IMG/VR virus record: IMGVR_UViG_3300034053_000029
Location: 1 to 64,000 of that record
Length of the DNA stretch: 64,000 nucleotides
Reading direction: 5' to 3' (one strand)
Origin: a virus
Lineage: Duplodnaviria > Caudoviricetes
Shown here in pieces: positions 1 through 64,000 of the stretch; the stretch's first letter is position 1, and each line of letters begins with the position of its first letter. The translations under genes were made by a program, and so were the position numbers. The notes under the pieces are model-generated. The model was given only the letters and a program-made list of their open reading frames with translations, had not been told where the DNA came from and made no database searches.

Positions 1-63
1 ATTTGCAAAGAAAAATAACTTTGAATTCAAAATATTAACGGAACATCACATCGACGGAATTAA

Positions 64-681
64 ATGACACAACCAACACCATCAGCACCACCAATCAATG
101 CAAATATATCTCTATTTGATATATTAAGAACGAATCCTGTTTACAATAGGAAGAATTCTGTTGCTTGGTTCATGAACAACATTCGAAATATGGTTGGATC
201 GATTGGACCAATGGGTTTCCTTGGTCAAAACTTGAAACATCAAGTAAAGACCCCACAAATTGGTAAGATGTACGCATTTACATATGACCCAAAGACGAAG
301 AAGAAACTTCCATTTTTTGACACATTTCCTCTCGTAATGCCGTTCTCTATGGATGGTAAATATTTCACTGGTATAAACTTTCATTATTTGATGCCTAAGA
401 CGAGATTAGTTCTTTTGCATAAATTATACGAAGTTACATCAGATGATCGTATGGATTCGAAAACAATTGCTTTGGTCTCTTGGAATCTTCTGAAGAATGC
501 GTCTAGATATCCAGAAGTTGGCCCTGCAGTTAAAAAATATTTGGTAGGACAAGTTAAAAGTCGATTTGTTGAGATTCCTGCATCGGACTGGACTATAGCC
601 GTATTTTTGCCCACGGAAAGGTTTAAGAAAGCATCAATGGAAACTGTTTGGGCAGATTCTGCTAAGAAAATAGGTACATAA
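64..681 (+). CDS. gp2: DNA end protector protein (T4 gp2-like)
   Basis: GKMYAFTYDPKTKKKLPFFDTFPLV...GINFHYL signature. Confidence 0.85.
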   Translation: MTQPTPSAPPINANISLFDILRTNPVYNRKNSVAWFMNNIRNMVGSIGPMGFLGQNLKHQVKTPQIGKMYAFTYDPKTKKKLPFFDTFPLVMPFSMDGKYFTGINFHYLMPKTRLVLLHKLYEVTSDDRMDSKTIALVSWNLLKNASRYPEVGPAVKKYLVGQVKSRFVEIPASDWTIAVFLPTERFKKASMETVWADSAKKIGT

Positions 682-1536
682 ATGTCATTACAACAATTTA
701 TATCGAAGGTTGGACAAAACGGTGTCGCAAGGAATAACAAGTTCCTTGTCTATTTTCCAGTCACCATCGGAAAAGGCAATGTTCCATTATCAAATGTAGA
801 TTTACCTACATGGTATGCTGAATCAGTGGATATCCCAGGAACATTCATCAATACTGCTCCAGTAAGAATACAAGGAAAGCGTCACGAGATGCCAACCGAG
901 TTTGCATACTCAGGAACCTTGAATATGGTATTCCTAGTTGATATGAAGTTGCACATCAGGGACTACTTCACAAACTGGATGAACTTGGTTATTCCTAACT
1001 CAAATGCATATGGCTTTAACCCAGGACTTCCTGACAACTACAGAACAACCATCCAGATTGAGGTTCATGAGAATTTCATGGATGGTGCAGATACACTAGC
1101 ACAAACTTCACAAAAGGAAAACAAAAATCCTTTGTCGGTGTTTGAGGATGCACTATCAAAATCACTCAAAAGTACCAAATCATCACCAACGGCAGCAACC
1201 ACAACAGAAAAAGTAGTTGCACTATACGAATTTCAGAACATCTACCCAAAATCAATAAGTGGGCCACAACTTTCAAATGCAGGAAGAGATTTTCAAAGAT
1301 TGAACGTGTCTTTTGAGTTTGAATATATGGAAGTTGACTTTCCAGAAAAAGGCGAACAAGAGTTCGATAAACCAAGTCTTACTAAAGGGACTGGTACAGG
1401 TCTTCTTGGTAGTGTTAATGGTATTGCAGGAAGACTAGGATCAACCATCGGTGGTCTTGGAAATCAAATTGGTGGTGGAATTAATAGATTGACAAATATT
1501 CAAAATGGGTCGTTAAACGACATCTTAGGTTTATAG
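682..1536 (+). CDS. Baseplate tail-tube initiator / tube-fold protein (gp54-like)
   Basis: ARNNKF..F, AESVDIPG, YFTNWMNLV, V.FEFEY pattern of gp54/gp19 fold; context. Confidence 0.6.
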   Translation: MSLQQFISKVGQNGVARNNKFLVYFPVTIGKGNVPLSNVDLPTWYAESVDIPGTFINTAPVRIQGKRHEMPTEFAYSGTLNMVFLVDMKLHIRDYFTNWMNLVIPNSNAYGFNPGLPDNYRTTIQIEVHENFMDGADTLAQTSQKENKNPLSVFEDALSKSLKSTKSSPTAATTTEKVVALYEFQNIYPKSISGPQLSNAGRDFQRLNVSFEFEYMEVDFPEKGEQEFDKPSLTKGTGTGLLGSVNGIAGRLGSTIGGLGNQIGGGINRLTNIQNGSLNDILGL

Positions 1537-1550
1537 GAGAAAATTAGATT

Positions 1551-2246
1551 ATGTTACCTCAAGTGGCTTTACCAAAATATGAATGTGTTCTACCTTGTTC
1601 TAAGGTTAAACTTAACTATCGTCCTTTCATGGTCAAAGAAGAAAAACTTATTCTTCTAGCTATGCAAGAAAATGACAACAAGAAAATATCATCAGCAATT
1701 AAGGCAGTATTGGAATCATGTACTTTCGGAGTTAAGTTCGACAACATTCCACAAATTGATATCGAATATTTGTTTCTTCAGATTAGAAACAAATCCATGG
1801 GAGAAGGTGTCGACGTTGTGTCCACTTGCGTCCATTGTGATAAAGTAAACAATATGATGCTTGATTTGAGTAAGGTTGAGGTCGTATTTCCTTCCAAACA
1901 AATCCCTGATGTCATTCAAGTATCGGAAAATTTATGGGTTAAAATGCGTTTACCAAATATTGATGAAGCATATAAGTTAAATGATATAACGCCAGAACAA
2001 GTCACTGAAATTATGGCTAGTTGTATCGTCAGTATCATTGAAGGTGAGAAGGTCATTGATGCCAAAAACCATAAACAAACCGATTTGGTAAATTGGATTG
2101 AGTCTTTATCTGAAATTAATTTTAATAAGATAATTGAGTTTATGTCAAATGTTCCTATCATGAAATTTGAACAAGAGTATTTCTGTGTTCATTGCCGTGA
2201 AAAGAATTTGATCTTACTAGAAGGAATGGAAAGTTTTTTCGATTAA
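1551..2246 (+). CDS. gp26: Baseplate hub assembly protein (gp26-like)
   Basis: LPKYE..LP....YRPFMVKEEKLILLA; DIEYLFLQIR.KS.GE. Confidence 0.85.
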   Translation: MLPQVALPKYECVLPCSKVKLNYRPFMVKEEKLILLAMQENDNKKISSAIKAVLESCTFGVKFDNIPQIDIEYLFLQIRNKSMGEGVDVVSTCVHCDKVNNMMLDLSKVEVVFPSKQIPDVIQVSENLWVKMRLPNIDEAYKLNDITPEQVTEIMASCIVSIIEGEKVIDAKNHKQTDLVNWIESLSEINFNKIIEFMSNVPIMKFEQEYFCVHCREKNLILLEGMESFFD

Positions 2247-2434
2247 TGCTCACGCAAGAGTCTCTGTATGACTATTATCAGACGAACTTTAAACTCATGC
2301 ATGAGCATCATTATAGTCTAAGTGAATTAGAGAACATGCTTCCGTGGGAAAGAGAAATCTACATATCATTATTGAATAAGCATATCAAAGAAGAGAACGA
2401 AAAGAATAAACAAAATCAAGGATTTAGCTTATGA
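2246..2434 (+). CDS. gp51: Baseplate hub assembly catalyst (gp51-like)
   Basis: YYQTNFKLMHEHHYSLSELENMLPWEREIYISLL; follows gp26. Confidence 0.85.
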   Translation: MLTQESLYDYYQTNFKLMHEHHYSLSELENMLPWEREIYISLLNKHIKEENEKNKQNQGFSL

Positions 2435-4530
2435 GAGACAAAGACTTAGAGGAAAAATGGAAAGCGGCAGCAACAGATGCTGCTAAAAATCCATCTGATG
2501 CTGCGAAGCAAGAGGAAGCGGCTCGCCTTTGGAGAGAGGTCTCTGATAGCCGTAGAGTGGCGGCTGAACAAAAAGCGGAGAAAGATCGGCTAGAAAGACT
2601 AGCAAAGATGCCAAAGCAAAAAGTTGAAGTAATCAAGCAACAACCTGTAAACGAAGCAAAAGAATTGATTCGAGTTGATGCTGCCCGTAAAGGGTTGGTT
2701 GGAAGAAAAGTGACCGAAGAGTTTGCAACGGCAGCAAACCAAGTAATATCCAATTTTGATAAAAAGGTTGATACTTCCAAAAGTGGACAACAACTAACCA
2801 CATTGGAAATCGCATCAGATTTGAATCCAGATGCGGTTGTCATGGCTCAACTCAAATTACAAGAAAGAGCCAGAAAGAAAAAGGAAGCAGAAAAGAAAGC
2901 GAAAGAAGCTGAAAAAGCAGAAGCTCCAACCCCACCAAAAGAAAAGACGAAAAAAGAGGCGGCGCTCGACAAGCTAAAGGAATCTTCTGCTCCTAAAGTT
3001 ACGCCAACGGCATCAACTCCGGTTGCTCCTGTTGAGGCATCATCGCCAAAAACAGAGATTGCTGCTCCAGAAGTTCAATCAACATCACCTAAGCCAGAAG
3101 AACAAAAGTTTGGTGGCAAATGGTGGGATGAAAAGGCAGAAAGATGGAGAAGACCTGACGGTAAGTTTGTTAGGTCTCCAACCAAGGCAGAGAATGCAAA
3201 ATTAGCCGCAGTTGTTGATAGTTCAATAACAAAGGGAACCGTTATTGGTGCTATTGCTAGTTATTCATTGAAGAAGAAAGAATTAGCGGCAAGAGAAGAG
3301 TCTCAAGAAAATAGAGGAATGAAACCTGCTCCTACTCGTTTAGCATCTTCTGTTGCCGCAGAATCTAAAGAGAAATCTTCTGAACCATCTAAATCGGAAG
3401 AGGCAGATACAGAGTCTAAGATTGAAGAAAAAGAATATAATGAAGATGTACTTGAACTATTGAAAAAAATCGAAGAGAATACCGGAAAAAAGGGAAAGAA
3501 GGAAGAGAAGAAAGAGGAAGAAAAAGAAAAAGGTGGAATGTTCTCTAAACTGTTTGCCGGATTAGCAGGTGTTGCGGGGTTGCTTGGATCGTTTGCAAAG
3601 GGTATTGGCGGCGCACTAAAGGCTTTAGGAACATTAGGACTTGCCGTAGCTAAGTTTGCAGCAAGCATAGGCAAAGGTGCTATCGATCTAGCCAAGAAGG
3701 GTATAGACCTTCTACGCAATGGTAAGGCAGGGGTCGATAAAGGTGCAGGGAAAGTTCCTGATGTTGATGCTAGTGGTAAAAAAGTTGATCCAAAGAAACC
3801 ACCAATTGATCCAAAGAAAGGCACCCCACCAAAGAGTAAAATCCCTGCCGGTCAAATACTCAAAAAAGGTGCAGGTAGAGCAGCAGCATTACTTGGTCCT
3901 GCTGCCGCAGTTGCAGGTGCGGCATATGCAGGATATGAGGTTGGTTCTTTTTTAAACGAGAAGTTCGATATTAGTGGAAAAATTGCAGATGCATTAGTTG
4001 GTGAAGATAGAGAGTCTTTTGAAGAAAGAATGGAGAAAGCTCCTGCAGATGTAAAGAATCACATGGCATCAATAGTTAAAAAAGTAGAAGCAGGACAAAG
4101 TATAACAGAACAAGAGAAATCACTTCTCAAAAATTATAATTATGTCATGCCAAAAAATAGGACACCCTCATATACTGAAGCTGCGTCTAGCGTAGAGTCT
4201 TTTGGAGAATCGCCACAAGTTTCTTCAAGTGTTACACCAACTCCATACAAGGGAGAAATACGAGAGAATTCTATGGTGACTGCTGCAGCAACGTCAAGAA
4301 TTGCAGGAAAGATGAATGACGTTAATAATGAGAATGCCGCACTAAAGAAAACCGAAAAAGAGCAAGCTAAAACTGTTGTGGTTTCTACTGGAGGATCGGC
4401 AGCACCAAACAATACAACAAATGTGGTTGGTGGTGGGTCTGAAGGTGGAAGATCATCTTCAAGAAACTTTGCAAGAAATCCAGAGAGTACCTTGTCTAGT
4501 TGGATTCGTGCTAGATATTCTTTTACCTAA
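2431..4530 (+). CDS. Baseplate hub / tape-measure-like protein (gp29 position)
   Basis: 699 aa, charged helical N-half, Gly/Ala-rich amphipathic segments, directly after gp51. Confidence 0.45.
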   Translation: MRDKDLEEKWKAAATDAAKNPSDAAKQEEAARLWREVSDSRRVAAEQKAEKDRLERLAKMPKQKVEVIKQQPVNEAKELIRVDAARKGLVGRKVTEEFATAANQVISNFDKKVDTSKSGQQLTTLEIASDLNPDAVVMAQLKLQERARKKKEAEKKAKEAEKAEAPTPPKEKTKKEAALDKLKESSAPKVTPTASTPVAPVEASSPKTEIAAPEVQSTSPKPEEQKFGGKWWDEKAERWRRPDGKFVRSPTKAENAKLAAVVDSSITKGTVIGAIASYSLKKKELAAREESQENRGMKPAPTRLASSVAAESKEKSSEPSKSEEADTESKIEEKEYNEDVLELLKKIEENTGKKGKKEEKKEEEKEKGGMFSKLFAGLAGVAGLLGSFAKGIGGALKALGTLGLAVAKFAASIGKGAIDLAKKGIDLLRNGKAGVDKGAGKVPDVDASGKKVDPKKPPIDPKKGTPPKSKIPAGQILKKGAGRAAALLGPAAAVAGAAYAGYEVGSFLNEKFDISGKIADALVGEDRESFEERMEKAPADVKNHMASIVKKVEAGQSITEQEKSLLKNYNYVMPKNRTPSYTEAASSVESFGESPQVSSSVTPTPYKGEIRENSMVTAAATSRIAGKMNDVNNENAALKKTEKEQAKTVVVSTGGSAAPNNTTNVVGGGSEGGRSSSRNFARNPESTLSSWIRARYSFT

Positions 4531-4559
4531 ATATTACAATAAAATAAATTGGAATCGAT

Positions 4560-4922
4560 ATGAATCTTCATGAACAAATCTCATCTATGATTAACGAAGC
4601 AGTCGGTCGAAAGATGACCGGAGGTTACTTCCGTAGCGATATCAATGACAAAAAGGCAGCAGGGTATAAGAAAGCATCTGACGTTCTTACTGGAAAGTCT
4701 GATGATATCGAAAAAAGTCATGAAGAAATTCGAACAGCAAATGCCGAATTAGAGGCTAAGACCAAGGCTAAGGCAGTTAAATCAAAAAAGTTAAAGGTGT
4801 TCAAGCCAAAGAAATTTAAACAAAACGCAGCACTTCATGGAACGGTAATAGGTTGGATTCTCGATCTACTACATGACAAAAAACAAAAACAACTTGCTGC
4901 AGAGTTAGCAAAGCAAGAATGA
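4560..4922 (+). CDS. Hypothetical late protein, possibly head-internal
   Basis: 120 aa Lys-rich; CTAAATA upstream; N-term MNLHEQISSMINE resembles prohead-protease sites. Confidence 0.55.
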   Translation: MNLHEQISSMINEAVGRKMTGGYFRSDINDKKAAGYKKASDVLTGKSDDIEKSHEEIRTANAELEAKTKAKAVKSKKLKVFKPKKFKQNAALHGTVIGWILDLLHDKKQKQLAAELAKQE

Positions 4923-4950
4923 AAAAGGGGGCGAAAGCCCCCGTTCTTTT
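4922..4950. terminator. Bidirectional intrinsic terminator
   Basis: AAAAA GGGGGC-GAAA-GCCCCC GTTCTTTT between convergent genes. Confidence 0.9.
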
Positions 4951-5828
4951 TAGTCCTCGTCAGCAAGTGCTGCGAATGATGCCATCAAATCTTCATCATC
5001 GTCATCCTCAACTGTTGCTTTCTTCTTTGAGGTTTCGACAACTTTCTTTGCATAGTCATCGTCATCGTCTTCTACGACTTTAGCAGGTTTTGACACCTGC
5101 ATACGATCAAGGTTTCCTACTGCGTTATCATAACGCTTCTGCAAATCTTCTTCTGATTTGAATTTCGCAGGATCGACAAATTGAAACAGGTCAACAACAC
5201 CTTCCATGATCTTAGCAACTTCTTTGGGTGAACCTACTTCACTTGGGTCTTCAAACTCAGATTTATCGAAGTTTGCATAACCTTCAATCTTACGCATCTT
5301 CAACTTGAAGTTTGCTCCCTCATTCAAATCGAATGGATTCATCATCACATCATCATCGAATTGTGGGAAAAGTTTTTCTTCGATCTTGTTGAAGATTTTC
5401 GCACCATACTTAAACAAAAACACCTTACCTTCGTTCTCTGGATTTTTTGAATCAGAGACAACTAGGATGTTTGAGATATAAGAAATCTTGCGCTTACGCT
5501 CACGAACAATTTCTTTGTTTGATTCTTTACCAGAATCCCATAGGACTTTATTACCGGCACATGCAGGACAATGATCTTGTCCAATGGTAGTTGGGCAGTC
5601 CTCAAAGTACCACTTACCTGTTGGGCCTTTAAATCCGTGCTTGTAGATTTTGACGAATGGATCGTCATCTTCAGTCTTACCTGGAAGGAAGCGAATAATC
5701 GCACTTCCGTTCATTGCTTTGTCACCTTCTAGTTTCCAAAAGCCTTCCTCGAAGTCTTTCTTTACTGGTGTACCATTCTTGGCTTGAGCAACCTTTTGAC
5801 GCAATTTTTCAAGGGCATTTGATGCCAT
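4950..5828 (-). CDS. gp32: Single-stranded DNA-binding protein
   Basis: GSAIIRFLP, HGFKGPTGKWY.E.CPTTIG, CPAC, GANFKLK.RK.EGYANFDKSEF, acidic tail. Confidence 0.95.
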   Translation of the reverse strand: MASNALEKLRQKVAQAKNGTPVKKDFEEGFWKLEGDKAMNGSAIIRFLPGKTEDDDPFVKIYKHGFKGPTGKWYFEDCPTTIGQDHCPACAGNKVLWDSGKESNKEIVRERKRKISYISNILVVSDSKNPENEGKVFLFKYGAKIFNKIEEKLFPQFDDDVMMNPFDLNEGANFKLKMRKIEGYANFDKSEFEDPSEVGSPKEVAKIMEGVVDLFQFVDPAKFKSEEDLQKRYDNAVGNLDRMQVSKPAKVVEDDDDDYAKKVVETSKKKATVEDDDDEDLMASFAALADED

Positions 5829-5913
5829 ATTTGATTCTCCTTAGATATATTAGATACGAAAGATATGTTAGATGTATTTTATACAACCATAACACAGGTG
5901 CAACTCATATGGA

Positions 5914-5921
5914 TATTTATA
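5914..5921 (-). promoter_or_regulatory. T4-type late promoter TATAAATA upstream of gp32
   Basis: Exact consensus on minus strand. Confidence 0.7.
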
Positions 5922-5930
5922 GGGCATCCA

Positions 5931-6116
5931 TCACCCTCGTTTCAAGAAGTATTCTACCTCGGCATATAAGTCTTCGTCAAGCTCTTCCAGATCAAATTGT
6001 TCAACATTTACCGTATGTTTTTCATGACGATGTTGTTTGTTTCTCTGCTTCTGTTCCTCTTCATCAAAAATCATACGATTGTCTGGACGAAATGAACGTT
6101 GCTTAGTCTTTGCCAC
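5931..6116 (-). CDS. Hypothetical protein
   Basis: 61 aa ORF overlapping gp59 stop, fills gap before gp32. Confidence 0.6.
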   Translation of the reverse strand: MAKTKQRSFRPDNRMIFDEEEQKQRNKQHRHEKHTVNVEQFDLEELDEDLYAEVEYFLKRG

Positions 6117-6735
6117 TTTGAATATCTCCTAGAAAAATGCTGGTGTAAATTGGTAATAGCTTACCATGGTTAAGTTTAACGAAAGAATTGTACTTGGTGA
6201 GTTTAAACAGTCTGCTAGAAACGAGTGGATCATTGGAATATTCCTTTACCCAATTATTAAGAAAATTGCCGTCGTTACCATCAAGAAAGATGATAGTTTC
6301 AGGAAGGACTTTGTTCGTGAGGAAAAGTTGAAGAAGGGGAGCTTTGTTGCCGCTTTTCGTCTTCTGTAAAATGTCGACATAGGTAGTTAAATTATTAAAA
6401 ATGATTGATTGTATGAACTCTAAATCTTCTTTTATTTTTGAAGTAAGAGCATCTTTGGTTGCTTTCCAATCATTATATATTGAAATTACATTTTCATAGT
6501 CTAGTGAGTGGAACCAATCATCTTTTTTGTATTGATTGGATACGCATATGTGTAATGCATGAGTAACATTTTGGCATTTTCTTCCAAGTGCTTCATACAT
6601 GAGTCTATCATTTCTACTATCAAACTCAACTCTGGTTGCTCGTGTTTTCCCATGATATCTTATTGCATCGTAGGACGAAGTGAAGTGGAGTTTGATAGCG
6701 AGATAGGTGCGGTAGAATGTGAATCCATCAATCAT
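6103..6735 (-). CDS. gp59: Helicase loader
   Basis: F..YLAIKLHFT..YD..RY.GK.R...F..RND; gene 33-59-32 order. Confidence 0.85.
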   Translation of the reverse strand: MIDGFTFYRTYLAIKLHFTSSYDAIRYHGKTRATRVEFDSRNDRLMYEALGRKCQNVTHALHICVSNQYKKDDWFHSLDYENVISIYNDWKATKDALTSKIKEDLEFIQSIIFNNLTTYVDILQKTKSGNKAPLLQLFLTNKVLPETIIFLDGNDGNFLNNWVKEYSNDPLVSSRLFKLTKYNSFVKLNHGKLLPIYTSIFLGDIQSGKD

Positions 6736-7268
6736 GATCCGTGATTATCGTCAAATCCTAGTTCTTTACGTTTTTGTATTACAACTGCTTCTGCTTCTTC
6801 TACTGTACCATATGTACCAAGACATAATGCTTTACCTAATACCATAACAATGGTACGATATCGATTATTACGACAAATCACCCCTGTAGGCAAATTTCTG
6901 CCTTTTGTCCTTTTCCTGTTTTTTCCATTCTCTTGATTTGTCACATCTCTCAACCCTTTTATTGAGTCATCCAAAGTATTATGGAATTTATGATCAATTA
7001 CGCCACTTGGAACTTTTCCGGTGTGTTTCCACCAAATAACATTTGATCTTTTTAGGGTAACTGTTCTACCATTATATATAAATTGTATTAAATGATATTC
7101 TCTCCCATTATTCATGGATACGAATCCTGCTTCTTTTCCTGCCCAAGCACTATTGAATTGTGATTTTCCTTCACGCTCCTTCCAAACAACACTACCACGA
7201 TCAACATCAATTATAACAAGCTCGTCTAATGCCTTATAAACTTCCTCACCATGAATGCGCTTACACAT
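6732..7268 (-). CDS. HNH homing endonuclease with AP2-like C-terminal domain
   Basis: VIDHKFHNTLDDSI..LRDVT.QEN..N; LGTYGTVEEA. Confidence 0.85.
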   Translation of the reverse strand: MCKRIHGEEVYKALDELVIIDVDRGSVVWKEREGKSQFNSAWAGKEAGFVSMNNGREYHLIQFIYNGRTVTLKRSNVIWWKHTGKVPSGVIDHKFHNTLDDSIKGLRDVTNQENGKNRKRTKGRNLPTGVICRNNRYRTIVMVLGKALCLGTYGTVEEAEAVVIQKRKELGFDDNHGS

Positions 7269-7426
7269 TATTTCAACTCCATCTTAATCTGTTCGCATAG
7301 CATCTTGATCTGCTGCATCTTAGCAGGGACGATAGGATAGTTTGGATTCAACGCCTCGACCTCTTTGATCAAAGCACGAATATTAACAAACATCATAGCA
7401 GTTTTGTTGTCTTGTTTTTGTTTCAT
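7268..7426 (-). CDS. Hypothetical 52 aa protein (not in ORF track)
   Basis: MKQKQDNKTAMMFVNIRALIKEVE...MELK, abuts both neighbours. Confidence 0.6.
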   Translation of the reverse strand: MKQKQDNKTAMMFVNIRALIKEVEALNPNYPIVPAKMQQIKMLCEQIKMELK

Positions 7427-7659
7427 CATAGTCCCTCAAATGGAAGCACACTTTCCTTCTTCATTAGTCCATCATTCATTGCACATACTTTGATCTTGTC
7501 TTTGAGATTGGTGGTGAGCAATTTCTTAACCTGCTCATATTCCATATCATGCTCATCGCAAAATTCCAAGATTGCTTCGATATAGCTGATATCTTTCATT
7601 TCCACGATTTCTTCAATTTTAAGTTGAAAATTTGTACTTGTCAAGAAGATATCATCCAT
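7426..7659 (-). CDS. gp33: Late transcription co-activator
   Basis: F..KIEEIV....SYIEAILEFC.E...E.E.V.KL....LKDKI...A....L.K....LP. Confidence 0.85.
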   Translation of the reverse strand: MDDIFLTSTNFQLKIEEIVEMKDISYIEAILEFCDEHDMEYEQVKKLLTTNLKDKIKVCAMNDGLMKKESVLPFEGL

Positions 7660-7942
7660 TTTGGATACCCTTTAGGAAAAAAGATAAGACCGCATATTTA
7701 TCTGCAGTAGTCTTATAGTACGACCATCCAGAATCGTCACTGTCGTTCATCGGAAACGCTTTTCGGTACTCTTTCTTTTCCAAGAACTCAGTAAGCTCAT
7801 CAATGGTACTTTTACGAATCGGGTCATACTTGACAAAAAACTTATTTAGAATATCGAAATCTTTACATTCTTGATATTCTGCATGGACTTTTTTATAAAA
7901 GTCAAGACCGTCTTTTGTTTGAACGTGAATTGGTGTTTTCAT
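7652..7942 (-). CDS. Hypothetical protein
   Basis: 96 aa, overlaps neighbours. Confidence 0.6.
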   Translation of the reverse strand: MKTPIHVQTKDGLDFYKKVHAEYQECKDFDILNKFFVKYDPIRKSTIDELTEFLEKKEYRKAFPMNDSDDSGWSYYKTTADKYAVLSFFLKGIQNG

Positions 7943-8409
7943 TTGCGAATCTTGTATCCCTTTGAGTGTTTCATGTATTCAATAGACGGAGCATGACCGT
8001 CCATCACCTTTCCTGCAAAAATCATATTACCAATAGCCTCGAAAATCATGCTGAAAATTCCCATTTTCTTTTCCTTGACAGAGTGAAAACCAACAATTGA
8101 ATTTAAGTAAGCGTTAGCACCTATTGTATCATAGATGCCAGTCAAAAGAAACCATTCTGTCCCTGCTCCATTTAATTTATTTGACCTCATACCTCGTGAA
8201 GACAGAATCGAATGAACCTCTCTATCGTCCTCGTATGGTACGTTAAACCATTCTCCAACGACTATTGGTGCGGTTGCGTCAGAAGTGCCTTGCTGCTCGT
8301 CTATGCGTGTTTCTGGTGATCTGATTGAACATCCAACCTTAACCATCAAGCCCCCGTAATGTAGTGCCAGATCAAGAAATTCTTGCTTTGTGTAAGCGTA
8401 CAGATTCAC
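7939..8409 (-). CDS. GIY-YIG-like (T5orf172/MUG113 family) nuclease domain protein
   Basis: LYAY...VKVG.S.R..ETRI.E...VH..L....GTEWF; GTG start overlapping upstream TGA. Confidence 0.55.
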   Translation of the reverse strand: MNLYAYTKQEFLDLALHYGGLMVKVGCSIRSPETRIDEQQGTSDATAPIVVGEWFNVPYEDDREVHSILSSRGMRSNKLNGAGTEWFLLTGIYDTIGANAYLNSIVGFHSVKEKKMGIFSMIFEAIGNMIFAGKVMDGHAPSIEYMKHSKGYKIRK

Positions 8410-8984
8410 GGTGCAACTGCTCCTTTGGGCCAAGTATAAGAGTTCCACTTTGCCGGAGTCTTCGCCATGGTGACTTCATATTCTTTATTTTTAAGTTCCT
8501 TATATGCACTCTTCCATTCTTTGATCGGATACTTGTCGATGCTGTCACTCTTATTTTTCATTTTACCCAAGATCATTTTCTTTTCTGCATCAGTCGCAAA
8601 GCGCCATTCATCACAAACAAGAGGTCGATTTGGAACACTACACTCCATCCGTTGAAGAGGATCGAATATTGATCCTGCCGTGATCCAATACATCCATATC
8701 ATGAACACAGAGAATAAAATAAGTTTTGAGGAAGGCCAACCTAACGACCTAGCTTTACTTGCAGCAGCAACACTTAGGAACGATGCCTCACCATCTAAGA
8801 CCTTCCTTGAGAATCGAGCATATGATATTAGGTATGCCGGAAGCAGAATGACATTCAACACGATCAAAGTGATGAAAAGGTTGTAATGCCATTGAGAATG
8901 AGAGACTGCAGCAAGTGCCATAACAACACCAAAAACGTTAACTATGAACAGTAAAAAGGCAAACATGTTGTATTTATCCCACAA
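8406..8984 (-). CDS. Hypothetical membrane protein
   Basis: Three hydrophobic segments. Confidence 0.6.
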   Translation of the reverse strand: MWDKYNMFAFLLFIVNVFGVVMALAAVSHSQWHYNLFITLIVLNVILLPAYLISYARFSRKVLDGEASFLSVAAASKARSLGWPSSKLILFSVFMIWMYWITAGSIFDPLQRMECSVPNRPLVCDEWRFATDAEKKMILGKMKNKSDSIDKYPIKEWKSAYKELKNKEYEVTMAKTPAKWNSYTWPKGAVAP

Positions 8985-9021
8985 TCATAAAATAAATTGC
9001 GTATTTCATCAAAAAAGCCAC

Positions 9022-9051
9022 TTGACAAGGTTTTGAAAAATCGGTTACTAT
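9022..9051 (+). promoter_or_regulatory. sigma70-like promoter, antisense to surrounding genes
   Basis: TTGACA-18-TACTAT with A-tract upstream. Confidence 0.5.
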
Positions 9052-9193
9052 ATTATCTCTTAGGTATCTCTTATATTATTTCAAGTGAGTCCCTTAATGA
9101 ATAAACAAAAGAGGAATCTCTTGAATAACAACAAATGTATGATTTCTTGAATATCTCAAATGTCGCCTAGAGGTATGTTTCTAAAGAAACCAA

Positions 9194-9508
9194 CTATTCA
9201 GGTCCAACTGTATAAGAAATTTCGTGTATTCCATGTTCTCTTATTGCAAGCTCACATATAGGACATGGTTTAGCCAAAAGAGGTTCCCCTTTCCGGTTAT
9301 ACCGTTCAATCCTCATGCTATATCCTTGTGACTTACATTTGACCAGAGCAGAAATTTCGGCATGAAGAAATATCTTATCCTCGTATCCACATTTGTTTGC
9401 ATATTTAGCTTGCATTGGATGGGACTTTATATAGGAATTTTGTCCTTCGGCCAAAATTTTGCCCTTGCGGTCAAAAATTGTAGCTTTAATATGGAATTTT
9501 GATTTCAT
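9194..9508 (-). CDS. Zn-dependent cytidine/dCMP deaminase-fold protein
   Basis: HAE...PC..C motifs (LHAEISAL, KPCPICE). Confidence 0.85.
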   Translation of the reverse strand: MKSKFHIKATIFDRKGKILAEGQNSYIKSHPMQAKYANKCGYEDKIFLHAEISALVKCKSQGYSMRIERYNRKGEPLLAKPCPICELAIREHGIHEISYTVGPE

Positions 9509-9509
9509 A

Positions 9510-9776
9510 TTACATTCCACTCGACTTGATGATCATTTCCTTCACCTTATCGATTACAGCATAGGTTCCATCAGTCGCTTTACCTGTTACATTAAACCGC
9601 AACGACGGGCCTTTACGGGACACGAACATGAATCGATCATTCGTACCACGAACTGCATTCACCCCATAAAGTTTAATAGTGTCGCCTTGATATACATCCC
9701 ATTTGGTGCAGCGAGAATCGATCTTGGTGAAACCCATTGCAACCAAACCTGCTGTGTATTTATCACGAAGTGCCAT
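9510..9776 (-). CDS. Hypothetical protein
   Basis: AGGAG RBS; first gene after promoter. Confidence 0.65.
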   Translation of the reverse strand: MALRDKYTAGLVAMGFTKIDSRCTKWDVYQGDTIKLYGVNAVRGTNDRFMFVSRKGPSLRFNVTGKATDGTYAVIDKVKEMIIKSSGM

Positions 9777-9815
9777 TTTATTTCTCCTAAAGGGTTGATT
9801 GATACAACAGAACCA

Positions 9816-9865
9816 ATTATACTCTCATTAAGAGAAAAAGGTGAGAAATCTTTAAGTGATTGATT
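9816..9865 (-). promoter_or_regulatory. Early promoter with IHF-consensus box (weak -35)
   Basis: TATAAT at 9816-21; AATCAATCACTTA at 9853-65. Confidence 0.55.
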
Positions 9866-10073
9866 TCATTGAAGAAATCTCTCTGAGAGTTCTCCTGATA
9901 TCACCTTCAACGTGCTTTAAAAAGAACGGACACGATGCCGTCTTGCTGATCGTTATCATACGACCAGACGCAGTATGTTTAAATTTAAAATGCTTCGAAC
10001 CATCTTCAATCGACCACCCATTATTTAAATAAGGTGTGAGAAGTTTCCGTAGGGATTTGTCTTTGATGGTCAT
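9852..10073 (-). CDS. HicA-like mRNA interferase domain protein
   Basis: L..LL...GW.IEDGSKHFKFKH...G..ITI; no HicB neighbour. Confidence 0.6.
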   Translation of the reverse strand: MTIKDKSLRKLLTPYLNNGWSIEDGSKHFKFKHTASGRMITISKTASCPFFLKHVEGDIRRTLREISSMKSIT

Positions 10074-10074
10074 T

Positions 10075-10539
10075 TTAAAAATACCATGAAGGGGTAACGG
10101 TCTTCCAAGAGGCAATATGTCTCTTGTGCGTCATGTAGTATTTACGATACGAGTCGATTGTGGATTCGACCTTACAATCATCAGGCATACATTTTGGTGG
10201 TTCTTCCCAAGGAAGTTCTGGAAGAGTATTGATGTGAGATTTAAACAAATCAAGTTTTTCACCACACTTATGAAATTTTGAATACCTTAATGTGTATTCA
10301 TGTAACAAACATTCAAATAACTGTAATAGGTAAGAAAAGTGTAGTGATGATTTATTTGTCCATATTACTGCCGGATGATTTTTATGAGTCAACCTGTATA
10401 GGTTACAGTCATCTATGCCTCGCAACCTCAATACCGTAGATAATATTTGTGCACTTTCTTTTGTTTGCGATACTACATGCTTATTACAATGATACGAAGC
10501 ACATGTTTTTATGTCATTATCTAATACAAAAATGTTCAT
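10075..10539 (-). CDS. Pyrimidine dimer DNA glycosylase/endonuclease V family protein
   Basis: MNIFVLD......HCNKHVV....E.AQILST...Y+.TH.NHP...W. Confidence 0.75.
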   Translation of the reverse strand: MNIFVLDNDIKTCASYHCNKHVVSQTKESAQILSTVLRLRGIDDCNLYRLTHKNHPAVIWTNKSSLHFSYLLQLFECLLHEYTLRYSKFHKCGEKLDLFKSHINTLPELPWEEPPKCMPDDCKVESTIDSYRKYYMTHKRHIASWKTVTPSWYF

Positions 10540-11453
10540 ATATATTTAAATGTCTCGTCTAAGTTTAGAAGCTCTTCTTCAGTCAGAAGAATTAATTGGT
10601 GCTTAGTCATACCTGCATTTAGTTTTAGATTGTTGTCGTTAACATCTAACATTCCAATCGGTTTTATTTCTACTATTATATCATAGTCTGGTAAGTAGAA
10701 ATCTGGATAATAAAATTTATTTTTACCGTTTGATGCAACGTATCTAACTCGAAACTCTTTATTTTCGGCACTTGTTACTATAATGTTGTTTTTATCACAA
10801 TATTCAAGAAACACTAGTTCATATGAACTTCTGTAATATATATTTTTATAATATCCAGACACATGCCTACCATTACTACTCTTGGCACAAGTTACTGGAG
10901 CATCGTCTGAATCGAAAATTTCTTGAAGTCTTTTTTTGATTTTGTTTTTAGCTGAGTCTGTATGTCTATTAGTTCCGTTAGCAATTTTTGCTTTTGTGAT
11001 ATTATCTGAGTGCTGTTTAGTTCGTGGTTTACGTTTAATTCCTCTTCTAGAATCTGATGATTTTTGTTTAACTTCATCTATCTGTGCAACATTTGATACT
11101 CCATACTTTTCCATGTTACTTGTTTCTAGATTTTGTTGTTTTTTAATTTGGTCGGTGTTTGATATTCTTTTGTCGACCATTTCTTTTGGTTGAGTTTTAC
11201 CTTTCCAATATTTTGGATGAGTGTCAGTTAATGTTTTATGGTTCGCCGCACATTTTTGTGAGCAGTATTTTTGATAACACCAACCCCTAAAAGAAACTTT
11301 ACCATCACAAAATATACAAGTTTTTCTTATATCTGGAAAATGTTTTAGAATATATTGTTCTTTGGTTATTTTATGTGCTTGATTGATGTGAGCCGAAAAT
11401 GATTTTCTTGACTGAAAAATTTTACCACACTCTTTACATTTAAAGTCGTCCAT
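10536..11453 (-). CDS. Putative homing endonuclease, PD-(D/E)xK (TnsA-like) with Zn fingers
   Basis: C2H2 finger, YRSSYEL.F, YYPDFYL...IVEIKP; GATAAATA upstream. Confidence 0.75.
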   Translation of the reverse strand: MDDFKCKECGKIFQSRKSFSAHINQAHKITKEQYILKHFPDIRKTCIFCDGKVSFRGWCYQKYCSQKCAANHKTLTDTHPKYWKGKTQPKEMVDKRISNTDQIKKQQNLETSNMEKYGVSNVAQIDEVKQKSSDSRRGIKRKPRTKQHSDNITKAKIANGTNRHTDSAKNKIKKRLQEIFDSDDAPVTCAKSSNGRHVSGYYKNIYYRSSYELVFLEYCDKNNIIVTSAENKEFRVRYVASNGKNKFYYPDFYLPDYDIIVEIKPIGMLDVNDNNLKLNAGMTKHQLILLTEEELLNLDETFKYI

Positions 11454-11514
11454 AATATTTTGTCCTAGATAAATAAGAATATTTATCGTTTTGACACATT
11501 GTCTATCATAGAAG

Positions 11515-11655
11515 TTAATCTTCCTCAATGTCCTCTTCGTATTCACAAATTATTGTATATACGATTTCAAGAGGAATGTCTAAGAGTGATGAAATAGATG
11601 CAGGAGTTTCACCATTCTCATACATATCCAATACGTCATCAATCGTCCTCGACAT
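11515..11655 (-). CDS. Small acidic HTH-like protein (46 aa, not in ORF track)
   Basis: MSRTIDDVLDMYENGETPASISSLLDIPLEIVYTII. Confidence 0.55.
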   Translation of the reverse strand: MSRTIDDVLDMYENGETPASISSLLDIPLEIVYTIICEYEEDIEED

Positions 11656-11891
11656 TATAAATCACCTAAAGTTAAATTTGTGCCGTTGAGTTTCTTTTGG
11701 AAGATAATCTTCTCTGCCAAATCCATACACTCAGTGCCTGTGTAGGCACCGGTAATCTGAGAGACTTCATCTAGCCACTCGACAAAATCATCTGGTGGCT
11801 CGACACCAAACTGGACTAATCCCCAACAAATAAGTTGAAGGGAAAGCATTTCTTCCTTGTCGCTTGAGATTTTAAGAAATGGAAAGTACAT
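11655..11891 (-). CDS. Hypothetical protein
   Basis: Tightly packed ORF. Confidence 0.55.
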   Translation of the reverse strand: MYFPFLKISSDKEEMLSLQLICWGLVQFGVEPPDDFVEWLDEVSQITGAYTGTECMDLAEKIIFQKKLNGTNLTLGDL

Positions 11892-11893
11892 GA

Positions 11894-12244
11894 TTAGTAG
11901 TCGAAGTCGTAGTCAGGTTCTGGAAAATCTGCTTCTGGTGACATGGTATTATACTTGTCCCACAAGTCATCTTCAATAACATCGAGAGACTGGTCTTCAA
12001 GGGCAGCAATGATCTGCTCTTCAGTGAAGCGTTGATCGAACTCACCAACGATTTCCACACCTGTAATTTCTAGGTCGCTATCGTCTGGATAGCAATCCTC
12101 ATACCGTCCTGAATAGTTGCCTGGGAAAAAGTTCATGTTAGCTTCGATGCGAAACTTCACATCGATTTCGTCATCCTCTTGCAAGGTTCCCATATTGACC
12201 GTGTAGGTTTTTGTGATTACGACTTCCATTTTATTTCCTTTCAA
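11894..12244 (-). CDS. Hypothetical acidic protein
   Basis: Tightly packed ORF. Confidence 0.6.
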   Translation of the reverse strand: MKGNKMEVVITKTYTVNMGTLQEDDEIDVKFRIEANMNFFPGNYSGRYEDCYPDDSDLEITGVEIVGEFDQRFTEEQIIAALEDQSLDVIEDDLWDKYNTMSPEADFPEPDYDFDY

Positions 12245-12393
12245 AAAGGTACGTCTTCGTTAATAAAGAGGTCTTCAGTTTGAATGTTGCTCATTTCCTC
12301 ATCCAACCACTTTTCTTCATTTTGCATCACCTGAGAGTCATCGAAGAATTCCTCGTCAGGTATCGTGTCCTTCGCATAGAACATGCAGACCAT
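12241..12393 (-). CDS. Hypothetical acidic protein
   Basis: Refined start MVCMFYAKD; ends EDVPF. Confidence 0.5.
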   Translation of the reverse strand: MVCMFYAKDTIPDEEFFDDSQVMQNEEKWLDEEMSNIQTEDLFINEDVPF

Positions 12394-12394
12394 T

Positions 12395-12562
12395 TTAAAT
12401 ATTCCCCAAGGCAAGTTGAGCTTCCTCATTCGACAAGAAAATGTCGTTACGCACATCGTAGTAAGCGTGTTCGCCGGTTTGAGTGTTCCACATATAATGC
12501 AGTACACGACCAGTCCGAGTTGTGAAGGGAGTTTCTGTACCACCGCAAGCAGCAACCCACAT
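12395..12562 (-). CDS. Hypothetical 55 aa early protein (not in ORF track)
   Basis: AGGAGA RBS; MWVAACGGTETPFTTRTG...; directly after promoter. Confidence 0.65.
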   Translation of the reverse strand: MWVAACGGTETPFTTRTGRVLHYMWNTQTGEHAYYDVRNDIFLSNEEAQLALGNI

Positions 12563-12595
12563 GATGTTTCTCCTGAAATTGAATCAACAGAACGG

Positions 12596-12645
12596 ATTAT
12601 ACGCCTACTGAAAACAAAAGCAACAACTTTCGTAAGTGATTGATT
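12596..12645 (-). promoter_or_regulatory. Early promoter with IHF box
   Basis: TTGCTT-16-TATAAT; AATCAATCACTTA 9 nt upstream of -35. Confidence 0.75.
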
Positions 12646-12648
12646 TAC

Positions 12649-12682
12649 AAAAGAAAAAGGGACGATTGCTCGTCCCTTCTTT
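12649..12682. terminator. Intrinsic terminator (likely bidirectional)
   Basis: AAGGGACGA-TTGC-TCGTCCCTT flanked by A and T runs. Confidence 0.8.
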
Positions 12683-12879
12683 TAGTCCATGAACTCGACT
12701 TCGTTCCTATGAACGGCAAGCGGTCTTTCGTGAGAATCGAAGACTACCCATACCCATGTCTTACCGACACCATGTGACCAAACCGTACCTTCATCACCAA
12801 TACTCAAATTGGGTAATGCTTCATCTGGTTTGCCAACGAATCGGACACGCTGATCTTTAACGAACTTTCTCAGAGTCAT
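12682..12879 (-). CDS. Hypothetical SH3/KOW-like small protein
   Basis: 65 aa beta-rich pattern. Confidence 0.55.
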   Translation of the reverse strand: MTLRKFVKDQRVRFVGKPDEALPNLSIGDEGTVWSHGVGKTWVWVVFDSHERPLAVHRNEVEFMD

Positions 12880-12898
12880 TTTATTAAATCCTCACTTT

Positions 12899-12957
12899 GA
12901 TAAATAATAGAGACAAAAAAATGCTAGTCACGGAATTGGAGTTCCCACTAGCCTTAG
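12899..12957 (+). ncRNA. Late promoter + conserved endonuclease leader hairpin, copy 1
   Basis: GATAAATA; GCTAGT-CAC-GGAA[TTGGAG]TTCC-C-ACTAGC-CTTAG. Confidence 0.6.
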
Positions 12958-12985
12958 TCATTTCAACGACAATCAGGAGATCATC

Positions 12986-13582
12986 ATGACCAACACCAAT
13001 ATTTATTACGTCTATGCTTACATTAGACATAAAGATTCCAAAACTGCTAAGGCAGGAACCCCATACTACATTGGAAAAGGTTCCGGTAAAAGAGCATTCG
13101 AAACACACAAAAAAGGTGGATATTGTATTAGACCAAAAGACTATAAGAACATCATTATTATGGAATCAAACTTAACCGAATTGGGTGCATTTGCTTTAGA
13201 AAGACGTATGATTAGGTGGTACGGAAGAAAAGATGCAAACACTGGAATACTGTGTAATAGAACTGATGGTGGTGAAGGTTATACTGGAATAAAACCAAAT
13301 CTAGTAGGAGATAAAAACCCAGCTAAGAGGCAGGAAGTTAAAGATAAGATATCAAAAGCAAACACAGGAATGAAATTGACCGAAGAACAGAGGTTAAAAA
13401 ATTCATTGGCTCACCGTGGGCTAATAAAATCTAAAGAAACCAGAGAAAAACTTAGGAACGCACAATTAGGGAAACCTAAGATAAAATGTTCGTGTATTTA
13501 TTGTAGAAAAGTGACACAATACACGAACATTTTAAGATGGCATTCTAACTGCGAACAACAAACACATTCCCATTCATTTTAA
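12986..13582 (+). CDS. GIY-YIG homing endonuclease with NUMOD3-like repeats
   Basis: YYVYAY...PYYIGKG.G.R; E...I..YGR......L.N.TDGGEG. Confidence 0.9.
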
Positions 13583-13844
13583 TCTCTAGTAGAGATTCTA
13601 AGTTTATCATTCTGTACGCCTTATCGGGATTCTCGGTGTTAGCTTCCCACACACCAACCAAGTTCTTAGCCTTGGGATCGAACTTCAGTTCGCCACCCTT
13701 AACAAACTTAGAGACACCCTTACGGCACACCATGTCACGAACCGAACCATCAGTACGCTTCACGAACTTAACCGAAAAGAACGTCGAACCATTGTACTCA
13801 CGAACCATCTGAGCAGCAACTTCACGGGAAATAACTTGTGTCAT
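13545..13844 (-). CDS. Conserved phage early protein (SH3/WYL-like)
   Basis: [15 protein letters not shown]...YRMINLE; AGGAG RBS. Confidence 0.7.
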
Positions 13845-13887
13845 AATTTTCTCCTTTAGAAAGACACGTTGAACAACCGATGAGTGA

Positions 13888-13928
13888 ATTATAAACGAAC
13901 CAATCTAGAAGTCAACAAATTTCGTAAG
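13888..13928 (-). promoter_or_regulatory. Early promoter
   Basis: TTGACT-16-TATAAT; partial upstream box CACTTACGAAA. Confidence 0.8.
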
Positions 13929-13946
13929 TGTCTGTTTCTAAAGATA

Positions 13947-14861
13947 TTAATTGTATCCACGTTCCCAACCAAGACCATCATTGATGTATCCGTCGTTCAA
14001 GTCCTCGGAGATAGAAAGTGTGGTGATAGGGTATGATGGAATACGCAAGTCACTGATAGGACGAATTTTTCCTTCGGCTTCAAGTTGCTCAATGGTCTTG
14101 TTTTCAAGATCAAGATCATCCATTACAGCATCTAGTTCATCTTTCTTTTCCATCTTTTCTTCCTCTGATCCATAAAACGATAGTTCCCAAAACACACCAC
14201 CCAATACATCACTAAGTGACATACCACGCTTTGCATCAATCAGTTTTGGGATATCTTTGTATTTCATTTCACACGCACGAATCTTCTCGACGTACTTTTC
14301 CCAATCATCATAAATCTGAAATGCATCGTTGATGCGAATTGGAAGACTTAGTAAATCATCAAGTCCACAGAAATCAATCCCCCAATTAATGCGTGATCCT
14401 TTATCATAAACACCACCATGCCCATCATCGTAATCTTCTTTCAACGCAAACCCGATACCGTGGCAACATACGTTATCTGCACCGTTAAGTTCGCCTTCAA
14501 AGATTTCTGGTGCCCAATACAATTCAAGGTACTCGATTTCCCTTGGATCATACACGACTGGTTTCTGAACGAAGCCGATCTTCTGCCATTGTTTCACATA
14601 CTCTGACACAAAGCAATTTGGAAAAGCAATGTCGCAGAGTTCTGGTTGTCCAGACATGATGATGAACAAATCATTCAGAACAACGTCAGGATGAATCCAA
14701 ACGTGACGGTCTCGTTTGTGCATCCAATCCATGAATGAGGAACAATCACGCTCCACATATTCACCCTTACCTGCCTCATGATCGTACACCCAATCGTTAT
14801 AGATGATCTTTCCCTTTGGGTGAATTTCAAGAGACAGAAATTGTTTATTATCTTTATGCAT
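13947..14861 (-). CDS. Hypothetical protein
   Basis: 304 aa ORF. Confidence 0.75.
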   Translation of the reverse strand: MHKDNKQFLSLEIHPKGKIIYNDWVYDHEAGKGEYVERDCSSFMDWMHKRDRHVWIHPDVVLNDLFIIMSGQPELCDIAFPNCFVSEYVKQWQKIGFVQKPVVYDPREIEYLELYWAPEIFEGELNGADNVCCHGIGFALKEDYDDGHGGVYDKGSRINWGIDFCGLDDLLSLPIRINDAFQIYDDWEKYVEKIRACEMKYKDIPKLIDAKRGMSLSDVLGGVFWELSFYGSEEEKMEKKDELDAVMDDLDLENKTIEQLEAEGKIRPISDLRIPSYPITTLSISEDLNDGYINDGLGWERGYN

Positions 14862-15262
14862 TATTTGAAATCTCTCATTTCGTTAAATTTATGTGCATCA
14901 ACTTTCTTCAAGAACAATTTTTCACGTTCTGAAATCGCACCCTGCACCTGATCGGTTTCGATCATTGCGTAGTAAGCATCTAGAAACCCACCCTTGATGT
15001 CTGCCAATTTACGGAATGGATCAAGAGGAAGAATACGCTCAACTCCAGAGTTGATTGCGGTTTCAAGTCCTAGTGCCTTATTGAAATTCTCTTTCTCACT
15101 ACAAATTGAGAATCGAACAGCAACTGTACGATCTTCGTAATCCATATCAAAAACTAGAGTGACACCACCAAGATTAGATGGTTCATAATTTTGTGTTAGG
15201 TTTCGCAGGTAACGAATCACACGAACATGTTTGACAACATCTGTTTTCTTTTCTTTCGTCAT
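14861..15262 (-). CDS. Hypothetical protein
   Basis: Refined start MTKEKK; FSICSEKENFNK.LG. Confidence 0.65.
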   Translation of the reverse strand: MTKEKKTDVVKHVRVIRYLRNLTQNYEPSNLGGVTLVFDMDYEDRTVAVRFSICSEKENFNKALGLETAINSGVERILPLDPFRKLADIKGGFLDAYYAMIETDQVQGAISEREKLFLKKVDAHKFNEMRDFK

Positions 15263-15272
15263 AATATATTCC

Positions 15273-15851
15273 TCACTTAAAAGGGAAGCGAACCTTCCCA
15301 TCGATTACTGGTAATTTGTGCCCATTCAAATAATAAGTCTTACTGTCTTTCATTGCCATCCAACCTGATTCCATACGACCAAATTGCAATGCGGTCTGAA
15401 TACACTCCAAACATACATGATCGTGGTTCCAACTTGTAGTGCAAAAATGCAATCTTTCTCCCCATGAATCGGAAGTAAACTTGAATATCTTAAATGCAGG
15501 TTTAGTTTCCTTACATACCGCACATTCCTTTGCCACGTTGTAATCATATGGTCGACCACGTTGAATCTTAGCGTAGTTTGGTAGAGCAGCAGTTGCATTC
15601 ACCTTCTTCAATAAGCAAGATGGACAAATACATTCCTTATGAAACTTGTCAGCATGAAACTTGATACCCAATCGGTATTTGAGTGGATATTTAGCATCAC
15701 ACATAATATCGAAACTAGAGAATGGCATCTTCACCTTACATTCAACGCACCGATACGGTTTGAGTTGATATGCAAGATAGTTCTTGACATTCTGCCAACG
15801 ATACCGATACAACCAATCCGGTACGTTAATCCTCAGATTTATCTTTGCCAT
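15273..15851 (-). CDS. Hypothetical Cys-rich (Zn-binding) protein
   Basis: Several CxxC pairs. Confidence 0.65.
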   Translation of the reverse strand: MAKINLRINVPDWLYRYRWQNVKNYLAYQLKPYRCVECKVKMPFSSFDIMCDAKYPLKYRLGIKFHADKFHKECICPSCLLKKVNATAALPNYAKIQRGRPYDYNVAKECAVCKETKPAFKIFKFTSDSWGERLHFCTTSWNHDHVCLECIQTALQFGRMESGWMAMKDSKTYYLNGHKLPVIDGKVRFPFK

Positions 15852-15952
15852 CTTTTTTATCTTTCAAAATAATGAATACCAAGAACCATGCGTACCATGC
15901 CGCCATTGTAATAACGACACCAACTATAAACCCCATCGGAAAATCCCACATT

Positions 15953-16231
15953 TCAAACCCTCTCGTTGATTCTTGCTTTCCACCACCACATTCGCTTGTT
16001 CCATCTGATCTTCGCTTGCTTCCATCGTGGTCTGGTTTTCACCGGAGCATGATCGACCAGGTAGTGAATGTGAGCAAATATACGTTGAAGAGGATCATCT
16101 ATGTGGCGACGAATACAGAATGCCATTCCTCTAGCATATCTCCAATACTTGTCTCTAGCGTCCCTAACTGGTCTAAATTTCATTTCTTCCAATTCACATC
16201 CCAAAACACTTCGTTTGGATGAGTTCTCCAA
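15953..16231 (-). CDS. Hypothetical basic protein
   Basis: ORF track; start uncertain. Confidence 0.45.
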   Translation of the reverse strand: MENSSKRSVLGCELEEMKFRPVRDARDKYWRYARGMAFCIRRHIDDPLQRIFAHIHYLVDHAPVKTRPRWKQAKIRWNKRMWWWKARINERV

Positions 16232-16413
16232 TAAAGTTGATATAATTTGTTGCCCTTACCAACGTACTTCTCAAATATAATATCCGATCTTGGGTGATTA
16301 TGACCTTGACAACCAGGACAAGGATACGATGCCTTCCATCTTTGCTTTTCCATCAGAGATTGTGGTCGACTCATCACGAAGTCCCAAAATCTGGTGCTAT
16401 AACAAATACTCAC
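16180..16413 (-). CDS. Hypothetical protein
   Basis: ORF track. Confidence 0.5.
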   Translation of the reverse strand: MSICYSTRFWDFVMSRPQSLMEKQRWKASYPCPGCQGHNHPRSDIIFEKYVGKGNKLYQLYWRTHPNEVFWDVNWKK

Positions 16414-16988
16414 TGATTCACCTTTTGAAGTGCACCGATTAATGGTTGGAGATTTTTTAAGGAAAACGAAACCGCCTCAAATTGAGTATCGATTCCAAGA
16501 ATCATTGCATTCCCATCTTCTGTTTCATATTCACCATAGCTTACTTCGATAGCCTGTCCATCATCATCAACAAAAGATTCTTTTTTAATTTCCTTCATTG
16601 GTTTCTCAAAGAAATAATCTTTTGTTGAAATCGTCAATGGTGAACCATTATGAGGAATAACCACAGCAATAAAATCTGAATGATTTGACGCACCTAGAAC
16701 TAGCCCCCAACCATTAAATAATCCACCATCACGAGTGCGATAATCTCTTACCCATACAGGAGTTCCAACTTCTGGTTTTGGTGCTGTTGCTTCTACTGCC
16801 TCTTTCTTTTGGTTATACACTTTCATTCTTTCCTCAATCTCTTTCTCTTGTGCCGGAGTCAAAATCAAAGTTGCATTATCCATCGTTGGAATTGGGCCGT
16901 ATGTCACTGGAGCAATACCGCCATGCCACGGATGAGTAAAAGGGCCAAATTGAATATTTCCTACATTGCTCATATCATTACCTTTCAT
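16410..16988 (-). CDS. Hypothetical protein
   Basis: 192 aa. Confidence 0.6.
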   Translation of the reverse strand: MKGNDMSNVGNIQFGPFTHPWHGGIAPVTYGPIPTMDNATLILTPAQEKEIEERMKVYNQKKEAVEATAPKPEVGTPVWVRDYRTRDGGLFNGWGLVLGASNHSDFIAVVIPHNGSPLTISTKDYFFEKPMKEIKKESFVDDDGQAIEVSYGEYETEDGNAMILGIDTQFEAVSFSLKNLQPLIGALQKVNQ

Positions 16989-17247
16989 ATAATTTATACC
17001 AATCGGAGTGGTAAATAACTCTCTTGCCCCAGGGAATACTAAAATTATCTTCTAATCCCTTGAACTTCATCAAAACGAATACCATCTGTTCTTCAGTGAT
17101 ATGAATTACATGATAGCACATTCCGGTCATATCTGTAAAGTGTTTTTTGATGGTATCTGACATAAGGTATAGTGAGTACCGGTCTTTATTTTTGTACCAA
17201 TAGTACTCAGGTAACTCACTATAATCATCCACCAAAATCAACTCCAA
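16978..17247 (-). CDS. Possible divergent LKW-family protein with C-terminal extension
   Basis: ITEEQMVFVLMKF motif. Confidence 0.5.
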   Translation of the reverse strand: MELILVDDYSELPEYYWYKNKDRYSLYLMSDTIKKHFTDMTGMCYHVIHITEEQMVFVLMKFKGLEDNFSIPWGKRVIYHSDWYKLYER

Positions 17248-17807
17248 CCTTTCATAATAGTGATGATTCGTCGCATATCATACTGACCAAGACCACGATC
17301 TTCATCCACCAAAATCAATTTGTCATCATACTTATCTTTGTCTGTAATAAGCGCACGATACATGCTATAACCGGAACTCTGATCATCGAGCGCAATCCAG
17401 TTTTTGACTTCTGGATGACGGGACAACCACGACTCGACTTGATGTAATCGACTACATGGATATCCAACACCATCCGAAATCTTTACCCAATCGTCATACT
17501 CAACTGCTTCACCACCTGTTTTCCAATCGGGATGTAGTAGAATAGGAACTTCATTTGTTTCAAACAAATCGATTGTGTTCTCCGGAGTCTTTAGGTGGTT
17601 TCTCCATGTCGAGGAAACGACCGTCTTGAAGTCATAGACTTTGTGCAAGTGTGTCCAGAAGTACTTGAATCGGTCGCACATTCTCCAGTAGTCGCATATC
17701 TCAATCAAGTCAGGATCGCCGGGATATACACGACGATTATCTGGATGGAATGAGATATCTACGTTAGTAAACACTGGTCCGTCGAAATCTAAGAAAACTA
17801 TATTCAT
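17238..17807 (-). CDS. HAD domain protein of Swiss-Army-knife RNA repair type
   Basis: IVFLDFDGP, VVSSTWR, WL..HPEV.NWIALDD. Confidence 0.8.
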   Translation of the reverse strand: MNIVFLDFDGPVFTNVDISFHPDNRRVYPGDPDLIEICDYWRMCDRFKYFWTHLHKVYDFKTVVSSTWRNHLKTPENTIDLFETNEVPILLHPDWKTGGEAVEYDDWVKISDGVGYPCSRLHQVESWLSRHPEVKNWIALDDQSSGYSMYRALITDKDKYDDKLILVDEDRGLGQYDMRRIITIMKGWS

Positions 17808-18694
17808 TTGAATTTATCCACCAATCGTTGTAATTCTGAAACAAGAGCATCCGTACCTTGATCTTTCACGAAAGCGTTACTAATACTCCCATAATGCATT
17901 TCGATACATTCCATCAGTAAATTCTTAATCACTTTTTCATCAGGTGTATTTTGTAAAGACGAATTTATATAAACCCCTTCGAGTTGTAATTGTTTTTGCT
18001 GATGCCATTCTTGCAATTGATCCAACGACCATTCTCCACGACGGATTGACATGAGGATTTTTGAATTACGCTCAAGGTCTAGATCATATTCTACCATGAT
18101 CTGTTCTGCCTCAAGTAACAACCTCACAACATGATAAGCGAATTTTACATCATACCCGAAATCTTCAATTGTCTTAGCACGTTTCGGATTAGATGAATTG
18201 ACTTTGTTTGCAATCTTGCTCATCTGACTGTGAGCATAACCAGAAAACTTATGCTTGCTACCTTTATGCAAAAACAATTTCCGATTATCACGAATATGCT
18301 CGTAAATATGGGTAGAATGAAGAACACAACGTCGAGGTAAGAATAAACTATCGACCATGTTTGGATTGTTTTCCATCGTCAATTGAAAGAATTTCACGAT
18401 AGAAAATATCGTAAGATCAAATTCCTTATTCCATTCTGGAACTTTAATATGGTGTTGTTGAAATTGCTCAAATCTTTCTTGTGGTGTTCCAAACCCAATA
18501 ATTTCTCCACGAAGATGAGGGAATAACACATCTTTTGGTGGCATACAGAATCCAACAATATCCATATCGCTTGTGTCGTTAGAACATCCATACGCAACCG
18601 ATCCAGTTAGTCCTTCAAAAAGAACATTGTTGGATAACCATTTTGGAGCATGAATTAGTGATTTTTCAACTAACTGATTTACATAACTTGACAT
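17804..18694 (-). CDS. DNA Pol-beta superfamily nucleotidyltransferase (RlaP / T4 NrdC.11-like)
   Basis: GSVAYG.S...SD.DI.G; NPN..D.L; YDVKFAYH..RLL. Confidence 0.85.
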   Translation of the reverse strand: MSSYVNQLVEKSLIHAPKWLSNNVLFEGLTGSVAYGCSNDTSDMDIVGFCMPPKDVLFPHLRGEIIGFGTPQERFEQFQQHHIKVPEWNKEFDLTIFSIVKFFQLTMENNPNMVDSLFLPRRCVLHSTHIYEHIRDNRKLFLHKGSKHKFSGYAHSQMSKIANKVNSSNPKRAKTIEDFGYDVKFAYHVVRLLLEAEQIMVEYDLDLERNSKILMSIRRGEWSLDQLQEWHQQKQLQLEGVYINSSLQNTPDEKVIKNLLMECIEMHYGSISNAFVKDQGTDALVSELQRLVDKFK

Positions 18695-18697
18695 TAT

Positions 18698-18901
18698 TTA
18701 TTCTTCTGAAAATAGTTTTTCTGTAGCCCACCCGATGGCAAGTGACTCGCTATCGTGCGTGGTTGTCTCATACCGCATAAACGGGTCAACAACCAGGAAC
18801 TTGCCTTCACTTGGCATAACGTAGAGCATCCTTCCTTTTTGGTTTGTGAGAACTTTCTTCTCAATGCCGTTCTTTGTGTCTTGTGTAATTTCAAGTTTCA
18901 T
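18698..18901 (-). CDS. Hypothetical protein
   Basis: Tightly packed ORF. Confidence 0.5.
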   Translation of the reverse strand: MKLEITQDTKNGIEKKVLTNQKGRMLYVMPSEGKFLVVDPFMRYETTTHDSESLAIGWATEKLFSEE

Positions 18902-19119
18902 TATTTTATTCCAAAATGTTGTTTAATATCCGCATCAACTAGCCCATTGTCAATTTGTGACTGCCGGCCGGCATACATGCATTCCTTGATAATCAACTCT
19001 GCAAAATCTTCAAACTGTTCAGTGCTACCAAGAATTTGAAATGGCTTAGGTGGATTAATCATAAAGCATTCAATCTTCAATCCTGCCTGTCTAGCAAGTT
19101 CTTTGATTCGCTCGTTCAT
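18901..19119 (-). CDS. MNERI-family small protein
   Basis: MNERIKELA...FAELIIKEC...HFGIK. Confidence 0.75.
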   Translation of the reverse strand: MNERIKELARQAGLKIECFMINPPKPFQILGSTEQFEDFAELIIKECMYAGRQSQIDNGLVDADIKQHFGIK

Positions 19120-19352
19120 TATTTTACTCCGAAATGCTTTTCTATATTATTCACTGCCGCAGTTGTTCCAAAATCAACGTAATCAGCACGAATTACATTA
19201 ACACATTCCTTCACAATCAACTCTGCGAATTTTTCCCGACTGAATTCTTTTCCAGTACGCTCAAACATATAACCGCTTGGTGGATCACGCTCCATTCGAG
19301 TATATTCCACATACGCTTCAAGTTCAAGTTCTTTAATTCGCTCGTTCATCAT
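19119..19352 (-). CDS. MNERI-family small protein
   Basis: MNERIKELE...FAELIVKEC...HFGVK. Confidence 0.75.
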   Translation of the reverse strand: MMNERIKELELEAYVEYTRMERDPPSGYMFERTGKEFSREKFAELIVKECVNVIRADYVDFGTTAAVNNIEKHFGVK

Positions 19353-19573
19353 TTTACTCCGAAATATTCTTCGATCATTGTAGCACCAAGTTCGGCACCA
19401 GTGTTCGCCTTATCGTGTTCTGATTTTAGATCGAAAGAGAAATCTGTCTCACGAAGTATCGTAGCACATTCCTTGACGATCAACTCTGCGAACTTAGCCT
19501 TGTCAAAGAAACGGAATCCATCGTGTTCTTCGACGGTGCATTGCTCAATAAGTTCTTTGATTCGCTCGTTCAT
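19349..19573 (-). CDS. MNERI-family small protein
   Basis: Refined start; FAELIVKEC...YFGVK. Confidence 0.75.
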   Translation of the reverse strand: MNERIKELIEQCTVEEHDGFRFFDKAKFAELIVKECATILRETDFSFDLKSEHDKANTGAELGATMIEEYFGVK

Positions 19574-19577
19574 TATC

Positions 19578-19960
19578 TTATTCCTTTGTGTCCGGAAGTG
19601 GTGCATCCTTATCCACTTCTGTCCATCGTCCTTCTTCATTCTTCACTTCAACTTTGATCTTACGCATTTCACGCTTTACTTCTTCTTCGATAATCTGAGC
19701 TTGACCAGTTCGACGCATTGTTTCCATGTGGTGCCACTTTTTGAACTCTGCGCTGGATGCCATTTTCTGAAACGCATCTCTCTTGTTATCGAGTTGGCTA
19801 CGACTTGCCTCTGAATAACCGTGAGCGCCAGATGGTCGGTGTATGCAATGAACTGCACTAGAAGTTTTGTTTTTTTTTGACCCCCGCATCCTGTGCCTTT
19901 TGTATATTTCCATTCACAATCATTTGCCGTGACTGAAAATAATAATTCCTTCTTTGTCAT
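19578..19960 (-). pseudogene. GGQ peptide-chain release factor (RF-1 domain, PrfH/ArfB-like) split by a frameshift at an A9 run
   Basis: Frame 1 ends GTGCGGQK; other frame continues NKTSSAVHCIHRPSG...SRSQLDNK..AF; one extra A would join them. Confidence 0.8.
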
Positions 19961-19984
19961 GTTTTATTCCTTTTCTGTGCTAAA

Positions 19985-19992
19985 TATTTATA
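19985..19992 (-). promoter_or_regulatory. Late promoter TATAAATA for the release-factor gene (overlaps divergent CTAAATA)
   Basis: Exact consensus. Confidence 0.65.
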
Positions 19993-20019
19993 GATACATT
20001 ATATATCAAAGGAGATTGA

Positions 20020-20910
20020 ATGTCAACCCAAACCAAATATCACAAATTTTATGATGCAATTATTGCTTCTGCCAAGAGCAAAAATCGTCGTAAGTCAGAA
20101 TCCGAATACTTTGAGTCGCACCACATTATTCCTAAAAGTTTAGGTGGATCAAATGAAAAATCAAATTTGGTGCTGCTAACTGCGAGAGAACATTACATAG
20201 TGCATATGCTCTTAGTAAGAATGATCCCGAAACCAAACAAACATAAAATGCTTGCTGCTCTTGCACGATTTTGTAAGGTTGCCAAATCTAGTAAACAATA
20301 TGAGTTATACAAAAGAACAATGTCAAAATATTCTAAAGGGGAGTTGAATGCCTCTTTTGGAAAGATATGGATTTATCATACTGATACCAAAGAAATTCTT
20401 TATGTTCACAAATCACAATTTGGTGTTGAGTATCCATTAAGTGAATTCACTAAAGGTCTTCCATACCAGCGTGGAGGAATACCAGAAGGTCGCATATGGG
20501 TTCATAAAGATAATCGTGGTGCTATTATAGATCAATCAGAACGTGAAGAGTATCTGAGTAATGGTTGGTCTTTAGGAAAACATTTTGCATTGAGTGAGGA
20601 TGCATATAAAAACGCAGTAAAGGCAAGACATACACCAGACAAAGATAAAAAGCACAGTGAATCATTGACTGGTAGAGTTGCGGTTAGATTGCCAGATTCA
20701 GACAAGTTTATTAGAATTCAAGAAAACAAAGTAGAAGAATTTTTATCAAAAGGATATATTTTACATAAAGGTTCAAATATGAAAGCTACTACTAGTGCAG
20801 GGAAACCAATTACAATCGATGGAATATCATATAAAAATATGTCAGAGGCATCAAGAAAGACTGGAATTCCATATCATAAAATTGTGAAGATGGGATTGTT
20901 CTCATTTTAG
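20020..20910 (+). CDS. HNH homing endonuclease
   Basis: ESHHIIPKSLGGSNEKSNLVLLTAREHYIVH; AAGGAG RBS. Confidence 0.9.
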   Translation: MSTQTKYHKFYDAIIASAKSKNRRKSESEYFESHHIIPKSLGGSNEKSNLVLLTAREHYIVHMLLVRMIPKPNKHKMLAALARFCKVAKSSKQYELYKRTMSKYSKGELNASFGKIWIYHTDTKEILYVHKSQFGVEYPLSEFTKGLPYQRGGIPEGRIWVHKDNRGAIIDQSEREEYLSNGWSLGKHFALSEDAYKNAVKARHTPDKDKKHSESLTGRVAVRLPDSDKFIRIQENKVEEFLSKGYILHKGSNMKATTSAGKPITIDGISYKNMSEASRKTGIPYHKIVKMGLFSF

Positions 20911-21221
20911 AATCCTAACGCTTCTCGTTCTGCCTTAGTTAGTTTCGCCAATGCACTTGCTTTCAGTGCTTCGGTTTCCATTTTACCAAATTCGTCTAAA
21001 CTATCCAAAATAGTAATGGTGGCTTCACGGATGTTATTTACATCACTTGTAGACTGATATCCCATCACGCACCAACTTGCATATGATTTGGACTTGACAT
21101 ACTTAACTGCGTCATCTTTGAAAGAGAAACGAGCAACAACCTTCATTGGACCACGCCCCTCGGTTGTGTCAGTGTGACCCATAACTTCAAAACATTTAAT
21201 GGTTTGCATTTTATTCCTCAC
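20907..21221 (-). CDS. Hypothetical protein
   Basis: DTTEGRGPM; C-term ALAKLTKAEREALG. Confidence 0.65.
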   Translation of the reverse strand: MRNKMQTIKCFEVMGHTDTTEGRGPMKVVARFSFKDDAVKYVKSKSYASWCVMGYQSTSDVNNIREATITILDSLDEFGKMETEALKASALAKLTKAEREALGF

Positions 21222-21429
21222 TCACTGCAAAAATGTACTCAGAAATTGTGAATGCTTTTTGCAAGTCTGCACTATTCCAGTATTCTTCTGCTGCCTTGGC
21301 ACAACGGTCTTCTATCAATACCTTAAAGTTCTCTAAGGCAGTTTCGTGACAAGTACCAACTTGTGTGTTAGACAAGTCTGAACCTGAGAATCCAGACTGC
21401 CGTGCTAATGTTTCTAATAAGGTGTTCAT
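21211..21429 (-). CDS. Divergent MNERI-family small protein
   Basis: MNTLLETLARQSG...LENFKVLIEDRC. Confidence 0.55.
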   Translation of the reverse strand: MNTLLETLARQSGFSGSDLSNTQVGTCHETALENFKVLIEDRCAKAAEEYWNSADLQKAFTISEYIFAVSEE

Positions 21430-21460
21430 TCTACTGCTCCAAACTCACATCATGTATCCA

Positions 21461-21510
21461 ATTATAATCGAATCCAAAACTTTGTCAATCTCTTTCGTAA
21501 CTCATTGATC
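21461..21510 (-). promoter_or_regulatory. Early promoter with near-IHF box
   Basis: TTGACA-16-TATAAT; GATCAATGAGTTA. Confidence 0.7.
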
Positions 21511-21792
21511 CATAGGGTATTTTCCAGAATGTGTCAGGACAAACAACATAGCATCTTGATCAAATTTGAATCGGTAGATCAGATGCAATATGGCACCACG
21601 ATGTATTGTTGTAGTCTTGTAACTCGGTATCTCTGGTTTGTGATACCGATCCCAAAATCTACCACGGATACTGATTCGATCTTCACACCATTGATCGAGT
21701 ATAGGAGTTACGGTTGGCATCCATCCACCTATTTGATTATTAGCGTCTATGTGCGTCCAGTTATCAAAATAATCGCTTATATTTTTAGTCAA
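21502..21792 (-). CDS. LKW-family small protein
   Basis: FKFDQDAMLFVLTHS. Confidence 0.65.
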   Translation of the reverse strand: MTKNISDYFDNWTHIDANNQIGGWMPTVTPILDQWCEDRISIRGRFWDRYHKPEIPSYKTTTIHRGAILHLIYRFKFDQDAMLFVLTHSGKYPMDQ

Positions 21793-22067
21793 AATTTTAA
21801 TGCAACCATCAAATACACTTCCTGAGAAACAAACATTCGCATTCTACCCAATCCCCATGCCCAATCTTCGTGTTCTGTGAAGGTCTCTTGTATGTAATCG
21901 AAGACACGATCTGATGCTTCCAGAACTACTAATTTCCTACCGAATAATTCAGTTTCATGAATTGATTGATATGGTTTCGGTGGGTCTGGATCAACACCAC
22001 GCAATAGTGCATCGACTTCCTCTTGTGATAGTGTCATTAAATCTTCCATCCAATCTTCTTCTTTCAT
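21789..22067 (-). CDS. LKW-family small protein
   Basis: VSQEVYLMVALKF. Confidence 0.65.
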   Translation of the reverse strand: MKEEDWMEDLMTLSQEEVDALLRGVDPDPPKPYQSIHETELFGRKLVVLEASDRVFDYIQETFTEHEDWAWGLGRMRMFVSQEVYLMVALKF

Positions 22068-22288
22068 TCAACTTGAACCGAGTTGCCAAACTTGAGTCGC
22101 ATTAGCATTGCAATATCATCCGGAACATCACTAAATTTACCTGATGGATGTCTTTCAGGATATTGTGGATCATAAACTGCAGTATAAAACATATGTTCAA
22201 ACCTGAACAATACATTATGAGAAGTCAAAAACTCTTTCATTTGGGCAATTTCTTCGTATGCTTTGGGATATATTTTGATATCTTTCAT
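22064..22288 (-). CDS. LKW-family small protein
   Basis: VPDDIAMLMRLKFG. Confidence 0.65.
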   Translation of the reverse strand: MKDIKIYPKAYEEIAQMKEFLTSHNVLFRFEHMFYTAVYDPQYPERHPSGKFSDVPDDIAMLMRLKFGNSVQVE

Positions 22289-22500
22289 TACATATACTTC
22301 ATCATAAGATACGCAGCAGATTCTGGATTTTCGACGTATGCAAACCGATTATCACCGAATAAAAATACACGATCTGGATTGTAAAATCTCCCTAGTAAAT
22401 CTTCTTGCAAGAAGTCAACGTGCGAAATCCTGCATTTACCATTGACATATGTAGGAACTTTTGTCCACTTCAATCCAAACTTTTTATTAACGTGTTTCAT
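22288..22500 (-). CDS. LKW-family small protein
   Basis: ENPESAAYLMMKYM. Confidence 0.65.
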   Translation of the reverse strand: MKHVNKKFGLKWTKVPTYVNGKCRISHVDFLQEDLLGRFYNPDRVFLFGDNRFAYVENPESAAYLMMKYM

Positions 22501-22501
22501 T

Positions 22502-22681
22502 TTAACTCCATTTCATAGAGAACATCACCGCATCTTGTTCACTAGCAAATATGTATTTACGCATAGCACCTGATTCATACAAGACAGTAAAGGATGTTAT
22601 GTCATAAGGAATTTCGTTTTCCTTCAACCATTGTAACTGTCCATCACGAAGTTTTACTGTTACGACATATTCCATCTTCAT
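22502..22681 (-). CDS. LKW-family small protein
   Basis: FASEQDAVMFSMKWS. Confidence 0.75.
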   Translation of the reverse strand: MKMEYVVTVKLRDGQLQWLKENEIPYDITSFTVLYESGAMRKYIFASEQDAVMFSMKWS

Positions 22682-22929
22682 CCCCACTTCAATGCAAACA
22701 AAACAGCATCTTCTTCACGCTTGAAGTAAAAAGTACAGTATTCATAAATCCAATTGTTGCCGAACTGTTCTTCACACCAATCTCGAACTTCGGTTGCAGA
22801 TGCTAACCGAAACTCACATTTAACAGGATTCATTCGTACTTTATCGAAACTACGAAAACCATGATCCGCATCTTCGCCTGACATAGCGAAATATTTGTCT
22901 TTCATCGAACTGTATTCAAATTTTTTCAT
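22678..22929 (-). CDS. LKW-family small protein
   Basis: WCEEQFG...FKREEDAVLFALKWG. Confidence 0.8.
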   Translation of the reverse strand: MKKFEYSSMKDKYFAMSGEDADHGFRSFDKVRMNPVKCEFRLASATEVRDWCEEQFGNNWIYEYCTFYFKREEDAVLFALKWG

Positions 22930-23165
22930 GACCACTTCAATAGGAACATCACAACTTGTTCTTCCGTCTTCACTTGTATCTCACCCCAATTTAGATTTTT
23001 CAAGTTTCTTGTGTCTGGTGTGGATGTTTCCTTGAACCAATTATATATGGCAGAAGTGTCTTCACTATTCAAAGCAGGAAATGCGATAGTGTACCATAAC
23101 TGCTCTTGCCATGTATCCGACCGCCAACAAATTTCCTCATACCAATGTATATTTTTAATCTTCAT
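22926..23165 (-). CDS. LKW-family small protein
   Basis: VKTEEQVVMFLLKWS. Confidence 0.75.
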   Translation of the reverse strand: MKIKNIHWYEEICWRSDTWQEQLWYTIAFPALNSEDTSAIYNWFKETSTPDTRNLKNLNWGEIQVKTEEQVVMFLLKWS

Positions 23166-23410
23166 GAGTATCTCATTATAAACATAACTTCGTCTTCTGG
23201 ATTGTCGAACACAACCTCATCAAGTACGGTTGGTTGATCCTCTGGTTCTAATACTTGATTGTCAAAATATCGATACACCACCTTACATTTGAATCTCTCT
23301 TCAAATTTCCACCTGATGCGTTCCTCTGACCAACATTCCTTTTTTGCTTTTGGTATCTCTTTCGCTAAGGCATTCCTAACGATATAATTATTGGATGATG
23401 TTATCTTCAT
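23162..23410 (-). CDS. LKW-family small protein
   Basis: FDNPEDEVMFIMRYS. Confidence 0.75.
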   Translation of the reverse strand: MKITSSNNYIVRNALAKEIPKAKKECWSEERIRWKFEERFKCKVVYRYFDNQVLEPEDQPTVLDEVVFDNPEDEVMFIMRYS

Positions 23411-23622
23411 GACCACTTCAATATGAATAATAGTTCATCTTCTTTTGTATGAAACTCAATCATTGTTGCTATGTTCAATTCATCGTGTAGTTTTATTTTA
23501 CAATTATACGCAGTTTCAAATCGTTCTACAATAACAGATTCTGGTGTGGTCTCACCAAGAGCAGTTGCTGCTTTCCTGATCATGTGCCTTGTGGATTCGT
23601 TGATAGGGAACATTTTTATCAT
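23407..23622 (-). CDS. LKW-family small protein
   Basis: FHTKEDELLFILKWS. Confidence 0.75.
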   Translation of the reverse strand: MIKMFPINESTRHMIRKAATALGETTPESVIVERFETAYNCKIKLHDELNIATMIEFHTKEDELLFILKWS

Positions 23623-23876
23623 CGGAATTTCAACTCAATGAGCATCCTCTGCTCTTCAGTAATCATTGCGTCACAAACATAATCGTCACCAAACTCGTTG
23701 CCTTCGTGTGGGTCAGTGCAATACAACATATCATCGGTTGGGTATGTTTCTCTTAGAAATTTTACAATGTCTTTTGGTTCAATAAAACCCCATCGTGCAC
23801 TATGATGACCCCAAGTATGGAGAGCATACCTGCCATGATATATTTTACTCTTATGAACTGACCAACCCATTCTCAA
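23619..23876 (-). CDS. LKW-family small protein
   Basis: ITEEQRMLIELKFR. Confidence 0.65.
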   Translation of the reverse strand: MRMGWSVHKSKIYHGRYALHTWGHHSARWGFIEPKDIVKFLRETYPTDDMLYCTDPHEGNEFGDDYVCDAMITEEQRMLIELKFR

Positions 23877-24195
23877 TATCCTTTAACCGTTGTTTCAGTA
23901 ACTGTTCACCAAGATGTGCAGCAGGATAATACGACGAAGACTCTTTTTTGTCAAGACCATGCTTCATTAGCATATACAGTTTGAGTTGTTCGAGCATATC
24001 AAATAATGCTTCATCTTTTGTTGCATAATTGAGCATTCTCTCGAAGTCCATCATACTCAACTCAACAATGTTGTCTCGTCTTGTATGACTCATAGCCATC
24101 GTTCCATTATGATTCAAACAATGACGATTTGTTGAGATCGAATATCCTCTGTCTATCCAATACTGCACATCAAGTTTTTCTTGTGGTATTGGCAT
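23851..24195 (-). CDS. Small protein with C-terminal LEQ.KL.Y helix family motif
   Basis: ATKDEALFDMLEQLKLYMLMK. Confidence 0.6.
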   Translation of the reverse strand: MPIPQEKLDVQYWIDRGYSISTNRHCLNHNGTMAMSHTRRDNIVELSMMDFERMLNYATKDEALFDMLEQLKLYMLMKHGLDKKESSSYYPAAHLGEQLLKQRLKDIENGLVSS

Positions 24196-24395
24196 TATCC
24201 GTATTGCACCTCTTCAACAGCATTATAAAATTGAGTAGTCTTTTCTAAAGTAAATGTCGTTCCGTTGTATGTTATTTCATTAGGCCATTCGTCTATAACA
24301 ACTTTATTCCCATCGATGACAGATACAATCGTGTTATCGTCTTGCCTCCGACCAACTAATGTAAATCCTGCTAAAAATTCTTTGAAGTGCTCCAC
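24195..24395 (-). CDS. Hypothetical protein
   Basis: Tightly packed ORF. Confidence 0.55.
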   Translation of the reverse strand: MEHFKEFLAGFTLVGRRQDDNTIVSVIDGNKVVIDEWPNEITYNGTTFTLEKTTQFYNAVEEVQYG

Positions 24396-24400
24396 GATGT

Positions 24401-25642
24401 TTATCCTGTGTATCTCACTGTGTTATTCCCAAATCGAATATGGATTTCGTAAATTCCCATCGCCGAGTTTATTTCTTTGTTTGTGTATTCGGTCGTTTGC
24501 CTATTGAAATACCCACTACGACCAGAATCCTTCATTGTATATTTGAAATGGATTTTTGACTTATCTACTGTTGCCTCTAATCCCATATGCGGGGCACCGT
24601 CTCTCACACTTCGTTCTTTGGTGTAGTATGTCACTCCATCAACATCCTTGCACATATATGGTAGGTAACTATATCCATTCTGATGCTTCTCAATTTGGTT
24701 TACTTTGACTAACTTGATGTTGATTTCGTCCGCTGATTTGAGTTTAGTCGCAGATATACCATATAGACTATATTCTCCGGTAATACCGTCACCTTCTGAC
24801 AACCACTGATTTGCAGTGACAGCAATCTCTTCTTTTGTTAGCGGAACATCAATTCGTTTCTCGATGTTGATAACCTTAGGTGACGAAGAAATTGTAAAAT
24901 AACCATCGGTATTCTTAAACAAATACATCTCTTTTTGCACACCAAAACTCAAACCAGTTGCTGCATAATTACCCATTCCGTCCATATACATAAAGAACAT
25001 TTTACCCAAATATTGTGCAGTGAGCATTTTACCGCCTGTCATAACATCAACAGTGTCGCCAAGTTTCACATCTTTAAGACTAATCTTGTTCTTCAACTTT
25101 GTAGTGACAACGACTGCGGATTGATATGGTTCACTATCTTCGGCAAGCAAAACATTATTTGATCCGTCCCTCGCCCACGCACATTTGCCTTGAATAACAC
25201 CATTGATTAGTGTTCCACTCGCAACAAGTTTAGCGAAATTCTCTGATCGAATTTCAAGATCAAATCCACGAGGATCGGTAATACGCCAAGTCACATTGCC
25301 GCTACCACTCCATCCACTACGACGAACCGACTTAGCAATTTGGAATCCATCTATTGGTTCATTTTTGAGAATGCGAGGATAACAATTTGTCATAAAGATG
25401 GTGGCAGCATCCAATGATTTACTATATGAATTGCTGCTACCAGATGCGGTTACATTATCGTCTTCATCGATGTGAATCTTTATGCCACGACCATACGCCC
25501 AACTGTCTTGGGTTTCTTTACGCTTCTCAAATGCTGCGTCCTTAGTGTATGGAGACATGAATCCAAGTAGTCCATCTTCGTTTGATGAATCGTCACGGTA
25601 TTGTAGAGTTACATAGATTTTATCAGGTACTGTAGTTGCCAT
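24401..25642 (-). CDS. Conserved hypothetical phage protein
   Basis: 413 aa; WRITDPRGFDLEI.SEN. Confidence 0.75.
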   Translation of the reverse strand: MATTVPDKIYVTLQYRDDSSNEDGLLGFMSPYTKDAAFEKRKETQDSWAYGRGIKIHIDEDDNVTASGSSNSYSKSLDAATIFMTNCYPRILKNEPIDGFQIAKSVRRSGWSGSGNVTWRITDPRGFDLEIRSENFAKLVASGTLINGVIQGKCAWARDGSNNVLLAEDSEPYQSAVVVTTKLKNKISLKDVKLGDTVDVMTGGKMLTAQYLGKMFFMYMDGMGNYAATGLSFGVQKEMYLFKNTDGYFTISSSPKVINIEKRIDVPLTKEEIAVTANQWLSEGDGITGEYSLYGISATKLKSADEINIKLVKVNQIEKHQNGYSYLPYMCKDVDGVTYYTKERSVRDGAPHMGLEATVDKSKIHFKYTMKDSGRSGYFNRQTTEYTNKEINSAMGIYEIHIRFGNNTVRYTG

Positions 25643-26037
25643 TATTTGATCCCTGCCATAATGTTAAGTAATTGTTGTTCATCTGCCCATTGCTTCTCTG
25701 CGTCAATTCGATTTTTGAGATAATATCGAATTGTGTTCTTATCATTCCAAATAAAATCTTCATACTTCCTTAACTTCTCTTTACATCCCTTGCAGTCATC
25801 AACGAAAACTTGACCGTTGAGTTCTCCGTAAGTGACACTTTGCCAGTTATGAAGTTTGACTTTATCTGATTCGTCTGGTATGTCTTCATTTTCATCATAA
25901 TAACAATCATCTGATAATGTCGCATAATGATCGATCCCGCACTGACACTCAATAAACTTGCCGCCGCCTCGACAATCCAAAGATCGAAACATAAGGTCTG
26001 ACGCTTCTTTATCGTTGTATGGTAATCTTTCACTCAT
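25642..26037 (-). CDS. Hypothetical protein
   Basis: CQCG..H, C..C. Confidence 0.6.
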   Translation of the reverse strand: MSERLPYNDKEASDLMFRSLDCRGGGKFIECQCGIDHYATLSDDCYYDENEDIPDESDKVKLHNWQSVTYGELNGQVFVDDCKGCKEKLRKYEDFIWNDKNTIRYYLKNRIDAEKQWADEQQLLNIMAGIK

Positions 26038-26038
26038 C

Positions 26039-26329
26039 TTATGAGTTCTTCAATATTTGAATTAGCATTTTTTGATCTATCCATTCGTCAATTGGTTTTG
26101 TTGGGTGATATTTTACTTCTAGTATTTCCCACGACTGATCAAGGATACCACATTTTGCACATTTCATCAAGTGAGATTTAAGTGTTTTCTCGGTGCACCA
26201 TTCCTTACCATTTTTGTCCCAAGTTACTTTGTAGGTTTTAGTATTGTTTATGCTGTCCCAATCACTAGTCACCGCACCCTTACTAAAATCTCCACATGGA
26301 CGCCGAATCTTAAACTTAGTTTCTGACAT
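26039..26329 (-). CDS. Hypothetical protein
   Basis: Tightly packed ORF. Confidence 0.6.
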   Translation of the reverse strand: MSETKFKIRRPCGDFSKGAVTSDWDSINNTKTYKVTWDKNGKEWCTEKTLKSHLMKCAKCGILDQSWEILEVKYHPTKPIDEWIDQKMLIQILKNS

Positions 26330-26333
26330 TAGG

Positions 26334-26546
26334 TCATCCCCACTTCAATTGAATATATGTTGCAGTATCTTCGTGAACCCAAAAATTGAATGTGCCGAAT
26401 CTTGGGTTAGATGGTTGGAATCGATCAATCTTGTTCTCGTTCATCCACCTATGAATTTCAACATACAAATCTGGAACAGATTTATCAACCACGACTTCGA
26501 TTGGATATTCAAAACACTTATTATGTCTAACGATTAACTTTGTCAT
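26334..26546 (-). CDS. LKW-family small protein
   Basis: VHEDTATYIQLKWG. Confidence 0.7.
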   Translation of the reverse strand: MTKLIVRHNKCFEYPIEVVVDKSVPDLYVEIHRWMNENKIDRFQPSNPRFGTFNFWVHEDTATYIQLKWG

Positions 26547-26758
26547 TTCCATCTCAACAAGAAAAACGCCACCCATTCTTCTCTAATATACAATCCACTC
26601 CCTGCTATTGTAACAGGAATATTGTTTTCATGCAACCAGTCTTTGATGTTCTCTCTAACAACAAGGTCAGTTGGTAGTTCGATTCGGTGCGTATATGGAT
26701 ACCGTTGAGATGATGTTGCGTATAAATGAGTTACACCAAGCGGAAGACGGTTTAACAT
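26543..26758 (-). CDS. LKW-family small protein
   Basis: IREEWVAFFLLRWK. Confidence 0.7.
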   Translation of the reverse strand: MLNRLPLGVTHLYATSSQRYPYTHRIELPTDLVVRENIKDWLHENNIPVTIAGSGLYIREEWVAFFLLRWK

Positions 26759-26976
26759 TATGCCCACCTCAACAAAAACATAAGCTCGCTCTCTTCGTCG
26801 GTGAATTCGATTCGCACTTTGTCTATGTCCGAAACACCAATGCCAATGGGTACATTGACGCCTTGATCCATCAACCATTTTGTGTAGCGTCGGTGATCAT
26901 AAGTGCTAAGTCTACCTGTTTCACTATAATAACCAGCCACAGCATTTTGCAAATATGGGAGTCTTGGTAAACTCAT
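26758..26976 (-). CDS. LKW-family small protein
   Basis: FTDEESELMFLLRWA. Confidence 0.75.
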   Translation of the reverse strand: MSLPRLPYLQNAVAGYYSETGRLSTYDHRRYTKWLMDQGVNVPIGIGVSDIDKVRIEFTDEESELMFLLRWA

Positions 26977-27227
26977 TATGCCCACCTCAACATAAACAAT
27001 GTTAAATCTTCTTCGGACTGAAAGTAAATATCGTTCCAACAAGGATACCACTTAGAGTTTTTGTGTTCGCCTGTTAGTGCAGGTTCGCCGTATGTTTCAG
27101 TGCACCAGGCGAATAATTCTGGCGCCTGCTCATCTAATCTAAATAACCCAAGAGTTTTCAGTCTGACACGGTGGGACCAAACAGTGTTGGTTTGATCAGT
27201 CTCATCAAAATATTTTACTTCGACCAT
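26976..27227 (-). CDS. LKW-family small protein
   Basis: WCTETYG...FQSEEDLTLFMLRWA. Confidence 0.8.
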   Translation of the reverse strand: MVEVKYFDETDQTNTVWSHRVRLKTLGLFRLDEQAPELFAWCTETYGEPALTGEHKNSKWYPCWNDIYFQSEEDLTLFMLRWA

Positions 27228-27415
27228 TATACCCACCTCAACGCAAACAAAACAGCGTCAGACTCTTTATCAAACTCGATCATACGATTTGCTTCGCCAG
27301 TTTTCCAACTGGTCCAATCGTGACCACCATAATGATTGCCTTCGCAGTTTTCATTACACCAATGAAACAGTGTATGATAATCTTTGTCATCGGAATATCG
27401 AACTTTGAAGAACAT
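27227..27415 (-). CDS. LKW-family small protein
   Basis: FDKESDAVLFALRWV. Confidence 0.8.
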   Translation of the reverse strand: MFFKVRYSDDKDYHTLFHWCNENCEGNHYGGHDWTSWKTGEANRMIEFDKESDAVLFALRWV

Positions 27416-27424
27416 TGTATATCC

Positions 27425-27727
27425 TCATTTCCATTTTAGCATCAACAAACTCGCCATTTCTTCTGGCACCAAAAACACAGACTCAAACCACAAATACCAC
27501 TCATACGTTTCTTTTGGGAATGACTCGTTCATCCATTTTAATTCTGTACCAAAAACATCAACTGGGTAATGAGTTGGATAATTTTTATGACATTCACTAT
27601 GCCCATTGATCATTCTAAAATGCCCTTTTCCTTTGTCACCATATCCTATCAACCAATTGTAGTGCTTCTCTAATTCTTCTTGCGATTCTTCAAGGTTAGA
27701 AGCAGACCTAAAATTGATAACTGTCAT
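27425..27727 (-). CDS. LKW-family small protein
   Basis: VPEEMASLLMLKWK. Confidence 0.7.
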   Translation of the reverse strand: MTVINFRSASNLEESQEELEKHYNWLIGYGDKGKGHFRMINGHSECHKNYPTHYPVDVFGTELKWMNESFPKETYEWYLWFESVFLVPEEMASLLMLKWK

Positions 27728-27966
27728 TATTTCCATCTCAACGCAAACATCATCGCATCTTCTTCTCTGGCGAATGAATACAACGGATGACCGTCTCTAC
27801 CACGACCAAAATTATTTACCATGTATCTAGCATGTCCGTCTTGAATACAATTACCAATATTGGCCTTCAACCATTTTTGGACTTCACCATATTCTCCATC
27901 TTTTCCATATGATTCAATGGACAACGACACATTATATCGCTTGCTTCTCGGTTTTCTCTGTTTCAT
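27727..27966 (-). CDS. LKW-family small protein
   Basis: FAREEDAMMFALRWK. Confidence 0.8.
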   Translation of the reverse strand: MKQRKPRSKRYNVSLSIESYGKDGEYGEVQKWLKANIGNCIQDGHARYMVNNFGRGRDGHPLYSFAREEDAMMFALRWK

Positions 27967-28214
27967 ACCATCAACCTCGCTAAAATCATGTCCTCTTCTC
28001 GTTTGAAATATATCCTGACTGTTGATTCGTATGGTTTGAAGTTCACCACTACCCACATTTCATACGGTGATGACTCATAACATATTGGTGGTTCTTTGTG
28101 TCCTTTCGGTGACTTGAACCGTTCTTTGAGTTTCTTTATTTTTATAAATGGATTTAGTGACGAATCGAACAACCTCGGTTCGTTATGCCCTAATTCAAAC
28201 CAGTATGGAGTCAT
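27963..28214 (-). CDS. LKW-family small protein
   Basis: FKREEDMILARLMV. Confidence 0.65.
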   Translation of the reverse strand: MTPYWFELGHNEPRLFDSSLNPFIKIKKLKERFKSPKGHKEPPICYESSPYEMWVVVNFKPYESTVRIYFKREEDMILARLMV

Positions 28215-28812
28215 TAAACTGATCCTTTAACCATTTTAGTTGTACCCTATCTTCCCATTCACAATGATGGATCAATGACGCATAATCTGTTCCACGCAGT
28301 TTTTCCCACATGAGCATTTCTTCTACTTGAGGAAAGTCCTCAGTGAAGAATCGGAAGTCCCAAGAATACGAATGCCATATCGAATCGAATCGTTTTCGAT
28401 TTTTACCTTTGTTCAATAGTTTGTTCGTAAGTTTCTCCCAAACCGGATGGTTGTAACAACCAAACCCACCAGTTCCTGTATGGAAGCATGTCTTGTTGAA
28501 TACGTCAGATGAGTAAAACGACACTGGTGAATTTTCATAACGAATCCACACTCGACCTTCAAACCCAGGAAATCCATTTGGGTAATCCTTGTCTCGGTAT
28601 CCCCAATTTGTCTTTTTCCCTTTTGGAGCATCGTGGGTGTTACTCACGCACTTACTATACTTCACTTGCCATGAGAATCCTACAACTCGGTTGTCGGTGT
28701 CTATACCACGATGCTTGCACTCTCGCACATACATAGGGTCTTTGAAATTGGCATTCACTCTGGCAATGCAGAGGTCGGCAAGCTCACTCATTGTTTCATT
28801 GAACATTGTCAC
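28195..28812 (-). CDS. Conserved hypothetical phage protein
   Basis: VSNTHDAP..K.TNWG...GFPGFEGRVWIRY. Confidence 0.7.
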   Translation of the reverse strand: MTMFNETMSELADLCIARVNANFKDPMYVRECKHRGIDTDNRVVGFSWQVKYSKCVSNTHDAPKGKKTNWGYRDKDYPNGFPGFEGRVWIRYENSPVSFYSSDVFNKTCFHTGTGGFGCYNHPVWEKLTNKLLNKGKNRKRFDSIWHSYSWDFRFFTEDFPQVEEMLMWEKLRGTDYASLIHHCEWEDRVQLKWLKDQFNDSILV

Positions 28813-29033
28813 ACCTTGTATTTTTTAAACAATCGAGTGACGTAATCAACTTTACCAGTACTGATAGGTGGATAACCACCAGATTCATTCTTGGTCGATT
28901 TTCCATTCTGCATGGTCTTTAGGATTACACCCCACGCACTCTTTGTTCCGCTACCATAGACACGCAATTCAAACGTGTCACCATTATTAGTTTTAACGGA
29001 ATCAACGACAACAAACTTACCAAAACTAGACAT
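28809..29033 (-). CDS. Hypothetical early protein
   Basis: AAGGAG RBS after promoter. Confidence 0.65.
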   Translation of the reverse strand: MSSFGKFVVVDSVKTNNGDTFELRVYGSGTKSAWGVILKTMQNGKSTKNESGGYPPISTGKVDYVTRLFKKYKV

Positions 29034-29058
29034 AACAAACTCCTTTAACGATGGACGA

Positions 29059-29110
29059 ATTATACTCTAGTAGTTATGGGAGTGTCAACCAATTTTGTAA
29101 GTTGTTGATT
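29059..29110 (-). promoter_or_regulatory. Early promoter with IHF box
   Basis: TTGACA-18-TATAAT; AATCAACAACTTA. Confidence 0.75.
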
Positions 29111-29500
29111 CTATGAAAATTTTAGCGTGATCATGAAGGCATCTTCTTCGGAATCTGTACCAACAAAGACACAATCGCAGTCTCCAAGACCGTTTATATG
29201 AAATTCACCATTTAACCAGACACCACGCTCAAAAAGATATATTCCTTTACCTAACCCCATATAGGGCAACGCCTCGTCGCTTAGTTCCCATGCCCTCGTA
29301 TTTGCAGTATTGAACCATTTTTTATAATCTACGCAGATGACATATTTGAACTTTAAGCAATCTGTTATTTTGATTCCACTTGGTTTGTACTTTGTGATTC
29401 GCCATCTTTCATAACGAATTTGTTCAATAGAATTTCCTGTTGCCTTTGAAAGCAACCAATCCTTGAAGTGTCGACTTACACTAGCCCACTTTTCTTTCAT
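29111..29500 (-). CDS. LKW-family protein
   Basis: DSEEDAFMITLKFS. Confidence 0.7.
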   Translation of the reverse strand: MKEKWASVSRHFKDWLLSKATGNSIEQIRYERWRITKYKPSGIKITDCLKFKYVICVDYKKWFNTANTRAWELSDEALPYMGLGKGIYLFERGVWLNGEFHINGLGDCDCVFVGTDSEEDAFMITLKFS

Positions 29501-29808
29501 GTCCATTTTAGTAGCAACATCAGTAAGTTTTCTTCTTGGAATCCGAGTATTTCTGCTCTATGATTTACCGTTCTCACATAGCAACCTTGCTCGAATAACC
29601 AAGAGTCGAATTGTAGTCGTTTGTGTCCTTTAGATGGAACGTCGACCAAGTGAGTTTCCCACACTCGTCGCCCATTGTCAGTTTGAATATGATCATTACA
29701 CCATCTATTCCAAATGCGATCTGCAACAGTTAGTTCTCTTCTCACTTTCATCTTCTCCAATGCTGATCTTGATCTAAACGATCCTATGTTTATCTTTTTC
29801 TTGGTCAT
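29497..29808 (-). CDS. LKW-family small protein
   Basis: FQEENLLMLLLKWT. Confidence 0.7.
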   Translation of the reverse strand: MTKKKINIGSFRSRSALEKMKVRRELTVADRIWNRWCNDHIQTDNGRRVWETHLVDVPSKGHKRLQFDSWLFEQGCYVRTVNHRAEILGFQEENLLMLLLKWT

Positions 29809-30086
29809 GCGAATTTCAATACAAACATCATAATAGTTTCCTCCGGAACATCATCACTAAATTCTATGTGTGCTGAATAATCATCATATGCAGTTTTGTT
29901 GATTGCCCACTTATCATTTATTGATCTTCGATACTCACCATCTAACGTAGGTGCTGCTTCCTCTATATTATCTTCCAACCATGCAATAATCCTGTAGTTT
30001 CGCCACCGATCCTTTTTTGCCGTGAATCGTAGTGGTTCAACATCTTCAAGGGCGACATTACCCCAACACCATTCTACCGTTCTCAT
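29805..30086 (-). CDS. LKW-family small protein
   Basis: VPEETIMMFVLKFA. Confidence 0.7.
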   Translation of the reverse strand: MRTVEWCWGNVALEDVEPLRFTAKKDRWRNYRIIAWLEDNIEEAAPTLDGEYRRSINDKWAINKTAYDDYSAHIEFSDDVPEETIMMFVLKFA

Positions 30087-30268
30087 GACCACTTCAAAGC
30101 GAACAGAATCGCTTCTTCCTCTTTGTGAAACTGGTATAGCACTCTAGGATTGTTTGTGTCCATAACTTGAGTGTATGGTATATAACCGAAAGATTCTAAT
30201 GCCCAACCCATTCGAGACATTCTTTCACTCATGTTTTCTTTGAAAGGAACATAAACGTCATAACTCAT
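30083..30268 (-). CDS. LKW-family small protein
   Basis: FHKEEEAILFALKWS. Confidence 0.8.
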   Translation of the reverse strand: MSYDVYVPFKENMSERMSRMGWALESFGYIPYTQVMDTNNPRVLYQFHKEEEAILFALKWS

Positions 30269-30477
30269 AACCATTTCAATGAGAACATCATTGCCTTCTG
30301 ATCGTCATATATGAATATAGTCGAGAGAGTGAATCCCGAAGAATATTTACCTTCCCATACAGGAATCGTACCGTTCATTTGATCACCGAGATGTTCCACA
30401 CACCAAATAAGAACATCCTTATTTTCAACGTGCTGCTTTTGACATATTTCCCACACTGAAAATTGGTTAATTCCCAT
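30265..30477 (-). CDS. LKW-family small protein
   Basis: WCVEHLG...YDDQKAMMFSLKWL. Confidence 0.75.
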   Translation of the reverse strand: MGINQFSVWEICQKQHVENKDVLIWCVEHLGDQMNGTIPVWEGKYSSGFTLSTIFIYDDQKAMMFSLKWL

Positions 30478-30682
30478 TTACCCACCCCAATACAAACATC
30501 ATTTCCTCTTGAGTATCATCCTCATCGAAAATGACTTCTAATACTTCGTCGTTATTGAGTGAGAAATCAGATACGTCTGTTAGGTAACAAGCGACTTTGT
30601 TTTTGGTACACCAATCGATTGCACCCTTCAAGTCACTATTTCCGTCGCCTAAGTAATATTTCTTTTTGCTCATCCTCATCAT
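30467..30682 (-). CDS. LKW-family small protein
   Basis: DTQEEMMFVLGWV. Confidence 0.65.
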   Translation of the reverse strand: MMRMSKKKYYLGDGNSDLKGAIDWCTKNKVACYLTDVSDFSLNNDEVLEVIFDEDDTQEEMMFVLGWVNGN

Positions 30683-30906
30683 CCCCACTTCAAAACGAAT
30701 AGCATGAACTGCTGTTCATCGTTGAAATCAATATTTACTTCAGTTGCCCACTTATTCCAAATTATCGTTGCGTCATATTCTTTGAGTAGTTTTCTGACCG
30801 TCTGCCAGAATTCACTCTCGACACTTCGACTGTACTTGTATACTATATTCTTCCACCATTGCGGCGAAGTGCTGAGTGTAGTAATTGTAAAGTGTATCAC
30901 ATCCAT
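30679..30906 (-). CDS. LKW-family small protein
   Basis: FNDEQQFMLFVLKWG. Confidence 0.75.
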   Translation of the reverse strand: MDVIHFTITTLSTSPQWWKNIVYKYSRSVESEFWQTVRKLLKEYDATIIWNKWATEVNIDFNDEQQFMLFVLKWG

Positions 30907-31112
30907 CTCATTATAAACAATACCTTCGTTTCTTCGTCAGGGAACGTGATAGTCGCTCCTTCGACGATAACATTGTGGCTATCCAACCATTCGGAGAGTC
31001 CACCTTTCTCGTAACAATCTAACCACTTTCTGACTCCACCCTGTGTTACAAACCCAATTAATGTTGAGTGCCAAGGAACAACACCGTTTTCTGTAAAAGG
31101 AAATGTTATCAT
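30897..31112 (-). CDS. LKW-family small protein
   Basis: FPDEETKVLFIMRWM. Confidence 0.75.
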   Translation of the reverse strand: MITFPFTENGVVPWHSTLIGFVTQGGVRKWLDCYEKGGLSEWLDSHNVIVEGATITFPDEETKVLFIMRWM

Positions 31113-31279
31113 GTGAATTTCATCAAAATGAATACGCCAATTTCTTCACTGACCATCAACTTGTATCCTTCTCTCCAATACCAAGTTCCCATAGACGGTT
31201 CTGGATAGTTATCATTCAGAAATTCGATGATATTCTCAAACACATAATTGGGGAGTTCTTCGTAGTCGATCTCGTACAT
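31109..31279 (-). CDS. LKW-family small protein (56 aa, not in ORF track)
   Basis: MYEIDYEELP...VSEEIGVFILMKFT. Confidence 0.7.
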   Translation of the reverse strand: MYEIDYEELPNYVFENIIEFLNDNYPEPSMGTWYWREGYKLMVSEEIGVFILMKFT

Positions 31280-31280
31280 T

Positions 31281-31562
31281 TTATGCCCACTTCAATAAGA
31301 ACATCAGCATGTTTTCTTCAGAAGAAAAAACTATATATTTGTAGTTATTCATACCTAAAGTATCTACAACTGCTCTAAGAATCTTGCTATTATCTTCATC
31401 AATGATTTTCCCACCAAACCGATCCAACTCATCATCGAACGCTCTTCTCATTGATGCGAAAACAAATAAGTTCAAATTTTTGTTTATGAAGTTTGCTCTG
31501 ATAGCATCGTATGTTGATGAACACCAATGGATCGTGTTAGTCGATGAATTCATTTCCCTCAC
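31281..31562 (-). CDS. LKW-family small protein
   Basis: FSSEENMLMFLLKWA. Confidence 0.75.
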   Translation of the reverse strand: MREMNSSTNTIHWCSSTYDAIRANFINKNLNLFVFASMRRAFDDELDRFGGKIIDEDNSKILRAVVDTLGMNNYKYIVFSSEENMLMFLLKWA

Positions 31563-31746
31563 CTCCCCACTTCATCAGAAACATCACATACTCTTCTTTG
31601 GTCATTTTGAATGAATACTTCTCTGCTTCTTTTCCTACTTCACACTCAATACACCACGTTCTCATCTCATCCAGAAACACGCAGACGATGTATATTGTCT
31701 GGTTCGTATCGGGGTCGATGAATCTCATTTTTGTGTATAACATCAT
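31537..31746 (-). CDS. LKW-family small protein
   Basis: MTKEEYVMFLMKWGG. Confidence 0.7.
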   Translation of the reverse strand: MMLYTKMRFIDPDTNQTIYIVCVFLDEMRTWCIECEVGKEAEKYSFKMTKEEYVMFLMKWGGEGNEFID

Positions 31747-32057
31747 GCCCACTTCATTGTAAATAGAATAGCATCTTCCTTTGTGTTGAAACCCCACCAC
31801 TCTTCTTTTTTCGCAGAGTTGCTCATATAGCACAGAGGAAGTTTACTCAAATTGTTTTGACACCATTGCCAAAATGTGGGCGATGTGCTATTCAATCTAA
31901 CACCACGAATGAACACTTTGGTTAGGTAGAATGTTGGAACCCAACCGTCCCGTTTCTCAGGAATCCAAAGTGGGCAGTCATCTGCCGTTATATCCATTTT
32001 CCATCCACCATCATTGATGACGGTGTTAGCGTACTCGATAAATTCTTGTCGGTTCAT
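31743..32057 (-). CDS. LKW-family small protein
   Basis: FNTKEDAILFTMKWA. Confidence 0.8.
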   Translation of the reverse strand: MNRQEFIEYANTVINDGGWKMDITADDCPLWIPEKRDGWVPTFYLTKVFIRGVRLNSTSPTFWQWCQNNLSKLPLCYMSNSAKKEEWWGFNTKEDAILFTMKWA

Positions 32058-32302
32058 GAGTGTTTTAGTAAGTAAAATGCTAGTTTATCTGGATCGTCTG
32101 AGGCAATGAATATATCCCAACAACCATCTTCCTCTTCTATTATACAATAGTTACTGCCAAGAGGCAACGGAAAAAGTTCCCATAGTAGTTGGTACATAAA
32201 ATTATTTGTTTCATCATCATAAACGTATGAACCAATTGCCTCTCTCATATACCACACAATTTTTCTTGGGCATTTAAGTTCTGTAATCATACCTTTTTCC
32301 AA
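32054..32302 (-). CDS. LKW-family small protein
   Basis: DDPDKLAFYLLKHS. Confidence 0.6.
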   Translation of the reverse strand: MEKGMITELKCPRKIVWYMREAIGSYVYDDETNNFMYQLLWELFPLPLGSNYCIIEEEDGCWDIFIASDDPDKLAFYLLKHS

Positions 32303-32573
32303 ATTTTAATAAGAACAACATAGCGTGTTCATCTGGCAATTCAAACGAAATGATTGATCTGATTTCCCATGATGTATGATCTTGAAAATAGTCGAATGTT
32401 GGTTGGCACTCTTGCGGCATTTCTTGCTCGTTCATCCAATCGAACATTGGTTTAAGAATGTCCTTATGCCATTTCATTATTGTTTTGTGTTTACCATATT
32501 TGTCAGCAGAATCCCACTCTGGTTGCGACAAGTAAAAATCGTCCATAGGTGGGAGTGCGTACCTGACTTTCAC
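32274..32573 (-). CDS. LKW-family small protein
   Basis: LPDEHAMLFLLKFG. Confidence 0.7.
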   Translation of the reverse strand: MKVRYALPPMDDFYLSQPEWDSADKYGKHKTIMKWHKDILKPMFDWMNEQEMPQECQPTFDYFQDHTSWEIRSIISFELPDEHAMLFLLKFGKRYDYRT

Positions 32574-32947
32574 TTTGCCTCTGACATATATTTTAACAAA
32601 TACAATTGCTCTAGAGTGTCGTAGAAACTTTGATCAAGATCGGGAAACGACATAGCAACGACTTGATTAAGTTCTGAACTCAATACTCTTCGACATAATT
32701 CTTCTAGTTCTAGACCATCACGCAAGAGACCGGTCACTCGATAAGAACTACCACCAACACCTAAGAATGTGACTTCATCTGCCCCATTGGATATGGTTTG
32801 TTTTAATATCCAAAATAGCAGTCGGAATTGGTTGTTTGAATATTTGTCTACGACCCGTGGATCAAATCTGTGCAATGGAACTATCATAATGTTTTGACAT
32901 CTTATAAAGGAGATAGAAATTATTGAACGCTTCCATAGTTGCTGCAT
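32570..32947 (-). CDS. Small protein with LEQ..L.Y C-terminal helix
   Basis: FYDTLEQLYLLKYMS; start uncertain. Confidence 0.5.
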   Translation of the reverse strand: MQQLWKRSIISISFIRCQNIMIVPLHRFDPRVVDKYSNNQFRLLFWILKQTISNGADEVTFLGVGGSSYRVTGLLRDGLELEELCRRVLSSELNQVVAMSFPDLDQSFYDTLEQLYLLKYMSEAK

Positions 32948-33191
32948 TCATTTTATCACGATCTAACATATCACACAACTCTACAATTTCTTCTAATCGA
33001 ACTTTCGGTAATCTCAATTCAACCATAGTTACATATTGATCTTTTAGTACGACATCTGCATAATTGCCACCAAATTGACCATTCAAATGAATTTGCTCAT
33101 ATTGGCGTTGATCCTTCATACGAATATCAGTCACCGAATAATTTTGTATGAATCGGTCAAATGCGCTTCTATTCACGGAGCATAGCCTCAA
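32862..33191 (-). CDS. Small protein with C-terminal helix family motif
   Basis: NAATMEAFNNFYLLYKMSK. Confidence 0.55.
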   Translation of the reverse strand: MRLCSVNRSAFDRFIQNYSVTDIRMKDQRQYEQIHLNGQFGGNYADVVLKDQYVTMVELRLPKVRLEEIVELCDMLDRDKMNAATMEAFNNFYLLYKMSKHYDSSIAQI

Positions 33192-33570
33192 TTAATTTAA
33201 AATTTTCGTAAGCGATCTTCAACGCTTCCCACTTCTCAAGTTTAGCAGGATCGGGAACCAGAATCAATAGTCGTTCATTAATCCCCTCGAATGTCTTTTT
33301 GAGTGATTGACCATCCATGATAATGTCACCTTTTACTTCCAATGCGCTAGGAGTAATGTCTGCTGATGATATCGATAGTGTATGGTTAGTCAATGATCCG
33401 TTTGTGGTGTATATGAACGGCGTTGGTCCATTAGGTGGAGTGATGGTGTAAGTGCCAGTCGTAGTGGCATTCACCGACCCCGATACATTACTATGTGGGC
33501 TACCAAGACCGCCGCCTCCGGCACCTAGTATTGTGGTTGTCATGAAAACAATGCCCAATGGAGAAACCAT
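33169..33570 (-). CDS. Conserved phage protein with C-terminal helix family motif
   Basis: LEVKGDI..DG.SL...INERL.IL.PDP.KLEKWEALK.AYENFKL. Confidence 0.65.
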   Translation of the reverse strand: MVSPLGIVFMTTTILGAGGGGLGSPHSNVSGSVNATTTGTYTITPPNGPTPFIYTTNGSLTNHTLSISSADITPSALEVKGDIIMDGQSLKKTFEGINERLLILVPDPAKLEKWEALKIAYENFKLIEAMLRE

Positions 33571-33657
33571 ACCACCAATCCAACGATTGAAGAATATATC
33601 GCCATTAAAATTGCAACTTCATTAGGGGTCATTGGGTCATCCCAATGCTTTTCGTCA

Positions 33658-33840
33658 TCACTCATTTTTTAAATTCCTCAATCTATCCAGTTCTTCATGT
33701 AATTTATTTAATTCCTCTGCAGCCTCTTCTAACAGGTCTGCAATACGATCTGGCATACCTTCTTGTACGGACTTCCTCGTTGGAATCTGCCTACGGATTC
33801 TGGCACGTTCCTTGAGACGAAAGATCAGATCGTCTTTCAT
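33658..33840 (-). CDS. Conserved hypothetical phage protein
   Basis: RL.ERA.IRRQIPTRKSVQEG.PDRIADLLEEAA. Confidence 0.7.
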   Translation of the reverse strand: MKDDLIFRLKERARIRRQIPTRKSVQEGMPDRIADLLEEAAEELNKLHEELDRLRNLKNE

Positions 33841-34009
33841 TGTATGATATCTTCTCTTACAACACTAGCACGTTGTAATTGAATAGCATAAAGTGCTTTT
33901 AGTTGAGCAATGCTGTCCGAAGTATATCCAACAGGCCCAACTCGCAAATGTGCTAAAATTGATTCAATCGCAATTTGTAGTTCTTTGTTAGTCATTGTAT
34001 AGGTCATTA

Positions 34010-34216
34010 CTATTCCTCTTCGTGGTAAGCTCGACTCATGTCCTTCGCAGCAATAGCAGACTGCTCTAAGATTTTAGCGTAGGCAAGTGCCAATTCTGGT
34101 GACAACCACGTTGTTATTGCGCCACCTTCATTGGTTTCCAATTTGATAGTAACCATAGCATAATTGTCATTATGATTTACGTCAATTCCGATTAGCATTA
34201 TTTTATGTCCTCCCAA
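34010..34216 (-). CDS. Hypothetical protein
   Basis: ORF track. Confidence 0.5.
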   Translation of the reverse strand: MGGHKIMLIGIDVNHNDNYAMVTIKLETNEGGAITTWLSPELALAYAKILEQSAIAAKDMSRAYHEEE

Positions 34217-34392
34217 GTGAACCCAAGTATCAATCGCATCATAGTTCTATGAAACCAATTTGGTTTATAAAACACACTAAATTTAGTTGCATACGCTGGG
34301 TGCGATCCAGGAAACACCCAATATCCTTTTGGTTTAGGATAATCATTGAGTCCAATTGGTTTATTGTTATCCATCATTTGATGTTCCCACAT
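34198..34392 (-). CDS. Hypothetical protein
   Basis: KPNWFHR.MMRLILG.TW. Confidence 0.55.
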   Translation of the reverse strand: MWEHQMMDNNKPIGLNDYPKPKGYWVFPGSHPAYATKFSVFYKPNWFHRTMMRLILGFTWEDIK

Positions 34393-34530
34393 TCCTTAAT
34401 GTTTGGATTATGCTTCATAGCATCGTAGCAAGCAATTTGAACTTGCGCCTGTGTGTATTTCGTAAAAGATAATGCAGCAAACCCACCTATACCTATAATG
34501 AGAATACTCACAACGATAAGAACAAAATCA

Positions 34531-35652
34531 TTATTCATAATACTTCTCCAATAATTTCACACGTTGGCTCATGTCCATTGATTCAAATGCCTCGTAAACA
34601 CCAACCCCGTCCTTTCGTGCCTTAAACATAATCGGTGCAACCTTTCGATCCTTTACTAATAATGCAAAATCCTTTTGGGATTCGATTTTCTTATTCGCAC
34701 AATATACTTCAACTGCCTCATCTAGCAATTGACGCAGAGCATCTTCAATAGGATCAACGTATTCTTTGAACATCGGAAAATAAGTAAGCAGTTCGTCTTG
34801 TTCATTCATCAGCACCACTTCCATCATGCGTGATACTGACGGAACTCCATTACCACGAAGATGATGAACTGCCGCATACGTCTTGCTCTTGATCTTCACA
34901 CGCTCACCAGTATTATGATCGAATACGACGAAACCCTCTTGCAGGTTCGGCAATGAATCCGCCAACTTCACAAGATCGTCACCAGATGCCGCTTCATATC
35001 GCTGCGGCATACGGACATTCATCCACTCTGCAAAGAACGGAAAAGAACAGTCCGGAGATTCTTCCTTGCCAGTTTTGTTGTCGATTACGCCAAGAAAAAC
35101 CATGTGGAGTGATTCATATCGAGTAACGATTTGGTTCTCCGGACCTACGAACTCCATCAGGAAAGTTATACCATGATCAACGTCCGACATATTGCGTTGG
35201 AATTCATCGAATGAAACACCCATCGCTTTCAGAATCCAGTCCTTAAATTGACCACCAGAAGCAGTCATCGAGAATACGAAGTTGCCTTCCGCATACGCCA
35301 TCCCACGAGTGCCTATCTCCCAACGATTGTCCTCCGGCGACCAATAGATCATCACAAGAGTACCGTCTGCCTTTTCCCATACGGTGCAGTTAGAGAAGTC
35401 GAAGTCCTGCGTCCAACCCTGACCAAAATTATAGAATCGCTTGAACGGACGGCAGATCACCTTGGAACGATTTTGATCGTCTACCCAAAGCACAACGCCA
35501 CGACATTCATCGGAAATCGGATGGAAATTCGGTGAATCGATTTGTGAATAATTCAACTTCACATATCCATTCGGATAACGCTTGACTTCAACGCCAAGAT
35601 GCTCAGTTAGAGCATCTAAGCCATTATCAAATATGAATTCTTGAACTTTCAT
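34531..35652 (-). CDS. rnlA: RNA ligase 1 (T4 Rnl1-like)
   Basis: Motif I EKADGTL, TRG, MEFVGPEN.IV, EGFVV, VKIKS. Confidence 0.9.
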   Translation of the reverse strand: MKVQEFIFDNGLDALTEHLGVEVKRYPNGYVKLNYSQIDSPNFHPISDECRGVVLWVDDQNRSKVICRPFKRFYNFGQGWTQDFDFSNCTVWEKADGTLVMIYWSPEDNRWEIGTRGMAYAEGNFVFSMTASGGQFKDWILKAMGVSFDEFQRNMSDVDHGITFLMEFVGPENQIVTRYESLHMVFLGVIDNKTGKEESPDCSFPFFAEWMNVRMPQRYEAASGDDLVKLADSLPNLQEGFVVFDHNTGERVKIKSKTYAAVHHLRGNGVPSVSRMMEVVLMNEQDELLTYFPMFKEYVDPIEDALRQLLDEAVEVYCANKKIESQKDFALLVKDRKVAPIMFKARKDGVGVYEAFESMDMSQRVKLLEKYYE

Positions 35653-35952
35653 TTAATCCTCGTCTACTATGTGAGCAGCAAGACCGGCAACAAGTTTAGC
35701 AAACGTCTTAGCATCAACCCAAGAAGCAACATCGTCGTACTCCATTTCACATAATCCGAAAATCTGCATCCACACTTGCTTAGTGACGAAGTTGCCATCT
35801 TTGTCGATGATGGCAACTTCGACGTTGTGGCTCACACCATTTTCGCAAGTATTGGTGCATTGAATTGCAACACCATTGGAAAAGCTCAAAGTCAAATCAC
35901 CAAAATCGATGGTACAGTTATTAACAAACTCGTTTGTGCGAATCTTAAACAT
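35653..35952 (-). CDS. Conserved hypothetical phage protein
   Basis: F.NGVAI......VEVAI...DG.F.T...DDV..W. Confidence 0.6.
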   Translation of the reverse strand: MFKIRTNEFVNNCTIDFGDLTLSFSNGVAIQCTNTCENGVSHNVEVAIIDKDGNFVTKQVWMQIFGLCEMEYDDVASWVDAKTFAKLVAGLAAHIVDED

Positions 35953-36148
35953 TTTTGGTTTCTCCTACGAACACTACAGGACGATGCGGTAAGAAGTTAA
36001 TCGGATCAACACAGAGATTGCCATACATATCGGAACTGATATACATCTGAGTGTCGATGAACATATTGGCATTCATCCAACCATTACCAACGTGTGGTAC
36101 GTTCATCGTAATACGAGTAGCAACTGTAGGAGCGATTTTCATGATCAT
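35945..36148 (-). CDS. Hypothetical protein
   Basis: ORF track. Confidence 0.45.
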   Translation of the reverse strand: MIMKIAPTVATRITMNVPHVGNGWMNANMFIDTQMYISSDMYGNLCVDPINFLPHRPVVFVGETKNV

Positions 36149-36303
36149 TGTCCGTAACCGTTAAGAAAGTTAAGCATATCGTGATCTAGCGTATCAAAAT
36201 CTGTAACCCCACACATTTCTAGAATGTGCATACTCCATGCATTATCTAGCAAGCTATATCTGGATGTATATTTGTTAAACATTTTGAACACTCATGTATC
36301 AGT

Positions 36304-36344
36304 CGATGAGTGAATTATAAACGAACCAATCTAGAAGTCAACAA
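36304..36344 (-). promoter_or_regulatory. Early promoter, 41 nt identical to 13878-13918
   Basis: TTGACT-16-TATAAT exact duplicate. Confidence 0.8.
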
Positions 36345-36346
36345 CT

Positions 36347-36703
36347 TTAGTAACTCTTTGATTTCTTTACGATATTTCGTTGCTTTTCCCATACCCACCC
36401 AGTTGCTCGTTGGGTGTTATTGTATGAGGTTTGATCTTCGCTCCAAGTTTTCTTGCAATCTAGACACTTGAATTCGTACCAATACGAATCTGTGTGGGGA
36501 TCATAGTTGCCAGTGTTAGCACAAGCGGTTTGCTCTACGTTCATATGGGTACAATACCTCTCCTGGGTCGGTGTTGCTATCGGCGTTGGGTGATCCTTTT
36601 CGTACCTTATTAAGAGAGAATACAACCAGTGAGTATCAACTCCAGAGGTTGGGTAGTTCATATTGAACCAATCTTCAAAATTATCGTAGTCCATTTTATT
36701 CAT
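36347..36703 (-). CDS. Hypothetical protein
   Basis: C.H...CLDC.K.W. Confidence 0.6.
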   Translation of the reverse strand: MNKMDYDNFEDWFNMNYPTSGVDTHWLYSLLIRYEKDHPTPIATPTQERYCTHMNVEQTACANTGNYDPHTDSYWYEFKCLDCKKTWSEDQTSYNNTQRATGWVWEKQRNIVKKSKSY

Positions 36704-36933
36704 CCAAATTTTAACTTAAACATAATAGCGTCTTGTTCAAACTCAAACCAAAACGATCTTCCGTATTTGTGATATCTGCCGGTTATGATGTTTTCTAATA
36801 GCTCGGCCTCGCTACGACTGAACATCGGAAATGACTTGAAAGGATGACCGAATCTTACCATCGTCCAATCTCGGTCGTGGTTGATGCCAAGAAGGACAAT
36901 GTCCTCTAATGAAACGTGTTTAGTCATTTCCAC
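36700..36933 (-). CDS. LKW-family small protein (dispersed)
   Basis: FEFEQDAIMFKLKFG. Confidence 0.7.
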   Translation of the reverse strand: MEMTKHVSLEDIVLLGINHDRDWTMVRFGHPFKSFPMFSRSEAELLENIITGRYHKYGRSFWFEFEQDAIMFKLKFG

Positions 36934-37090
36934 TTCAACAAGTCAAATAAATTGTCAAAATACACTTTCACAATGTAATGTTTTTCTTGGTCGTCGTATC
37001 GTTCGTATACTGTTTTAGTTTCCTCGGCCCACCACATAAACTCTAATGCTTTGTATTTTGAGGTCAGGTCAACATCGGCAACTAATTTGG

Positions 37091-37282
37091 TCATTTCTTC
37101 TCAACAGGAACACCAACAACTTTACAATGTTGATCCCTTGGCAACGATTTCTCGCATTCAGCAATAGCAGTTTTATATCTACTCACACTTGAATCGGCAA
37201 ATCCAAGTAGTAACATTAGCAAAATGACACCAGTAAACATACCAATGATGAATGCATAGCCATTGCTATTCAACATACCCAA
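37091..37282 (-). CDS. Small membrane protein
   Basis: One TM; AIAECEKSLPRDQHC. Confidence 0.65.
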   Translation of the reverse strand: MGMLNSNGYAFIIGMFTGVILLMLLLGFADSSVSRYKTAIAECEKSLPRDQHCKVVGVPVEKK

Positions 37283-37679
37283 TCCTTTCCATAATTTCTT
37301 CCAGTGTCATCTTGCGTAGGTCATCTACATTGATGAATTGGTTATTCTTTACTTCTTCGTAAGCGAGTTTCTTACCTACTTCGAAACCAGTATTCCATCC
37401 GTCTTGTTTTGATTTACGATCCTCAGACGCTTCTGACCTAAGAAAGCGATGCGAACTAATCAAATTCTGAATGGTCATCTCCACCACGCCAAGTTCCTTG
37501 CGATATTCATCAAGTGCTTCCAACACTGGTCGAGAGTCCATTGCGTCGTAGTAGTAATCCTTATTCACCATTACTACATCGGCATTGCTGAATATTGCCG
37601 TAGGCGATATACCCTGATCGATATCCTTGAATGTTTGTAGGATCATTGTTTCGCTGTGTGGAATGTTCTTATTCGTCAT
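37266..37679 (-). CDS. Hypothetical protein
   Basis: ORF track. Confidence 0.6.
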   Translation of the reverse strand: MTNKNIPHSETMILQTFKDIDQGISPTAIFSNADVVMVNKDYYYDAMDSRPVLEALDEYRKELGVVEMTIQNLISSHRFLRSEASEDRKSKQDGWNTGFEVGKKLAYEEVKNNQFINVDDLRKMTLEEIMERIGYVE

Positions 37680-37926
37680 CTTTATTGTCCTCGTATTTCC
37701 TTAGAAATCCTTCTTCATACAATCGTTCTTGCAACCAATCGGAATCTTCGCCTTCGTTAATCTCATTGGCACACGCATACCATCCTTCTGCAAAAATGTC
37801 TTTGATCTCTTGTAGAGTAACACCTCTGAGTATCATAAAGCCAGCCCTTTGACCACCAACAAGTGAGGCAGTAAAAGCGTCAAAACTTTCGTCAAGAGTT
37901 CGATGCGATTTCACGGGCAACTCCAT
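37669..37926 (-). CDS. Hypothetical protein
   Basis: ORF track. Confidence 0.55.
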   Translation of the reverse strand: MELPVKSHRTLDESFDAFTASLVGGQRAGFMILRGVTLQEIKDIFAEGWYACANEINEGEDSDWLQERLYEEGFLRKYEDNKDDE

Positions 37927-38254
37927 TGCGGATTGATTGTAGAATTAGTGCTTCGGTATCAACTTTACTTTCATTGTTACAGTCATATTCGTTATACCAC
38001 CTGACTTCTTTTTCAGTGATCCACTCAGTCTTTTTCTTCTTGACTGAATCATACGAAGTGAATAAGCCAAAGAAACTTTTTCGCTTTTCTACTGTCCATC
38101 CTTTGAACTCTACTTCAAACTCGATATAACCGTTGTCCCACATTCGCCACTTGCCGGTTGGTTTGCATTCAGAATCGTCGACCCACTTACCCAACGGATA
38201 ATTGATCGTCCAATTTGGCATGCCAACATTTACATAAAATTCTGTGGTCATCAT
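37892..38254 (-). CDS. Hypothetical protein
   Basis: ORF track. Confidence 0.55.
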   Translation of the reverse strand: MMTTEFYVNVGMPNWTINYPLGKWVDDSECKPTGKWRMWDNGYIEFEVEFKGWTVEKRKSFFGLFTSYDSVKKKKTEWITEKEVRWYNEYDCNNESKVDTEALILQSIRNGVAREIASNS

Positions 38255-38745
38255 TTTACTCCTACTTTGTAATTTTGACCATTGAATTTAGCGGATAATC
38301 GTTCATATTCTGCACGTTCTCGTTGCAAGTTATCTTCAGCGACCTTACGTTCTTTCTCTACCTTTTCTTGCTCAAGTTTAGATGCCTTTTCATCGGCAAT
38401 CTTCTTAAGTCTTGCAATTTCATTATCACGGAGCACTTTGATTTCTTCAAACAATGCTTCATGGCTTTCAATAATATCATCAAATCCATCATCAGAACCA
38501 TAAGTATAGTTGTATGCATACTCCACGGGAGCACCGTTTATGAGAATGTCAAAGTCATAATCTGGTTCACGTCGATCATGCTCGTGTATATTTTTCCATT
38601 GAATTTGACCCCATCGTTTGGCAATGCTTTCTTTATTAAGATATGTCTCAAGAATAAAGTCTGCGCCCCATGAATCCATAACACCTCCTCGACATGTATC
38701 GACACCATCACGTTTGTATGCAATCAATGTAAATATTGTGGTCAT
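38251..38745 (-). CDS. Hypothetical protein with coiled-coil tail
   Basis: ERAEYERLSAKF. Confidence 0.65.
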   Translation of the reverse strand: MTTIFTLIAYKRDGVDTCRGGVMDSWGADFILETYLNKESIAKRWGQIQWKNIHEHDRREPDYDFDILINGAPVEYAYNYTYGSDDGFDDIIESHEALFEEIKVLRDNEIARLKKIADEKASKLEQEKVEKERKVAEDNLQRERAEYERLSAKFNGQNYKVGVK

Positions 38746-39029
38746 AATTTCACTCCGAAGTGTTCTTTTATCTTACATTCCATTACGCTATAAGGCATCA
38801 TTTTTAGTTGACAATATTCTGCCTGCTCAATTGCTATTGGTATACATTCCTTCACCGCACACTCAAATCCTTCTTGGAATGTTTGCCAATGATCCTCGAC
38901 GGTTGGATTACTATACTCTCCGTTTGGTAAGCGTGGGTAAATCTCTTTGCTGCCATCAAACGAAAGCACTGACAACCCAAAACTAGGTGCCGTGACTTTC
39001 TCAAACAGTTCTCTGATTTTATCGTTCAT
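38742..39029 (-). CDS. MNERI-family small protein with insert
   Basis: MNDKIRELF...AVKEC...IKEHFGVK. Confidence 0.7.
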   Translation of the reverse strand: MNDKIRELFEKVTAPSFGLSVLSFDGSKEIYPRLPNGEYSNPTVEDHWQTFQEGFECAVKECIPIAIEQAEYCQLKMMPYSVMECKIKEHFGVKL

Positions 39030-39394
39030 TTCATTTCCTTCCCAAGTTTGGCAGCAAGTTCAACGATAACACGCCGAGCCGCAGCAAGAGGATCAGTCAC
39101 GCCATCTTGTCTTGCGGAACGATAGTTTGGATCATAACCAACATTGTTCTCAGCACACACCATTCTTGCCTTCACATTATCAAACGCACAATCAACATAT
39201 AGATTCAAGTTCAACTTCACCATTAGTCGGAAAGCATCGCCATCGTCGGTAAGTGGGTCCCATATTCCATTGATAAGGGCATCGAATTCCTCATCAACGC
39301 TGAGTTCGCTATCAGGGTCTGGTAAGTATTCCTTGTAAGTAATGCCCGCTGCTTTTGCTGCCAACTCAAGAAGTTCCCTATCGTTTTCGTTCAT
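39026..39394 (-). CDS. Conserved phage protein (WxPLxDDGDAxRL family)
   Basis: DRELLELAAKAAG...WDPLTDDGDAFRL...AARRVIVELAA. Confidence 0.7.
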   Translation of the reverse strand: MNENDRELLELAAKAAGITYKEYLPDPDSELSVDEEFDALINGIWDPLTDDGDAFRLMVKLNLNLYVDCAFDNVKARMVCAENNVGYDPNYRSARQDGVTDPLAAARRVIVELAAKLGKEMK

Positions 39395-39672
39395 AGTGTT
39401 GACTCCAATTTTGGCACCGCCAAACATCGCATTAGAGCCGCTTCTGCCTCTTGTATTTCTTCGTGGGTGCTTGCACGATCCCATTTAACTATTGCACTTC
39501 GACACTGTTGAGCATACGCATTACATCTGATGAGAGTATTACGAAGATTGTCTGTAAATAGTGCAATGTCTTCTTCCCACTTTCCAGAGTCTGACTTACA
39601 ATCCATTCCGATTGCCTTACAGTGTGAATAAAGCCAGATCAACTCTGGCGGCGGAAGTTTCTTATCGTTCAT
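39391..39672 (-). CDS. Hypothetical protein
   Basis: ELIWLYSHCKAIGMDCKSDSGKWE. Confidence 0.6.
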   Translation of the reverse strand: MNDKKLPPPELIWLYSHCKAIGMDCKSDSGKWEEDIALFTDNLRNTLIRCNAYAQQCRSAIVKWDRASTHEEIQEAEAALMRCLAVPKLESTL

Positions 39673-39673
39673 A

Positions 39674-39919
39674 CTACACTCTCCTGTTCCACTTGTCAAT
39701 CGCTTCTTGCTTAGAATTACCAACCATTTCTACACCACACCCACCTGTAGTTTCGGGGCAATTCATACTGTAGCACCACTGTTCTTTTGGCACATCACGG
39801 AAACTGACAAAATGCCTAAGACCACTTCGCTCACTATATGCCCAACCAACACCACTTGGATATAGTGTATCGGGTTCTTCCATATCAACTTCTTTACCGC
39901 AGAACGGACAAGGTTTCAT
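39674..39919 (-). CDS. Lar-family restriction-alleviation-like Zn-ribbon protein
   Basis: MKPCPFCG...C....GCG...EAIDKWNRR. Confidence 0.75.
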   Translation of the reverse strand: MKPCPFCGKEVDMEEPDTLYPSGVGWAYSERSGLRHFVSFRDVPKEQWCYSMNCPETTGGCGVEMVGNSKQEAIDKWNRRV

Positions 39920-39928
39920 TTATTATCC

Positions 39929-40168
39929 TCAACGATATTTCAATAAAAGCAAAGTGTATTGCTCGTCTGTGAATTCCATTGTTGTCAATGGGCTGTATCT
40001 ATTATACGCAACCGAACCAGCAAATACTGGTACTACATTCCCGCCAAATTCTTCAACTAACGCATCAACGACAGAATTTTTCTTTTCTTGTTTCACTTGT
40101 TCTATCCAATAATCTGCTGCATTCTCTCTAACACGCTGTGGCAAATCATTCCAACTAACACGGATCAT
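39929..40168 (-). CDS. LKW-family small protein (dispersed)
   Basis: FTDEQYTLLLLKYR. Confidence 0.65.
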   Translation of the reverse strand: MIRVSWNDLPQRVRENAADYWIEQVKQEKKNSVVDALVEEFGGNVVPVFAGSVAYNRYSPLTTMEFTDEQYTLLLLKYR

Positions 40169-40365
40169 TATCCAAACCTCAATACAAGCATAGTGGCAGT
40201 TTCTTCGGTTGTGTAGATGACATTATTTCCGCCATCGAGACGACGGATATATCCGATATCTTCCAACCATTCCCAAATCTCGTCCAACTCACGAAGAAAA
40301 GCATTATGAACTTCTACTCTAACGACACTTCCGGTTGGAGGTACTTTGGAAATGTTGAAGTTCAT
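40168..40365 (-). CDS. LKW-family small protein (dispersed)
   Basis: TTEETATMLVLRFG. Confidence 0.65.
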   Translation of the reverse strand: MNFNISKVPPTGSVVRVEVHNAFLRELDEIWEWLEDIGYIRRLDGGNNVIYTTEETATMLVLRFG

Positions 40366-40544
40366 TTTATCAACCCAAAATGATATTTGATTGAACTAAT
40401 AGCATCGTCAATCGCATCTTCCTTTGCTGCCATTCGCTCGTAGTAATCTCGTGACTCGTAGCCGCCAACATCAGCATACGACGCTTTCATATCCTCTAAA
40501 ATCTCCAACACCGTTTCCAAATCTGATTTAACTTTGGTCATCAT
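40362..40544 (-). CDS. Hypothetical protein
   Basis: Ends IKYHFGLIK like MNERI family. Confidence 0.55.
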   Translation of the reverse strand: MMTKVKSDLETVLEILEDMKASYADVGGYESRDYYERMAAKEDAIDDAISSIKYHFGLIK

Positions 40545-40774
40545 TCTACTCCGAAATAGTCCATAATATAGAATGGAAGTTTCTCTGGTTCTTTCTCGAA
40601 AACACCAATCAACCTTGCCGAATTTACAAAACTAGCACACTCTTTGACGATCAACTCTGCGAAATTTTCGGCAAATGTTTTTAGTTCGGTATTATATGAT
40701 ATCTGTTTATTGATATCTTCTTCAGCCATTATCTTTGCCTGAACAGCAAGTGCATTGATTCGCTCGTTCATCAT
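40541..40774 (-). CDS. MNERI-family small protein
   Basis: MNERINALA...FAELIVKEC...YFGVE. Confidence 0.75.
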   Translation of the reverse strand: MMNERINALAVQAKIMAEEDINKQISYNTELKTFAENFAELIVKECASFVNSARLIGVFEKEPEKLPFYIMDYFGVE

Positions 40775-40956
40775 TCTACTATTCCAAAATGTTCATTGAT
40801 GAAGTGTCCTGCCAATGGCTGAAACTTTTTATATGCAACATCAGTACATTCTTTGATAATCAACTCTGCGAATTTCTCCATTCCTGGCTTGCACATATCA
40901 TACACATCAGGATGATATCCAGCCTGTGCCGCAAGTTCTTTGATTCGTTCATTCAT
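40771..40956 (-). CDS. MNERI-family small protein
   Basis: MNERIKELAAQAG...FAELIIKEC...HFGIVE. Confidence 0.75.
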   Translation of the reverse strand: MNERIKELAAQAGYHPDVYDMCKPGMEKFAELIIKECTDVAYKKFQPLAGHFINEHFGIVE

Positions 40957-41121
40957 CTTCGCTTACTCCCGCAATCATTTCATCCATTTCTTCAGCCAAT
41001 TCCGCTAACTCTAATCTCGCAGCAATCCGAGAAGGAATTGAGAAAAAAACATGAGAATCCTCACTGTTTAGTGCTTCCCGCAACCGCAAGTATTCTTCTA
41101 ACACTTCGGAAAATTTACGCA

Positions 41122-41367
41122 TCATTCTACTCCAAAGTGTTCTTCGATTTTACATTTCAAATCCCAGGTAGATATAGTCCGATCTTCTAGCAACTTACAA
41201 TTCTCTTCCTGGACATAACCCACCGCCACTTGAGCGCATTCCTTGACGATCAACTCTGCGAACTTTTTATACATCACCATTGGTTGTGCTACAGTATCTG
41301 TTGGTTCTTCTTCTACTGCTTCTCTTGCTGCCTGTAATAAAAATTCTGCAAGTCGCTCGTTCATCAT
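41122..41367 (-). CDS. MNERI-family small protein
   Basis: MNERLAEF...FAELIVKEC...HFGVE. Confidence 0.75.
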   Translation of the reverse strand: MMNERLAEFLLQAAREAVEEEPTDTVAQPMVMYKKFAELIVKECAQVAVGYVQEENCKLLEDRTISTWDLKCKIEEHFGVE

Positions 41368-41368
41368 T

Positions 41369-41608
41369 CTAACTCCAAGTATATGCGTGATCAATCAGTG
41401 CGTCAATATAATCGAATGCGTAGGACTGGTAGTACCAATCTTTTCCGGCACACGATACCTCATACAAAGAATAAAGGTTGCCATTGCGAACTACTTTTGC
41501 ACCAGACTCGCTAAACCAATTGATATAACATTCTTCACCATCTGCGAGTGCGAGGACTTTTTCTTTGTCTTGTTGCTTATTTGGCATTTCGTTGCTCCGT
41601 TTCGTCAT
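41369..41608 (-). CDS. Hypothetical early protein
   Basis: After promoter; GGAG RBS favours MPNKQ start. Confidence 0.6.
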   Translation of the reverse strand: MTKRSNEMPNKQQDKEKVLALADGEECYINWFSESGAKVVRNGNLYSLYEVSCAGKDWYYQSYAFDYIDALIDHAYTWS

Positions 41609-41619
41609 TCGATGAACAA

Positions 41620-41669
41620 ATTATAGCATACCCAAACCAAAAATCAACAACTTTGGTAAGTCGTTGATT
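41620..41669 (-). promoter_or_regulatory. Early promoter with IHF box and extended -10
   Basis: TTGATT-16-TATAAT (TG at -15/-14); AATCAACGACTTA. Confidence 0.75.
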
Positions 41670-41857
41670 CATAACCACTTTAAAGTGAAAAGTGTCGCAT
41701 CCTCTTCATTTTGAAACACTATCTCATCGTAGGAATCAATGTACCAGTTAGTATGATGCGGTTGCCCAAAATGCTCGATACACCACGCCCAAAATCTAGG
41801 CAAGTTTCCCACATAATCAAACCGAGTAGCAGCAGGAACTTTGACTTTTACAACCAT
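41669..41857 (-). CDS. LKW-family small protein (dispersed)
   Basis: WCIEHFG...FQNEEDATLFTLKWL. Confidence 0.8.
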   Translation of the reverse strand: MVVKVKVPAATRFDYVGNLPRFWAWCIEHFGQPHHTNWYIDSYDEIVFQNEEDATLFTLKWL

Positions 41858-42036
41858 TTCATTGCAAACAGAATAGCGTCTGCTTCCTTGTCGAAAAAAT
41901 AATCGATCATAGTTTTATCGTAAGTGTAATATCCGTCTTGATGTAAGTCATTAGTGATATAGCTCTTACAGTTCTTTCTCGCCCAAGTCAATGCCTCCCA
42001 AGTCGGATCGTAAGGTAGAGTAACATGAATACTCAC
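41848..42036 (-). CDS. LKW-family small protein (dispersed)
   Basis: FDKEADAILFAMKWL. Confidence 0.8.
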   Translation of the reverse strand: MSIHVTLPYDPTWEALTWARKNCKSYITNDLHQDGYYTYDKTMIDYFFDKEADAILFAMKWL

Positions 42037-42320
42037 TCTTTGAATTCCTCTGCCATCATAACCGCAAGTAGAATATCATGCTTGGATGGACGTTTACCTT
42101 TCTTTACATCTTTCTCCCAACGCTTCTTATCTACATTATATAACCAATCTGCATACATTCGTGCGCCACGAGGAAGATGTTCTCTGAACTTGACATACCC
42201 TTTCACCACTTCACAATTAGCACTATATCGACTATAGTTCCATGCTTGAGGACGAAGTGGAGAATCGTCAGGGAAATATCCAATGATCATTTGTATGGTT
42301 TCGCTTTCAAGAGTGCCCAA
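42033..42320 (-). CDS. Small protein, triplet family member 1
   Basis: TIQMIIGY...YADWLY...P..HDILLA. Confidence 0.6.
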   Translation of the reverse strand: MGTLESETIQMIIGYFPDDSPLRPQAWNYSRYSANCEVVKGYVKFREHLPRGARMYADWLYNVDKKRWEKDVKKGKRPSKHDILLAVMMAEEFKE

Positions 42321-42577
42321 GTAAGTTCTTCATTTGTTGGACCACCAACAATTTTATTTTTCAAAAATGCACCTGTTGTAGTATCGTATAACCAAGTTGC
42401 ATGGTACATAGCATATGACGGCAATGCTTGATTTGGTAAAAGACTACATGAGTCAAAAGATGTATATTCGTGAAGTTCTCTTCTACCTCCAATTGTTATT
42501 ACACCCAGTTTACGGTCAAATTCTTCATAATAACCGATTATCATTTGTATGGTATCGCTTGTAACATCATCCAACAA
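42287..42577 (-). CDS. Small protein, triplet family member 2
   Basis: TIQMIIGY...ATWLYD...PTNEELTWALLKAKPYK. Confidence 0.6.
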   Translation of the reverse strand: MLDDVTSDTIQMIIGYYEEFDRKLGVITIGGRRELHEYTSFDSCSLLPNQALPSYAMYHATWLYDTTTGAFLKNKIVGGPTNEELTWALLKAKPYK

Positions 42578-42774
42578 AGTTCTTCTTCGGTGGGTGTAGT
42601 ATTATCCAATGTTCGACTTTTAATCACTTGCTTTGTGTCACAGTCATAAATCCATTGTGCCATTTGGATGAAATTTAAACTATACCTGCCGTGGTAAGAG
42701 TATATCTTTTCCTTTTTAAAAACAATGACGTTGGCAGAACTATTGGGGTCGTGTAAAAATTTACCTATCATCAT
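42541..42774 (-). CDS. Small protein, triplet family member 3
   Basis: AQWIYD...PTEEELCWMMLQAIPYK. Confidence 0.6.
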   Translation of the reverse strand: MMIGKFLHDPNSSANVIVFKKEKIYSYHGRYSLNFIQMAQWIYDCDTKQVIKSRTLDNTTPTEEELCWMMLQAIPYK

Positions 42775-43259
42775 TTTGATTTGTCTTTCGAGAGAGTTGC
42801 CAACATGATGTAGTTATCGTGTGCTTGTTTCGTTGCTTCGTTGGTATTTACTTCTTTCGCTTTTTCAGCAATCCGATCCATGATTTTTCTTGTTATGTCA
42901 AACTTATTTGGATATCGAATACAAAATCTACCACCAAATGCTTCCTCACATTTATGCCATGCATCTAATTGCTCTTGTGTAAATGGTTTAGATGCATCTG
43001 GTTCTGCCAATGATGCAGTTAATATAACATCGATCAATTCGTTTTCCATAATCAATGCCGCCGCCTCGATGGACGCAAAGTCGGGATCAACATTGTATCG
43101 AGTGATTGCACTGTTCTTAGATACAACTGTTATATGATTACCAAATTGATATGCTCGACCAGATTCATAATATTGGGTTTCATACTCACCAACAGGTTCA
43201 TAACGTGGTCTGCCACCAGTTTGAACTTTCTTGTAGTAAAATTGTCGTTCTGGTTTCAT
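42771..43259 (-). CDS. Hypothetical protein with C-terminal helix family motif
   Basis: NEATKQAHDNYIMLATLSK. Confidence 0.65.
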   Translation of the reverse strand: MKPERQFYYKKVQTGGRPRYEPVGEYETQYYESGRAYQFGNHITVVSKNSAITRYNVDPDFASIEAAALIMENELIDVILTASLAEPDASKPFTQEQLDAWHKCEEAFGGRFCIRYPNKFDITRKIMDRIAEKAKEVNTNEATKQAHDNYIMLATLSKDKSK

Positions 43260-43663
43260 GATACTCTTAATCCAGCTTTACGAAGAGAATCAATTGCAGT
43301 ATGACGATTCACCCCATCATCCAATTTCAATGTTTTAGATACGCCAGAATCAAGTTCATCTGCAATATCTTTTGCCTCTCTCAAACCAAGACCACTAGCG
43401 AAACGAATCTGTTTAATAATAGAAACAAAGTTGTAGTCTTGTCGACAGTTTTTACCGTACAACGTAATTGTGCTAGTGGTTTTTCCAGATAGCATATCCA
43501 TAAACACGGCATGTTTGAACTCGGTGCCAACTACCTCAGACAATCTATCCCAAGTAGCATGACCATCTTCTACGCCATACGCATCGGTAATTGCGGCAAG
43601 AAGTTCTAAACCACAATCGATTATCCGATCTTTTTGTTCGTTAGTAATGGCGTTAAAGTTCAT
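43256..43663 (-). CDS. Protein with ribosomal bL12 (L7/L12) C-terminal-like domain
   Basis: VSIIKQIRFASGLGLREAKDIAD. Confidence 0.7.
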   Translation of the reverse strand: MNFNAITNEQKDRIIDCGLELLAAITDAYGVEDGHATWDRLSEVVGTEFKHAVFMDMLSGKTTSTITLYGKNCRQDYNFVSIIKQIRFASGLGLREAKDIADELDSGVSKTLKLDDGVNRHTAIDSLRKAGLRVS

Positions 43664-43998
43664 TTCGCTTTCTCTTGTTTCATTATTTGAATGAGTCGAT
43701 TCTGTCGACAATTCTCTTCAAATTTCTCAATCCTCTTTGCATCTGCTGCACCTATTACTCTAACATATTCAAGCGCCGCCTGCCAACCAACCAAAAACGA
43801 CATAGCACCTGCAACCGTACCATAATAACCAAACTGAGTATCAGGAGCGTAGCAAGGTAGGCAATCGTGAGTATCATCACGTTTAGGAATGAGAGCAATA
43901 TCGGCAAATTGGTATTTAGAAGAAACAACAGAGAAACCGAGTTTCTCTGCTATAGTCTCCATATCTTTGATGTCTTTGTAGTCTCTGTAGTTCATCAC
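43660..43998 (-). CDS. Hypothetical protein
   Basis: ORF track. Confidence 0.6.
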   Translation of the reverse strand: MMNYRDYKDIKDMETIAEKLGFSVVSSKYQFADIALIPKRDDTHDCLPCYAPDTQFGYYGTVAGAMSFLVGWQAALEYVRVIGAADAKRIEKFEENCRQNRLIQIMKQEKAK

Positions 43999-44022
43999 AG
44001 TCCTCTTCTAAAATCTTCGTTT

Positions 44023-44077
44023 TGATAAATAATATTATAACCAAAGGAGAATCAATATGTCCAGCACTTATTCATAA
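44023..44077 (+). pseudogene. Scar of a deleted endonuclease cassette: late promoter, RBS and 6-codon stub
   Basis: GATAAATA...AAGGAGAATCAATATGTCCAGCACT matches 50872-50895 start region. Confidence 0.6.
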
Positions 44078-45348
44078 TGAAGAGTTTCTCCGTGCGGTGC
44101 TTTAGCAGATTGGTTTTTATACATTAACCAAATTGTCGAAAACTTATCTGCATATTCCTCGCCCCAAGACGAAACATAGCCATCAGTAAAAATAATCGCT
44201 TGTTTTGGATTGTGATCATTTTCTTCGCACCACTTCCAGATACACGTTGGGTCAGTTCCACCACCACCTTTATATGTGGCATTTACAATAGCATCTATAC
44301 CATCGTCTTCTGTGAATTCGCCAGTATAATAAAAGTCAGTATCCCAAGTTCCAATTGTAATCTTATATCCAGAATATTGACCACAAATCCCAACGATTTC
44401 AGACATAAAATCACGCATTTCTGTTTGACCAATTGATCCACTAAGATCGAGAAACACACTCAATTCAATCGTCGGTTCCTTTTTCATCGAAGGAAGGATT
44501 GCATCGCAACCCCAACCACGACGAGAAGGTTTCATGAACGTGAAGTCATTCTTGATCTGAGAATCGATCTGTTGCTGAAGATACGATCTCCAATCCATTT
44601 TGCATTCTGTCAGGCCATCGATGTAACGACGGATTCCTGCAGGAATTTGGCCAGGTTGAACCGATTGTGCAGCAGCAAGCATTGCCTCTTTCAATTCATC
44701 TGCAATGGCTTGCTTTTCTTCTGCTGACAATTTTGGTCGACCTTTTCCTTCACCTTCTTCGTCGCCATCTCCTTCACCATCACCATCTTGATCACCATCA
44801 AGGTGTTCATCAAGCAATTGCTTTGCAAGTTGCTGCATATCGATCTTCTCGGCATTCTCATAAAGAGAATCATAAATTTCTTCTGATGCCATACCCTTGT
44901 ACTTTGGATCAAACAAAGTAGGAACCGTAGTAATGCGTTCTCCAATACGTTGATCGATCAGGTCACGGTTAATCGCATAGTCTGCGGCAATGTTCCATAG
45001 TTGAGGAATGCGATGACCACAACGACCACTCAGACCAACGTGATCGTATATGCAATGTAGAAGTTCATGCCCAACCAAGAATGTAACTTCCTTGTCCTTG
45101 AGCTTATTCACAAACTCAGAATTGTAATAAAGGTTACGACCATCTGTAGCGGCAGTCGGACACCAATCGTCAGCATTAACCAGTTGCAACCGAGTTGCGA
45201 TATTACCAAAGAATGGTTGTGAGAAAAGCAACGAAATGCGAGAGACAATGATCTTCTCTTTCGCCGCCTTATCCGTAGCAGGATTGGTTACGGTTCCAGT
45301 CTTTTCTTTCTTCGCTGAGACAACTTCTTTTGTCATTTTGAACCCCAA
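44068..45348 (-). CDS. Metallopeptidase-like (HExxH) + VWA domain protein
   Basis: TAATDG..LYYN, HELLH, WNIAADY.IN, DLSGSI, GGGT. Confidence 0.9.
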   Translation of the reverse strand: MGFKMTKEVVSAKKEKTGTVTNPATDKAAKEKIIVSRISLLFSQPFFGNIATRLQLVNADDWCPTAATDGRNLYYNSEFVNKLKDKEVTFLVGHELLHCIYDHVGLSGRCGHRIPQLWNIAADYAINRDLIDQRIGERITTVPTLFDPKYKGMASEEIYDSLYENAEKIDMQQLAKQLLDEHLDGDQDGDGEGDGDEEGEGKGRPKLSAEEKQAIADELKEAMLAAAQSVQPGQIPAGIRRYIDGLTECKMDWRSYLQQQIDSQIKNDFTFMKPSRRGWGCDAILPSMKKEPTIELSVFLDLSGSIGQTEMRDFMSEIVGICGQYSGYKITIGTWDTDFYYTGEFTEDDGIDAIVNATYKGGGGTDPTCIWKWCEENDHNPKQAIIFTDGYVSSWGEEYADKFSTIWLMYKNQSAKAPHGETLHYE

Positions 45349-45518
45349 GGTTGATCGTATTTCATTATGTAGTACAACTTCACTTGTTCCATCATTTCTT
45401 TTAGCACAGGATCATTTGCTGCTGCCATCCTGATGCTATGCCACAATTGAGTTTCCTGCAGCGCAGAATTTAATAATCGCTGAGAACTCGGACCTACCAT
45501 GTGCATCATATTTTGCAT
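45333..45518 (-). CDS. Small protein with LEQ.KL.Y helix motif
   Basis: AANDPVLKEMMEQVKLYYIMK. Confidence 0.6.
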   Translation of the reverse strand: MQNMMHMVGPSSQRLLNSALQETQLWHSIRMAAANDPVLKEMMEQVKLYYIMKYDQPWGSK

Positions 45519-45570
45519 ATCTTGAATGGGACAACATGATTATATTTCACATTGTCCCAAGTGTCAAGAA

Positions 45571-46680
45571 TTATTGTTGAGAAGACTTCAGAATGAGCTT
45601 TCCGTACTTGCTGTAAAACTCACCGAAATTGGTCATCTTCGCAGGGTTCAACGGCAGGTTGTACTGTTGCAGCATTGCACGAACCGACATCACCGTGATT
45701 TCAACCGAGAAGTTATCCATCATGAACTTGACGCAGTTATCCACCATTTCATGCCACTTGGATTCGTTCTTCTTATCCTTGCTATATTGGTTCTTCCAAC
45801 TATCGTCAAGCTCATAAGCACAAGACGTAGCAAGAGAATACATGGCCGAGATTTCCTTCGTCTTCAACTCCGTCACTTTCTTGGTGAAGATTTCCATTGG
45901 AAGTGGCAACTTTGAACTTACCTTGCGGTGAGCAAAGAACTTGAGTGCAAGACCTTCACCAACGGTTCCAGACACAAGATCAGTCGTTGTGGTTTCGTCT
46001 TGATCGTCCTCAGAAATCAACTGAGAAACGAATTCCCAAGAACGAGGGGTTGCGAATGCCTTGCTGTTTGACTTAGGATCAAAGTCGTACAGACTGTTCT
46101 TGCTGAAGTTCAAGAATCCAACCACATCAGAGTGAATCTTGTTCTCAAGTGCCCACTCATGCCAAGAGTCAAAATCGACACGAAGTTCAAGGTGGACGAA
46201 ACGATTTGCCAATGGTGTTGGCATACGATAAGTTACCCCACGATCACCATCACGATTACCTGCAGCAAACACCACCACGTTATCAGGCAACGTGTAGGTT
46301 CCGACCTTGCGATTCAGAATCAATTGGTATGCTGCTGCTTGGGTTGCAGGTGCGGCAGAATTCAATTCGTCCATGAACAGGAACACGATAGGATACTTCG
46401 ATGCAGTTTCCAGATCAGGAAGATCGATAGGTGGTGCCCATTCCATCTTGCCAGTATCCTTGTTGTAATAAGGCATACCACGCAGATCGGTTTGCTCGAC
46501 AGTGCTTAGACGCATGTCATACAAACGACCACCCATTTCACGACAGAGACCGGCAACGATGTCACTCTTACCAACTCCTGGTGGCCCCCAAATCATTGCA
46601 GGACGCTTTGCCTTGATGCAACGCTTCAGGGAACGACGGAGACCTTGGGAGGTAACGGTGCGACTTTCGGTAACTTGCAT
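45571..46680 (-). CDS. MoxR-like AAA+ ATPase
   Basis: GPPGVGKS, LFMDELN, AAGN, PLANRF, TPRSWE. Confidence 0.9.
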   Translation of the reverse strand: MQVTESRTVTSQGLRRSLKRCIKAKRPAMIWGPPGVGKSDIVAGLCREMGGRLYDMRLSTVEQTDLRGMPYYNKDTGKMEWAPPIDLPDLETASKYPIVFLFMDELNSAAPATQAAAYQLILNRKVGTYTLPDNVVVFAAGNRDGDRGVTYRMPTPLANRFVHLELRVDFDSWHEWALENKIHSDVVGFLNFSKNSLYDFDPKSNSKAFATPRSWEFVSQLISEDDQDETTTTDLVSGTVGEGLALKFFAHRKVSSKLPLPMEIFTKKVTELKTKEISAMYSLATSCAYELDDSWKNQYSKDKKNESKWHEMVDNCVKFMMDNFSVEITVMSVRAMLQQYNLPLNPAKMTNFGEFYSKYGKLILKSSQQ

Positions 46681-46709
46681 TTCTATTTCCTTTTAGATAT
46701 GGAGGTTAG

Positions 46710-46738
46710 ATTATATTACGATTGTTTCTGAGTGTCAA
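46710..46738 (-). promoter_or_regulatory. Early promoter
   Basis: TTGACA-17-TATAAT. Confidence 0.8.
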
Positions 46739-46901
46739 TACGTTCGACTTGTTTATCGAGCAACCAACCACGTTTTGTTTGACGGGTCTTTTCGACTGCC
46801 TCGATCCATTTTTGCTGCATACGTTCATTGTCTTTAAACAATAGTGTAGCACGTTCTTGAAGAGTTAGTTTATTGATAATCATGCGTTGTATCCTTGCCA
46901 A
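46716..46901 (-). CDS. Hypothetical protein
   Basis: Q.KWIEAV....RGWLLDK.V. Confidence 0.55.
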   Translation of the reverse strand: MARIQRMIINKLTLQERATLLFKDNERMQQKWIEAVEKTRQTKRGWLLDKQVERIDTQKQS

Positions 46902-47023
46902 CCGAAACAGTTTCCACGAGCAGACTTGATCCCCATTGCAGACATTTTACCGAAACGGTTAATAGACTGCAGAACGTAACGAACCGACTTTGCATCAATT
47001 TTGACTACCACTTTACTCTCCTA

Positions 47024-47230
47024 TTAAACTAAGGTTATACGAAGTGCCTTACACGCAGCTTTGATTGCAGCATCAGCAGATTTGTGCTTGACACGAGAAT
47101 GTCGATAATGGACTGAACTATACCACTCCCAACCATTATAAGTTTCCCGCACGACACACACCTTGATGCTATCGCCATCTTCAAATGTGGCAACAAGATC
47201 GTTGCCATTTCTTGAATATTTTGTGGTCAT
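47024..47230 (-). CDS. Hypothetical protein
   Basis: ORF track. Confidence 0.55.
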   Translation of the reverse strand: MTTKYSRNGNDLVATFEDGDSIKVCVVRETYNGWEWYSSVHYRHSRVKHKSADAAIKAACKALRITLV

Positions 47231-47233
47231 GAT

Positions 47234-47449
47234 TCAGTCCTTACAATTGTATTCGGATTTGATACGATCAACATACCGCTGCGCTGCTGCTGCAGTTTTA
47301 AACAAACAACACAATTTGTTAATAGTTGTCCAATATGTCTCTTGACGAATCGTGTCAAATTTAAGTTGCCGAACAAGAACAAAGTTTGGGGAAATTATTG
47401 ATACGGTTGTTGGTAATGTTTTATCCATTTCATTTCTCCGTTTTGTCAT
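47234..47449 (-). CDS. Hypothetical early protein
   Basis: After promoter; GGAG RBS favours MDKTL start. Confidence 0.55.
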   Translation of the reverse strand: MTKRRNEMDKTLPTTVSIISPNFVLVRQLKFDTIRQETYWTTINKLCCLFKTAAAAQRYVDRIKSEYNCKD

Positions 47450-47460
47450 TCGATGAACGG

Positions 47461-47510
47461 ATTATAAACGAACTAGGAACTAAGTCAACAACTTTCGTAA
47501 GTGATTGATT
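47461..47510 (-). promoter_or_regulatory. Early promoter with IHF box
   Basis: TTGACT-16-TATAAT; AATCAATCACTTA. Confidence 0.8.
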
Positions 47511-47958
47511 TGTCTACGAAAAACCAGAAAACTTTAGATGGGTCGGCAAACCAGTCTGGACAAAACACATCAACCCCAACATTGTGAATCTTCTCACCCA
47601 TTGTCCTAGAAAGATAATTAACGAGGTTTCCATCATGCTGATAATCGGAAAGATCAAAGTCGAACTTACATCCAATTCTTTTTGCTTTCATGACAGCATC
47701 ATACTGCAATTCCCACAACGAATCCTTCATCGCATTCGATGGTTGGATTTTATTAAATATGGACGATGCCACAACAAATGCAACTTGCTTATGCATAAAG
47801 ATGCCACACCAAAAACACATATCATCGTTGAAGATCACCGGCTTGAACGACATAACCGATAGCATTCTGAACTGATCCACTTCAGAAGGCATTTTCATAA
47901 TCACAATCTCCACCGTTATACACATCACTAAACAAAAACTTGGTATCACCAGATTCAA
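47485..47958 (-). CDS. Hypothetical protein (start uncertain)
   Basis: ORF track. Confidence 0.5.
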   Translation of the reverse strand: MNLVIPSFCLVMCITVEIVIMKMPSEVDQFRMLSVMSFKPVIFNDDMCFWCGIFMHKQVAFVVASSIFNKIQPSNAMKDSLWELQYDAVMKAKRIGCKFDFDLSDYQHDGNLVNYLSRTMGEKIHNVGVDVFCPDWFADPSKVFWFFVDKSITYESC

Positions 47959-48469
47959 TTTTAGAAATTGATTCTGGACTTAATGAATATCCATATGACA
48001 TATACTTCAATGTACGCTTAATTGCATTCTCAGGATTGAACCTAGTGAAGTTGATCTGTTTTGACTTGTCATCTTCTATTGCTTCTTTTGTTGCAAGGCA
48101 CGTTTTTCCGTCAGTTAAGAACTGACACACTCTGATATCGAAATGTCCTAATAATTCCTCGGCAGATGCGAAAAATTTCTTTATCAGTTGAATCCTAATT
48201 CCGGTTCCTCTGAATGAAACTGCATTCGCAGACTCATAGAACTGGTCATAGATCGGAGATAAGATATTATACAAACGATCAAACTGCGCTTTGTTAGCCA
48301 CGAAAATGTCCATGTCAGCACGACCAACATTGACACCATGATGCCATCGAAGAGGCGCACCACCTGCGATCCAAGGTCCATGTTCGATATTGAAATCCAC
48401 CTGAGAAAAGATTTTATTATCTTGTCTAGGGATGTTCATTCTTGTTTTGACTAAATCTATGGTTTGCAT
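47882..48469 (-). CDS. Nucleotidyltransferase (tRNA-NT/poly(A) polymerase head-like)
   Basis: WIAGGA.....G....DMDIF, IQLI, L..FDI..CQ. Confidence 0.7.
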   Translation of the reverse strand: MQTIDLVKTRMNIPRQDNKIFSQVDFNIEHGPWIAGGAPLRWHHGVNVGRADMDIFVANKAQFDRLYNILSPIYDQFYESANAVSFRGTGIRIQLIKKFFASAEELLGHFDIRVCQFLTDGKTCLATKEAIEDDKSKQINFTRFNPENAIKRTLKYMSYGYSLSPESISKIESGDTKFLFSDVYNGGDCDYENAF

Positions 48470-48771
48470 AATGCCCTCATAAGTTCAAACGCTTCCTTTG
48501 CGTCTTTTAGTCCTGGATGCTTTTTACATAGGTCTTCAATGTTCTTTTCTTCCATCATCTTATTATATGCCCAATCAAGTGCGTGTTGATAATGAGGTTG
48601 AAGATCGACTGACGGAGTGTCTGGATAAAACTCATGTTTATTGCCATATTCATCAATTACGAAAAATTTATGGTTATGGTTGTCCCAAAATAATGGACCA
48701 CTTCCGTTAGGGACGCTGTGTGCATATACAGGTTGAAATTGTGAACCTACTTTAATATCACGAACTATCAT
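48457..48771 (-). CDS. Small protein with C-terminal helix family motif
   Basis: KHPGLKDAKEAFELMRALC. Confidence 0.6.
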   Translation of the reverse strand: MIVRDIKVGSQFQPVYAHSVPNGSGPLFWDNHNHKFFVIDEYGNKHEFYPDTPSVDLQPHYQHALDWAYNKMMEEKNIEDLCKKHPGLKDAKEAFELMRALCKP

Positions 48772-49061
48772 AGACGCATAATTTCCATCGCAACGTGTTG
48801 ACCGATAACTTGGGCATAGTCATCGTTTTCTGGAATGACTAGCAGTTTCTTGAATGAACGATCCTTCTGATGATCCCAATGATATTGCTGAAGTACAACA
48901 CCCCCTTGAGCAAAATGAATGGTAAACTTTAGCTGTTTCTCACTTAAATCTTCATCACAAGCAACCAGAGTTTGATTTGGTTGTGCTGCGTTATATTTGT
49001 GGTTGTCTTCATCAACTGCTTGACTAACCATTCTTCGTAGCCAATGTCTAAACCATTTCAT
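48768..49061 (-). CDS. Hypothetical protein
   Basis: ORF track. Confidence 0.6.
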   Translation of the reverse strand: MKWFRHWLRRMVSQAVDEDNHKYNAAQPNQTLVACDEDLSEKQLKFTIHFAQGGVVLQQYHWDHQKDRSFKKLLVIPENDDYAQVIGQHVAMEIMRL

Positions 49062-49082
49062 TTGATGCCTTTCATTTATAAA

Positions 49083-49158
49083 TGGTGCCCCTGGTCTGAT
49101 TTGAACAGACGATCAACAAATTATGAGTTTGCTGCTTTCACCACTAAGCTACAGGGGC
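49083..49158 (-). tRNA. tRNA with CAU anticodon, probably tRNA-Ile2 (lysidine-modified)
   Basis: GCCCCTG/CAGGGGC acceptor, encoded CCA, CT-CAT-AA loop, GTTCAAATC T arm; C4:G69 and C5:G68; G1:C72 paired. Confidence 0.9.
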
Positions 49159-49165
49159 GTATTCC

Positions 49166-49438
49166 TCACCGTTGAAGAACTCTCAAGAACAGATTCTGCT
49201 CAAGTTCCTCAATGTACTGATTAAGATTTTCAACTTCGGCTTTATAGGTGGAAGTCTTTTTTGCACCGACACCCAATTTGGATATTTTGGAAACCCACTT
49301 GCGAAGATTGACTACCAATTTATAAGCCTCTGCATCCATTAGTTTGCCGCCTTGCGGATCATCATACCAACAGAATTGATCGAGCAATTCCTTCTCGATC
49401 TGCCACCAATCGTTTGCTTCCACAAGTTTAGTCACCAT
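49166..49438 (-). CDS. Hypothetical protein
   Basis: ORF track. Confidence 0.6.
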   Translation of the reverse strand: MVTKLVEANDWWQIEKELLDQFCWYDDPQGGKLMDAEAYKLVVNLRKWVSKISKLGVGAKKTSTYKAEVENLNQYIEELEQNLFLRVLQR

Positions 49439-49445
49439 AGACCCC

Positions 49446-49661
49446 TCAGAGGATGTTGCGTTCTTTTACTCCGGCTTCAAACATATCCCACAGACGATTA
49501 AATTTAATTTCGTATATGGTCTTCATACCCAAGATTATATTAGCAGTCTGGTCTTGTGTCAAGTCACGTTCAAGCACTTCCTCAAGAATCATGTCAAGAT
49601 CGTCTGTGACATTCCAGCACTTCAAAAGTTCCTGCTCAAAGTCAAATCGATTAAATTTCAT
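49446..49661 (-). CDS. Conserved hypothetical phage protein
   Basis: RFDFEQ....CWNVTDDL...LG...Y..KF..LW..FE. Confidence 0.7.
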   Translation of the reverse strand: MKFNRFDFEQELLKCWNVTDDLDMILEEVLERDLTQDQTANIILGMKTIYEIKFNRLWDMFEAGVKERNIL

Positions 49662-49952
49662 TTCAAATTTTCTCCTAAAGGTTCAACTCGCTCAACTACA
49701 ACATTATCGGCAATTACGTTTGCCCTTGCAATCGCTTGTGTCGGTGTTTCTGCGACAATCATGATAGCCTCTCGCAAATTAGTTTGTCGCACGACACCTT
49801 GTAAAACATACAATTTATTTTTCATAAGTTTCCTATGCTGTTAGCCATTTAGTGACAAATACTACGGTTGCGACAAAATATGCAATCATAATAATGATCA
49901 AGATTATGTTGTACCAGTTTATTCTACCATAATCGTCTTTAAGATTCCACAT

Positions 49953-50729
49953 CTAAATCTCCACTACCATATCCGTGTAAGGTTTCCCCATATTGTTACG
50001 TTCACGATAATATCCATAAGGGTTACGAACTACTCGCATTCCATTGGTGGGCCAAATCATATCAAGTGGGTCATGCGAATGTCCCTGGCACCAAAGAGTG
50101 ATTCCTTCCATGTCCATAATGTCATCGCACTGAGCAGTAAAATACCAATTAAGAGTATCTGTCCCAGGATTCTGTTTCCACTTAGGATCAACCGTTTCGT
50201 AGCTCGACATGAAGTGAGTTACCACGACGATCTTCTTATCTTCAGCACGAAGTTTCTCGACCATCATTTTCAAGTAAGCACGATCAGCAAGATGTTTATC
50301 ATAAGCCATTTGTGGAGTGAATCTGGTTCCACCATTGTTTGCGGTAATAACCCGAAAGTCATTAATACAATCTTTTGCCGCATGCATAACGAAGAAGTCT
50401 TGATTCTTGAAGTCAGTCCATAGAGTTACACCAATGAATACGGTATTGTAATATTGCCAAACACCACGATCAAGAAGATGAACATTCTTGCTTAAAAGGC
50501 GTTGATCTGGTCGCCAGTCAATGTCTTTTCTGTAGAAAGAATGGTTGCCTAGAACACAGATTACATGTTTGAATTTTGTCGAAATCTCGTTGATAGATAA
50601 TTCAAACTTCCTAGAGTCGATATCACCTGCGACAACCGCAATATCTGCCTTTGGAGTAATCATCGACCAGATCGTTGCCGGATCATGGAATTGTTCACAG
50701 TGAACATCTGAAAAAATTTGCAAGCGCAT
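49953..50729 (-). CDS. Calcineurin-like metallophosphoesterase
   Basis: SDVH, VAGDI, LGNH, VVTH, GHSH. Confidence 0.9.
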   Translation of the reverse strand: MRLQIFSDVHCEQFHDPATIWSMITPKADIAVVAGDIDSRKFELSINEISTKFKHVICVLGNHSFYRKDIDWRPDQRLLSKNVHLLDRGVWQYYNTVFIGVTLWTDFKNQDFFVMHAAKDCINDFRVITANNGGTRFTPQMAYDKHLADRAYLKMMVEKLRAEDKKIVVVTHFMSSYETVDPKWKQNPGTDTLNWYFTAQCDDIMDMEGITLWCQGHSHDPLDMIWPTNGMRVVRNPYGYYRERNNMGKPYTDMVVEI

Positions 50730-50756
50730 AATATCTTTCCTAAAAAGTATGTAATT

Positions 50757-50785
50757 ATTTTACGATTTTTCACTGAAAATGTCAA
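50757..50785 (-). promoter_or_regulatory. Early promoter
   Basis: TTGACA-17-TAAAAT. Confidence 0.7.
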
Positions 50786-50792
50786 GCAGCAT

Positions 50793-50854
50793 GATAAATA
50801 TCATGTAGCAACAAAAAATGCTAGTCACGAAGCGTCAACTTCTACTAGCCCTAG
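50793..50854 (+). ncRNA. Late promoter + conserved endonuclease leader hairpin, copy 2
   Basis: GATAAATA; GCTAGT-CAC-GAAG[CGTCAA]CTTC-T-ACTAGC-CCTAG. Confidence 0.6.
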
Positions 50855-50883
50855 ACATTCTAACATTTATCAAGGAGACAAAT

Positions 50884-51573
50884 ATGTCCAGCACTAGTAT
50901 TTATCAATTCAAACCTACATTTCTATACATCAAACAACATACCGTAACTGGTAAATTATACTTTGGTAAGACTACCAAGAATCCAGAAACATATCTTGGT
51001 AGTGGAAAATATTGGAGAAACCACATCAAGAAGCACGGAATAAAATATGTAATAAATTTGTGGTATTGTTTATTTTTAGACGAAAGCGATTGTAAGAATT
51101 TTGCATTATCTTTTTCTGAACAAAATGATATTGTTGAGTCGAGTATATGGGCAAATCTGATTAATGAGAATGTGTCTGGTGGTGGAAATATTGGAAAATT
51201 AAACGGAATGCACAAATCCAATAGAGATTACGATACCGATAAAGAAAAGAAGAGAATTAACAACATGAGAGCATCGAGAGCATTAGCATCAAAAGACCAA
51301 AATGTAAAATCATATTCTAGAGTCAAATCTGAAGAAGAACGTAAGAAGATTAGCGATAAAGCTAAACATCGATCTTTAGTAATATGTCCACATTGTGGCA
51401 AAGAATGTAATCAAATAAACGCAATTAGACATCATTTAGATAGATGCAAATCAAACCCAAATATATCAGAAGAAGATATGTTTATCAATAAGGTGACTAG
51501 AATACACGACAGAAAGTTAATGCAAATTGGTGGTTTTGCTGCTTGGATAAAGTGTAGCAAACATCTTCCTTAA
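50884..51573 (+). CDS. GIY-YIG (Seg-like) homing endonuclease
   Basis: FLYIKQH..TGKLYFGKT...Y.GSG.YW; AAGGAG RBS before MSSTS. Confidence 0.85.
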   Translation: MSSTSIYQFKPTFLYIKQHTVTGKLYFGKTTKNPETYLGSGKYWRNHIKKHGIKYVINLWYCLFLDESDCKNFALSFSEQNDIVESSIWANLINENVSGGGNIGKLNGMHKSNRDYDTDKEKKRINNMRASRALASKDQNVKSYSRVKSEEERKKISDKAKHRSLVICPHCGKECNQINAIRHHLDRCKSNPNISEEDMFINKVTRIHDRKLMQIGGFAAWIKCSKHLP

Positions 51574-51737
51574 TCTTCATTCTTGCCTCACTACTATGTC
51601 AGATGGATATCCATCACGATTAATCAAAGTGTCTCGCACATATTTTTCGGTGCAACTGACATTATAGAATACTATGTCGTATTCAGTCAAATACCCTGAT
51701 TCCTCGGAGTAGCGATAAACGATAAATCTACGCATGA

Positions 51738-51935
51738 TTAGTTACAATTGTCCCAACAGATGCTGTAATATTCATATTTGTTTGGAAACTCAGTTTCCAA
51801 TTTGTCAATCATTTTGTATTCCTCACCGACTTGATACTCTCCATCAAAACAAGACCATTTGTCTCGACTTCCGTCTGACTTGATCCCATAGACGGTAGAA
51901 ATGTCACTTCGACGTTCTTCATAAATTTTAGCCAT
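51738..51935 (-). CDS. Hypothetical protein
   Basis: ORF track. Confidence 0.5.
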   Translation of the reverse strand: MAKIYEERRSDISTVYGIKSDGSRDKWSCFDGEYQVGEEYKMIDKLETEFPNKYEYYSICWDNCN

Positions 51936-52158
51936 GCCAGTACCTAACTATTCCAATAATATTAATAATACCAAACATCACATTAACTTCAACCAAAGAA
52001 CGTGACGCATTCGATTTGTATGCCAACCAACCACCAAGGATACTGGACATAAGGAACAACCAGTATCCTGTGACATTTTGACCGACATTGAGTGCAATCA
52101 ATACCGCACCAATAAGACTACTGGCACGGTAGAGATTTTCACACCAATTCATAAGCAC
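51928..52158 (-). CDS. Small membrane protein
   Basis: Three hydrophobic helices. Confidence 0.6.
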   Translation of the reverse strand: MLMNWCENLYRASSLIGAVLIALNVGQNVTGYWLFLMSSILGGWLAYKSNASRSLVEVNVMFGIINIIGIVRYWHG

Positions 52159-52534
52159 GGTCCCAACGACCGATCTTCACTTCGACGTAGTGCTTAACGT
52201 GATGGTAATCGGACATGATATCGGACTTGTCGAACCAACCCTCACCACGAAGTGCTTCAACAGCGGCAACTGCAAAATCCTTAGCCTTGCCAGTGAATTG
52301 TTCCTTCACCCAATACGGATTCACATTGATGCTATCCTTCGCCGGATTAAAACGAGGATCATTCTTGTGAGTTTCGTTGAAGTTCTTGATGAAGTCGATC
52401 TTACCGGACTTTACCGTGAGAACCAACGTCGAATGATTATCAACCGACAACGAACCAGAAAGACCGTATTGCTTCAGAAGTGCCTTGATCTTCGGGGCAA
52501 TCGCTTTTTTCTCAGATTGGGAAATGTAAGCCAT
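52139..52534 (-). CDS. Conserved early phage protein
   Basis: MAYISQ..KKAIAP.IK..LK.YG..GSLSV..HSTL...VNPYW. Confidence 0.75.
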   Translation of the reverse strand: MAYISQSEKKAIAPKIKALLKQYGLSGSLSVDNHSTLVLTVKSGKIDFIKNFNETHKNDPRFNPAKDSINVNPYWVKEQFTGKAKDFAVAAVEALRGEGWFDKSDIMSDYHHVKHYVEVKIGRWDRAYELV

Positions 52535-52566
52535 TTGTTTCTCCTAGTGCGTTGTCGATGTGATGA

Positions 52567-52610
52567 ATTATAAACGAACGATTCTGGAAGTCAACAACTT
52601 TCGTAAGTGG
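52567..52610 (-). promoter_or_regulatory. Early promoter
   Basis: TTGACT-16-TATAAT; CACTTACGAAAGTTG upstream. Confidence 0.8.
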
Positions 52611-52616
52611 CTGAAA

Positions 52617-53183
52617 CTAAAGGGTTTTTACATACTCCACTACATCATCGAAAAACGAATTGCCCTGATGGTCGGCAGAATCATAGAATCTTTTGTATGG
52701 GTGATATTCGGGAACATCATACGGATCAACCACTTGGTCGTTCTTTGCAATAAAGAAATGACGATTCACCAGACTGCCTTTTGATGAGTACTTATTGAAT
52801 GACTCAACAATTTCACAAGTCATTGATTTGCTTGTGTTTGTTTGGTAATCAACATAGCCGGAATCTAGATATTTCTTGAGCGAAATTTCTGGTGACATTG
52901 CAGGATTAACAAGCACTTGCGTTGCATCCCACTTCTCACCCATTCTTGCCGCCCAAAACCCACCTAGACTAGTTCCAACAAACACGACCTTAGTGAAACT
53001 TCCATCGTAGTAATGTTTTGTTATTACCCGATCAAGAAAGTCATCTAATGTCGCTTCTGCTTTGACTGGATCAACTGGGATACTAGGTGCCTCAACCAGA
53101 AACCCTGCGTCTCGTAAGTCTTTGACTTTACTAGAGTTTGGTGAACCACCAAGTCCGTGAAAATAAACAACTAAGGTTTTCAT
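52617..53183 (-). CDS. YqiA/YcfP-like alpha/beta hydrolase (esterase)
   Basis: YFHGLGGSP.S.K, GTSLGGFWA, VNPA, D.V..., H. Confidence 0.85.
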   Translation of the reverse strand: MKTLVVYFHGLGGSPNSSKVKDLRDAGFLVEAPSIPVDPVKAEATLDDFLDRVITKHYYDGSFTKVVFVGTSLGGFWAARMGEKWDATQVLVNPAMSPEISLKKYLDSGYVDYQTNTSKSMTCEIVESFNKYSSKGSLVNRHFFIAKNDQVVDPYDVPEYHPYKRFYDSADHQGNSFFDDVVEYVKTL

Positions 53184-53214
53184 GATAAATTAAAAATCTC
53201 ATTTAGGAGATACC

Positions 53215-53243
53215 ATTATATTCGATATCTAACACTCAGTCAA
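53215..53243 (-). promoter_or_regulatory. Early promoter
   Basis: TTGACT-17-TATAAT. Confidence 0.7.
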
Positions 53244-53703
53244 GATATACTAAGTGTTTGTTTTCAAAGCGTTCTAGAACTGCTTCAATGAGTTTATCTA
53301 GCAGCACCTTTTTACCGGCAACCTGACCTTTATATTTTGGTCTTTCAAAATCATCAACTGGTTTGGTATGGTCTAAGTAAGTTTCGTGTTCGATCTTACC
53401 ACCACGAACATAAGTGACGATTTTATGACCGGTGGCTTTATGTATAAAACAAAACTTCCCATCCGTCAGCTTTCCACTTGCTCCGACATTATTTTTCTCA
53501 AGCCAGTTATGTGCTTTCTTAATATGCACTTTGACTGACGATAATGGAAGAGGAAGATTCTGCTGATTGACTCGTCTTGAATTGACTCTGGATATGAAAT
53601 GGGACGAATACCTGACATTACGACCATTATCTATTTCGGTTGCATCACCATCAAAATTTGTTTGGTGTGAATCAGATTGTCTAAATTTATCTATGTTAGT
53701 CAT
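53236..53703 (-). CDS. Late-cluster protein, possible BECR-fold RNase-like
   Basis: YSSHFISRVNSR helix then beta strands; coupled to upstream stop. Confidence 0.5.
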   Translation of the reverse strand: MTNIDKFRQSDSHQTNFDGDATEIDNGRNVRYSSHFISRVNSRRVNQQNLPLPLSSVKVHIKKAHNWLEKNNVGASGKLTDGKFCFIHKATGHKIVTYVRGGKIEHETYLDHTKPVDDFERPKYKGQVAGKKVLLDKLIEAVLERFENKHLVYLD

Positions 53704-54262
53704 CTGTATCCTTTGGCTTTCCGTACATTGCTTTCTTATGAATATGCCCACCGATTAATCTTGTGTAATGATGACCGTCATCATCTTTTGAAATTATTTC
53801 TTTGCCTGTGAGACGTTCTGCTTCTGAATTTGGAACTTTATTTGCTCCCATCTTCTCAGCAACTTTAGCAGCAGGACCAGACTTTTCTGCCCATGCATTT
53901 CGTTTATGCTGACCACGATCTAGATCATCTTCTCGTGCGATTTCACGATAACCTTTTTTACCTTCAACAGAACCATCTGTGCTTGACACGACGGCCTTTC
54001 TACCAAATTGTTTCTTGTAACCAGACCACGCAACCACCTTACCATTTCGCTTTACACCTTTAATGGTATGAATGCTATCTGCTAGTTCTTCCGCAGAAGC
54101 GGCACCTGCGTACCCACCCATAGGTTCATATGACTTCTGTAATTCATCCCAATGGGATTTTACGAAGTCATGCTTGGCAGCAACATAATCGTCATGCTTA
54201 TCGAACTTGTCAGGATGAATTGTTATCATCCTTTCTGTGATGAAAGTCTTGAATGTGATCAT
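53696..54262 (-). CDS. Putative capsid-internal protein
   Basis: N-term MITFKTFITE; CATAAATA late promoter at 54289-96. Confidence 0.7.
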   Translation of the reverse strand: MITFKTFITERMITIHPDKFDKHDDYVAAKHDFVKSHWDELQKSYEPMGGYAGAASAEELADSIHTIKGVKRNGKVVAWSGYKKQFGRKAVVSSTDGSVEGKKGYREIAREDDLDRGQHKRNAWAEKSGPAAKVAEKMGANKVPNSEAERLTGKEIISKDDDGHHYTRLIGGHIHKKAMYGKPKDTDD

Positions 54263-54301
54263 ACCTATCCACAATAGTTATTTGTGAATATTTATGCATA
54301 C

Positions 54302-54421
54302 TCAATAACCAGTGATGGTGATGGTCAGGGTATCAAAGGAAGCACGGAATGCGATATTCCGAGTGGTCATAGCAGCACAACCGTCAAAGAACTCTTCAGC
54401 AGTATTGAAAGTGATGATCAT
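54302..54421 (-). CDS. Small early protein (39 aa, not in ORF track)
   Basis: AAGGAG RBS; MIITFNTAEEFFDGCAAMTTRNIAFRASFDTLTITITGY. Confidence 0.6.
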   Translation of the reverse strand: MIITFNTAEEFFDGCAAMTTRNIAFRASFDTLTITITGY

Positions 54422-54446
54422 GATAGTCTCCTTGTTGATGTAACGA

Positions 54447-54496
54447 ATTATAGAGACTTTCTGAAACTTGTCAATGAGTTTATTAAGTCATTGATT
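54447..54496 (-). promoter_or_regulatory. Early promoter with IHF box
   Basis: TTGACA-16-TATAAT; AATCAATGACTTA. Confidence 0.8.
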
Positions 54497-54499
54497 TAC

Positions 54500-54538
54500 A
54501 AAAGAAAAAAGGCAACACCCTTTCGGAATGTTGCCTTT
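54500..54538 (-). terminator. Intrinsic terminator
   Basis: AAAGGCAACA...TGTTGCCTTT followed by T-run on minus strand. Confidence 0.75.
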
Positions 54539-54554
54539 GTGGTGCGACTTGTGA

Positions 54555-56288
54555 TTATTTTTTCTTTTTCTTTTTCAATCCGCTAATATCAACTGCTTGA
54601 GCAGGTGCGTATGTCTTACCTTTCGCAGACTCTTGATCGTGTGGATGGTCGATATCCCAAATACCACCGTTATGCTTTGCCTTCTCAGCAGCACCCCTTG
54701 CATCATGGGTGAATTCGCTACTAGCAGTTTTTTCTAGATTAGTTGATAGGGTTGGTGATGTAGCAACGATAGCACCATGAACACCTTTTTTGGATTTGTA
54801 TCTGTCTTTTGGCAAATACTCATCATCTTTAAATCGAGCATCAGATGGGGTTGCATGCCCATTGACCATCACAGTTCTATGCAATCCGTGAAGAACATGC
54901 TGATTATGATAACGGTATAACGTACCATTAACTTTCAGATGACCTGAATGTGCCTTATCTGGAGTGGTTGGCTTACCGTCACCATCGTAGTGTGCTTCTG
55001 ATGGAAGATTCTTTTCTTCTTCAGTTTGATCCTTATGAGCAACACCACTCGACCAATACCTAGCAGTCTTTACATGAGTTGCAAATTCTTTTTCGTCTTC
55101 AGAACCTCTGCGTAAATTGTGAACAACATATGAATGTTTTGCAGGAACTTCATGTCCCTCATCGTTCTTTACCTTGTCTCCATTAGAATCTGTCGATGTA
55201 ATTGTTTGTCTTACTCTGGTTGCGTCTCTTCCAACGTTTTCATCAATGGTGCCACCATTCTTTACTTTTGGGCCAGTGTTTGAATAAGTTACATGGTGAT
55301 CGTTCTCTGGATCATTCAATGCATTTGTCTTGCTATATTGATATGAAATAATCGAAGACTTTCCTTCAGACTTGCGCTGTTTGTTTAAATGCTTTAGAAC
55401 GTGTCTAGTCGATCTATCATTTTCTGCCAATGTGTTTGGACGAACAACGTGTCTCTCACCATTCTTATCTGATCTTTCAGCATCATTTCTAACGCTATGA
55501 GTATGAGCTAAGATGTAATCATGTGTCATTGCAGGATCATGCATTGCTTGAGTATTTGCAGCACGACCTACCGCAGCATGAGCATATTGTGTTTCTGCAT
55601 TGTGAGCAAAACACGCACCTTTTCTAACATCGGCACCACCAGATGAATCAATGCCACCACCACACCCTTTTGTTTGACCAGGGCAGGTATTGATGATGTG
55701 ATGTTTTTCTGATTCTCCAGTGCCGGAAGTGTATACAGAATGTCCTGCAACGTGCTTACAAGCAGAAGCGGCAAATGGTCTACCCTTCTCATCATGTTCA
55801 AATTTAATTGAATCAGTCTTTTCACTGTCTGAAGTTGTTCTGCCAGATGTGGATAAGTGCTTTGCCTTTTTTAATCTTTCAACTGCAGCTTTTTCACGTT
55901 TAATCTGCTCGTCTTTTGGAAGTTTAAAATGTTCATCTAATGCTGCTTTATGTCCTCTCTCAACTTCACCAATACTAAGTGGTGGTCTGTCTTCATGACC
56001 ATAAACTTCTGCTCTAGCTTTATTTCTTTCTTGCATACCAATGTGGTTTTTACCATTTTCCCACATATGTTTTGGCACATTAACAGATGATGCGGCCTTA
56101 CCCTTAACTCCGGCATCTGCTTTAACAATTATGCGACCCGCATGATCTGGATCGTTCTCTACAGACTCATGTAACTCTTCATTATGAATAGTTTCAAACT
56201 CATCAAAATGTTGTTGTTGAACTTCATTTTCTCTTGGCGTACTATTCGCTTTAAACGCTTTAAATCTAATCATTATTCTCTCCATCAA
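54555..56288 (-). CDS. His/Lys-rich late protein with GP88-like domain
   Basis: NTCPG.T.GC...GACF...VRPN...YQYSK...HVTYS; CATAAATA at 56309-16. Confidence 0.55.
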   Translation of the reverse strand: MMERIMIRFKAFKANSTPRENEVQQQHFDEFETIHNEELHESVENDPDHAGRIIVKADAGVKGKAASSVNVPKHMWENGKNHIGMQERNKARAEVYGHEDRPPLSIGEVERGHKAALDEHFKLPKDEQIKREKAAVERLKKAKHLSTSGRTTSDSEKTDSIKFEHDEKGRPFAASACKHVAGHSVYTSGTGESEKHHIINTCPGQTKGCGGGIDSSGGADVRKGACFAHNAETQYAHAAVGRAANTQAMHDPAMTHDYILAHTHSVRNDAERSDKNGERHVVRPNTLAENDRSTRHVLKHLNKQRKSEGKSSIISYQYSKTNALNDPENDHHVTYSNTGPKVKNGGTIDENVGRDATRVRQTITSTDSNGDKVKNDEGHEVPAKHSYVVHNLRRGSEDEKEFATHVKTARYWSSGVAHKDQTEEEKNLPSEAHYDGDGKPTTPDKAHSGHLKVNGTLYRYHNQHVLHGLHRTVMVNGHATPSDARFKDDEYLPKDRYKSKKGVHGAIVATSPTLSTNLEKTASSEFTHDARGAAEKAKHNGGIWDIDHPHDQESAKGKTYAPAQAVDISGLKKKKKK

Positions 56289-56311
56289 TAAAGGGTAATT
56301 TGTTATTATAT

Positions 56312-56791
56312 TTATGGTTTCATTCCATTACGGTGTAACCAATCATGCCAATAAGTTTTGCTTCCAATCCTTGAAGATTCGGCTTTATTGACACCCATCT
56401 TGTCTTTCCATTCCTTTGATCGTTTCTTGCTTTCCTCAACATCAAATCCTGTGTAGTCATCTTTTACCCATTGATGTTTATGGTGCCATACTTTAGGTGG
56501 ATTCGATTGTTTTGTGAGTTTGGACTTTCCATTTGCATGAACCTTGATTGAATCTCCAACCGTAGGTTCATGGGCAGTATCGAAATCTGGAGAATGAATG
56601 AACGAGAAAGAACCCTCTTTCTTGTTATGCTTTATTGCGGTATATTCAAAGTCCTTTGGGAGTTGTCCCTTGGCTTTATTTAATTCATCTTGAGGAAGGA
56701 CATGATCATATGATTTATGAATATAATGATCATGTCCCATCACCTTACCGACTTCGACCTTCTCTTCCAGATATTGCTTGAAGGATATCAT
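56312..56791 (-). CDS. Putative capsid-internal protein resembling C-terminal domain of Dnd-associated putative methyltransferase
   Basis: MISFKQYLEE; FSFIHSPDFD..HEP.VG.S...NPPKVWHHK..WV..DY. Confidence 0.6.
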   Translation of the reverse strand: MISFKQYLEEKVEVGKVMGHDHYIHKSYDHVLPQDELNKAKGQLPKDFEYTAIKHNKKEGSFSFIHSPDFDTAHEPTVGDSIKVHANGKSKLTKQSNPPKVWHHKHQWVKDDYTGFDVEESKKRSKEWKDKMGVNKAESSRIGSKTYWHDWLHRNGMKP

Positions 56792-57378
56792 TTTTTGGTT
56801 ACAGTATGAACACCATTTTTTATACTATGATCATATTCACTTTCTGGAAATACATTATGCATAGCTTCTTGATAATGTGGATCATTAAGTTTTTTGTGGT
56901 GTTGCCAAGATTGGTCCTTTTGAGTCATTCTACCATTACCACTAGAGTCTCCGGTGTAAACGGAAAAATGAAATTTGCTGCCGGATGCAGGTTTCATAAA
57001 ACTCTTACATTGTTTTAGATGAGAAACTAGATGTTTCTTTTCTTTGATGACATTTCCGACATTATTTGAAAAAACGTGATCGGACTTACCACTATTTTGT
57101 TTCTCTACTTTGTCGTTGTGTTCTTGTGACCTGTTGAATGGGTCGAACACAGATGCATTTGCACCAGTAGTATCTTTGATGTGGGCAACACCTTTGTCAT
57201 ATTTTCCACCACCAACATCAGTTACCACATGATCTGGCTTAATGATACCTTTGGATGATACTTGTTTAATTGCAGATGCAACCTGATTTAGTGATGTTCC
57301 TGCTGACTTTTCCTTTTGGTCATCAAAATCACCAATACGTTCCAAAATCATTTCTAATATAATGGCGTTTAGTGACAT
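56788..57378 (-). CDS. Class I SAM-dependent methyltransferase-like late protein
   Basis: VTDVGGGKYD, VFDPF, HVFSNNVGNVI, SGNG..TQK..SWQ. Confidence 0.65.
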   Translation of the reverse strand: MSLNAIILEMILERIGDFDDQKEKSAGTSLNQVASAIKQVSSKGIIKPDHVVTDVGGGKYDKGVAHIKDTTGANASVFDPFNRSQEHNDKVEKQNSGKSDHVFSNNVGNVIKEKKHLVSHLKQCKSFMKPASGSKFHFSVYTGDSSGNGRMTQKDQSWQHHKKLNDPHYQEAMHNVFPESEYDHSIKNGVHTVTKK

Positions 57379-57379
57379 A

Positions 57380-57760
57380 TTACTTCCCCGATAGTTTTAC
57401 ATTATGACGATCTTCCAACTCTGCAGTAGTAGGTTTCGTGTTATGCACTTTTGTTGTTGCATTCACGCTGACCGGAACTGGATTCTCCAATTCATGGTAT
57501 TCATCGCCAGATTTTTTATCAGGATCAGAATTTGAACTTTGAGTAAGCCTCGAATCCCATGTCTGTGTATATCTTGCACCTGCAGGTGGAGTTTGACCTT
57601 TACGAACCCTAATATGAGTGTGCTTATTACCTGCTTTATCTGATGCATCTTGGGCATCTTTAACTTCATCATAGTTTGAGTCGGATTTGCTACCAAATCC
57701 CTCTAAAATCTTTTTGATCGACTCGTTGTATTTTTTATTATCAAACCCATTCTCATTCAT
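57380..57760 (-). CDS. Hypothetical late protein
   Basis: TATAAATA at 57794-801; KKILE site near N-term. Confidence 0.6.
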   Translation of the reverse strand: MNENGFDNKKYNESIKKILEGFGSKSDSNYDEVKDAQDASDKAGNKHTHIRVRKGQTPPAGARYTQTWDSRLTQSSNSDPDKKSGDEYHELENPVPVSVNATTKVHNTKPTTAELEDRHNVKLSGK

Positions 57761-57782
57761 GTAATTATCCTTTATGATTGAT

Positions 57783-57983
57783 TCATATGAATATATTTAT
57801 AGAATGTCCTTTTGGAGAATTTTCCATAATAATTCCATCACTTCTATATATCGGATAATATGTCAATGTGGTTGATGCCTCAATGACTTCCGAATTACCC
57901 AACGTCACTACATTGTATTGTGTCGAAAGAACACCACACGGAGAGACGTATGGGTAATATGTCGGGTAGTTACAGATCACCAT
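57783..57983 (-). CDS. Hypothetical protein
   Basis: ORF track. Confidence 0.4.
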   Translation of the reverse strand: MVICNYPTYYPYVSPCGVLSTQYNVVTLGNSEVIEASTTLTYYPIYRSDGIIMENSPKGHSINIFI

Positions 57984-58521
57984 GATGGTCGAATGTCACT
58001 GGAATTTTTTGCATTTCGGCAATGAGGTCTTCCATATTGTAAAATTTAAAATTGTTGGTGTCAATCCCAACGTCTTTAATGCGACCTTGGAGACCAGTAG
58101 GACTAGAATGACAGTGGCCATGAAAATGTATTGCTCCATGCCCCATACCATTCCATCGAGCCATAGGGAAATGGCACATAACAATCTTCTGTTTGTTGAT
58201 CGTGATTTCCTTTAGCTTTTCGACCCAAACAAAATATCGATGAAGCTCGACTTCCTTACGGATTCGATAATCGTGGTTTCCAAGAACGAGCTTGATTTGT
58301 CCTGTGAGCTTTGGCAGAAGATCATACAGACGTTCCTTGCGACCCATAGCAAGATCGCCAAGCACATAAATTTCATCGTGTGGCTTGACCGTTGAAGTCC
58401 AGTAATCAAGTAACGCCTCACTCATGGCATCACTTGTGTCAAATGCGCCACGAGATTCTTGGCAGTATTTTACGATATTCTCATGGTAAAAATGGGTATC
58501 CGCTGTAATCCAAATTGTCAT
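57970..58521 (-). CDS. Calcineurin-like phosphoesterase (phage type)
   Basis: ADTHF.H.NI, YVLGD, GNHD, CHFP, HGHCH. Confidence 0.9.
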   Translation of the reverse strand: MTIWITADTHFYHENIVKYCQESRGAFDTSDAMSEALLDYWTSTVKPHDEIYVLGDLAMGRKERLYDLLPKLTGQIKLVLGNHDYRIRKEVELHRYFVWVEKLKEITINKQKIVMCHFPMARWNGMGHGAIHFHGHCHSSPTGLQGRIKDVGIDTNNFKFYNMEDLIAEMQKIPVTFDHHGDL

Positions 58522-58530
58522 AATTTACTC

Positions 58531-58740
58531 CTAATCAGGTAATGCCTTGTAATGTGCAAGATGTTCAAAAAGTTTGATGATGTAACCGGCAGATGATCCA
58601 GAATGGTCTCGACCATCCAATATGGATAACATCTTAATTACATCGGTGCACAATATCTCTTGCATACCGTCTTTCCAAACTCCGTCAGTAACCCAACCTT
58701 TCCTGACAAACTCACTCATAGCAAATTCTGCGCTGTTCAT
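58531..58740 (-). CDS. Conserved hypothetical protein
   Basis: MQE....D....L......HSG.SA.Y....F..LA....L. Confidence 0.6.
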   Translation of the reverse strand: MNSAEFAMSEFVRKGWVTDGVWKDGMQEILCTDVIKMLSILDGRDHSGSSAGYIIKLFEHLAHYKALPD

Positions 58741-59129
58741 ACTTTAATCTCCCATTGAAAACGTGCCTTCATGCGTTCAATAGCTGCCTCTGGCACGTTA
58801 TGAATTGATCCAAACTCACCTTGAACGGTAATAATTTGCAACTTAATTCCCTTCTCTTTCGCCAGATCGATATACGGTTGACATTCCTTTTGAGTAGTGA
58901 AGGTGTTCGATACAATTACACTCATATTGTGACCGAGATATTCATCGGTCTGCCGGAAGCACCACTGATGAGCAGAATGCAATTTCGATTGGTCAAAAAC
59001 GTATTGACCATTTTTCATGAAATACATATCTGCTTCAAAATTAATGGAGTTATTATCTGCACCTAGTGCCTTAGCCAAAGTGGATTTACCTGACCCAGGA
59101 AGACCACGGATGAGTGTTAGTGTTTGCAT
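58737..59129 (-). CDS. P-loop kinase (polynucleotide kinase-like, AAA_33)
   Basis: LIRGLPGSGKSTLA, EADMYF, VSNTFT, HNVP. Confidence 0.9.
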   Translation of the reverse strand: MQTLTLIRGLPGSGKSTLAKALGADNNSINFEADMYFMKNGQYVFDQSKLHSAHQWCFRQTDEYLGHNMSVIVSNTFTTQKECQPYIDLAKEKGIKLQIITVQGEFGSIHNVPEAAIERMKARFQWEIKV

Positions 59130-59572
59130 TATAATCCCTTAATTGTGTCCTTCAACTCCAAATACATTTCATTGTATTTGCGAAGTCGAGCAGTATCTTT
59201 TTCCGTTATCCCTTTAAGCCTACGAATGTCGCTGTTATGACGAAGATCAGCAAGTTTTACAAGAATGGCATCTTTATTGGTCTTAATCCCATCAACATAT
59301 TCACGGTGAGTTTGTCCACGGTATTTGGTCAATAGTCGAAGTGCATCAACTACCCTCTTGGTGAATCCCATTTCAGATAGATCATTAAACGTAACGTCAG
59401 TGTCTTCAACAACATCGTGCATCACCGCAATCATCATAACTTCAAGATCATCAGTTTTGGTGTAATGCATAACTTTCAATGGATGCAAGATATAAGGCAT
59501 ACCACCTTTATCGAATTGCCCCATATGTTTTTCAGAGGCAAGTGCAATTGCTTTAGCTAGAAGAGTTTTCAT
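59129..59572 (-). CDS. HD-domain (p)ppGpp hydrolase-like (Mesh1/SAH type)
   Basis: H.GQ.DKGG.PYILHP, MHDVVEDT, VKLADL.HN. Confidence 0.85.
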   Translation of the reverse strand: MKTLLAKAIALASEKHMGQFDKGGMPYILHPLKVMHYTKTDDLEVMMIAVMHDVVEDTDVTFNDLSEMGFTKRVVDALRLLTKYRGQTHREYVDGIKTNKDAILVKLADLRHNSDIRRLKGITEKDTARLRKYNEMYLELKDTIKGL

Positions 59573-59700
59573 AATACGTCATCCTTAATTTCTTTTTTAT
59601 GAGCAGCACGTTCCGATTTCCAAAACACTCGCTTGCACCAACGAAGGTGTTTCCACCATTGCGGAGACCGAGTTCGTGTTCCTTTTTTAACTGATGCCAT
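59569..59700 (-). CDS. Small basic early protein (43 aa, not in ORF track)
   Basis: AGGAGG RBS; MASVKKGTRTRSPQWWKHLRWCKRVFWKSER. Confidence 0.65.
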   Translation of the reverse strand: MASVKKGTRTRSPQWWKHLRWCKRVFWKSERAAHKKEIKDDVL

Positions 59701-59721
59701 GATGCCTCCTGTGAAGATTGA

Positions 59722-59770
59722 ATTATACGCCTTATTTAGAACAAGTCAAGAAAAATATAAGTTATTGATT
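59722..59770 (-). promoter_or_regulatory. Early promoter with IHF box
   Basis: TTGACT-16-TATAAT; AATCAATAACTTA. Confidence 0.8.
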
Positions 59771-59782
59771 TACAAATGGAAA

Positions 59783-59812
59783 AGGGACAAACCCCTTACG
59801 AGATTTGTCCCT
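59783..59812 (-). terminator. Probable intrinsic terminator
   Basis: AGGGACAAA...TTTGTCCCT stem. Confidence 0.6.
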
Positions 59813-59825
59813 CAATTCGACATTG

Positions 59826-59872
59826 TATAAATAATATGTGGATCACGATGCGCTAACATCTATCCACCCTAG
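59826..59872 (+). ncRNA. Late promoter + conserved endonuclease leader hairpin, copy 3
   Basis: TATAAATA; GTGGAT-CAC-GATG[CGCTAA]CATC-T-ATCCAC-CCTAG. Confidence 0.6.
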
Positions 59873-59900
59873 AACTTAAACTAAACATGGGAGTCCCAGC

Positions 59901-60542
59901 ATGAATATTTATGCCGAAATGATATCAACAATTGCAATTAAAAACAAATATACCAAATGGTATCTGTCGATTATTTCAAACTCAAAATATAAAGAAGGGT
60001 ATTGTGAAAAACATCATATTCTTCCAAAGTGTTTCAAACTTGGTGGAGAAAAAGACCCATCAAATATCGTCAAATTGACTGCTAAAGAGCATTTTGTTTG
60101 TCATTTGTTATTGACTAAAATGTTCTTAGACAAAAAGAAATTTCAAATGATATACGCTTGCAATCGGATGTGTTTCAAACAAACACCAAATCACAAACGA
60201 GAATATGCAGTTTCATCTTCAGTATATGCTATAGTTAAATCAGAACAATCAAAGTATATGAAAATTAACAATCACAATAAAGATGGCAGTCAATCTAAAG
60301 CAGCATGGGATGTTGCATCCGAAGAAAGACATATAAATCAATCAGCAGTTGCAACTAAAAGGAATATAGAATATTGGGCAACAAGAAAGAAACCAATATT
60401 AGATTTTATATGTGAAGTGTGTGGAATTGAGTTTACATCAAAAAAGGAAAATCGTCGTTGTTGCGGCAAATCTTGTGCAGCAAGACTCAGAAATAAAATG
60501 CGGTGGCTTGGGAAACAAGGTATGCCACCAACCCCGGTTTGA
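59901..60542 (+). CDS. HNH homing endonuclease with C-terminal Zn finger
   Basis: EKHHILPKC..LGG..DPSNIVKLTAKEHFVCH; CEVCG...CCGKSC. Confidence 0.9.
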   Translation: MNIYAEMISTIAIKNKYTKWYLSIISNSKYKEGYCEKHHILPKCFKLGGEKDPSNIVKLTAKEHFVCHLLLTKMFLDKKKFQMIYACNRMCFKQTPNHKREYAVSSSVYAIVKSEQSKYMKINNHNKDGSQSKAAWDVASEERHINQSAVATKRNIEYWATRKKPILDFICEVCGIEFTSKKENRRCCGKSCAARLRNKMRWLGKQGMPPTPV

Positions 60543-60785
60543 GTACTCCTTATGCTGCTAAGGCCCAAACAGCGTCATTAGATGCGCCATTTACATAGTT
60601 TATCATCTTCGACCGAGTTGCCCCAATCCTAACGGCTTCTGATTATTGCCGATTCTCCAGATCATATCTATGCCCAATCGAAAGGATTATACAGGCCCAT
60701 GGATAAGCACACATCTCTATGTGCTTATTGGTGGACCTGACGGACACCACGCCGTGTCTTGAACATTTCAACTTTCCTTCAACGA
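60495..60785 (-). ncRNA. ssrA: Two-piece (circularly permuted) tmRNA: acceptor piece ~60729-60785, intervening hairpin 60699-60728, coding piece ~60495-60698
   Basis: ...CAGGTCC-A-CCA precedes GGGCCTG (G3:U70); TTCGA then TTGGGCAT pairing ATGTTCAA; pk1 at 60625-60654; tag GGC GCA TCT AAT GAC GCT GTT TGG GCC TTA GCA GCA TAA. Confidence 0.88.
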
Positions 60786-60789
60786 ATTC

Positions 60790-60903
60790 TTAAAATCCTT
60801 CTCTATTCACAAATAATGCACCGTCATAAACCATCCATGATCCACAAAATGTTAACCAGTCACACTTAGATTCTTTCCATACATCAAAGAACTCTTTTTT
60901 CAT
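60790..60903 (-). CDS. Small hypothetical protein (37 aa, not in ORF track)
   Basis: MKKEFFDVWKESKCDWLTFCGSWMVYDGALFVNREGF. Confidence 0.45.
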   Translation of the reverse strand: MKKEFFDVWKESKCDWLTFCGSWMVYDGALFVNREGF

Positions 60904-60905
60904 GT

Positions 60906-61760
60906 TCATGATTTAACCCAACTCGAATTAACCTTAATGAATCCACTAAATGACTTTGGCTCACGTTTCAAAAATCCATAGTCAAGTTTCATGAATCCTT
61001 TTGTCGTTGCGGTTTCTCCGGTATTCCTATCAGTATCTTTAGACACACTCATGTATGACGAATCATCATGGTCGGAATCACGGAACAATACTTGTCCATG
61101 TTTCTTGTCAATACCAAATAACATTAATGCATGATACATATGATTATCATCAGAGACAGATTTCTTTCTGAGCTTCAACGTACCATCAGATAAAAACTTA
61201 CTATTCATAATGGTTCCTGCAGTCTTTGCCATAGCAATAACAGGAACACCGGTCTTGACAACTTCCAATGCAGAATCCAAATCATCAACTTTCTCAGCAT
61301 CGATGGACAACTTCTTACCATTGATCACGACGTTCTTAGACAACCCATCGATAACCTGTTCTAGCGTCAAACCCTTCGTAGGAATTTTAGGATACCATTG
61401 ATCTGAAATAACGGATGGAGAGATACCAAGTTGCATAGCAACCGAATGGACTACCTGCAGGTACAAACAGGCATCACCCTTCGCCTTGATTTTTTTAAAT
61501 TCTTGGTGATGGAGTGCGTTCTTCAAGAACATTAGATTTTCATCGTCATGAATATGTGATGTAGTTGACTCCGAGTTTTTCTTGATCGGAATCAACTCAC
61601 CGTGCGCCTGACGATAAACTGCTTTTCCATCCTTGCCCCAACGAGCAACGTGCATATAGGTTAATCCCATATCTTTTGCACGTTCACTCGTTTCAGACTC
61701 AAGAATCTGATTCACCATTTGTTTTACTTCAGATAACGGTTTCATAGGATAATTCCACAA
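60906..61760 (-). CDS. Papain-like cysteine peptidase domain protein, possibly head-internal
   Basis: KGDACLY (Cys), YHALMLFGID (His), LFRDS, GFMKLDY; N-term MGL.Y....WGKDGK motif. Confidence 0.6.
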   Translation of the reverse strand: MWNYPMKPLSEVKQMVNQILESETSERAKDMGLTYMHVARWGKDGKAVYRQAHGELIPIKKNSESTTSHIHDDENLMFLKNALHHQEFKKIKAKGDACLYLQVVHSVAMQLGISPSVISDQWYPKIPTKGLTLEQVIDGLSKNVVINGKKLSIDAEKVDDLDSALEVVKTGVPVIAMAKTAGTIMNSKFLSDGTLKLRKKSVSDDNHMYHALMLFGIDKKHGQVLFRDSDHDDSSYMSVSKDTDRNTGETATTKGFMKLDYGFLKREPKSFSGFIKVNSSWVKS

Positions 61761-62344
61761 TGTTGTTCCAAATATTTAGGTACTCTTGAATGTTTGGGTA
61801 TGAACCCTGCTACATATTCTGCTTGATCTGCTAGGATATTACGGTTAGCGAGAATCAATGCTTCATATCTATTTGGTATATAAGGAACCCAAAGTAGTTC
61901 CATGCCGACATCTTCTAAAAACATATTTCCTTTTTTACCATTACATTTTTTGCACGACGAAATGCAGTTCATCCACGAGTCCTTACCACCTTTAGAAACA
62001 GGTATGATATGGTCTCTAGTCAAATGCGACTCTGAAAAATGATGACCACAATATCCACATATTAAGAGATCACGCTTAAATAAAGATGAATTACTCAGTA
62101 CTGGAGTTTTTGCTGCTTGATGTTTGAACTTACCCTTGATACCGATTATCGTACCAATGGTCATAGACGTTCTTTCTCCGGTCATGCGAGAAGTTCCTCC
62201 CATGATCATGTCTGGATCACCTAGTTCAAACGAAATAAGATTTTTTGCTTTTGCTGTCACTGCTGTTTCCCAATGTAACCATTGGTGCGGAAGTCCATCA
62301 CTTGTTAAACCTAAAACTAAATTATGTCTCATCTCAATATCCAT
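61742..62344 (-). CDS. HNH endonuclease (McrA-like)
   Basis: LFKRD...CGYCG, TRDHIIP.SKGG..W.N....C..CN..KG. Confidence 0.9.
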   Translation of the reverse strand: MDIEMRHNLVLGLTSDGLPHQWLHWETAVTAKAKNLISFELGDPDMIMGGTSRMTGERTSMTIGTIIGIKGKFKHQAAKTPVLSNSSLFKRDLLICGYCGHHFSESHLTRDHIIPVSKGGKDSWMNCISSCKKCNGKKGNMFLEDVGMELLWVPYIPNRYEALILANRNILADQAEYVAGFIPKHSRVPKYLEQHCGIIL

Positions 62345-62348
62345 TTCA

Positions 62349-62424
62349 TATAAATATATAGGTTAGCTAATATCGTCACATATCAGCAACTCGCTCGGAG
62401 ACGAGCTGTCCCTATGACAATATT
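62349..62424 (+). promoter_or_regulatory. Late promoter + second type of structured leader
   Basis: TATAAATA; nested AATAT/ATATT, GTCA/TGAC, CAGC/GCTG, TCG/CGA. Confidence 0.5.
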
Positions 62425-62440
62425 TATTCTCGGAGATTAT

Positions 62441-63310
62441 ATGTATAACAACCCAAGATGCTCATGTGTTCTTTGTCACTTAGAGGTGTCATCTACTGTA
62501 TTATCAAAACATATTGGCGGAAAACTGTGTCAGGAAACAGTGAAATTCCCAAACAAAAAAGTTGGATTTTGTAAATACTGTAATATTGATATATCAAATC
62601 TAAATAAAAGTGAAAAACAAAATCATGTTCAATGGTGTAGTCACAACCCAAATAAAACCACAAAAAGAAAACAAGTTTCAGAGCAATTGAATGCGTCTTG
62701 GAAAACAAATAAAGACGATAGAATCTCTAAAGTTAAATACACTAAATCAATTAGGTATGGTGATGAAAACTATAATAACCCATCAAAGAATAAGGAAACA
62801 AATATTATCAATAATGGTGGTTATTCAAACAATAGAGAACAAGCAAAAGAGACTTGCATAAACAAATATGGTGTTGATAACCCAAATAAACTAAAATGTG
62901 TCAGAGATAAAATAGAAAACACAAATTTAGAAAAATATGGTGTTAGACATTTGATGCAAGATCATAATGTTTTTGAAGAGAGGCAATCCTACAGAAAAAC
63001 AAACAAACAATTCACTTTTCCTTCTGGAAAAGTTGTGAATGTTCAAGGGTATGAGCCTTTAGTCATACAACAACTTTTAGATTCAGGGTATTCTGAAGAT
63101 CAAATTCAAGTTACAGGAAGAAAAGGATTTAAATATGTGTTTGAAGGAAAAGAACGAATTTATCATCCTGATATTATCATACCACACGAAAATCGTGTAA
63201 TCGAGGTCAAATCAAAATATTGGTATGAAAGAGAACTAAGTAAAAACCTTGCCAAACAACAAGGAACAATATCTGCAGGATTTACCCACGAATTTGTTAT
63301 CGTAAAATAG
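62441..63310 (+). CDS. Putative homing endonuclease, PD-(D/E)xK family
   Basis: KYGV.N repeats; QGYEP; YHPDIII...VIEVKS; GGAG RBS. Confidence 0.8.
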   Translation: MYNNPRCSCVLCHLEVSSTVLSKHIGGKLCQETVKFPNKKVGFCKYCNIDISNLNKSEKQNHVQWCSHNPNKTTKRKQVSEQLNASWKTNKDDRISKVKYTKSIRYGDENYNNPSKNKETNIINNGGYSNNREQAKETCINKYGVDNPNKLKCVRDKIENTNLEKYGVRHLMQDHNVFEERQSYRKTNKQFTFPSGKVVNVQGYEPLVIQQLLDSGYSEDQIQVTGRKGFKYVFEGKERIYHPDIIIPHENRVIEVKSKYWYERELSKNLAKQQGTISAGFTHEFVIVK

Positions 63311-63333
63311 AACCATAATCAATCCTTTCTATT

Positions 63334-63354
63334 TACGGTAAAATCCTTACCGTA
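63334..63354. terminator. Hairpin between convergent genes
   Basis: TACGGTAA-AATCC-TTACCGTA. Confidence 0.55.
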
Positions 63355-63361
63355 GTAAGGA

Positions 63362-63760
63362 TCATGTTTGTTTGTATCTCTTTTTGTAGTCGGCGTATTG
63401 AAGATCGTACCATTCAATGTGGTTCTGAAACTCTTTTATTATTTCTTCGGCAACATATTTAGCCGAGTCTTTATGCTTAACAACTGTGGCTAGTCTTCGT
63501 TTAAGAAATGAAATTAGAATTCCATGCGATTCTTTATGCGCTTCGAGATATGGATATTCAAAACTTGCCATAAACTCTTCTTCAGTTTTACAATGAATTT
63601 CAAGAACCGTTTGTAATTGAGAAATAAGAGACAATAGGATAACGTCATCCACTTCAGTATATTTCCATTTCATATTTTCTAAAATGGCAAATATTTGTAG
63701 ATGTTCTTCATCGACTTTCTCGACTCCGACTTGATAGTACTTGTAGCGTTCTTTATCCAT
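63362..63760 (-). CDS. Bacteriohemerythrin
   Basis: VG...VD.EH; H...EE..M....YP..E.H...H; HI...D..Y iron ligands; CATAAATA at 63765-72. Confidence 0.85.
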   Translation of the reverse strand: MDKERYKYYQVGVEKVDEEHLQIFAILENMKWKYTEVDDVILLSLISQLQTVLEIHCKTEEEFMASFEYPYLEAHKESHGILISFLKRRLATVVKHKDSAKYVAEEIIKEFQNHIEWYDLQYADYKKRYKQT

Positions 63761-63763
63761 CTA

Positions 63764-63910
63764 TTATTTATGATAATCGTCACAACTGACATCAAACATA
63801 ATAAATTCTTTGGACACTACATGACATTTACCAAAATCGTCCTTGAATACCTTAGTTACAGGTATCGTGATACAACCAGATAAAATAAGGACTACTATCA
63901 CAGTTTTCAT
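63764..63910 (-). CDS. Small lipoprotein-like protein (48 aa, not in ORF track)
   Basis: MKTVIVVLILSGC lipobox-like signal. Confidence 0.5.
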   Translation of the reverse strand: MKTVIVVLILSGCITIPVTKVFKDDFGKCHVVSKEFIMFDVSCDDYHK

Positions 63911-63923
63911 AATTAAATCCAGT

Positions 63924-63970
63924 TGCGGAAGGATGGTAGAATCGAACTCTATGTTACATAACCTTCCGTA
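63924..63970 (-). other. tRNA-like remnant (acceptor stem + T-arm only)
   Basis: TACGGAAGG...TAGA-GTTCGAT-TCTA...CCTTCCGCA. Confidence 0.4.
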
Positions 63971-64000
63971 TGTTAATCAATTTTATTAATTGCTACCACA

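Follow-up and report, generated by a model that had tools for sequence, protein, structure and literature searches.

Do the six genes at positions 53,236–57,801 of an uncultured phage genome encode enzymes that are packed into the head and injected with the DNA? We addressed this question in a stretch of 64,000 nucleotides (hereafter the window; positions 1 to 64,000 of IMG/VR record IMGVR_UViG_3300034053_000029). The source phage is a relative of T4 with a 210-kb genome; its tail sheath is ~43% identical to cyano- and pelagiphage sheaths, and its kinship with T4 is only a distant one. Head loading by means of an N-terminal tag is textbook T4 biology, so the gain lies in the cargo and the scope and not in the mechanism: T4 has already shown the principle, and what is new is the cargo. 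Since most of the cluster proteins begin with a T4 head-loading peptide, they are probably packed in the particle and injected, and we consider it likely that these are cargo genes of a T4-like phage, which would be expressed late, loaded through the tag, cut by the prohead protease and ejected with the genome.

Organization and transcription signals of the cluster

An original prediction placed six ORFs and three late boxes, at 57794, 56309 and 54289, inside an early region. All six ORFs and all three boxes are indeed there, on the minus strand, and the flanking minus-strand genes have sigma-70-like promoters scoring 11–12 of 12. The first box, TATAAATA (57794–57801), has its ATAAATA core starting 40 nt upstream of the ATG of ORF1 (57380–57760, 126 aa), the first gene of the ORF1-2-3 operon; ORF2 (56788–57378, 196 aa) follows, and its stop codon overlaps the start of ORF3 (56312–56791, 159 aa) in an ATGA. 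The second box, CATAAATA (56309–56316), overlaps the stop codon of ORF3, with its start 42 nt upstream of the ATG of ORF4 (54555–56273, 572 aa), after which an intrinsic terminator (54508–54538, minus strand; a stem of 13 bp and then a T run) closes the ORF1-ORF4 unit. The third box, again CATAAATA (54289–54296), starts 33 nt upstream of the ATG of ORF5 (53696–54262, 188 aa). ORF6 (53236–53700, 154 aa) overlaps the end of ORF5 with its start and is therefore probably co-translated with it. The gene caller's upstream start of ORF4 (MERIM...) was rejected, as a GGAGA Shine-Dalgarno sequence precedes the ATG at 56273; relatives of ORF4 begin with M-x-x-F-K, which also speaks for the start at 56273. 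A search of the cluster DNA against 50,697 phage records returned 0 matches.

The window has five copies of the exact octamer TATAAATA versus 3.7 expected, i.e., no enrichment. The heptamer ATAAATA behaves differently: 34 of its 79 copies in the genome lie at most 70 nt upstream of a start on the same strand, versus ~4.6 expected from the share of the genome covered by such upstream stretches (~7-fold). It precedes the sheath gene by 60 nt, the tube gene by 38 nt and a baseplate wedge gene by 31 nt, and the spacings in the cluster (33–42 nt) fall inside this range of 31–60 nt. A homologue of ORF5 in phage pT24 has CATAAATAT ~25 nt before its start. On these sequence grounds, we take ATAAATA to be the late-promoter core of the phage. 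Early expression of the cluster could come as well from sigma-70-like promoters, perfect or nearly so, at 58064 and 54474. The latter (54447–54474, minus strand; TTGACA-16-TATAAT, 12/12) is of the early type and can also read through ORF5 and ORF6, so the cluster genes are probably readable from early promoters as well. Between it and the third late box lies a 39-aa acidic ORF (54302–54421, minus strand; phrog_33188, E 5e-4), which has no tag and is probably not cargo.

Predicted capsid-targeting leaders and head-assembly machinery

In T4, residues 4 and 7 of the tag are needed for targeting and residues 8 and 10 for processing, and gp21 cleaves after L/I-X-E (PMC9026906). We rendered this as the strict pattern M..[FY]..[FY][IL].E, i.e., an aromatic residue at 4 and 7, I or L at 8 and E at 10. 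It stands at the head of six of the genome's 1680 ATG-started frames of at least 50 aa, all six on the coding strand, whereas 0.012 heads were expected from the internal frequency of the pattern. ORF3 (MISFKQYLEE|K; F4, Y7) and ORF5 (MITFKTFITE|R; F4, F7) fit the T4 tag at all four positions. ORF4 begins with MIRFKAFKAN and has both aromatics (F4, F7) without a cut site at positions 8–10; its I/L-x-E site is LHE at 36–38, as compared with LEE (8–10) in ORF3 and ITE (8–10) in ORF5. The N-termini of ORF1, ORF2 and ORF6 do not have aromatics at 4 and 7, ORF1 having one at neither position. In the degenerate leader of ORF2, MSLNAIILEMILE, there are two IxE sites (ILE at 7–9 and 11–13), ORF1 has ILE|G at 18–20, and ORF6 has no such processing site. 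The four N-termini quoted in the original prediction (MISFKQYLEE of ORF3, MITFKTFITE of ORF5, MSLNAIILEMILE of ORF2 and KKILEG of ORF1) are all present; the MIRFKAFKAN leader of ORF4 was absent from that list.

The leaders differ at synonymous sites, which indicates that the peptide is conserved and that we are not looking at a DNA repeat. Each protein family keeps its leader while the bodies differ between families: relatives of ORF2 begin with MKTFKQFFIE, MKNFKQFILE or MKTFKNFILE and then enter the conserved body; the ORF5 family alignment has a nearly invariant E10 and I or L at position 8; and relatives of ORF4 keep the equivalent of LHE38 as [LI]xE|S ahead of the conserved body. In the alignments of the ORF2 and ORF5 families and in the fold of ORF5, the tag ends exactly where the conserved body or fold begins. 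A 163-aa protein of L016 has the leader alone in common with ORF3, and the ORF3 homologue of Vibrio phage D479 bears MIEFIAE; among ORF3 relatives in general, some are tagged and some are not.

The tag would need matching machinery, and the same genome encodes it: a gp21-type prohead protease (Peptidase_S77, 68 bits versus a cut-off of 27), a gp22-type scaffold protein (phrog_237, E 5e-68) and Gp23, whose propeptide ends in an LQE|A site at residue 53, shortly before the start of the Pfam core at residue 61. Tag-bearing proteins have on average 7.9% His versus 2.5% in the rest (Mann-Whitney p = 1e-5). The cluster had been described as His/Lys-rich, which is correct for ORF2–ORF6 (His 5.3–8.2% versus a genome mean of 2.6%; pI ~9), with a milder composition in ORF1 (His 4.0%, pI 7.0).

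ORF2 and ORF3

ORF2 has a class I SAM-methyltransferase-like domain with the motif DVGGGKYD, a SAM-binding-like loop that is invariant in the family alignment. Pfam Methyltransf_23 is matched by 7 of 11 family members (best E 2.3e-5) and not by ORF2 itself, and the family profile found nothing among PDB sequences. Behind its tag, ORF3 has a widespread domain (VGK.IGG..YVH..Y) with 927 relatives, many of them within proteins of 1000–5400 aa; in 22 of the 150 best matches it is fused to an ORF2-like domain, in both orders, and giant proteins with Kinase-PolyVal are among its carriers. The methyltransferase-like assignment of the original prediction stands for ORF2 together with ORF3, which appear to be a split methyltransferase-like pair. 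The two-domain make-up is common to the pair and TIGR04096, a DNA-phosphorothioation-associated putative methyltransferase. ORF3 matches the C-terminal part of that model at 25 bits, below the curated cut-off of 150, ORF2 does not match it, and fused ORF2-ORF3 relatives match both of its ends (29–53 bits versus the same cut-off). Unlike TIGR04096, the pair here is split over two genes, and no dnd genes were seen near the cluster.

ORF4

ORF4 scores 34.4 bits against Pfam GP88 (PF17338; gathering cut-off 24.4, E 2.7e-8, residues 191–397), and many of its relatives carry a precomputed PF17338 label; the GP88-like claim was right. Its AlphaFold2 model (pLDDT 86.9) gave nothing at E <= 0.001 in a Foldseek search of the PDB, and the family profile found nothing meaningful among PDB sequences; its matches in a viral library were GP88 proteins and a single Gp37/Gp68-like protein. 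Of the 50 fold matches listed, more than 20 are radical-SAM enzymes (Z 3.6–5.4, rmsd ~5 Å). The radical SAM motif, CX3CX2C after the first strand of a partial TIM barrel, is not found in ORF4; its three invariant Cys (197, 204 and 221) are spaced CX6CX16C. Some members of the radical SAM superfamily have non-canonical Cys spacings. ORF4 may be described as a predicted GP88-family barrel with a weak likeness to radical-SAM enzymes; should it prove to be an oxygen-labile iron-sulfur enzyme, a free virion would be a strange place for it.

There are 62 distinct relatives of ORF4 in IMG/VR. Eleven are standalone proteins with a tag-like leader, and eight of these 11 have ATAAATA 37–52 nt upstream; the box precedes none of the remaining 51, most of which hold the domain inside larger multi-domain proteins. 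This association of tag and late box is partly phylogenetic, since both are traits of T4-like phages. The domain occurs in proteins with ART-PolyVal, ASCH or GDSL domains, and one siphovirus has it in a protein of 890 aa whose gene lies between those for the terminase and the portal. The open-access literature makes no mention of PF17338 or of a phage protein family named GP88.

ORF5 and the orphans ORF1 and ORF6

ORF5 matches nothing in Pfam or NCBIfam, and its family profile found nothing meaningful among PDB sequences. For its AlphaFold2 model (pLDDT 88.2), Foldseek returned GNATs only, at probability 1.0, the best 50 rows of VIA-align all belong to the GNAT superfamily, with 85 chains at Z >= 8, and RimI aligns at Z 10.6 over 137 residues (rmsd 3.5 Å), the alignment to GNATs beginning at about residue 9. 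The Gly-rich loop DGSVEGKKG, after the strand 88–95 and before a helix, would be at the pyrophosphate-binding place of GNATs. The model thus makes ORF5 a GNAT-fold, RimI-like acetyltransferase-like protein. An RNase had been suggested as a possible member of the cluster; we see no nuclease signal in it, ORF5 having the GNAT fold and ORF6 neither relatives nor a family match. The pT24 genome has an annotated "esterase/lipase" (gp056), and its synteny with the window's esterase rests on that annotation, BLAST giving no match between the two at E 0.01.

ORF1 has no family, no tblastn match and no related locus, and it is probably poorly structured, its own ESM Atlas model having a pLDDT of 0.52. 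ORF6 is basic (pI 9.5). Homology of ORF6 to a 169-aa L016 protein was considered and rejected as too weak, as only two short segments align, in collinear order (E 0.006 and 0.026). The proposal of late-made, capsid-targeted cargo on the T4 model has strong comparative support for ORF2–ORF5, where the leaders fit the T4 determinants and are kept per family, the protease and the scaffold are encoded, and polyvalent proteins, for which others predict injection, contain three of the domains; it does not extend to ORF1 and ORF6, which have no canonical tag and no detectable relatives.

Proposed packaging and alternative explanations

In the proposed sequence of events, the late transcription apparatus would start at the three ATAAATA boxes and express ORF1-2-3, ORF4 and ORF5-6. 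The T4-type tag of ~10 residues, carried by ORF3, ORF4 and ORF5 at the least and probably by ORF2 as well, would dock the proteins on the scaffold core during prohead assembly, and the gp21-type prohead protease would cut them after I/L-x-E, with predicted cuts after E10 (ORF3 and ORF5), LHE38 (ORF4) and ILE9 or ILE13 (ORF2). The mature basic, His-rich enzymes would remain in the head among the DNA, be ejected together with the genome and act ahead of all phage gene expression. The kit would consist of the ORF2-ORF3 methyltransferase-like pair, the GP88 barrel of ORF4 and the RimI-like GNAT acetyltransferase of ORF5, which together would make up the domain set of a "polyvalent protein" that arrives in separate pieces, each with its own tag. 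We infer the late timing, loading, cutting and ejection, and likewise every substrate. Counting against the proposal are the untagged orphans ORF1 and ORF6, the degenerate ORF2 leader, the missing cut site at 8–10 of ORF4, the sigma-70-like promoters of the cluster, and a tag-bearing gene elsewhere in the genome (start 100465) that lies behind such a promoter and has no late box.

The tagged proteins might be loaded and yet serve inside the particle, in condensing or neutralizing DNA or in scaffolding or sizing the head, instead of working as enzymes in the newly infected cell. A pI near 9, the richness in Lys and His and the run of six lysines that ends ORF4 would suit such tasks, and like roles have been proposed for T4 IPII, IPIII, gp67 and gp68, of which IPIII affects head assembly (PMC9026906). 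We nevertheless hold this to be quite unlikely, because many His, Asp, Arg and Cys are invariant in ORF4 across relatives only ~50% identical, the GNAT fold of ORF5 is complete, the ORF2 family keeps its SAM-binding-like motif, and the same domains adjoin ART and kinase domains in polyvalent proteins; conservation of this degree in residues, fold and motif fits catalysis better than packing material.

It is also unlikely that the proteins stay out of the head, the N-terminus serving translation initiation, a localizing amphipathic helix or degradation while the enzymes act late in the producing cell. ORF3-type, GNAT or methyltransferase domains do occur without the leader in other genomes, and early promoters are present; against this, the leader fits the four positions that were shown experimentally in T4 to matter for targeting and cutting, it stops precisely at the border of the conserved body or fold, it co-occurs with a matching protease and scaffold, and elsewhere the same domains sit in head-module polyproteins. 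Still further from our expectation, and very improbable, is an ordinary early host-takeover cluster with sigma-70-type transcription only, in which the ATAAATA copies would be chance matches in A+T-rich DNA. The unenriched octamer, the promoters at 54474 and 58064 and the early-type neighboring genes agree with it, but the heptamer is ~7-fold enriched before starts, its spacing in the cluster falls in the structural-gene range, and the box is kept by eight of the 11 tagged ORF4 relatives and by the ORF5 homologue of pT24. Loading and injection of tagged enzymes is the explanation that we retain.

Relation to known systems

The closest precedents are the T4 internal proteins IPI, IPII and IPIII, which have the capsid-targeting sequence (Mullaney and Black 1996, reviewed in PMC9026906, PMC3012670). 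The common features are a 10-residue leader and a gp21-type protease and scaffold encoded by the same phage, as well as basic proteins, genes placed among early genes and diverse bodies behind a conserved tag. Unlike the T4 internal proteins, the bodies here are predicted enzyme folds of 160–570 aa and markedly His-rich; T4 IPI* is a small inhibitor of 76 residues. For ORF4 and ORF5, the best functional analogue is the T4 Alt ADP-ribosyltransferase, a large enzyme that enters the head, is trimmed by gp21 and, once injected, modifies host proteins (PMC5512222, PMC9026906). Fold and chemistry differ, and no ART domain was found in the cluster. The head-packaged, processed Dar enzymes of phage P1 include the methylase-helicase DarB, whose methyltransferase is thought to act in cis on the injected DNA (PMC5512222); the proteins are unrelated to ours, P1 loading depends on DarA/Hdf, and the cluster has no helicase partner.

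For polyvalent proteins, delivery along with the DNA has been predicted, and solo versions near late genes have been noted, with GP88 or a T4 tag on solo domains not mentioned (Iyer et al. 2017, PMC5512222). In siphoviruses and conjugative elements, such effector domains are chained together in giant polyproteins that are predicted to be injected. The ORF3, ORF4 and ORF2-like domains are found in such giants beside ART-PolyVal, Kinase-PolyVal, ASCH and GNAT, and the cluster may function as polyvalent proteins do. By definition, a polyvalent protein has 2–15 effector domains in one polypeptide; each ORF of the cluster has one, so only the domains are common, and here they are separate gene products with their own T4-type tag, without fusion and without a MuF/portal-type head anchor. 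We therefore advance only tentatively, at slightly less than even chances, that T4-like phages of lakes and seas deliver an "unfused polyvalent protein", i.e., effector domains as single genes, each T4-tagged. If so, the tagging of each domain for the head would make the injected enzyme kit readable from sequence alone, and the kit, a two-piece methyltransferase, a protein acetyltransferase and a cysteine-cluster GP88 barrel, would act in the first seconds of infection.

Such a reading would join Black's T4 internal proteins with Aravind's polyvalent proteins, as both routes seem to serve the same domains. If the tag loads proteins, delivery with the DNA would be the biological setting of the large, function-less GP88 family and of the widespread ORF3 domain, the cargo of uncultured T4-like phages would be predictable from their genomes, and a concrete list of first-strike enzymes against host defenses would be at hand.

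Phage Background and Head Machinery

The phage is a distant T4-type myovirus whose complete IMG/VR record measures 210,171 bp; the window covers the first 64 kb. Its genome encodes a prohead protease of Peptidase_S77 (gp21-type; G000:C1, i.e., whole-genome coordinates, 132208–132912, minus strand), the major capsid protein Gp23, a gp22-type scaffold, and, for the tail, a sheath, a tube, and a baseplate wedge; the nearest proteins to the sheath in the phage collection are only about 43% identical and come from cyanophages and pelagiphages. The gp21 cleavage site lies after L/I-X-E (PMC9026906). In the capsid protein, a predicted LQE/A cut is found at residue 53, and the Pfam Gp23 core begins just after it at residue 61, a placement compatible with a phage protease of T4-like specificity. 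Two homing/HNH endonuclease genes (G000:C1 127387–128856 and 131550–132125, both minus strand) sit among the head genes for protease, scaffold, and capsid, each with an ATAAATA box about 35 nt upstream of its start. The tail-tube family phrog_45 is matched by two genes, and the copy in the window (682–1536, plus strand, 284 aa) is longer than the one at G000:C1 135280–135867 (minus strand, 195 aa).

Layout of the Cluster and Its Probable Late-Type Promoters

The original prediction proposed proteins made late, packaged in the head, and injected, and all the boxes, ORFs, and N-termini it described are present in the sequence. The cluster (53236–57801) lies on the minus strand and has no near match in DNA among 50,697 phage records. 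Transcription order begins with a TATAAATA box (57794–57801) upstream of ORF1 (57380–57760, 126 aa), ORF2 (56788–57378, 196 aa), and ORF3 (56312–56791, 159 aa), with 1 nt between the first two and an ATGA overlap between the last two. Next comes a CATAAATA box (56309–56316), which covers the ORF3 stop codon and is followed by ORF4 (54555–56273, 572 aa), whose downstream end is marked by a strong terminator (54538–54508). A second CATAAATA box (54289–54296) precedes ORF5 (53696–54262, 188 aa) and the overlapping ORF6 (53236–53700, 154 aa); after ORF6 come a further sigma-70-like promoter and a YqiA-like esterase gene, also on the minus strand. The ORF4 terminator and the ORF5 late box enclose a 39-aa acidic ORF (within 54302–54474, minus strand; phrog_33188, E 5e-4), driven by a perfect sigma-70-type promoter (TTGACA-16-TATAAT, 54474–54447, minus strand). 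The C-terminus of ORF4 is a six-lysine run (GLKKKKKK, 54555–54575, minus strand) directly before the terminator, and a putative gene of 66 aa (57783–57983, minus strand) occupies the stretch separating ORF1 from the phosphoesterase gene, overlapping the first late box.

Copies of the complete T4 octamer are few (19 in the genome), and the window is not enriched for it. When the 8-mers ahead of predicted starts are counted without bias, CATAAATA, ATAAATAT, and TAAATATA rank near the top. Of the 79 copies of ATAAATA, 34 stand 70 nt or less before a start on their own strand; the share of the genome made up of such upstream stretches would predict about 4.6. The sheath, tube, and baseplate-wedge genes have ATAAATA sites 31 to 60 nt before the ATG; those of the cluster stand 40, 42, and 33 nt before the ATGs of ORF1, ORF4, and ORF5, respectively. 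By analogy, we conclude that the three cluster boxes would serve as late-type promoters. Since sigma-70-like promoters are also present, early read-through of the cluster is possible as well.

An N-Terminal Tag Shared across the Genome

In T4 IPIII, the first 10 residues are enough for capsid targeting, residues 4 and 7 mainly governing targeting and residues 8 and 10 processing (PMC9026906). A tag pattern built from these T4 determinants, M..[FY]..[FY][IL].E, heads six of the 1680 ATG-started candidate frames in the six reading frames, all six on the coding strand, vs 0.012 N-terminal matches expected from the pattern's internal frequency. These are ORF3, ORF5, and four minus-strand genes outside the window, namely, G000:C1 98990–100465 (MKTYKEFIVE, 491 aa), 150468–151019 (MITFKEYISE), 165810–166043 (MKTFKDFILE), and one of 178 aa starting at 167955 (MNTFKEYLFE). 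Near matches are ORF4 (MIRFKAFKAN) and the gene at 84806–85435 (minus strand, MKSYLQLIKE). The leaders differ in synonymous codons, only 13 to 23 of 30 nt being identical, so it is the peptide that is conserved and not a DNA repeat. Tag-bearing proteins contain 7.9% His vs 2.5% elsewhere (p = 1e-5), with a pI of about 9; most of the five tag or near-tag genes outside the window are His-rich, and none of those tested gave a Pfam match. The 491-aa tagged gene has a TTGACT-17-TATAAT promoter upstream and no late box.

ORF1 and ORF6 are orphans for which our searches gave no relatives, and they lack aromatic residues at positions 4 and 7; the one argument for counting them as cargo is their co-transcription with tagged genes.

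ORF2 and ORF3 as a Split Methyltransferase-Like Pair

Relatives of ORF2 (n = 10) share a conserved body opening with Q-x-x-T-S-A-x-T-S. The leaders ahead of this body vary, and several are canonical (MKTFKQFFIE, MKNFKQFILE, MKTFKNFILE); the leader of ORF2 itself, MSLNAIILEMILE, is degenerate. Seven of 11 family members match Pfam Methyltransf_23, and a DVGGGKYD loop is invariant. An exhaustive search found 927 relatives of ORF3, many of which are domains in proteins of 1000 to 5400 aa together with Kinase-PolyVal, GNAT, or Methyltransf_23. In 22 of the best 150 of these 927, the ORF3-type domain shares one protein with an ORF2-like domain, which may come before or after it, and these fused forms match both ends of TIGR04096 weakly, far below the cut-off. 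The fusions and the match to both ends indicate that ORF2 and ORF3 are, judging from sequence, two halves of one enzyme type, split into two genes here.

Short standalone relatives of ORF3 are of two kinds, i.e., tagged ones (MLSFKEYLAE, MINFKEFINE, MKTFREFLAE) and ones in which the conserved body begins from the very start with no tag. In Vibrio phage D479, the ORF3 homologue starts with MIEFIAE and its neighbor with MIEFITE (D479_13/14), and at another locus (L016) a 163-aa protein has the leader alone in common with ORF3. In Vibrio phage KVP40 (L011, 227892–236299), the ORF3 homologue KVP40.0371 and the tag-like KVP40.0372 (MIEFLTE) are flanked on both sides by genes annotated as prohead-protease inhibitors.

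ORF4 and the GP88 Family

ORF4 is a member of Pfam GP88, a very large family holding about 50% identity, and in its alignment with relatives numerous His, Asp, and Arg positions are invariant, as are three Cys (C197, C204, and C221). Eleven of 62 distinct IMG/VR relatives are standalone with a tag-like leader, and ATAAATA is found 37 to 52 nt upstream in eight of these 11 vs none of the 51 others. The tagged forms have in common a predicted [LI]xE/S(V)E site just ahead of the conserved body (LHE38/S in ORF4). In most of the 51 others, the domain lies inside larger multi-domain proteins, often of 700 to 1800 aa. Six such large proteins were scanned and only two received Pfam labels, one with ART-PolyVal and ASCH, the other with a GDSL hydrolase domain; one further relative carries ART-PolyVal, and in siphovirus MW202545 the domain belongs to an 890-aa protein whose gene lies between those for the large terminase and the portal.

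The ORF4 model (pLDDT 86.9) found no clear solved relative by Foldseek. The matches listed in a wide structural search are mostly radical-SAM enzymes with Z of only 3.6 to 5.4, and its Cys residues are not spaced as in the canonical radical-SAM motif; we take a possible radical-SAM-like nature of ORF4 only as a lead.

Proposed Pathway and Cargo Roles

The T4 internal-protein pathway is our best reading. The proteins would be synthesized late in infection, use the tag to dock on the scaffold core, have their N-termini trimmed by the prohead protease, stay among the DNA, and finally be ejected. At least ORF3, ORF4, and ORF5 are probably loaded and trimmed, with cuts predicted right after E10 in ORF3 and ORF5 and after LHE38 in ORF4, and the chances are roughly even that the cargo has an enzymatic role in the first minutes in the next host. 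ORF2 with ORF3 may methylate incoming DNA or host targets, modeled on the role proposed for P1 DarB (PMC5512222); the RimI-like GNAT ORF5 could possibly acetylate proteins, an RNA polymerase-acetylating phage GNAT having been described (as cited in PMC7824862); and the GP88 protein ORF4 might contribute an unspecified chemistry.

Injected enzymes are already established, i.e., T4 Alt and P1 Dar, as is the use of a single conserved tag for a variety of internal proteins in T-even phages (PMC3012670; PMC9026906), and solo versions of polyvalent-protein domains near late genes were considered probably deployed in the capsid (PMC5512222). What is new here is the particular cargo set, the His-rich signature of tagged proteins, and evidence for two routes, tagged single genes or polyvalent giants, by which GP88, the ORF3 domain, and its methyltransferase partner travel.

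ORF5 and a Nearby Esterase Gene

Among 24 relatives of ORF5, the first ten residues are variable, with a nearly invariant E10 and I/L at position 8, followed by a conserved body. The homologue in Tenacibaculum phage pT24 (gp057) starts with MVNISEYLEE and has a CATAAATAT box upstream, and that of Kyanoviridae phage C48C1 starts with (MDL)MKFKTYLNE. The AlphaFold2 model (pLDDT 88.2) has a GNAT fold and aligns with RimI at Z 10.6 over 137 residues (rmsd 3.5 Å, VIA-align); the best 50 VIA-align rows are all of the GNAT superfamily, and Foldseek concurs. GNAT structures align with the model from roughly residue 9 onward, which leaves the leader out of the fold.

The YqiA-like α/β-hydrolase (52617–53183, minus strand) has its own sigma-70-like promoter. 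Phage C48C1 and five IMG/VR loci (L018–L020, L024, and L026) have a homologue of this esterase beside an ORF5-type GNAT gene, and the GP88 polyprotein of locus L079 carries a GDSL hydrolase domain; esterase, GNAT, and GP88 may be functionally tied.

Follow-up and report, generated by a model that had tools for sequence, protein, structure and literature searches.

A genuine two-piece tmRNA gene of the beta-proteobacterial type lies on the minus strand, at 60491..60787, of the 64,000-nucleotide stretch of viral DNA that we analysed (the window), and it is a member of a lineage circulating among large phages, those of the T4 type included. For a phage, a two-piece tmRNA is nothing out of the ordinary; what is unusual here is a conserved pair of non-canonical T- and D-loops together with a tag that contains tryptophan. 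The direct evidence consists of homology, covarying helices and the conservation of these odd loops, and on sequence grounds we consider it fairly probable that the element still works in trans-translation using the SmpB of its host. The window covers the initial 64 kb of a virus record of 210,171 bp that is complete, carries direct terminal repeats, and has a G+C content of 38.4% and 13 phage tRNA genes; a search of the phage genome for smpB (PF01668) found none.

Results

The sequence-only reading had described a phage-encoded, circularly permuted tmRNA element by element, and on re-reading the sequence we found every listed element on the minus strand at the position assigned to it. Full-length alignments to the Rfam models RF04321 and RF01850 bear out the identification as a whole, and ARAGORN at a relaxed threshold (-ps70, 70%) draws the same anatomy, in which the precursor runs 5' to 3' through an acceptor piece, a spacer, a coding piece and a terminator. 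The acceptor piece carries the P2a 5' strand AUGUUCAA (60759..60766), which pairs with 60670-60677 on the evidence of sequence and family covariation, then GAC directly 3' of that strand, and then the T arm (60740..60755), assigned by homology as a stem ACGG(C)/(U)CCGU around the 6-nt loop GUGGUG. An alternative register of this arm, GACAC/GUGUC, is as stable in silico and would place three unpaired bases ahead of the acceptor stem. The 3' strand of that stem, CAGGUCC (60733-60739), placed by sequence, Rfam and ARAGORN -ps70, is followed by the discriminator A73 (60732) and an encoded CCA that ends at 60729, the 3' end of the acceptor piece. The 30-nt spacer (60699..60728) forms an intervening hairpin of 11 base pairs with a GAGA loop, and its base stem, AAGCACA/UGUGCUU, is also present in relatives. 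An RNase P site is expected before G60698, where the coding piece begins with the acceptor 5' strand GGGCCUG (60692..60698); this strand forms all seven acceptor pairs with CAGGUCC, including G3:U70, and the 7-bp stem, G3:U70 and A73 bear out the alanine identity elements proposed earlier. Downstream lie a D-loop analogue, UAUAAUCCUUUCGA (60678..60691), which contains UUUCGA and has CC at 60685-60684, and the P2a 3' strand UUGGGCAU (60670..60677), which closes an 8-bp P2a with AUGUUCAA.

The coding piece continues with a candidate pseudoknot, PK1 (60625..60651), whose two putative stems had been proposed earlier and differ in how they fare: the sequences of both are present, and the hairpin CGGC 60651-60648/GCCG 60636-60633 has one compensatory change, to CCGC/GCGG, in the metagenome contig L140 (Ga0315271_10007770), whereas the second stem, AAUC 60644-60641/GAUU 60628-60625, is simply invariant, with loop bases 60640 and 60645 varying. 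The resume signal UAAAU (60589-60593) and the tag frame (60550-60588), both also delimited by ARAGORN -ps70, come next, and the codons GGC GCA UCU AAU GAC GCU GUU UGG GCC UUA GCA GCA UAA encode (A)GASNDAVWALAA-stop. The 3' domain (60502..60537) comprises CCGGGG, the stem GGUGGC (60529-60524)/GCCACC (60507-60502), and the loop AUACCUUGUUUCCCAA, which is conserved throughout the family and whose CCC may pair with the GGG run. The features by which a beta-type 3' domain is recognised, GGGG, a stem and the loop ACCUUGUUnCCCAA, thus appear here as CCGGGGUU, GGUGGC, AUACCUUGUUUCCCAA and GCCACC. A U-rich tail (60491..60501) resembles the end of an intrinsic terminator, and such tails are also found in three relatives described below (L137, L138 and L140); a simple terminator scan did not list the 3' stem and U tail because the loop exceeds 8 nt.

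The element scored 44.1 bits (E 2.5e-7) with RF04321 (tmRNA_permuted) and 33.2 bits (E 1.6e-8) with RF01850 (beta_tmRNA) in an Rfam scan of the window, in each case over the full model and below the curated gathering cut-off (47 and 84 bits, respectively). When RF04321 was run on the entire 210-kb genome, the element was the sole match (E 1.3e-8). Both alignments lose score precisely at the T-loop, and default ARAGORN did not call the element; together, default ARAGORN and Rfam at gathering thresholds returned solely a tRNA-Met, elsewhere. That standard finders would miss a gene with such a T-loop had been anticipated, and they do so because both elbow loops have been rewritten. ARAGORN -ps70 recovered a permuted tmRNA whose domain boundaries agree with these and whose tag is GASNDAVWALAA, but the program also made one spurious plus-strand call, and we therefore treat its result as corroboration only. 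Single-sequence folding reproduced the spacer hairpin and the acceptor stem but did not form P2a, whose 5' strand was folded onto the 3' tail instead, and the folding energy (z = -2.0) is weak evidence. The outer P2 helices are weak and poorly matched to the beta-type model.

The tag has the ALAA end and carries tryptophan where tyrosine or phenylalanine is usual, as the sequence-only reading had noted, and it recurs outside the window. RNase resistance or an altered fate of the tag had been offered there as a possibility; the residue at the tyrosine position is still aromatic, and the ALAA end is kept. A tag search found four viral contigs (L136-L139) that encode AANDAVWALAA, and L140 and a second metagenome contig, L141, identical to each other, encode exactly GASNDAVWALAA according to default ARAGORN. 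L140, with L141, is the nearest relative: in the segment that begins with UAAAU and runs up to the 3' stem it matches the window at 62 of 64 bases, one of the changes being synonymous in an alanine codon, and its 3' stem, GAGGCGGC/GCCGCCUC, is a compensated version of GGUGGC/GCCACC in the window; the stem covaries further in L138 (GAGGGGC/GCCCCUC) and L139 (AGUAGC/GCUACU). In L140 the T-loop is canonical and the D-loop has GG, and its score of 66.4 bits exceeds the Rfam cut-off. L136-L141 all share GG D-loops and T-loops of the canonical type (UUCGAnU, or UUUCGAA in L139), whereas the window copy has neither, and acceptor-stem or P2 sequences differ from those of the window in L140/L141, L139 and L138 (in L138 in the D-loop). 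Spacers measure 91 nt in L137, L138 and L140, 211 nt in L136 and 31 nt in L139, as against 30 nt in the window. The exact tag codon pattern gave no match in representative genomes of 185,579 bacterial and archaeal species; the tryptophan tag NDAVWALAA was found in phage and metagenome DNA only, which hints that this tmRNA lineage evolves inside phages rather than being copied repeatedly from hosts.

A loose pattern (TCCACCA, a spacer, GGGnnUG and UUUCGA) matched at least 119 IMG/VR contigs, and a profile built from nine copies gave 72 matches among these pattern-matched contigs. Default ARAGORN called 56 permuted tmRNAs and one of the standard type at the IMG/VR loci, and all nine IMG/VR copies scanned with Rfam exceeded the cut-offs as beta-type. 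Unannotated copies also occur in two cultured phages, Stenotrophomonas phage DLP_6 (137 bits) and Synechococcus phage BUCT-ZZ01 (112 bits), both above the Rfam cut-offs. The IMG/VR and cultured-phage copies therefore define a widespread phage lineage of beta-type two-piece tmRNAs, from which we tabulated 46 distinct copies, 44 on viral or metagenome contigs and one from each cultured phage.

Covariation, whose absence between the halves the sequence-only reading would have taken as a refutation, is evident in an alignment of 30 sequences: over the acceptor stem, T stem and P2a, pairing holds in 92% of cells, compared with at most 62% when partners are slid, and double-change cells number 81, compared with 22.5 in shuffles. 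P2a has double changes in six of its seven aligned pairs, and the acceptor stem covaries while G3:U70 is retained in 29 of the 30 sequences. The window copy forms seven of seven acceptor pairs, eight of eight P2a pairs and four of five T-stem pairs. Its tRNA-like half is nearest to those of L138 and another family member, L016, and its differences from these two include compensated changes in P2a and at the first pair of the T stem.

Closer relatives of the window copy were sought in several collections. Comparison by blastn with GenBank phages gave no match for the element, for the surrounding 19 kb or for the L140 tmRNA; the exact T-arm pattern had no match in IMG/VR, and a pattern combining the CC D-loop with the acceptor stem of the window had none in metagenomes. 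The acceptor stem in a permuted layout matched 51 times in bacterial genomes, where real beta-type tmRNAs were found only in Cupriavidus, with an acceptor stem identical to that of the window copy, and, with weak support, in one Rickettsiales MAG; these matches indicated no host.

The elbow of the tRNA-like domain is the part in which the window copy departs from its family. GUGGUG replaces the UUCGAU of the 6-nt-loop members L016 and L031, a C.U mismatch closes the loop, and in the D-loop the GG of the family is replaced by CC. The T-loop was rightly called non-canonical: U54-U55-C56 are missing, and the loop is not of the tRNA type UUCRAnY. T-loop and D-loop contact each other in tRNA-like domains. 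Of the 46 distinct copies, 30 have a canonical T-loop, and every one of these has a GG D-loop, compared with 9 of 16 deviant-T-loop copies that lack GG (Fisher p = 1e-5, a value that ignores relatedness); coupled change of the two loops is therefore a trend of the family. An AG D-loop accompanies GGCAGUA T-loops and two of the UGCGAAU-type loops, and one copy with the T-loop GGCAGUA (L094) nevertheless reaches 127.7 bits in Rfam; since accepted members also deviate, the T-loop sequence is typical of the family but does not strictly define it. We read GUGGUG/CC, from this pattern among the sequences, as coupled changes in contacting loops that would not represent decay.

A search of sequencing runs found parts of the sequence in four freshwater DNA runs from three studies, with contigs about 90% identical to the window, and in no RNA run. 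One contig has no differences across 60732-60800, a span that takes in the upstream lead, the P2a 5' strand and the T arm, and the same contig has 14 differences in 60801-60880, inside an upstream 39-codon ORF. Contigs of three runs (two studies) differ at about three to five positions in 60655-60800; the listed differences fall in a linker (60666), in the spacer loop (60716) and at 60722, where A->G keeps the pair as G.U. Differences in the coding piece lie at linkers and loops (60545, 60594-60598, 60616, 60620, 60631, 60640 and 60645), and the sole difference in the tag frame, at 60553, is synonymous; divergence is far greater towards the 3' end of the convergent endonuclease gene. GUGGUG and CC are unchanged in these relatives while the flanks diverge by at least 17%, and the elbow is therefore not an assembly artefact. 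On the evidence of these few, short contigs, the elbow appears to sit in a conserved island, whose conservation could result in part from recent gene conversion beside the homing endonuclease gene.

That gene (59901..60542, plus strand; phrog_655, E 8.7e-33) is convergent with the tmRNA, its final 48 bases overlap the tmRNA 3' domain, and a late-promoter box, TATAAATA (59826-59833), lies ahead of it. Homing-endonuclease-like ORFs are likewise convergent and overlapping at the tmRNA 3' end in L140, L137 and L138; the one in L140 is a homologue that is truncated and 49% identical to the C-terminal half, and those in L137 and L138 belong to another family, phrog_314. The three genes downstream encode an HD phosphohydrolase, a polynucleotide-kinase-like ATPase and a metallophosphoesterase, and an RNA ligase 1 homologue and a nucleotidyltransferase are encoded elsewhere in the window. 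We counted this setting, with 13 tRNA genes and RNA-repair-type genes close by, in favour of a functional tmRNA. A promoter scan directly upstream of the tmRNA found nothing convincing, in contrast to the TTGACA-type boxes upstream of the copies in L137-L139; the sole candidate is a weak 9/12 box at 62349-62321, ahead of the gene run, and the tmRNA is probably read through from the upstream genes. The 284-aa protein encoded upstream had no relatives in our searches. Four related fragments reached through the downstream HD gene contained no tmRNA, either in the nearest 6 kb or over their full lengths; a weak match in L130 (19.7 bits) sits in coding-looking sequence and was treated as chance.

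Discussion

We infer expression, processing, charging, SmpB binding and tagging for the predicted tmRNA, and a working pathway would run as follows. The minus strand would be transcribed, probably along with the upstream genes; host RNase P would cleave before G60698 and host 3'-processing enzymes would trim to the CCA at 60729, which would free the 30-nt spacer hairpin and leave a short acceptor piece and a coding piece of ~200 nt joined via the 7-bp acceptor stem and the 8-bp P2a. Host AlaRS could then charge the two-piece RNA via G3:U70 and A73, and host SmpB and EF-Tu would bring the charged tmRNA to stalled ribosomes, where translation would resume at GGC and append (A)GASNDAVWALAA, the ALAA end of which is expected to direct the tagged product to Clp-type proteases.

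The principal alternative is that the element is an inactive relic, a true tmRNA homologue whose elbow has been destroyed, which has lost SmpB binding and which is heading for loss from the genome. The loop bases most conserved in tmRNA and tRNA are indeed gone, the fifth T-stem pair is a C.U mismatch, the Rfam scores fall below the cut-offs and the gene has no strong promoter of its own; moreover, no tmRNA is present in the 44-kb fragment of a relative whose copy of the neighbouring HD gene is 81% identical. We nevertheless regard decay as unlikely, as the damage is limited to precisely this pair of contacting loops, while the resume signal, the tag frame and all other helices are undamaged, with compensated changes. 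The odd loops are, in addition, identical in relatives that are ~90% identical overall and differ by at least 17% in the flanks, and other family members with deviant T-loops likewise have altered D-loops.

A repurposed RNA that is made and is charged or bound, and that acts as a decoy for the trans-translation factors of the host, seems to us quite improbable, although a changed elbow could alter handling by SmpB and the ribosome while acceptor identity is kept. A precedent is the tmRNA-like RNA of the mycobacteriophage DS6A, which is described as inhibiting the host tmRNA (PMC11915505). Both are phage-borne tmRNA derivatives, and that of DS6A is altered in function; as described there, however, the DS6A RNA is not permuted and has no tag frame, and RNAs of this type have no coding part, whereas the window element conserves its tag frame, resume context and ALAA end, which a pure decoy would not need. 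Chance resemblance, or an element of another kind such as part of a coding sequence or a mere terminator region, could be suspected from the scores below curated thresholds and the spurious opposite-strand call of ARAGORN -ps70, but it is so improbable as to be effectively refuted by two independent covariance models that align end-to-end (E ~1e-7 to 1e-8), the match to L140, the covariation and above-cut-off relatives of the family, a tag and 3' domain common to recognised tmRNAs, and the lack of any sizeable minus-strand ORF across the element.

A tmRNA that still works in trans-translation therefore remains our preferred reading, and its closest counterparts are already known. Two-piece tmRNAs occur in Alphaproteobacteria, some Betaproteobacteria, cyanobacteria and mitochondria. 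The sequence-only reading had supposed that phage tmRNAs come in one piece, which is contradicted by the abundant copies in IMG/VR and by published work: the OM43 phage Melnitz and pelagimyophages carry two-piece tmRNAs, and of the tmRNA genes that a survey of 18,146 phage genomes turned up, ARAGORN marked 53 as two-piece, mostly aquatic (PMC9004378). The headline novelty of a two-piece tmRNA in a phage fails because such RNAs have been published. The tmRNA database from which RF04321 derives holds 79 phage sequences (PMC11915505), and the beta-proteobacterial two-piece form is attributed to Sharkady and Williams 2004 where PMC9004378 and PMC3968760 cite that work.

Features common to the window copy and the beta-proteobacterial tmRNA (RF01850) are the permuted order, a P2 helix, an acceptor stem with G3:U70 and A73, a short spacer closed by a stem, UAAAU just ahead of the resume codon, the ALAA tag end and the 3' hairpin loop ACCUUGUUnCCCAA. 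Unlike the bacterial form, the window copy is phage-borne, has the GUGGUG T-loop and CC D-loop, resumes at a glycine codon, and has an extra N-terminal tag codon and tryptophan for phenylalanine or tyrosine. With Melnitz, the pelagimyophages, DLP_6 and BUCT-ZZ01 it shares a large aquatic or T4-like phage as carrier and a position near tRNA genes, and with the published phage two-piece tmRNAs a presumed reliance on host factors, in keeping with a phage that carries no smpB. The ssrA of Melnitz, by contrast, groups with alphaproteobacterial sequences and is coupled to a glutamine riboswitch (PMC9004378), whereas the window copy is beta-type and an Rfam scan gave no riboswitch match. The published phage examples were found by ARAGORN (PMC9004378) and the DLP_6 and BUCT-ZZ01 copies exceed the Rfam cut-offs, whereas the window copy escapes default ARAGORN and scores too low for either cut-off. 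Default ARAGORN and the Rfam thresholds thus miss phage tmRNAs with an altered elbow, and surveys that use them therefore undercount such genes.

The T-loop/D-loop interaction is reportedly required for SmpB binding, according to a passage in PMC3968760 that cites Barends 2002. If the GUGGUG/CC elbow is functional, the element would be a natural double mutant of a contact thought necessary for that binding, and it would offer a test case for what SmpB and the ribosome truly require. One tentative proposal, which we hold to be doubtful, is that the elbow has been rebuilt rather than broken, with the tertiary pair G19:C56 of tRNA numbering inverted to C19:G56 through the CC and GUGGUG loops and with U54 lost, to give a working tmRNA without the T-loop signature. 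Were this so, the RNA would be no substrate for TrmA/TruB-type modification or for defence RNases that recognise the T-loop, and the gene would escape a homing-endonuclease target in the DNA coding for a canonical T-loop. The same logic would explain the A18/G55-type variants of other phage tmRNAs, in which GGCAGUA or UGCGAAU T-loops are combined with an AG D-loop.

Distribution of the tag and of permuted tmRNA genes in phages

Matching with any synonymous codons, we found the tag core NDAVWALAA in several phage or metagenome contigs; across 185,579 bacterial and archaeal species, no representative genome contained it. Two cultured phages, Stenotrophomonas phage DLP_6 (KU682439.2, about 102838-103059, 137 bits) and Synechococcus phage BUCT-ZZ01 (ON615601.1, about 116952-117248, reverse strand, 112 bits), carry beta-type permuted tmRNA genes that score well over the Rfam cut-offs and lack annotation in both records; in DLP_6 a tRNA array lies directly downstream of the gene.

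Mosaic structure and endonuclease genes at the tmRNA 3' end

The tmRNAs whose tag contains Trp are mosaic, with different tRNA-like halves joined to a near-identical tag and 3' domain. Their 3' ends are overlapped by convergent homing-endonuclease genes of at least two families in four different phage contigs: the window (59901-60542, plus strand), the metagenome contig L140 (4552-4926, minus strand), and the viral contigs L138 (4912-5574, plus strand) and L137 (3605-4282, plus strand). This end of the gene looks like a recurrent site of endonuclease insertion or homing, which could explain the mosaic pattern.

Spacer and precursor folding

The segment between the CCA of the acceptor piece and G1 of the coding piece is a minimal 30-nt hairpin in the window copy, whereas it reaches 211 nt in the viral contig L136 (L136:1257-1451) and about 91 nt in each of L137, L138, and L140; the L137 spacer encloses a T-arm-like hairpin (GUGGUUCGAUUCCAC). 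Energy minimisation of the window transcript (minus strand) paired UGAAAUGU (60763-60770) with GCAUUUUA (60494-60501) over 8 pairs, the former lying immediately 5' of, and overlapping, one strand of P2a, the helix that joins the two pieces, and the latter lying in the 3' tail; this helix competes with P2a. The predicted pairing could represent a precursor-only helix linking the transcript ends, or could have arisen by chance.

Gene context

Immediately downstream of the tmRNA, the window encodes a metallophosphoesterase, a polynucleotide-kinase-like AAA_33 ATPase, and an HD phosphohydrolase (57970-59572, minus strand); an RNA ligase 1 homologue (phrog_562, 34531-35652) and a nucleotidyltransferase (phrog_388, 17804-18694), both also on the minus strand, lie away from it. 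This set of RNA-repair type, alongside 13 tRNAs and the tmRNA, suggests that the phage invests in sustained translation under RNA damage. In another viral contig (L065:1031-7664), an array comprising over 15 tRNA genes ends with a permuted tmRNA gene; the array includes a match to the selenocysteine tRNA model, which scores 51.2 bits where the cut-off is 47.
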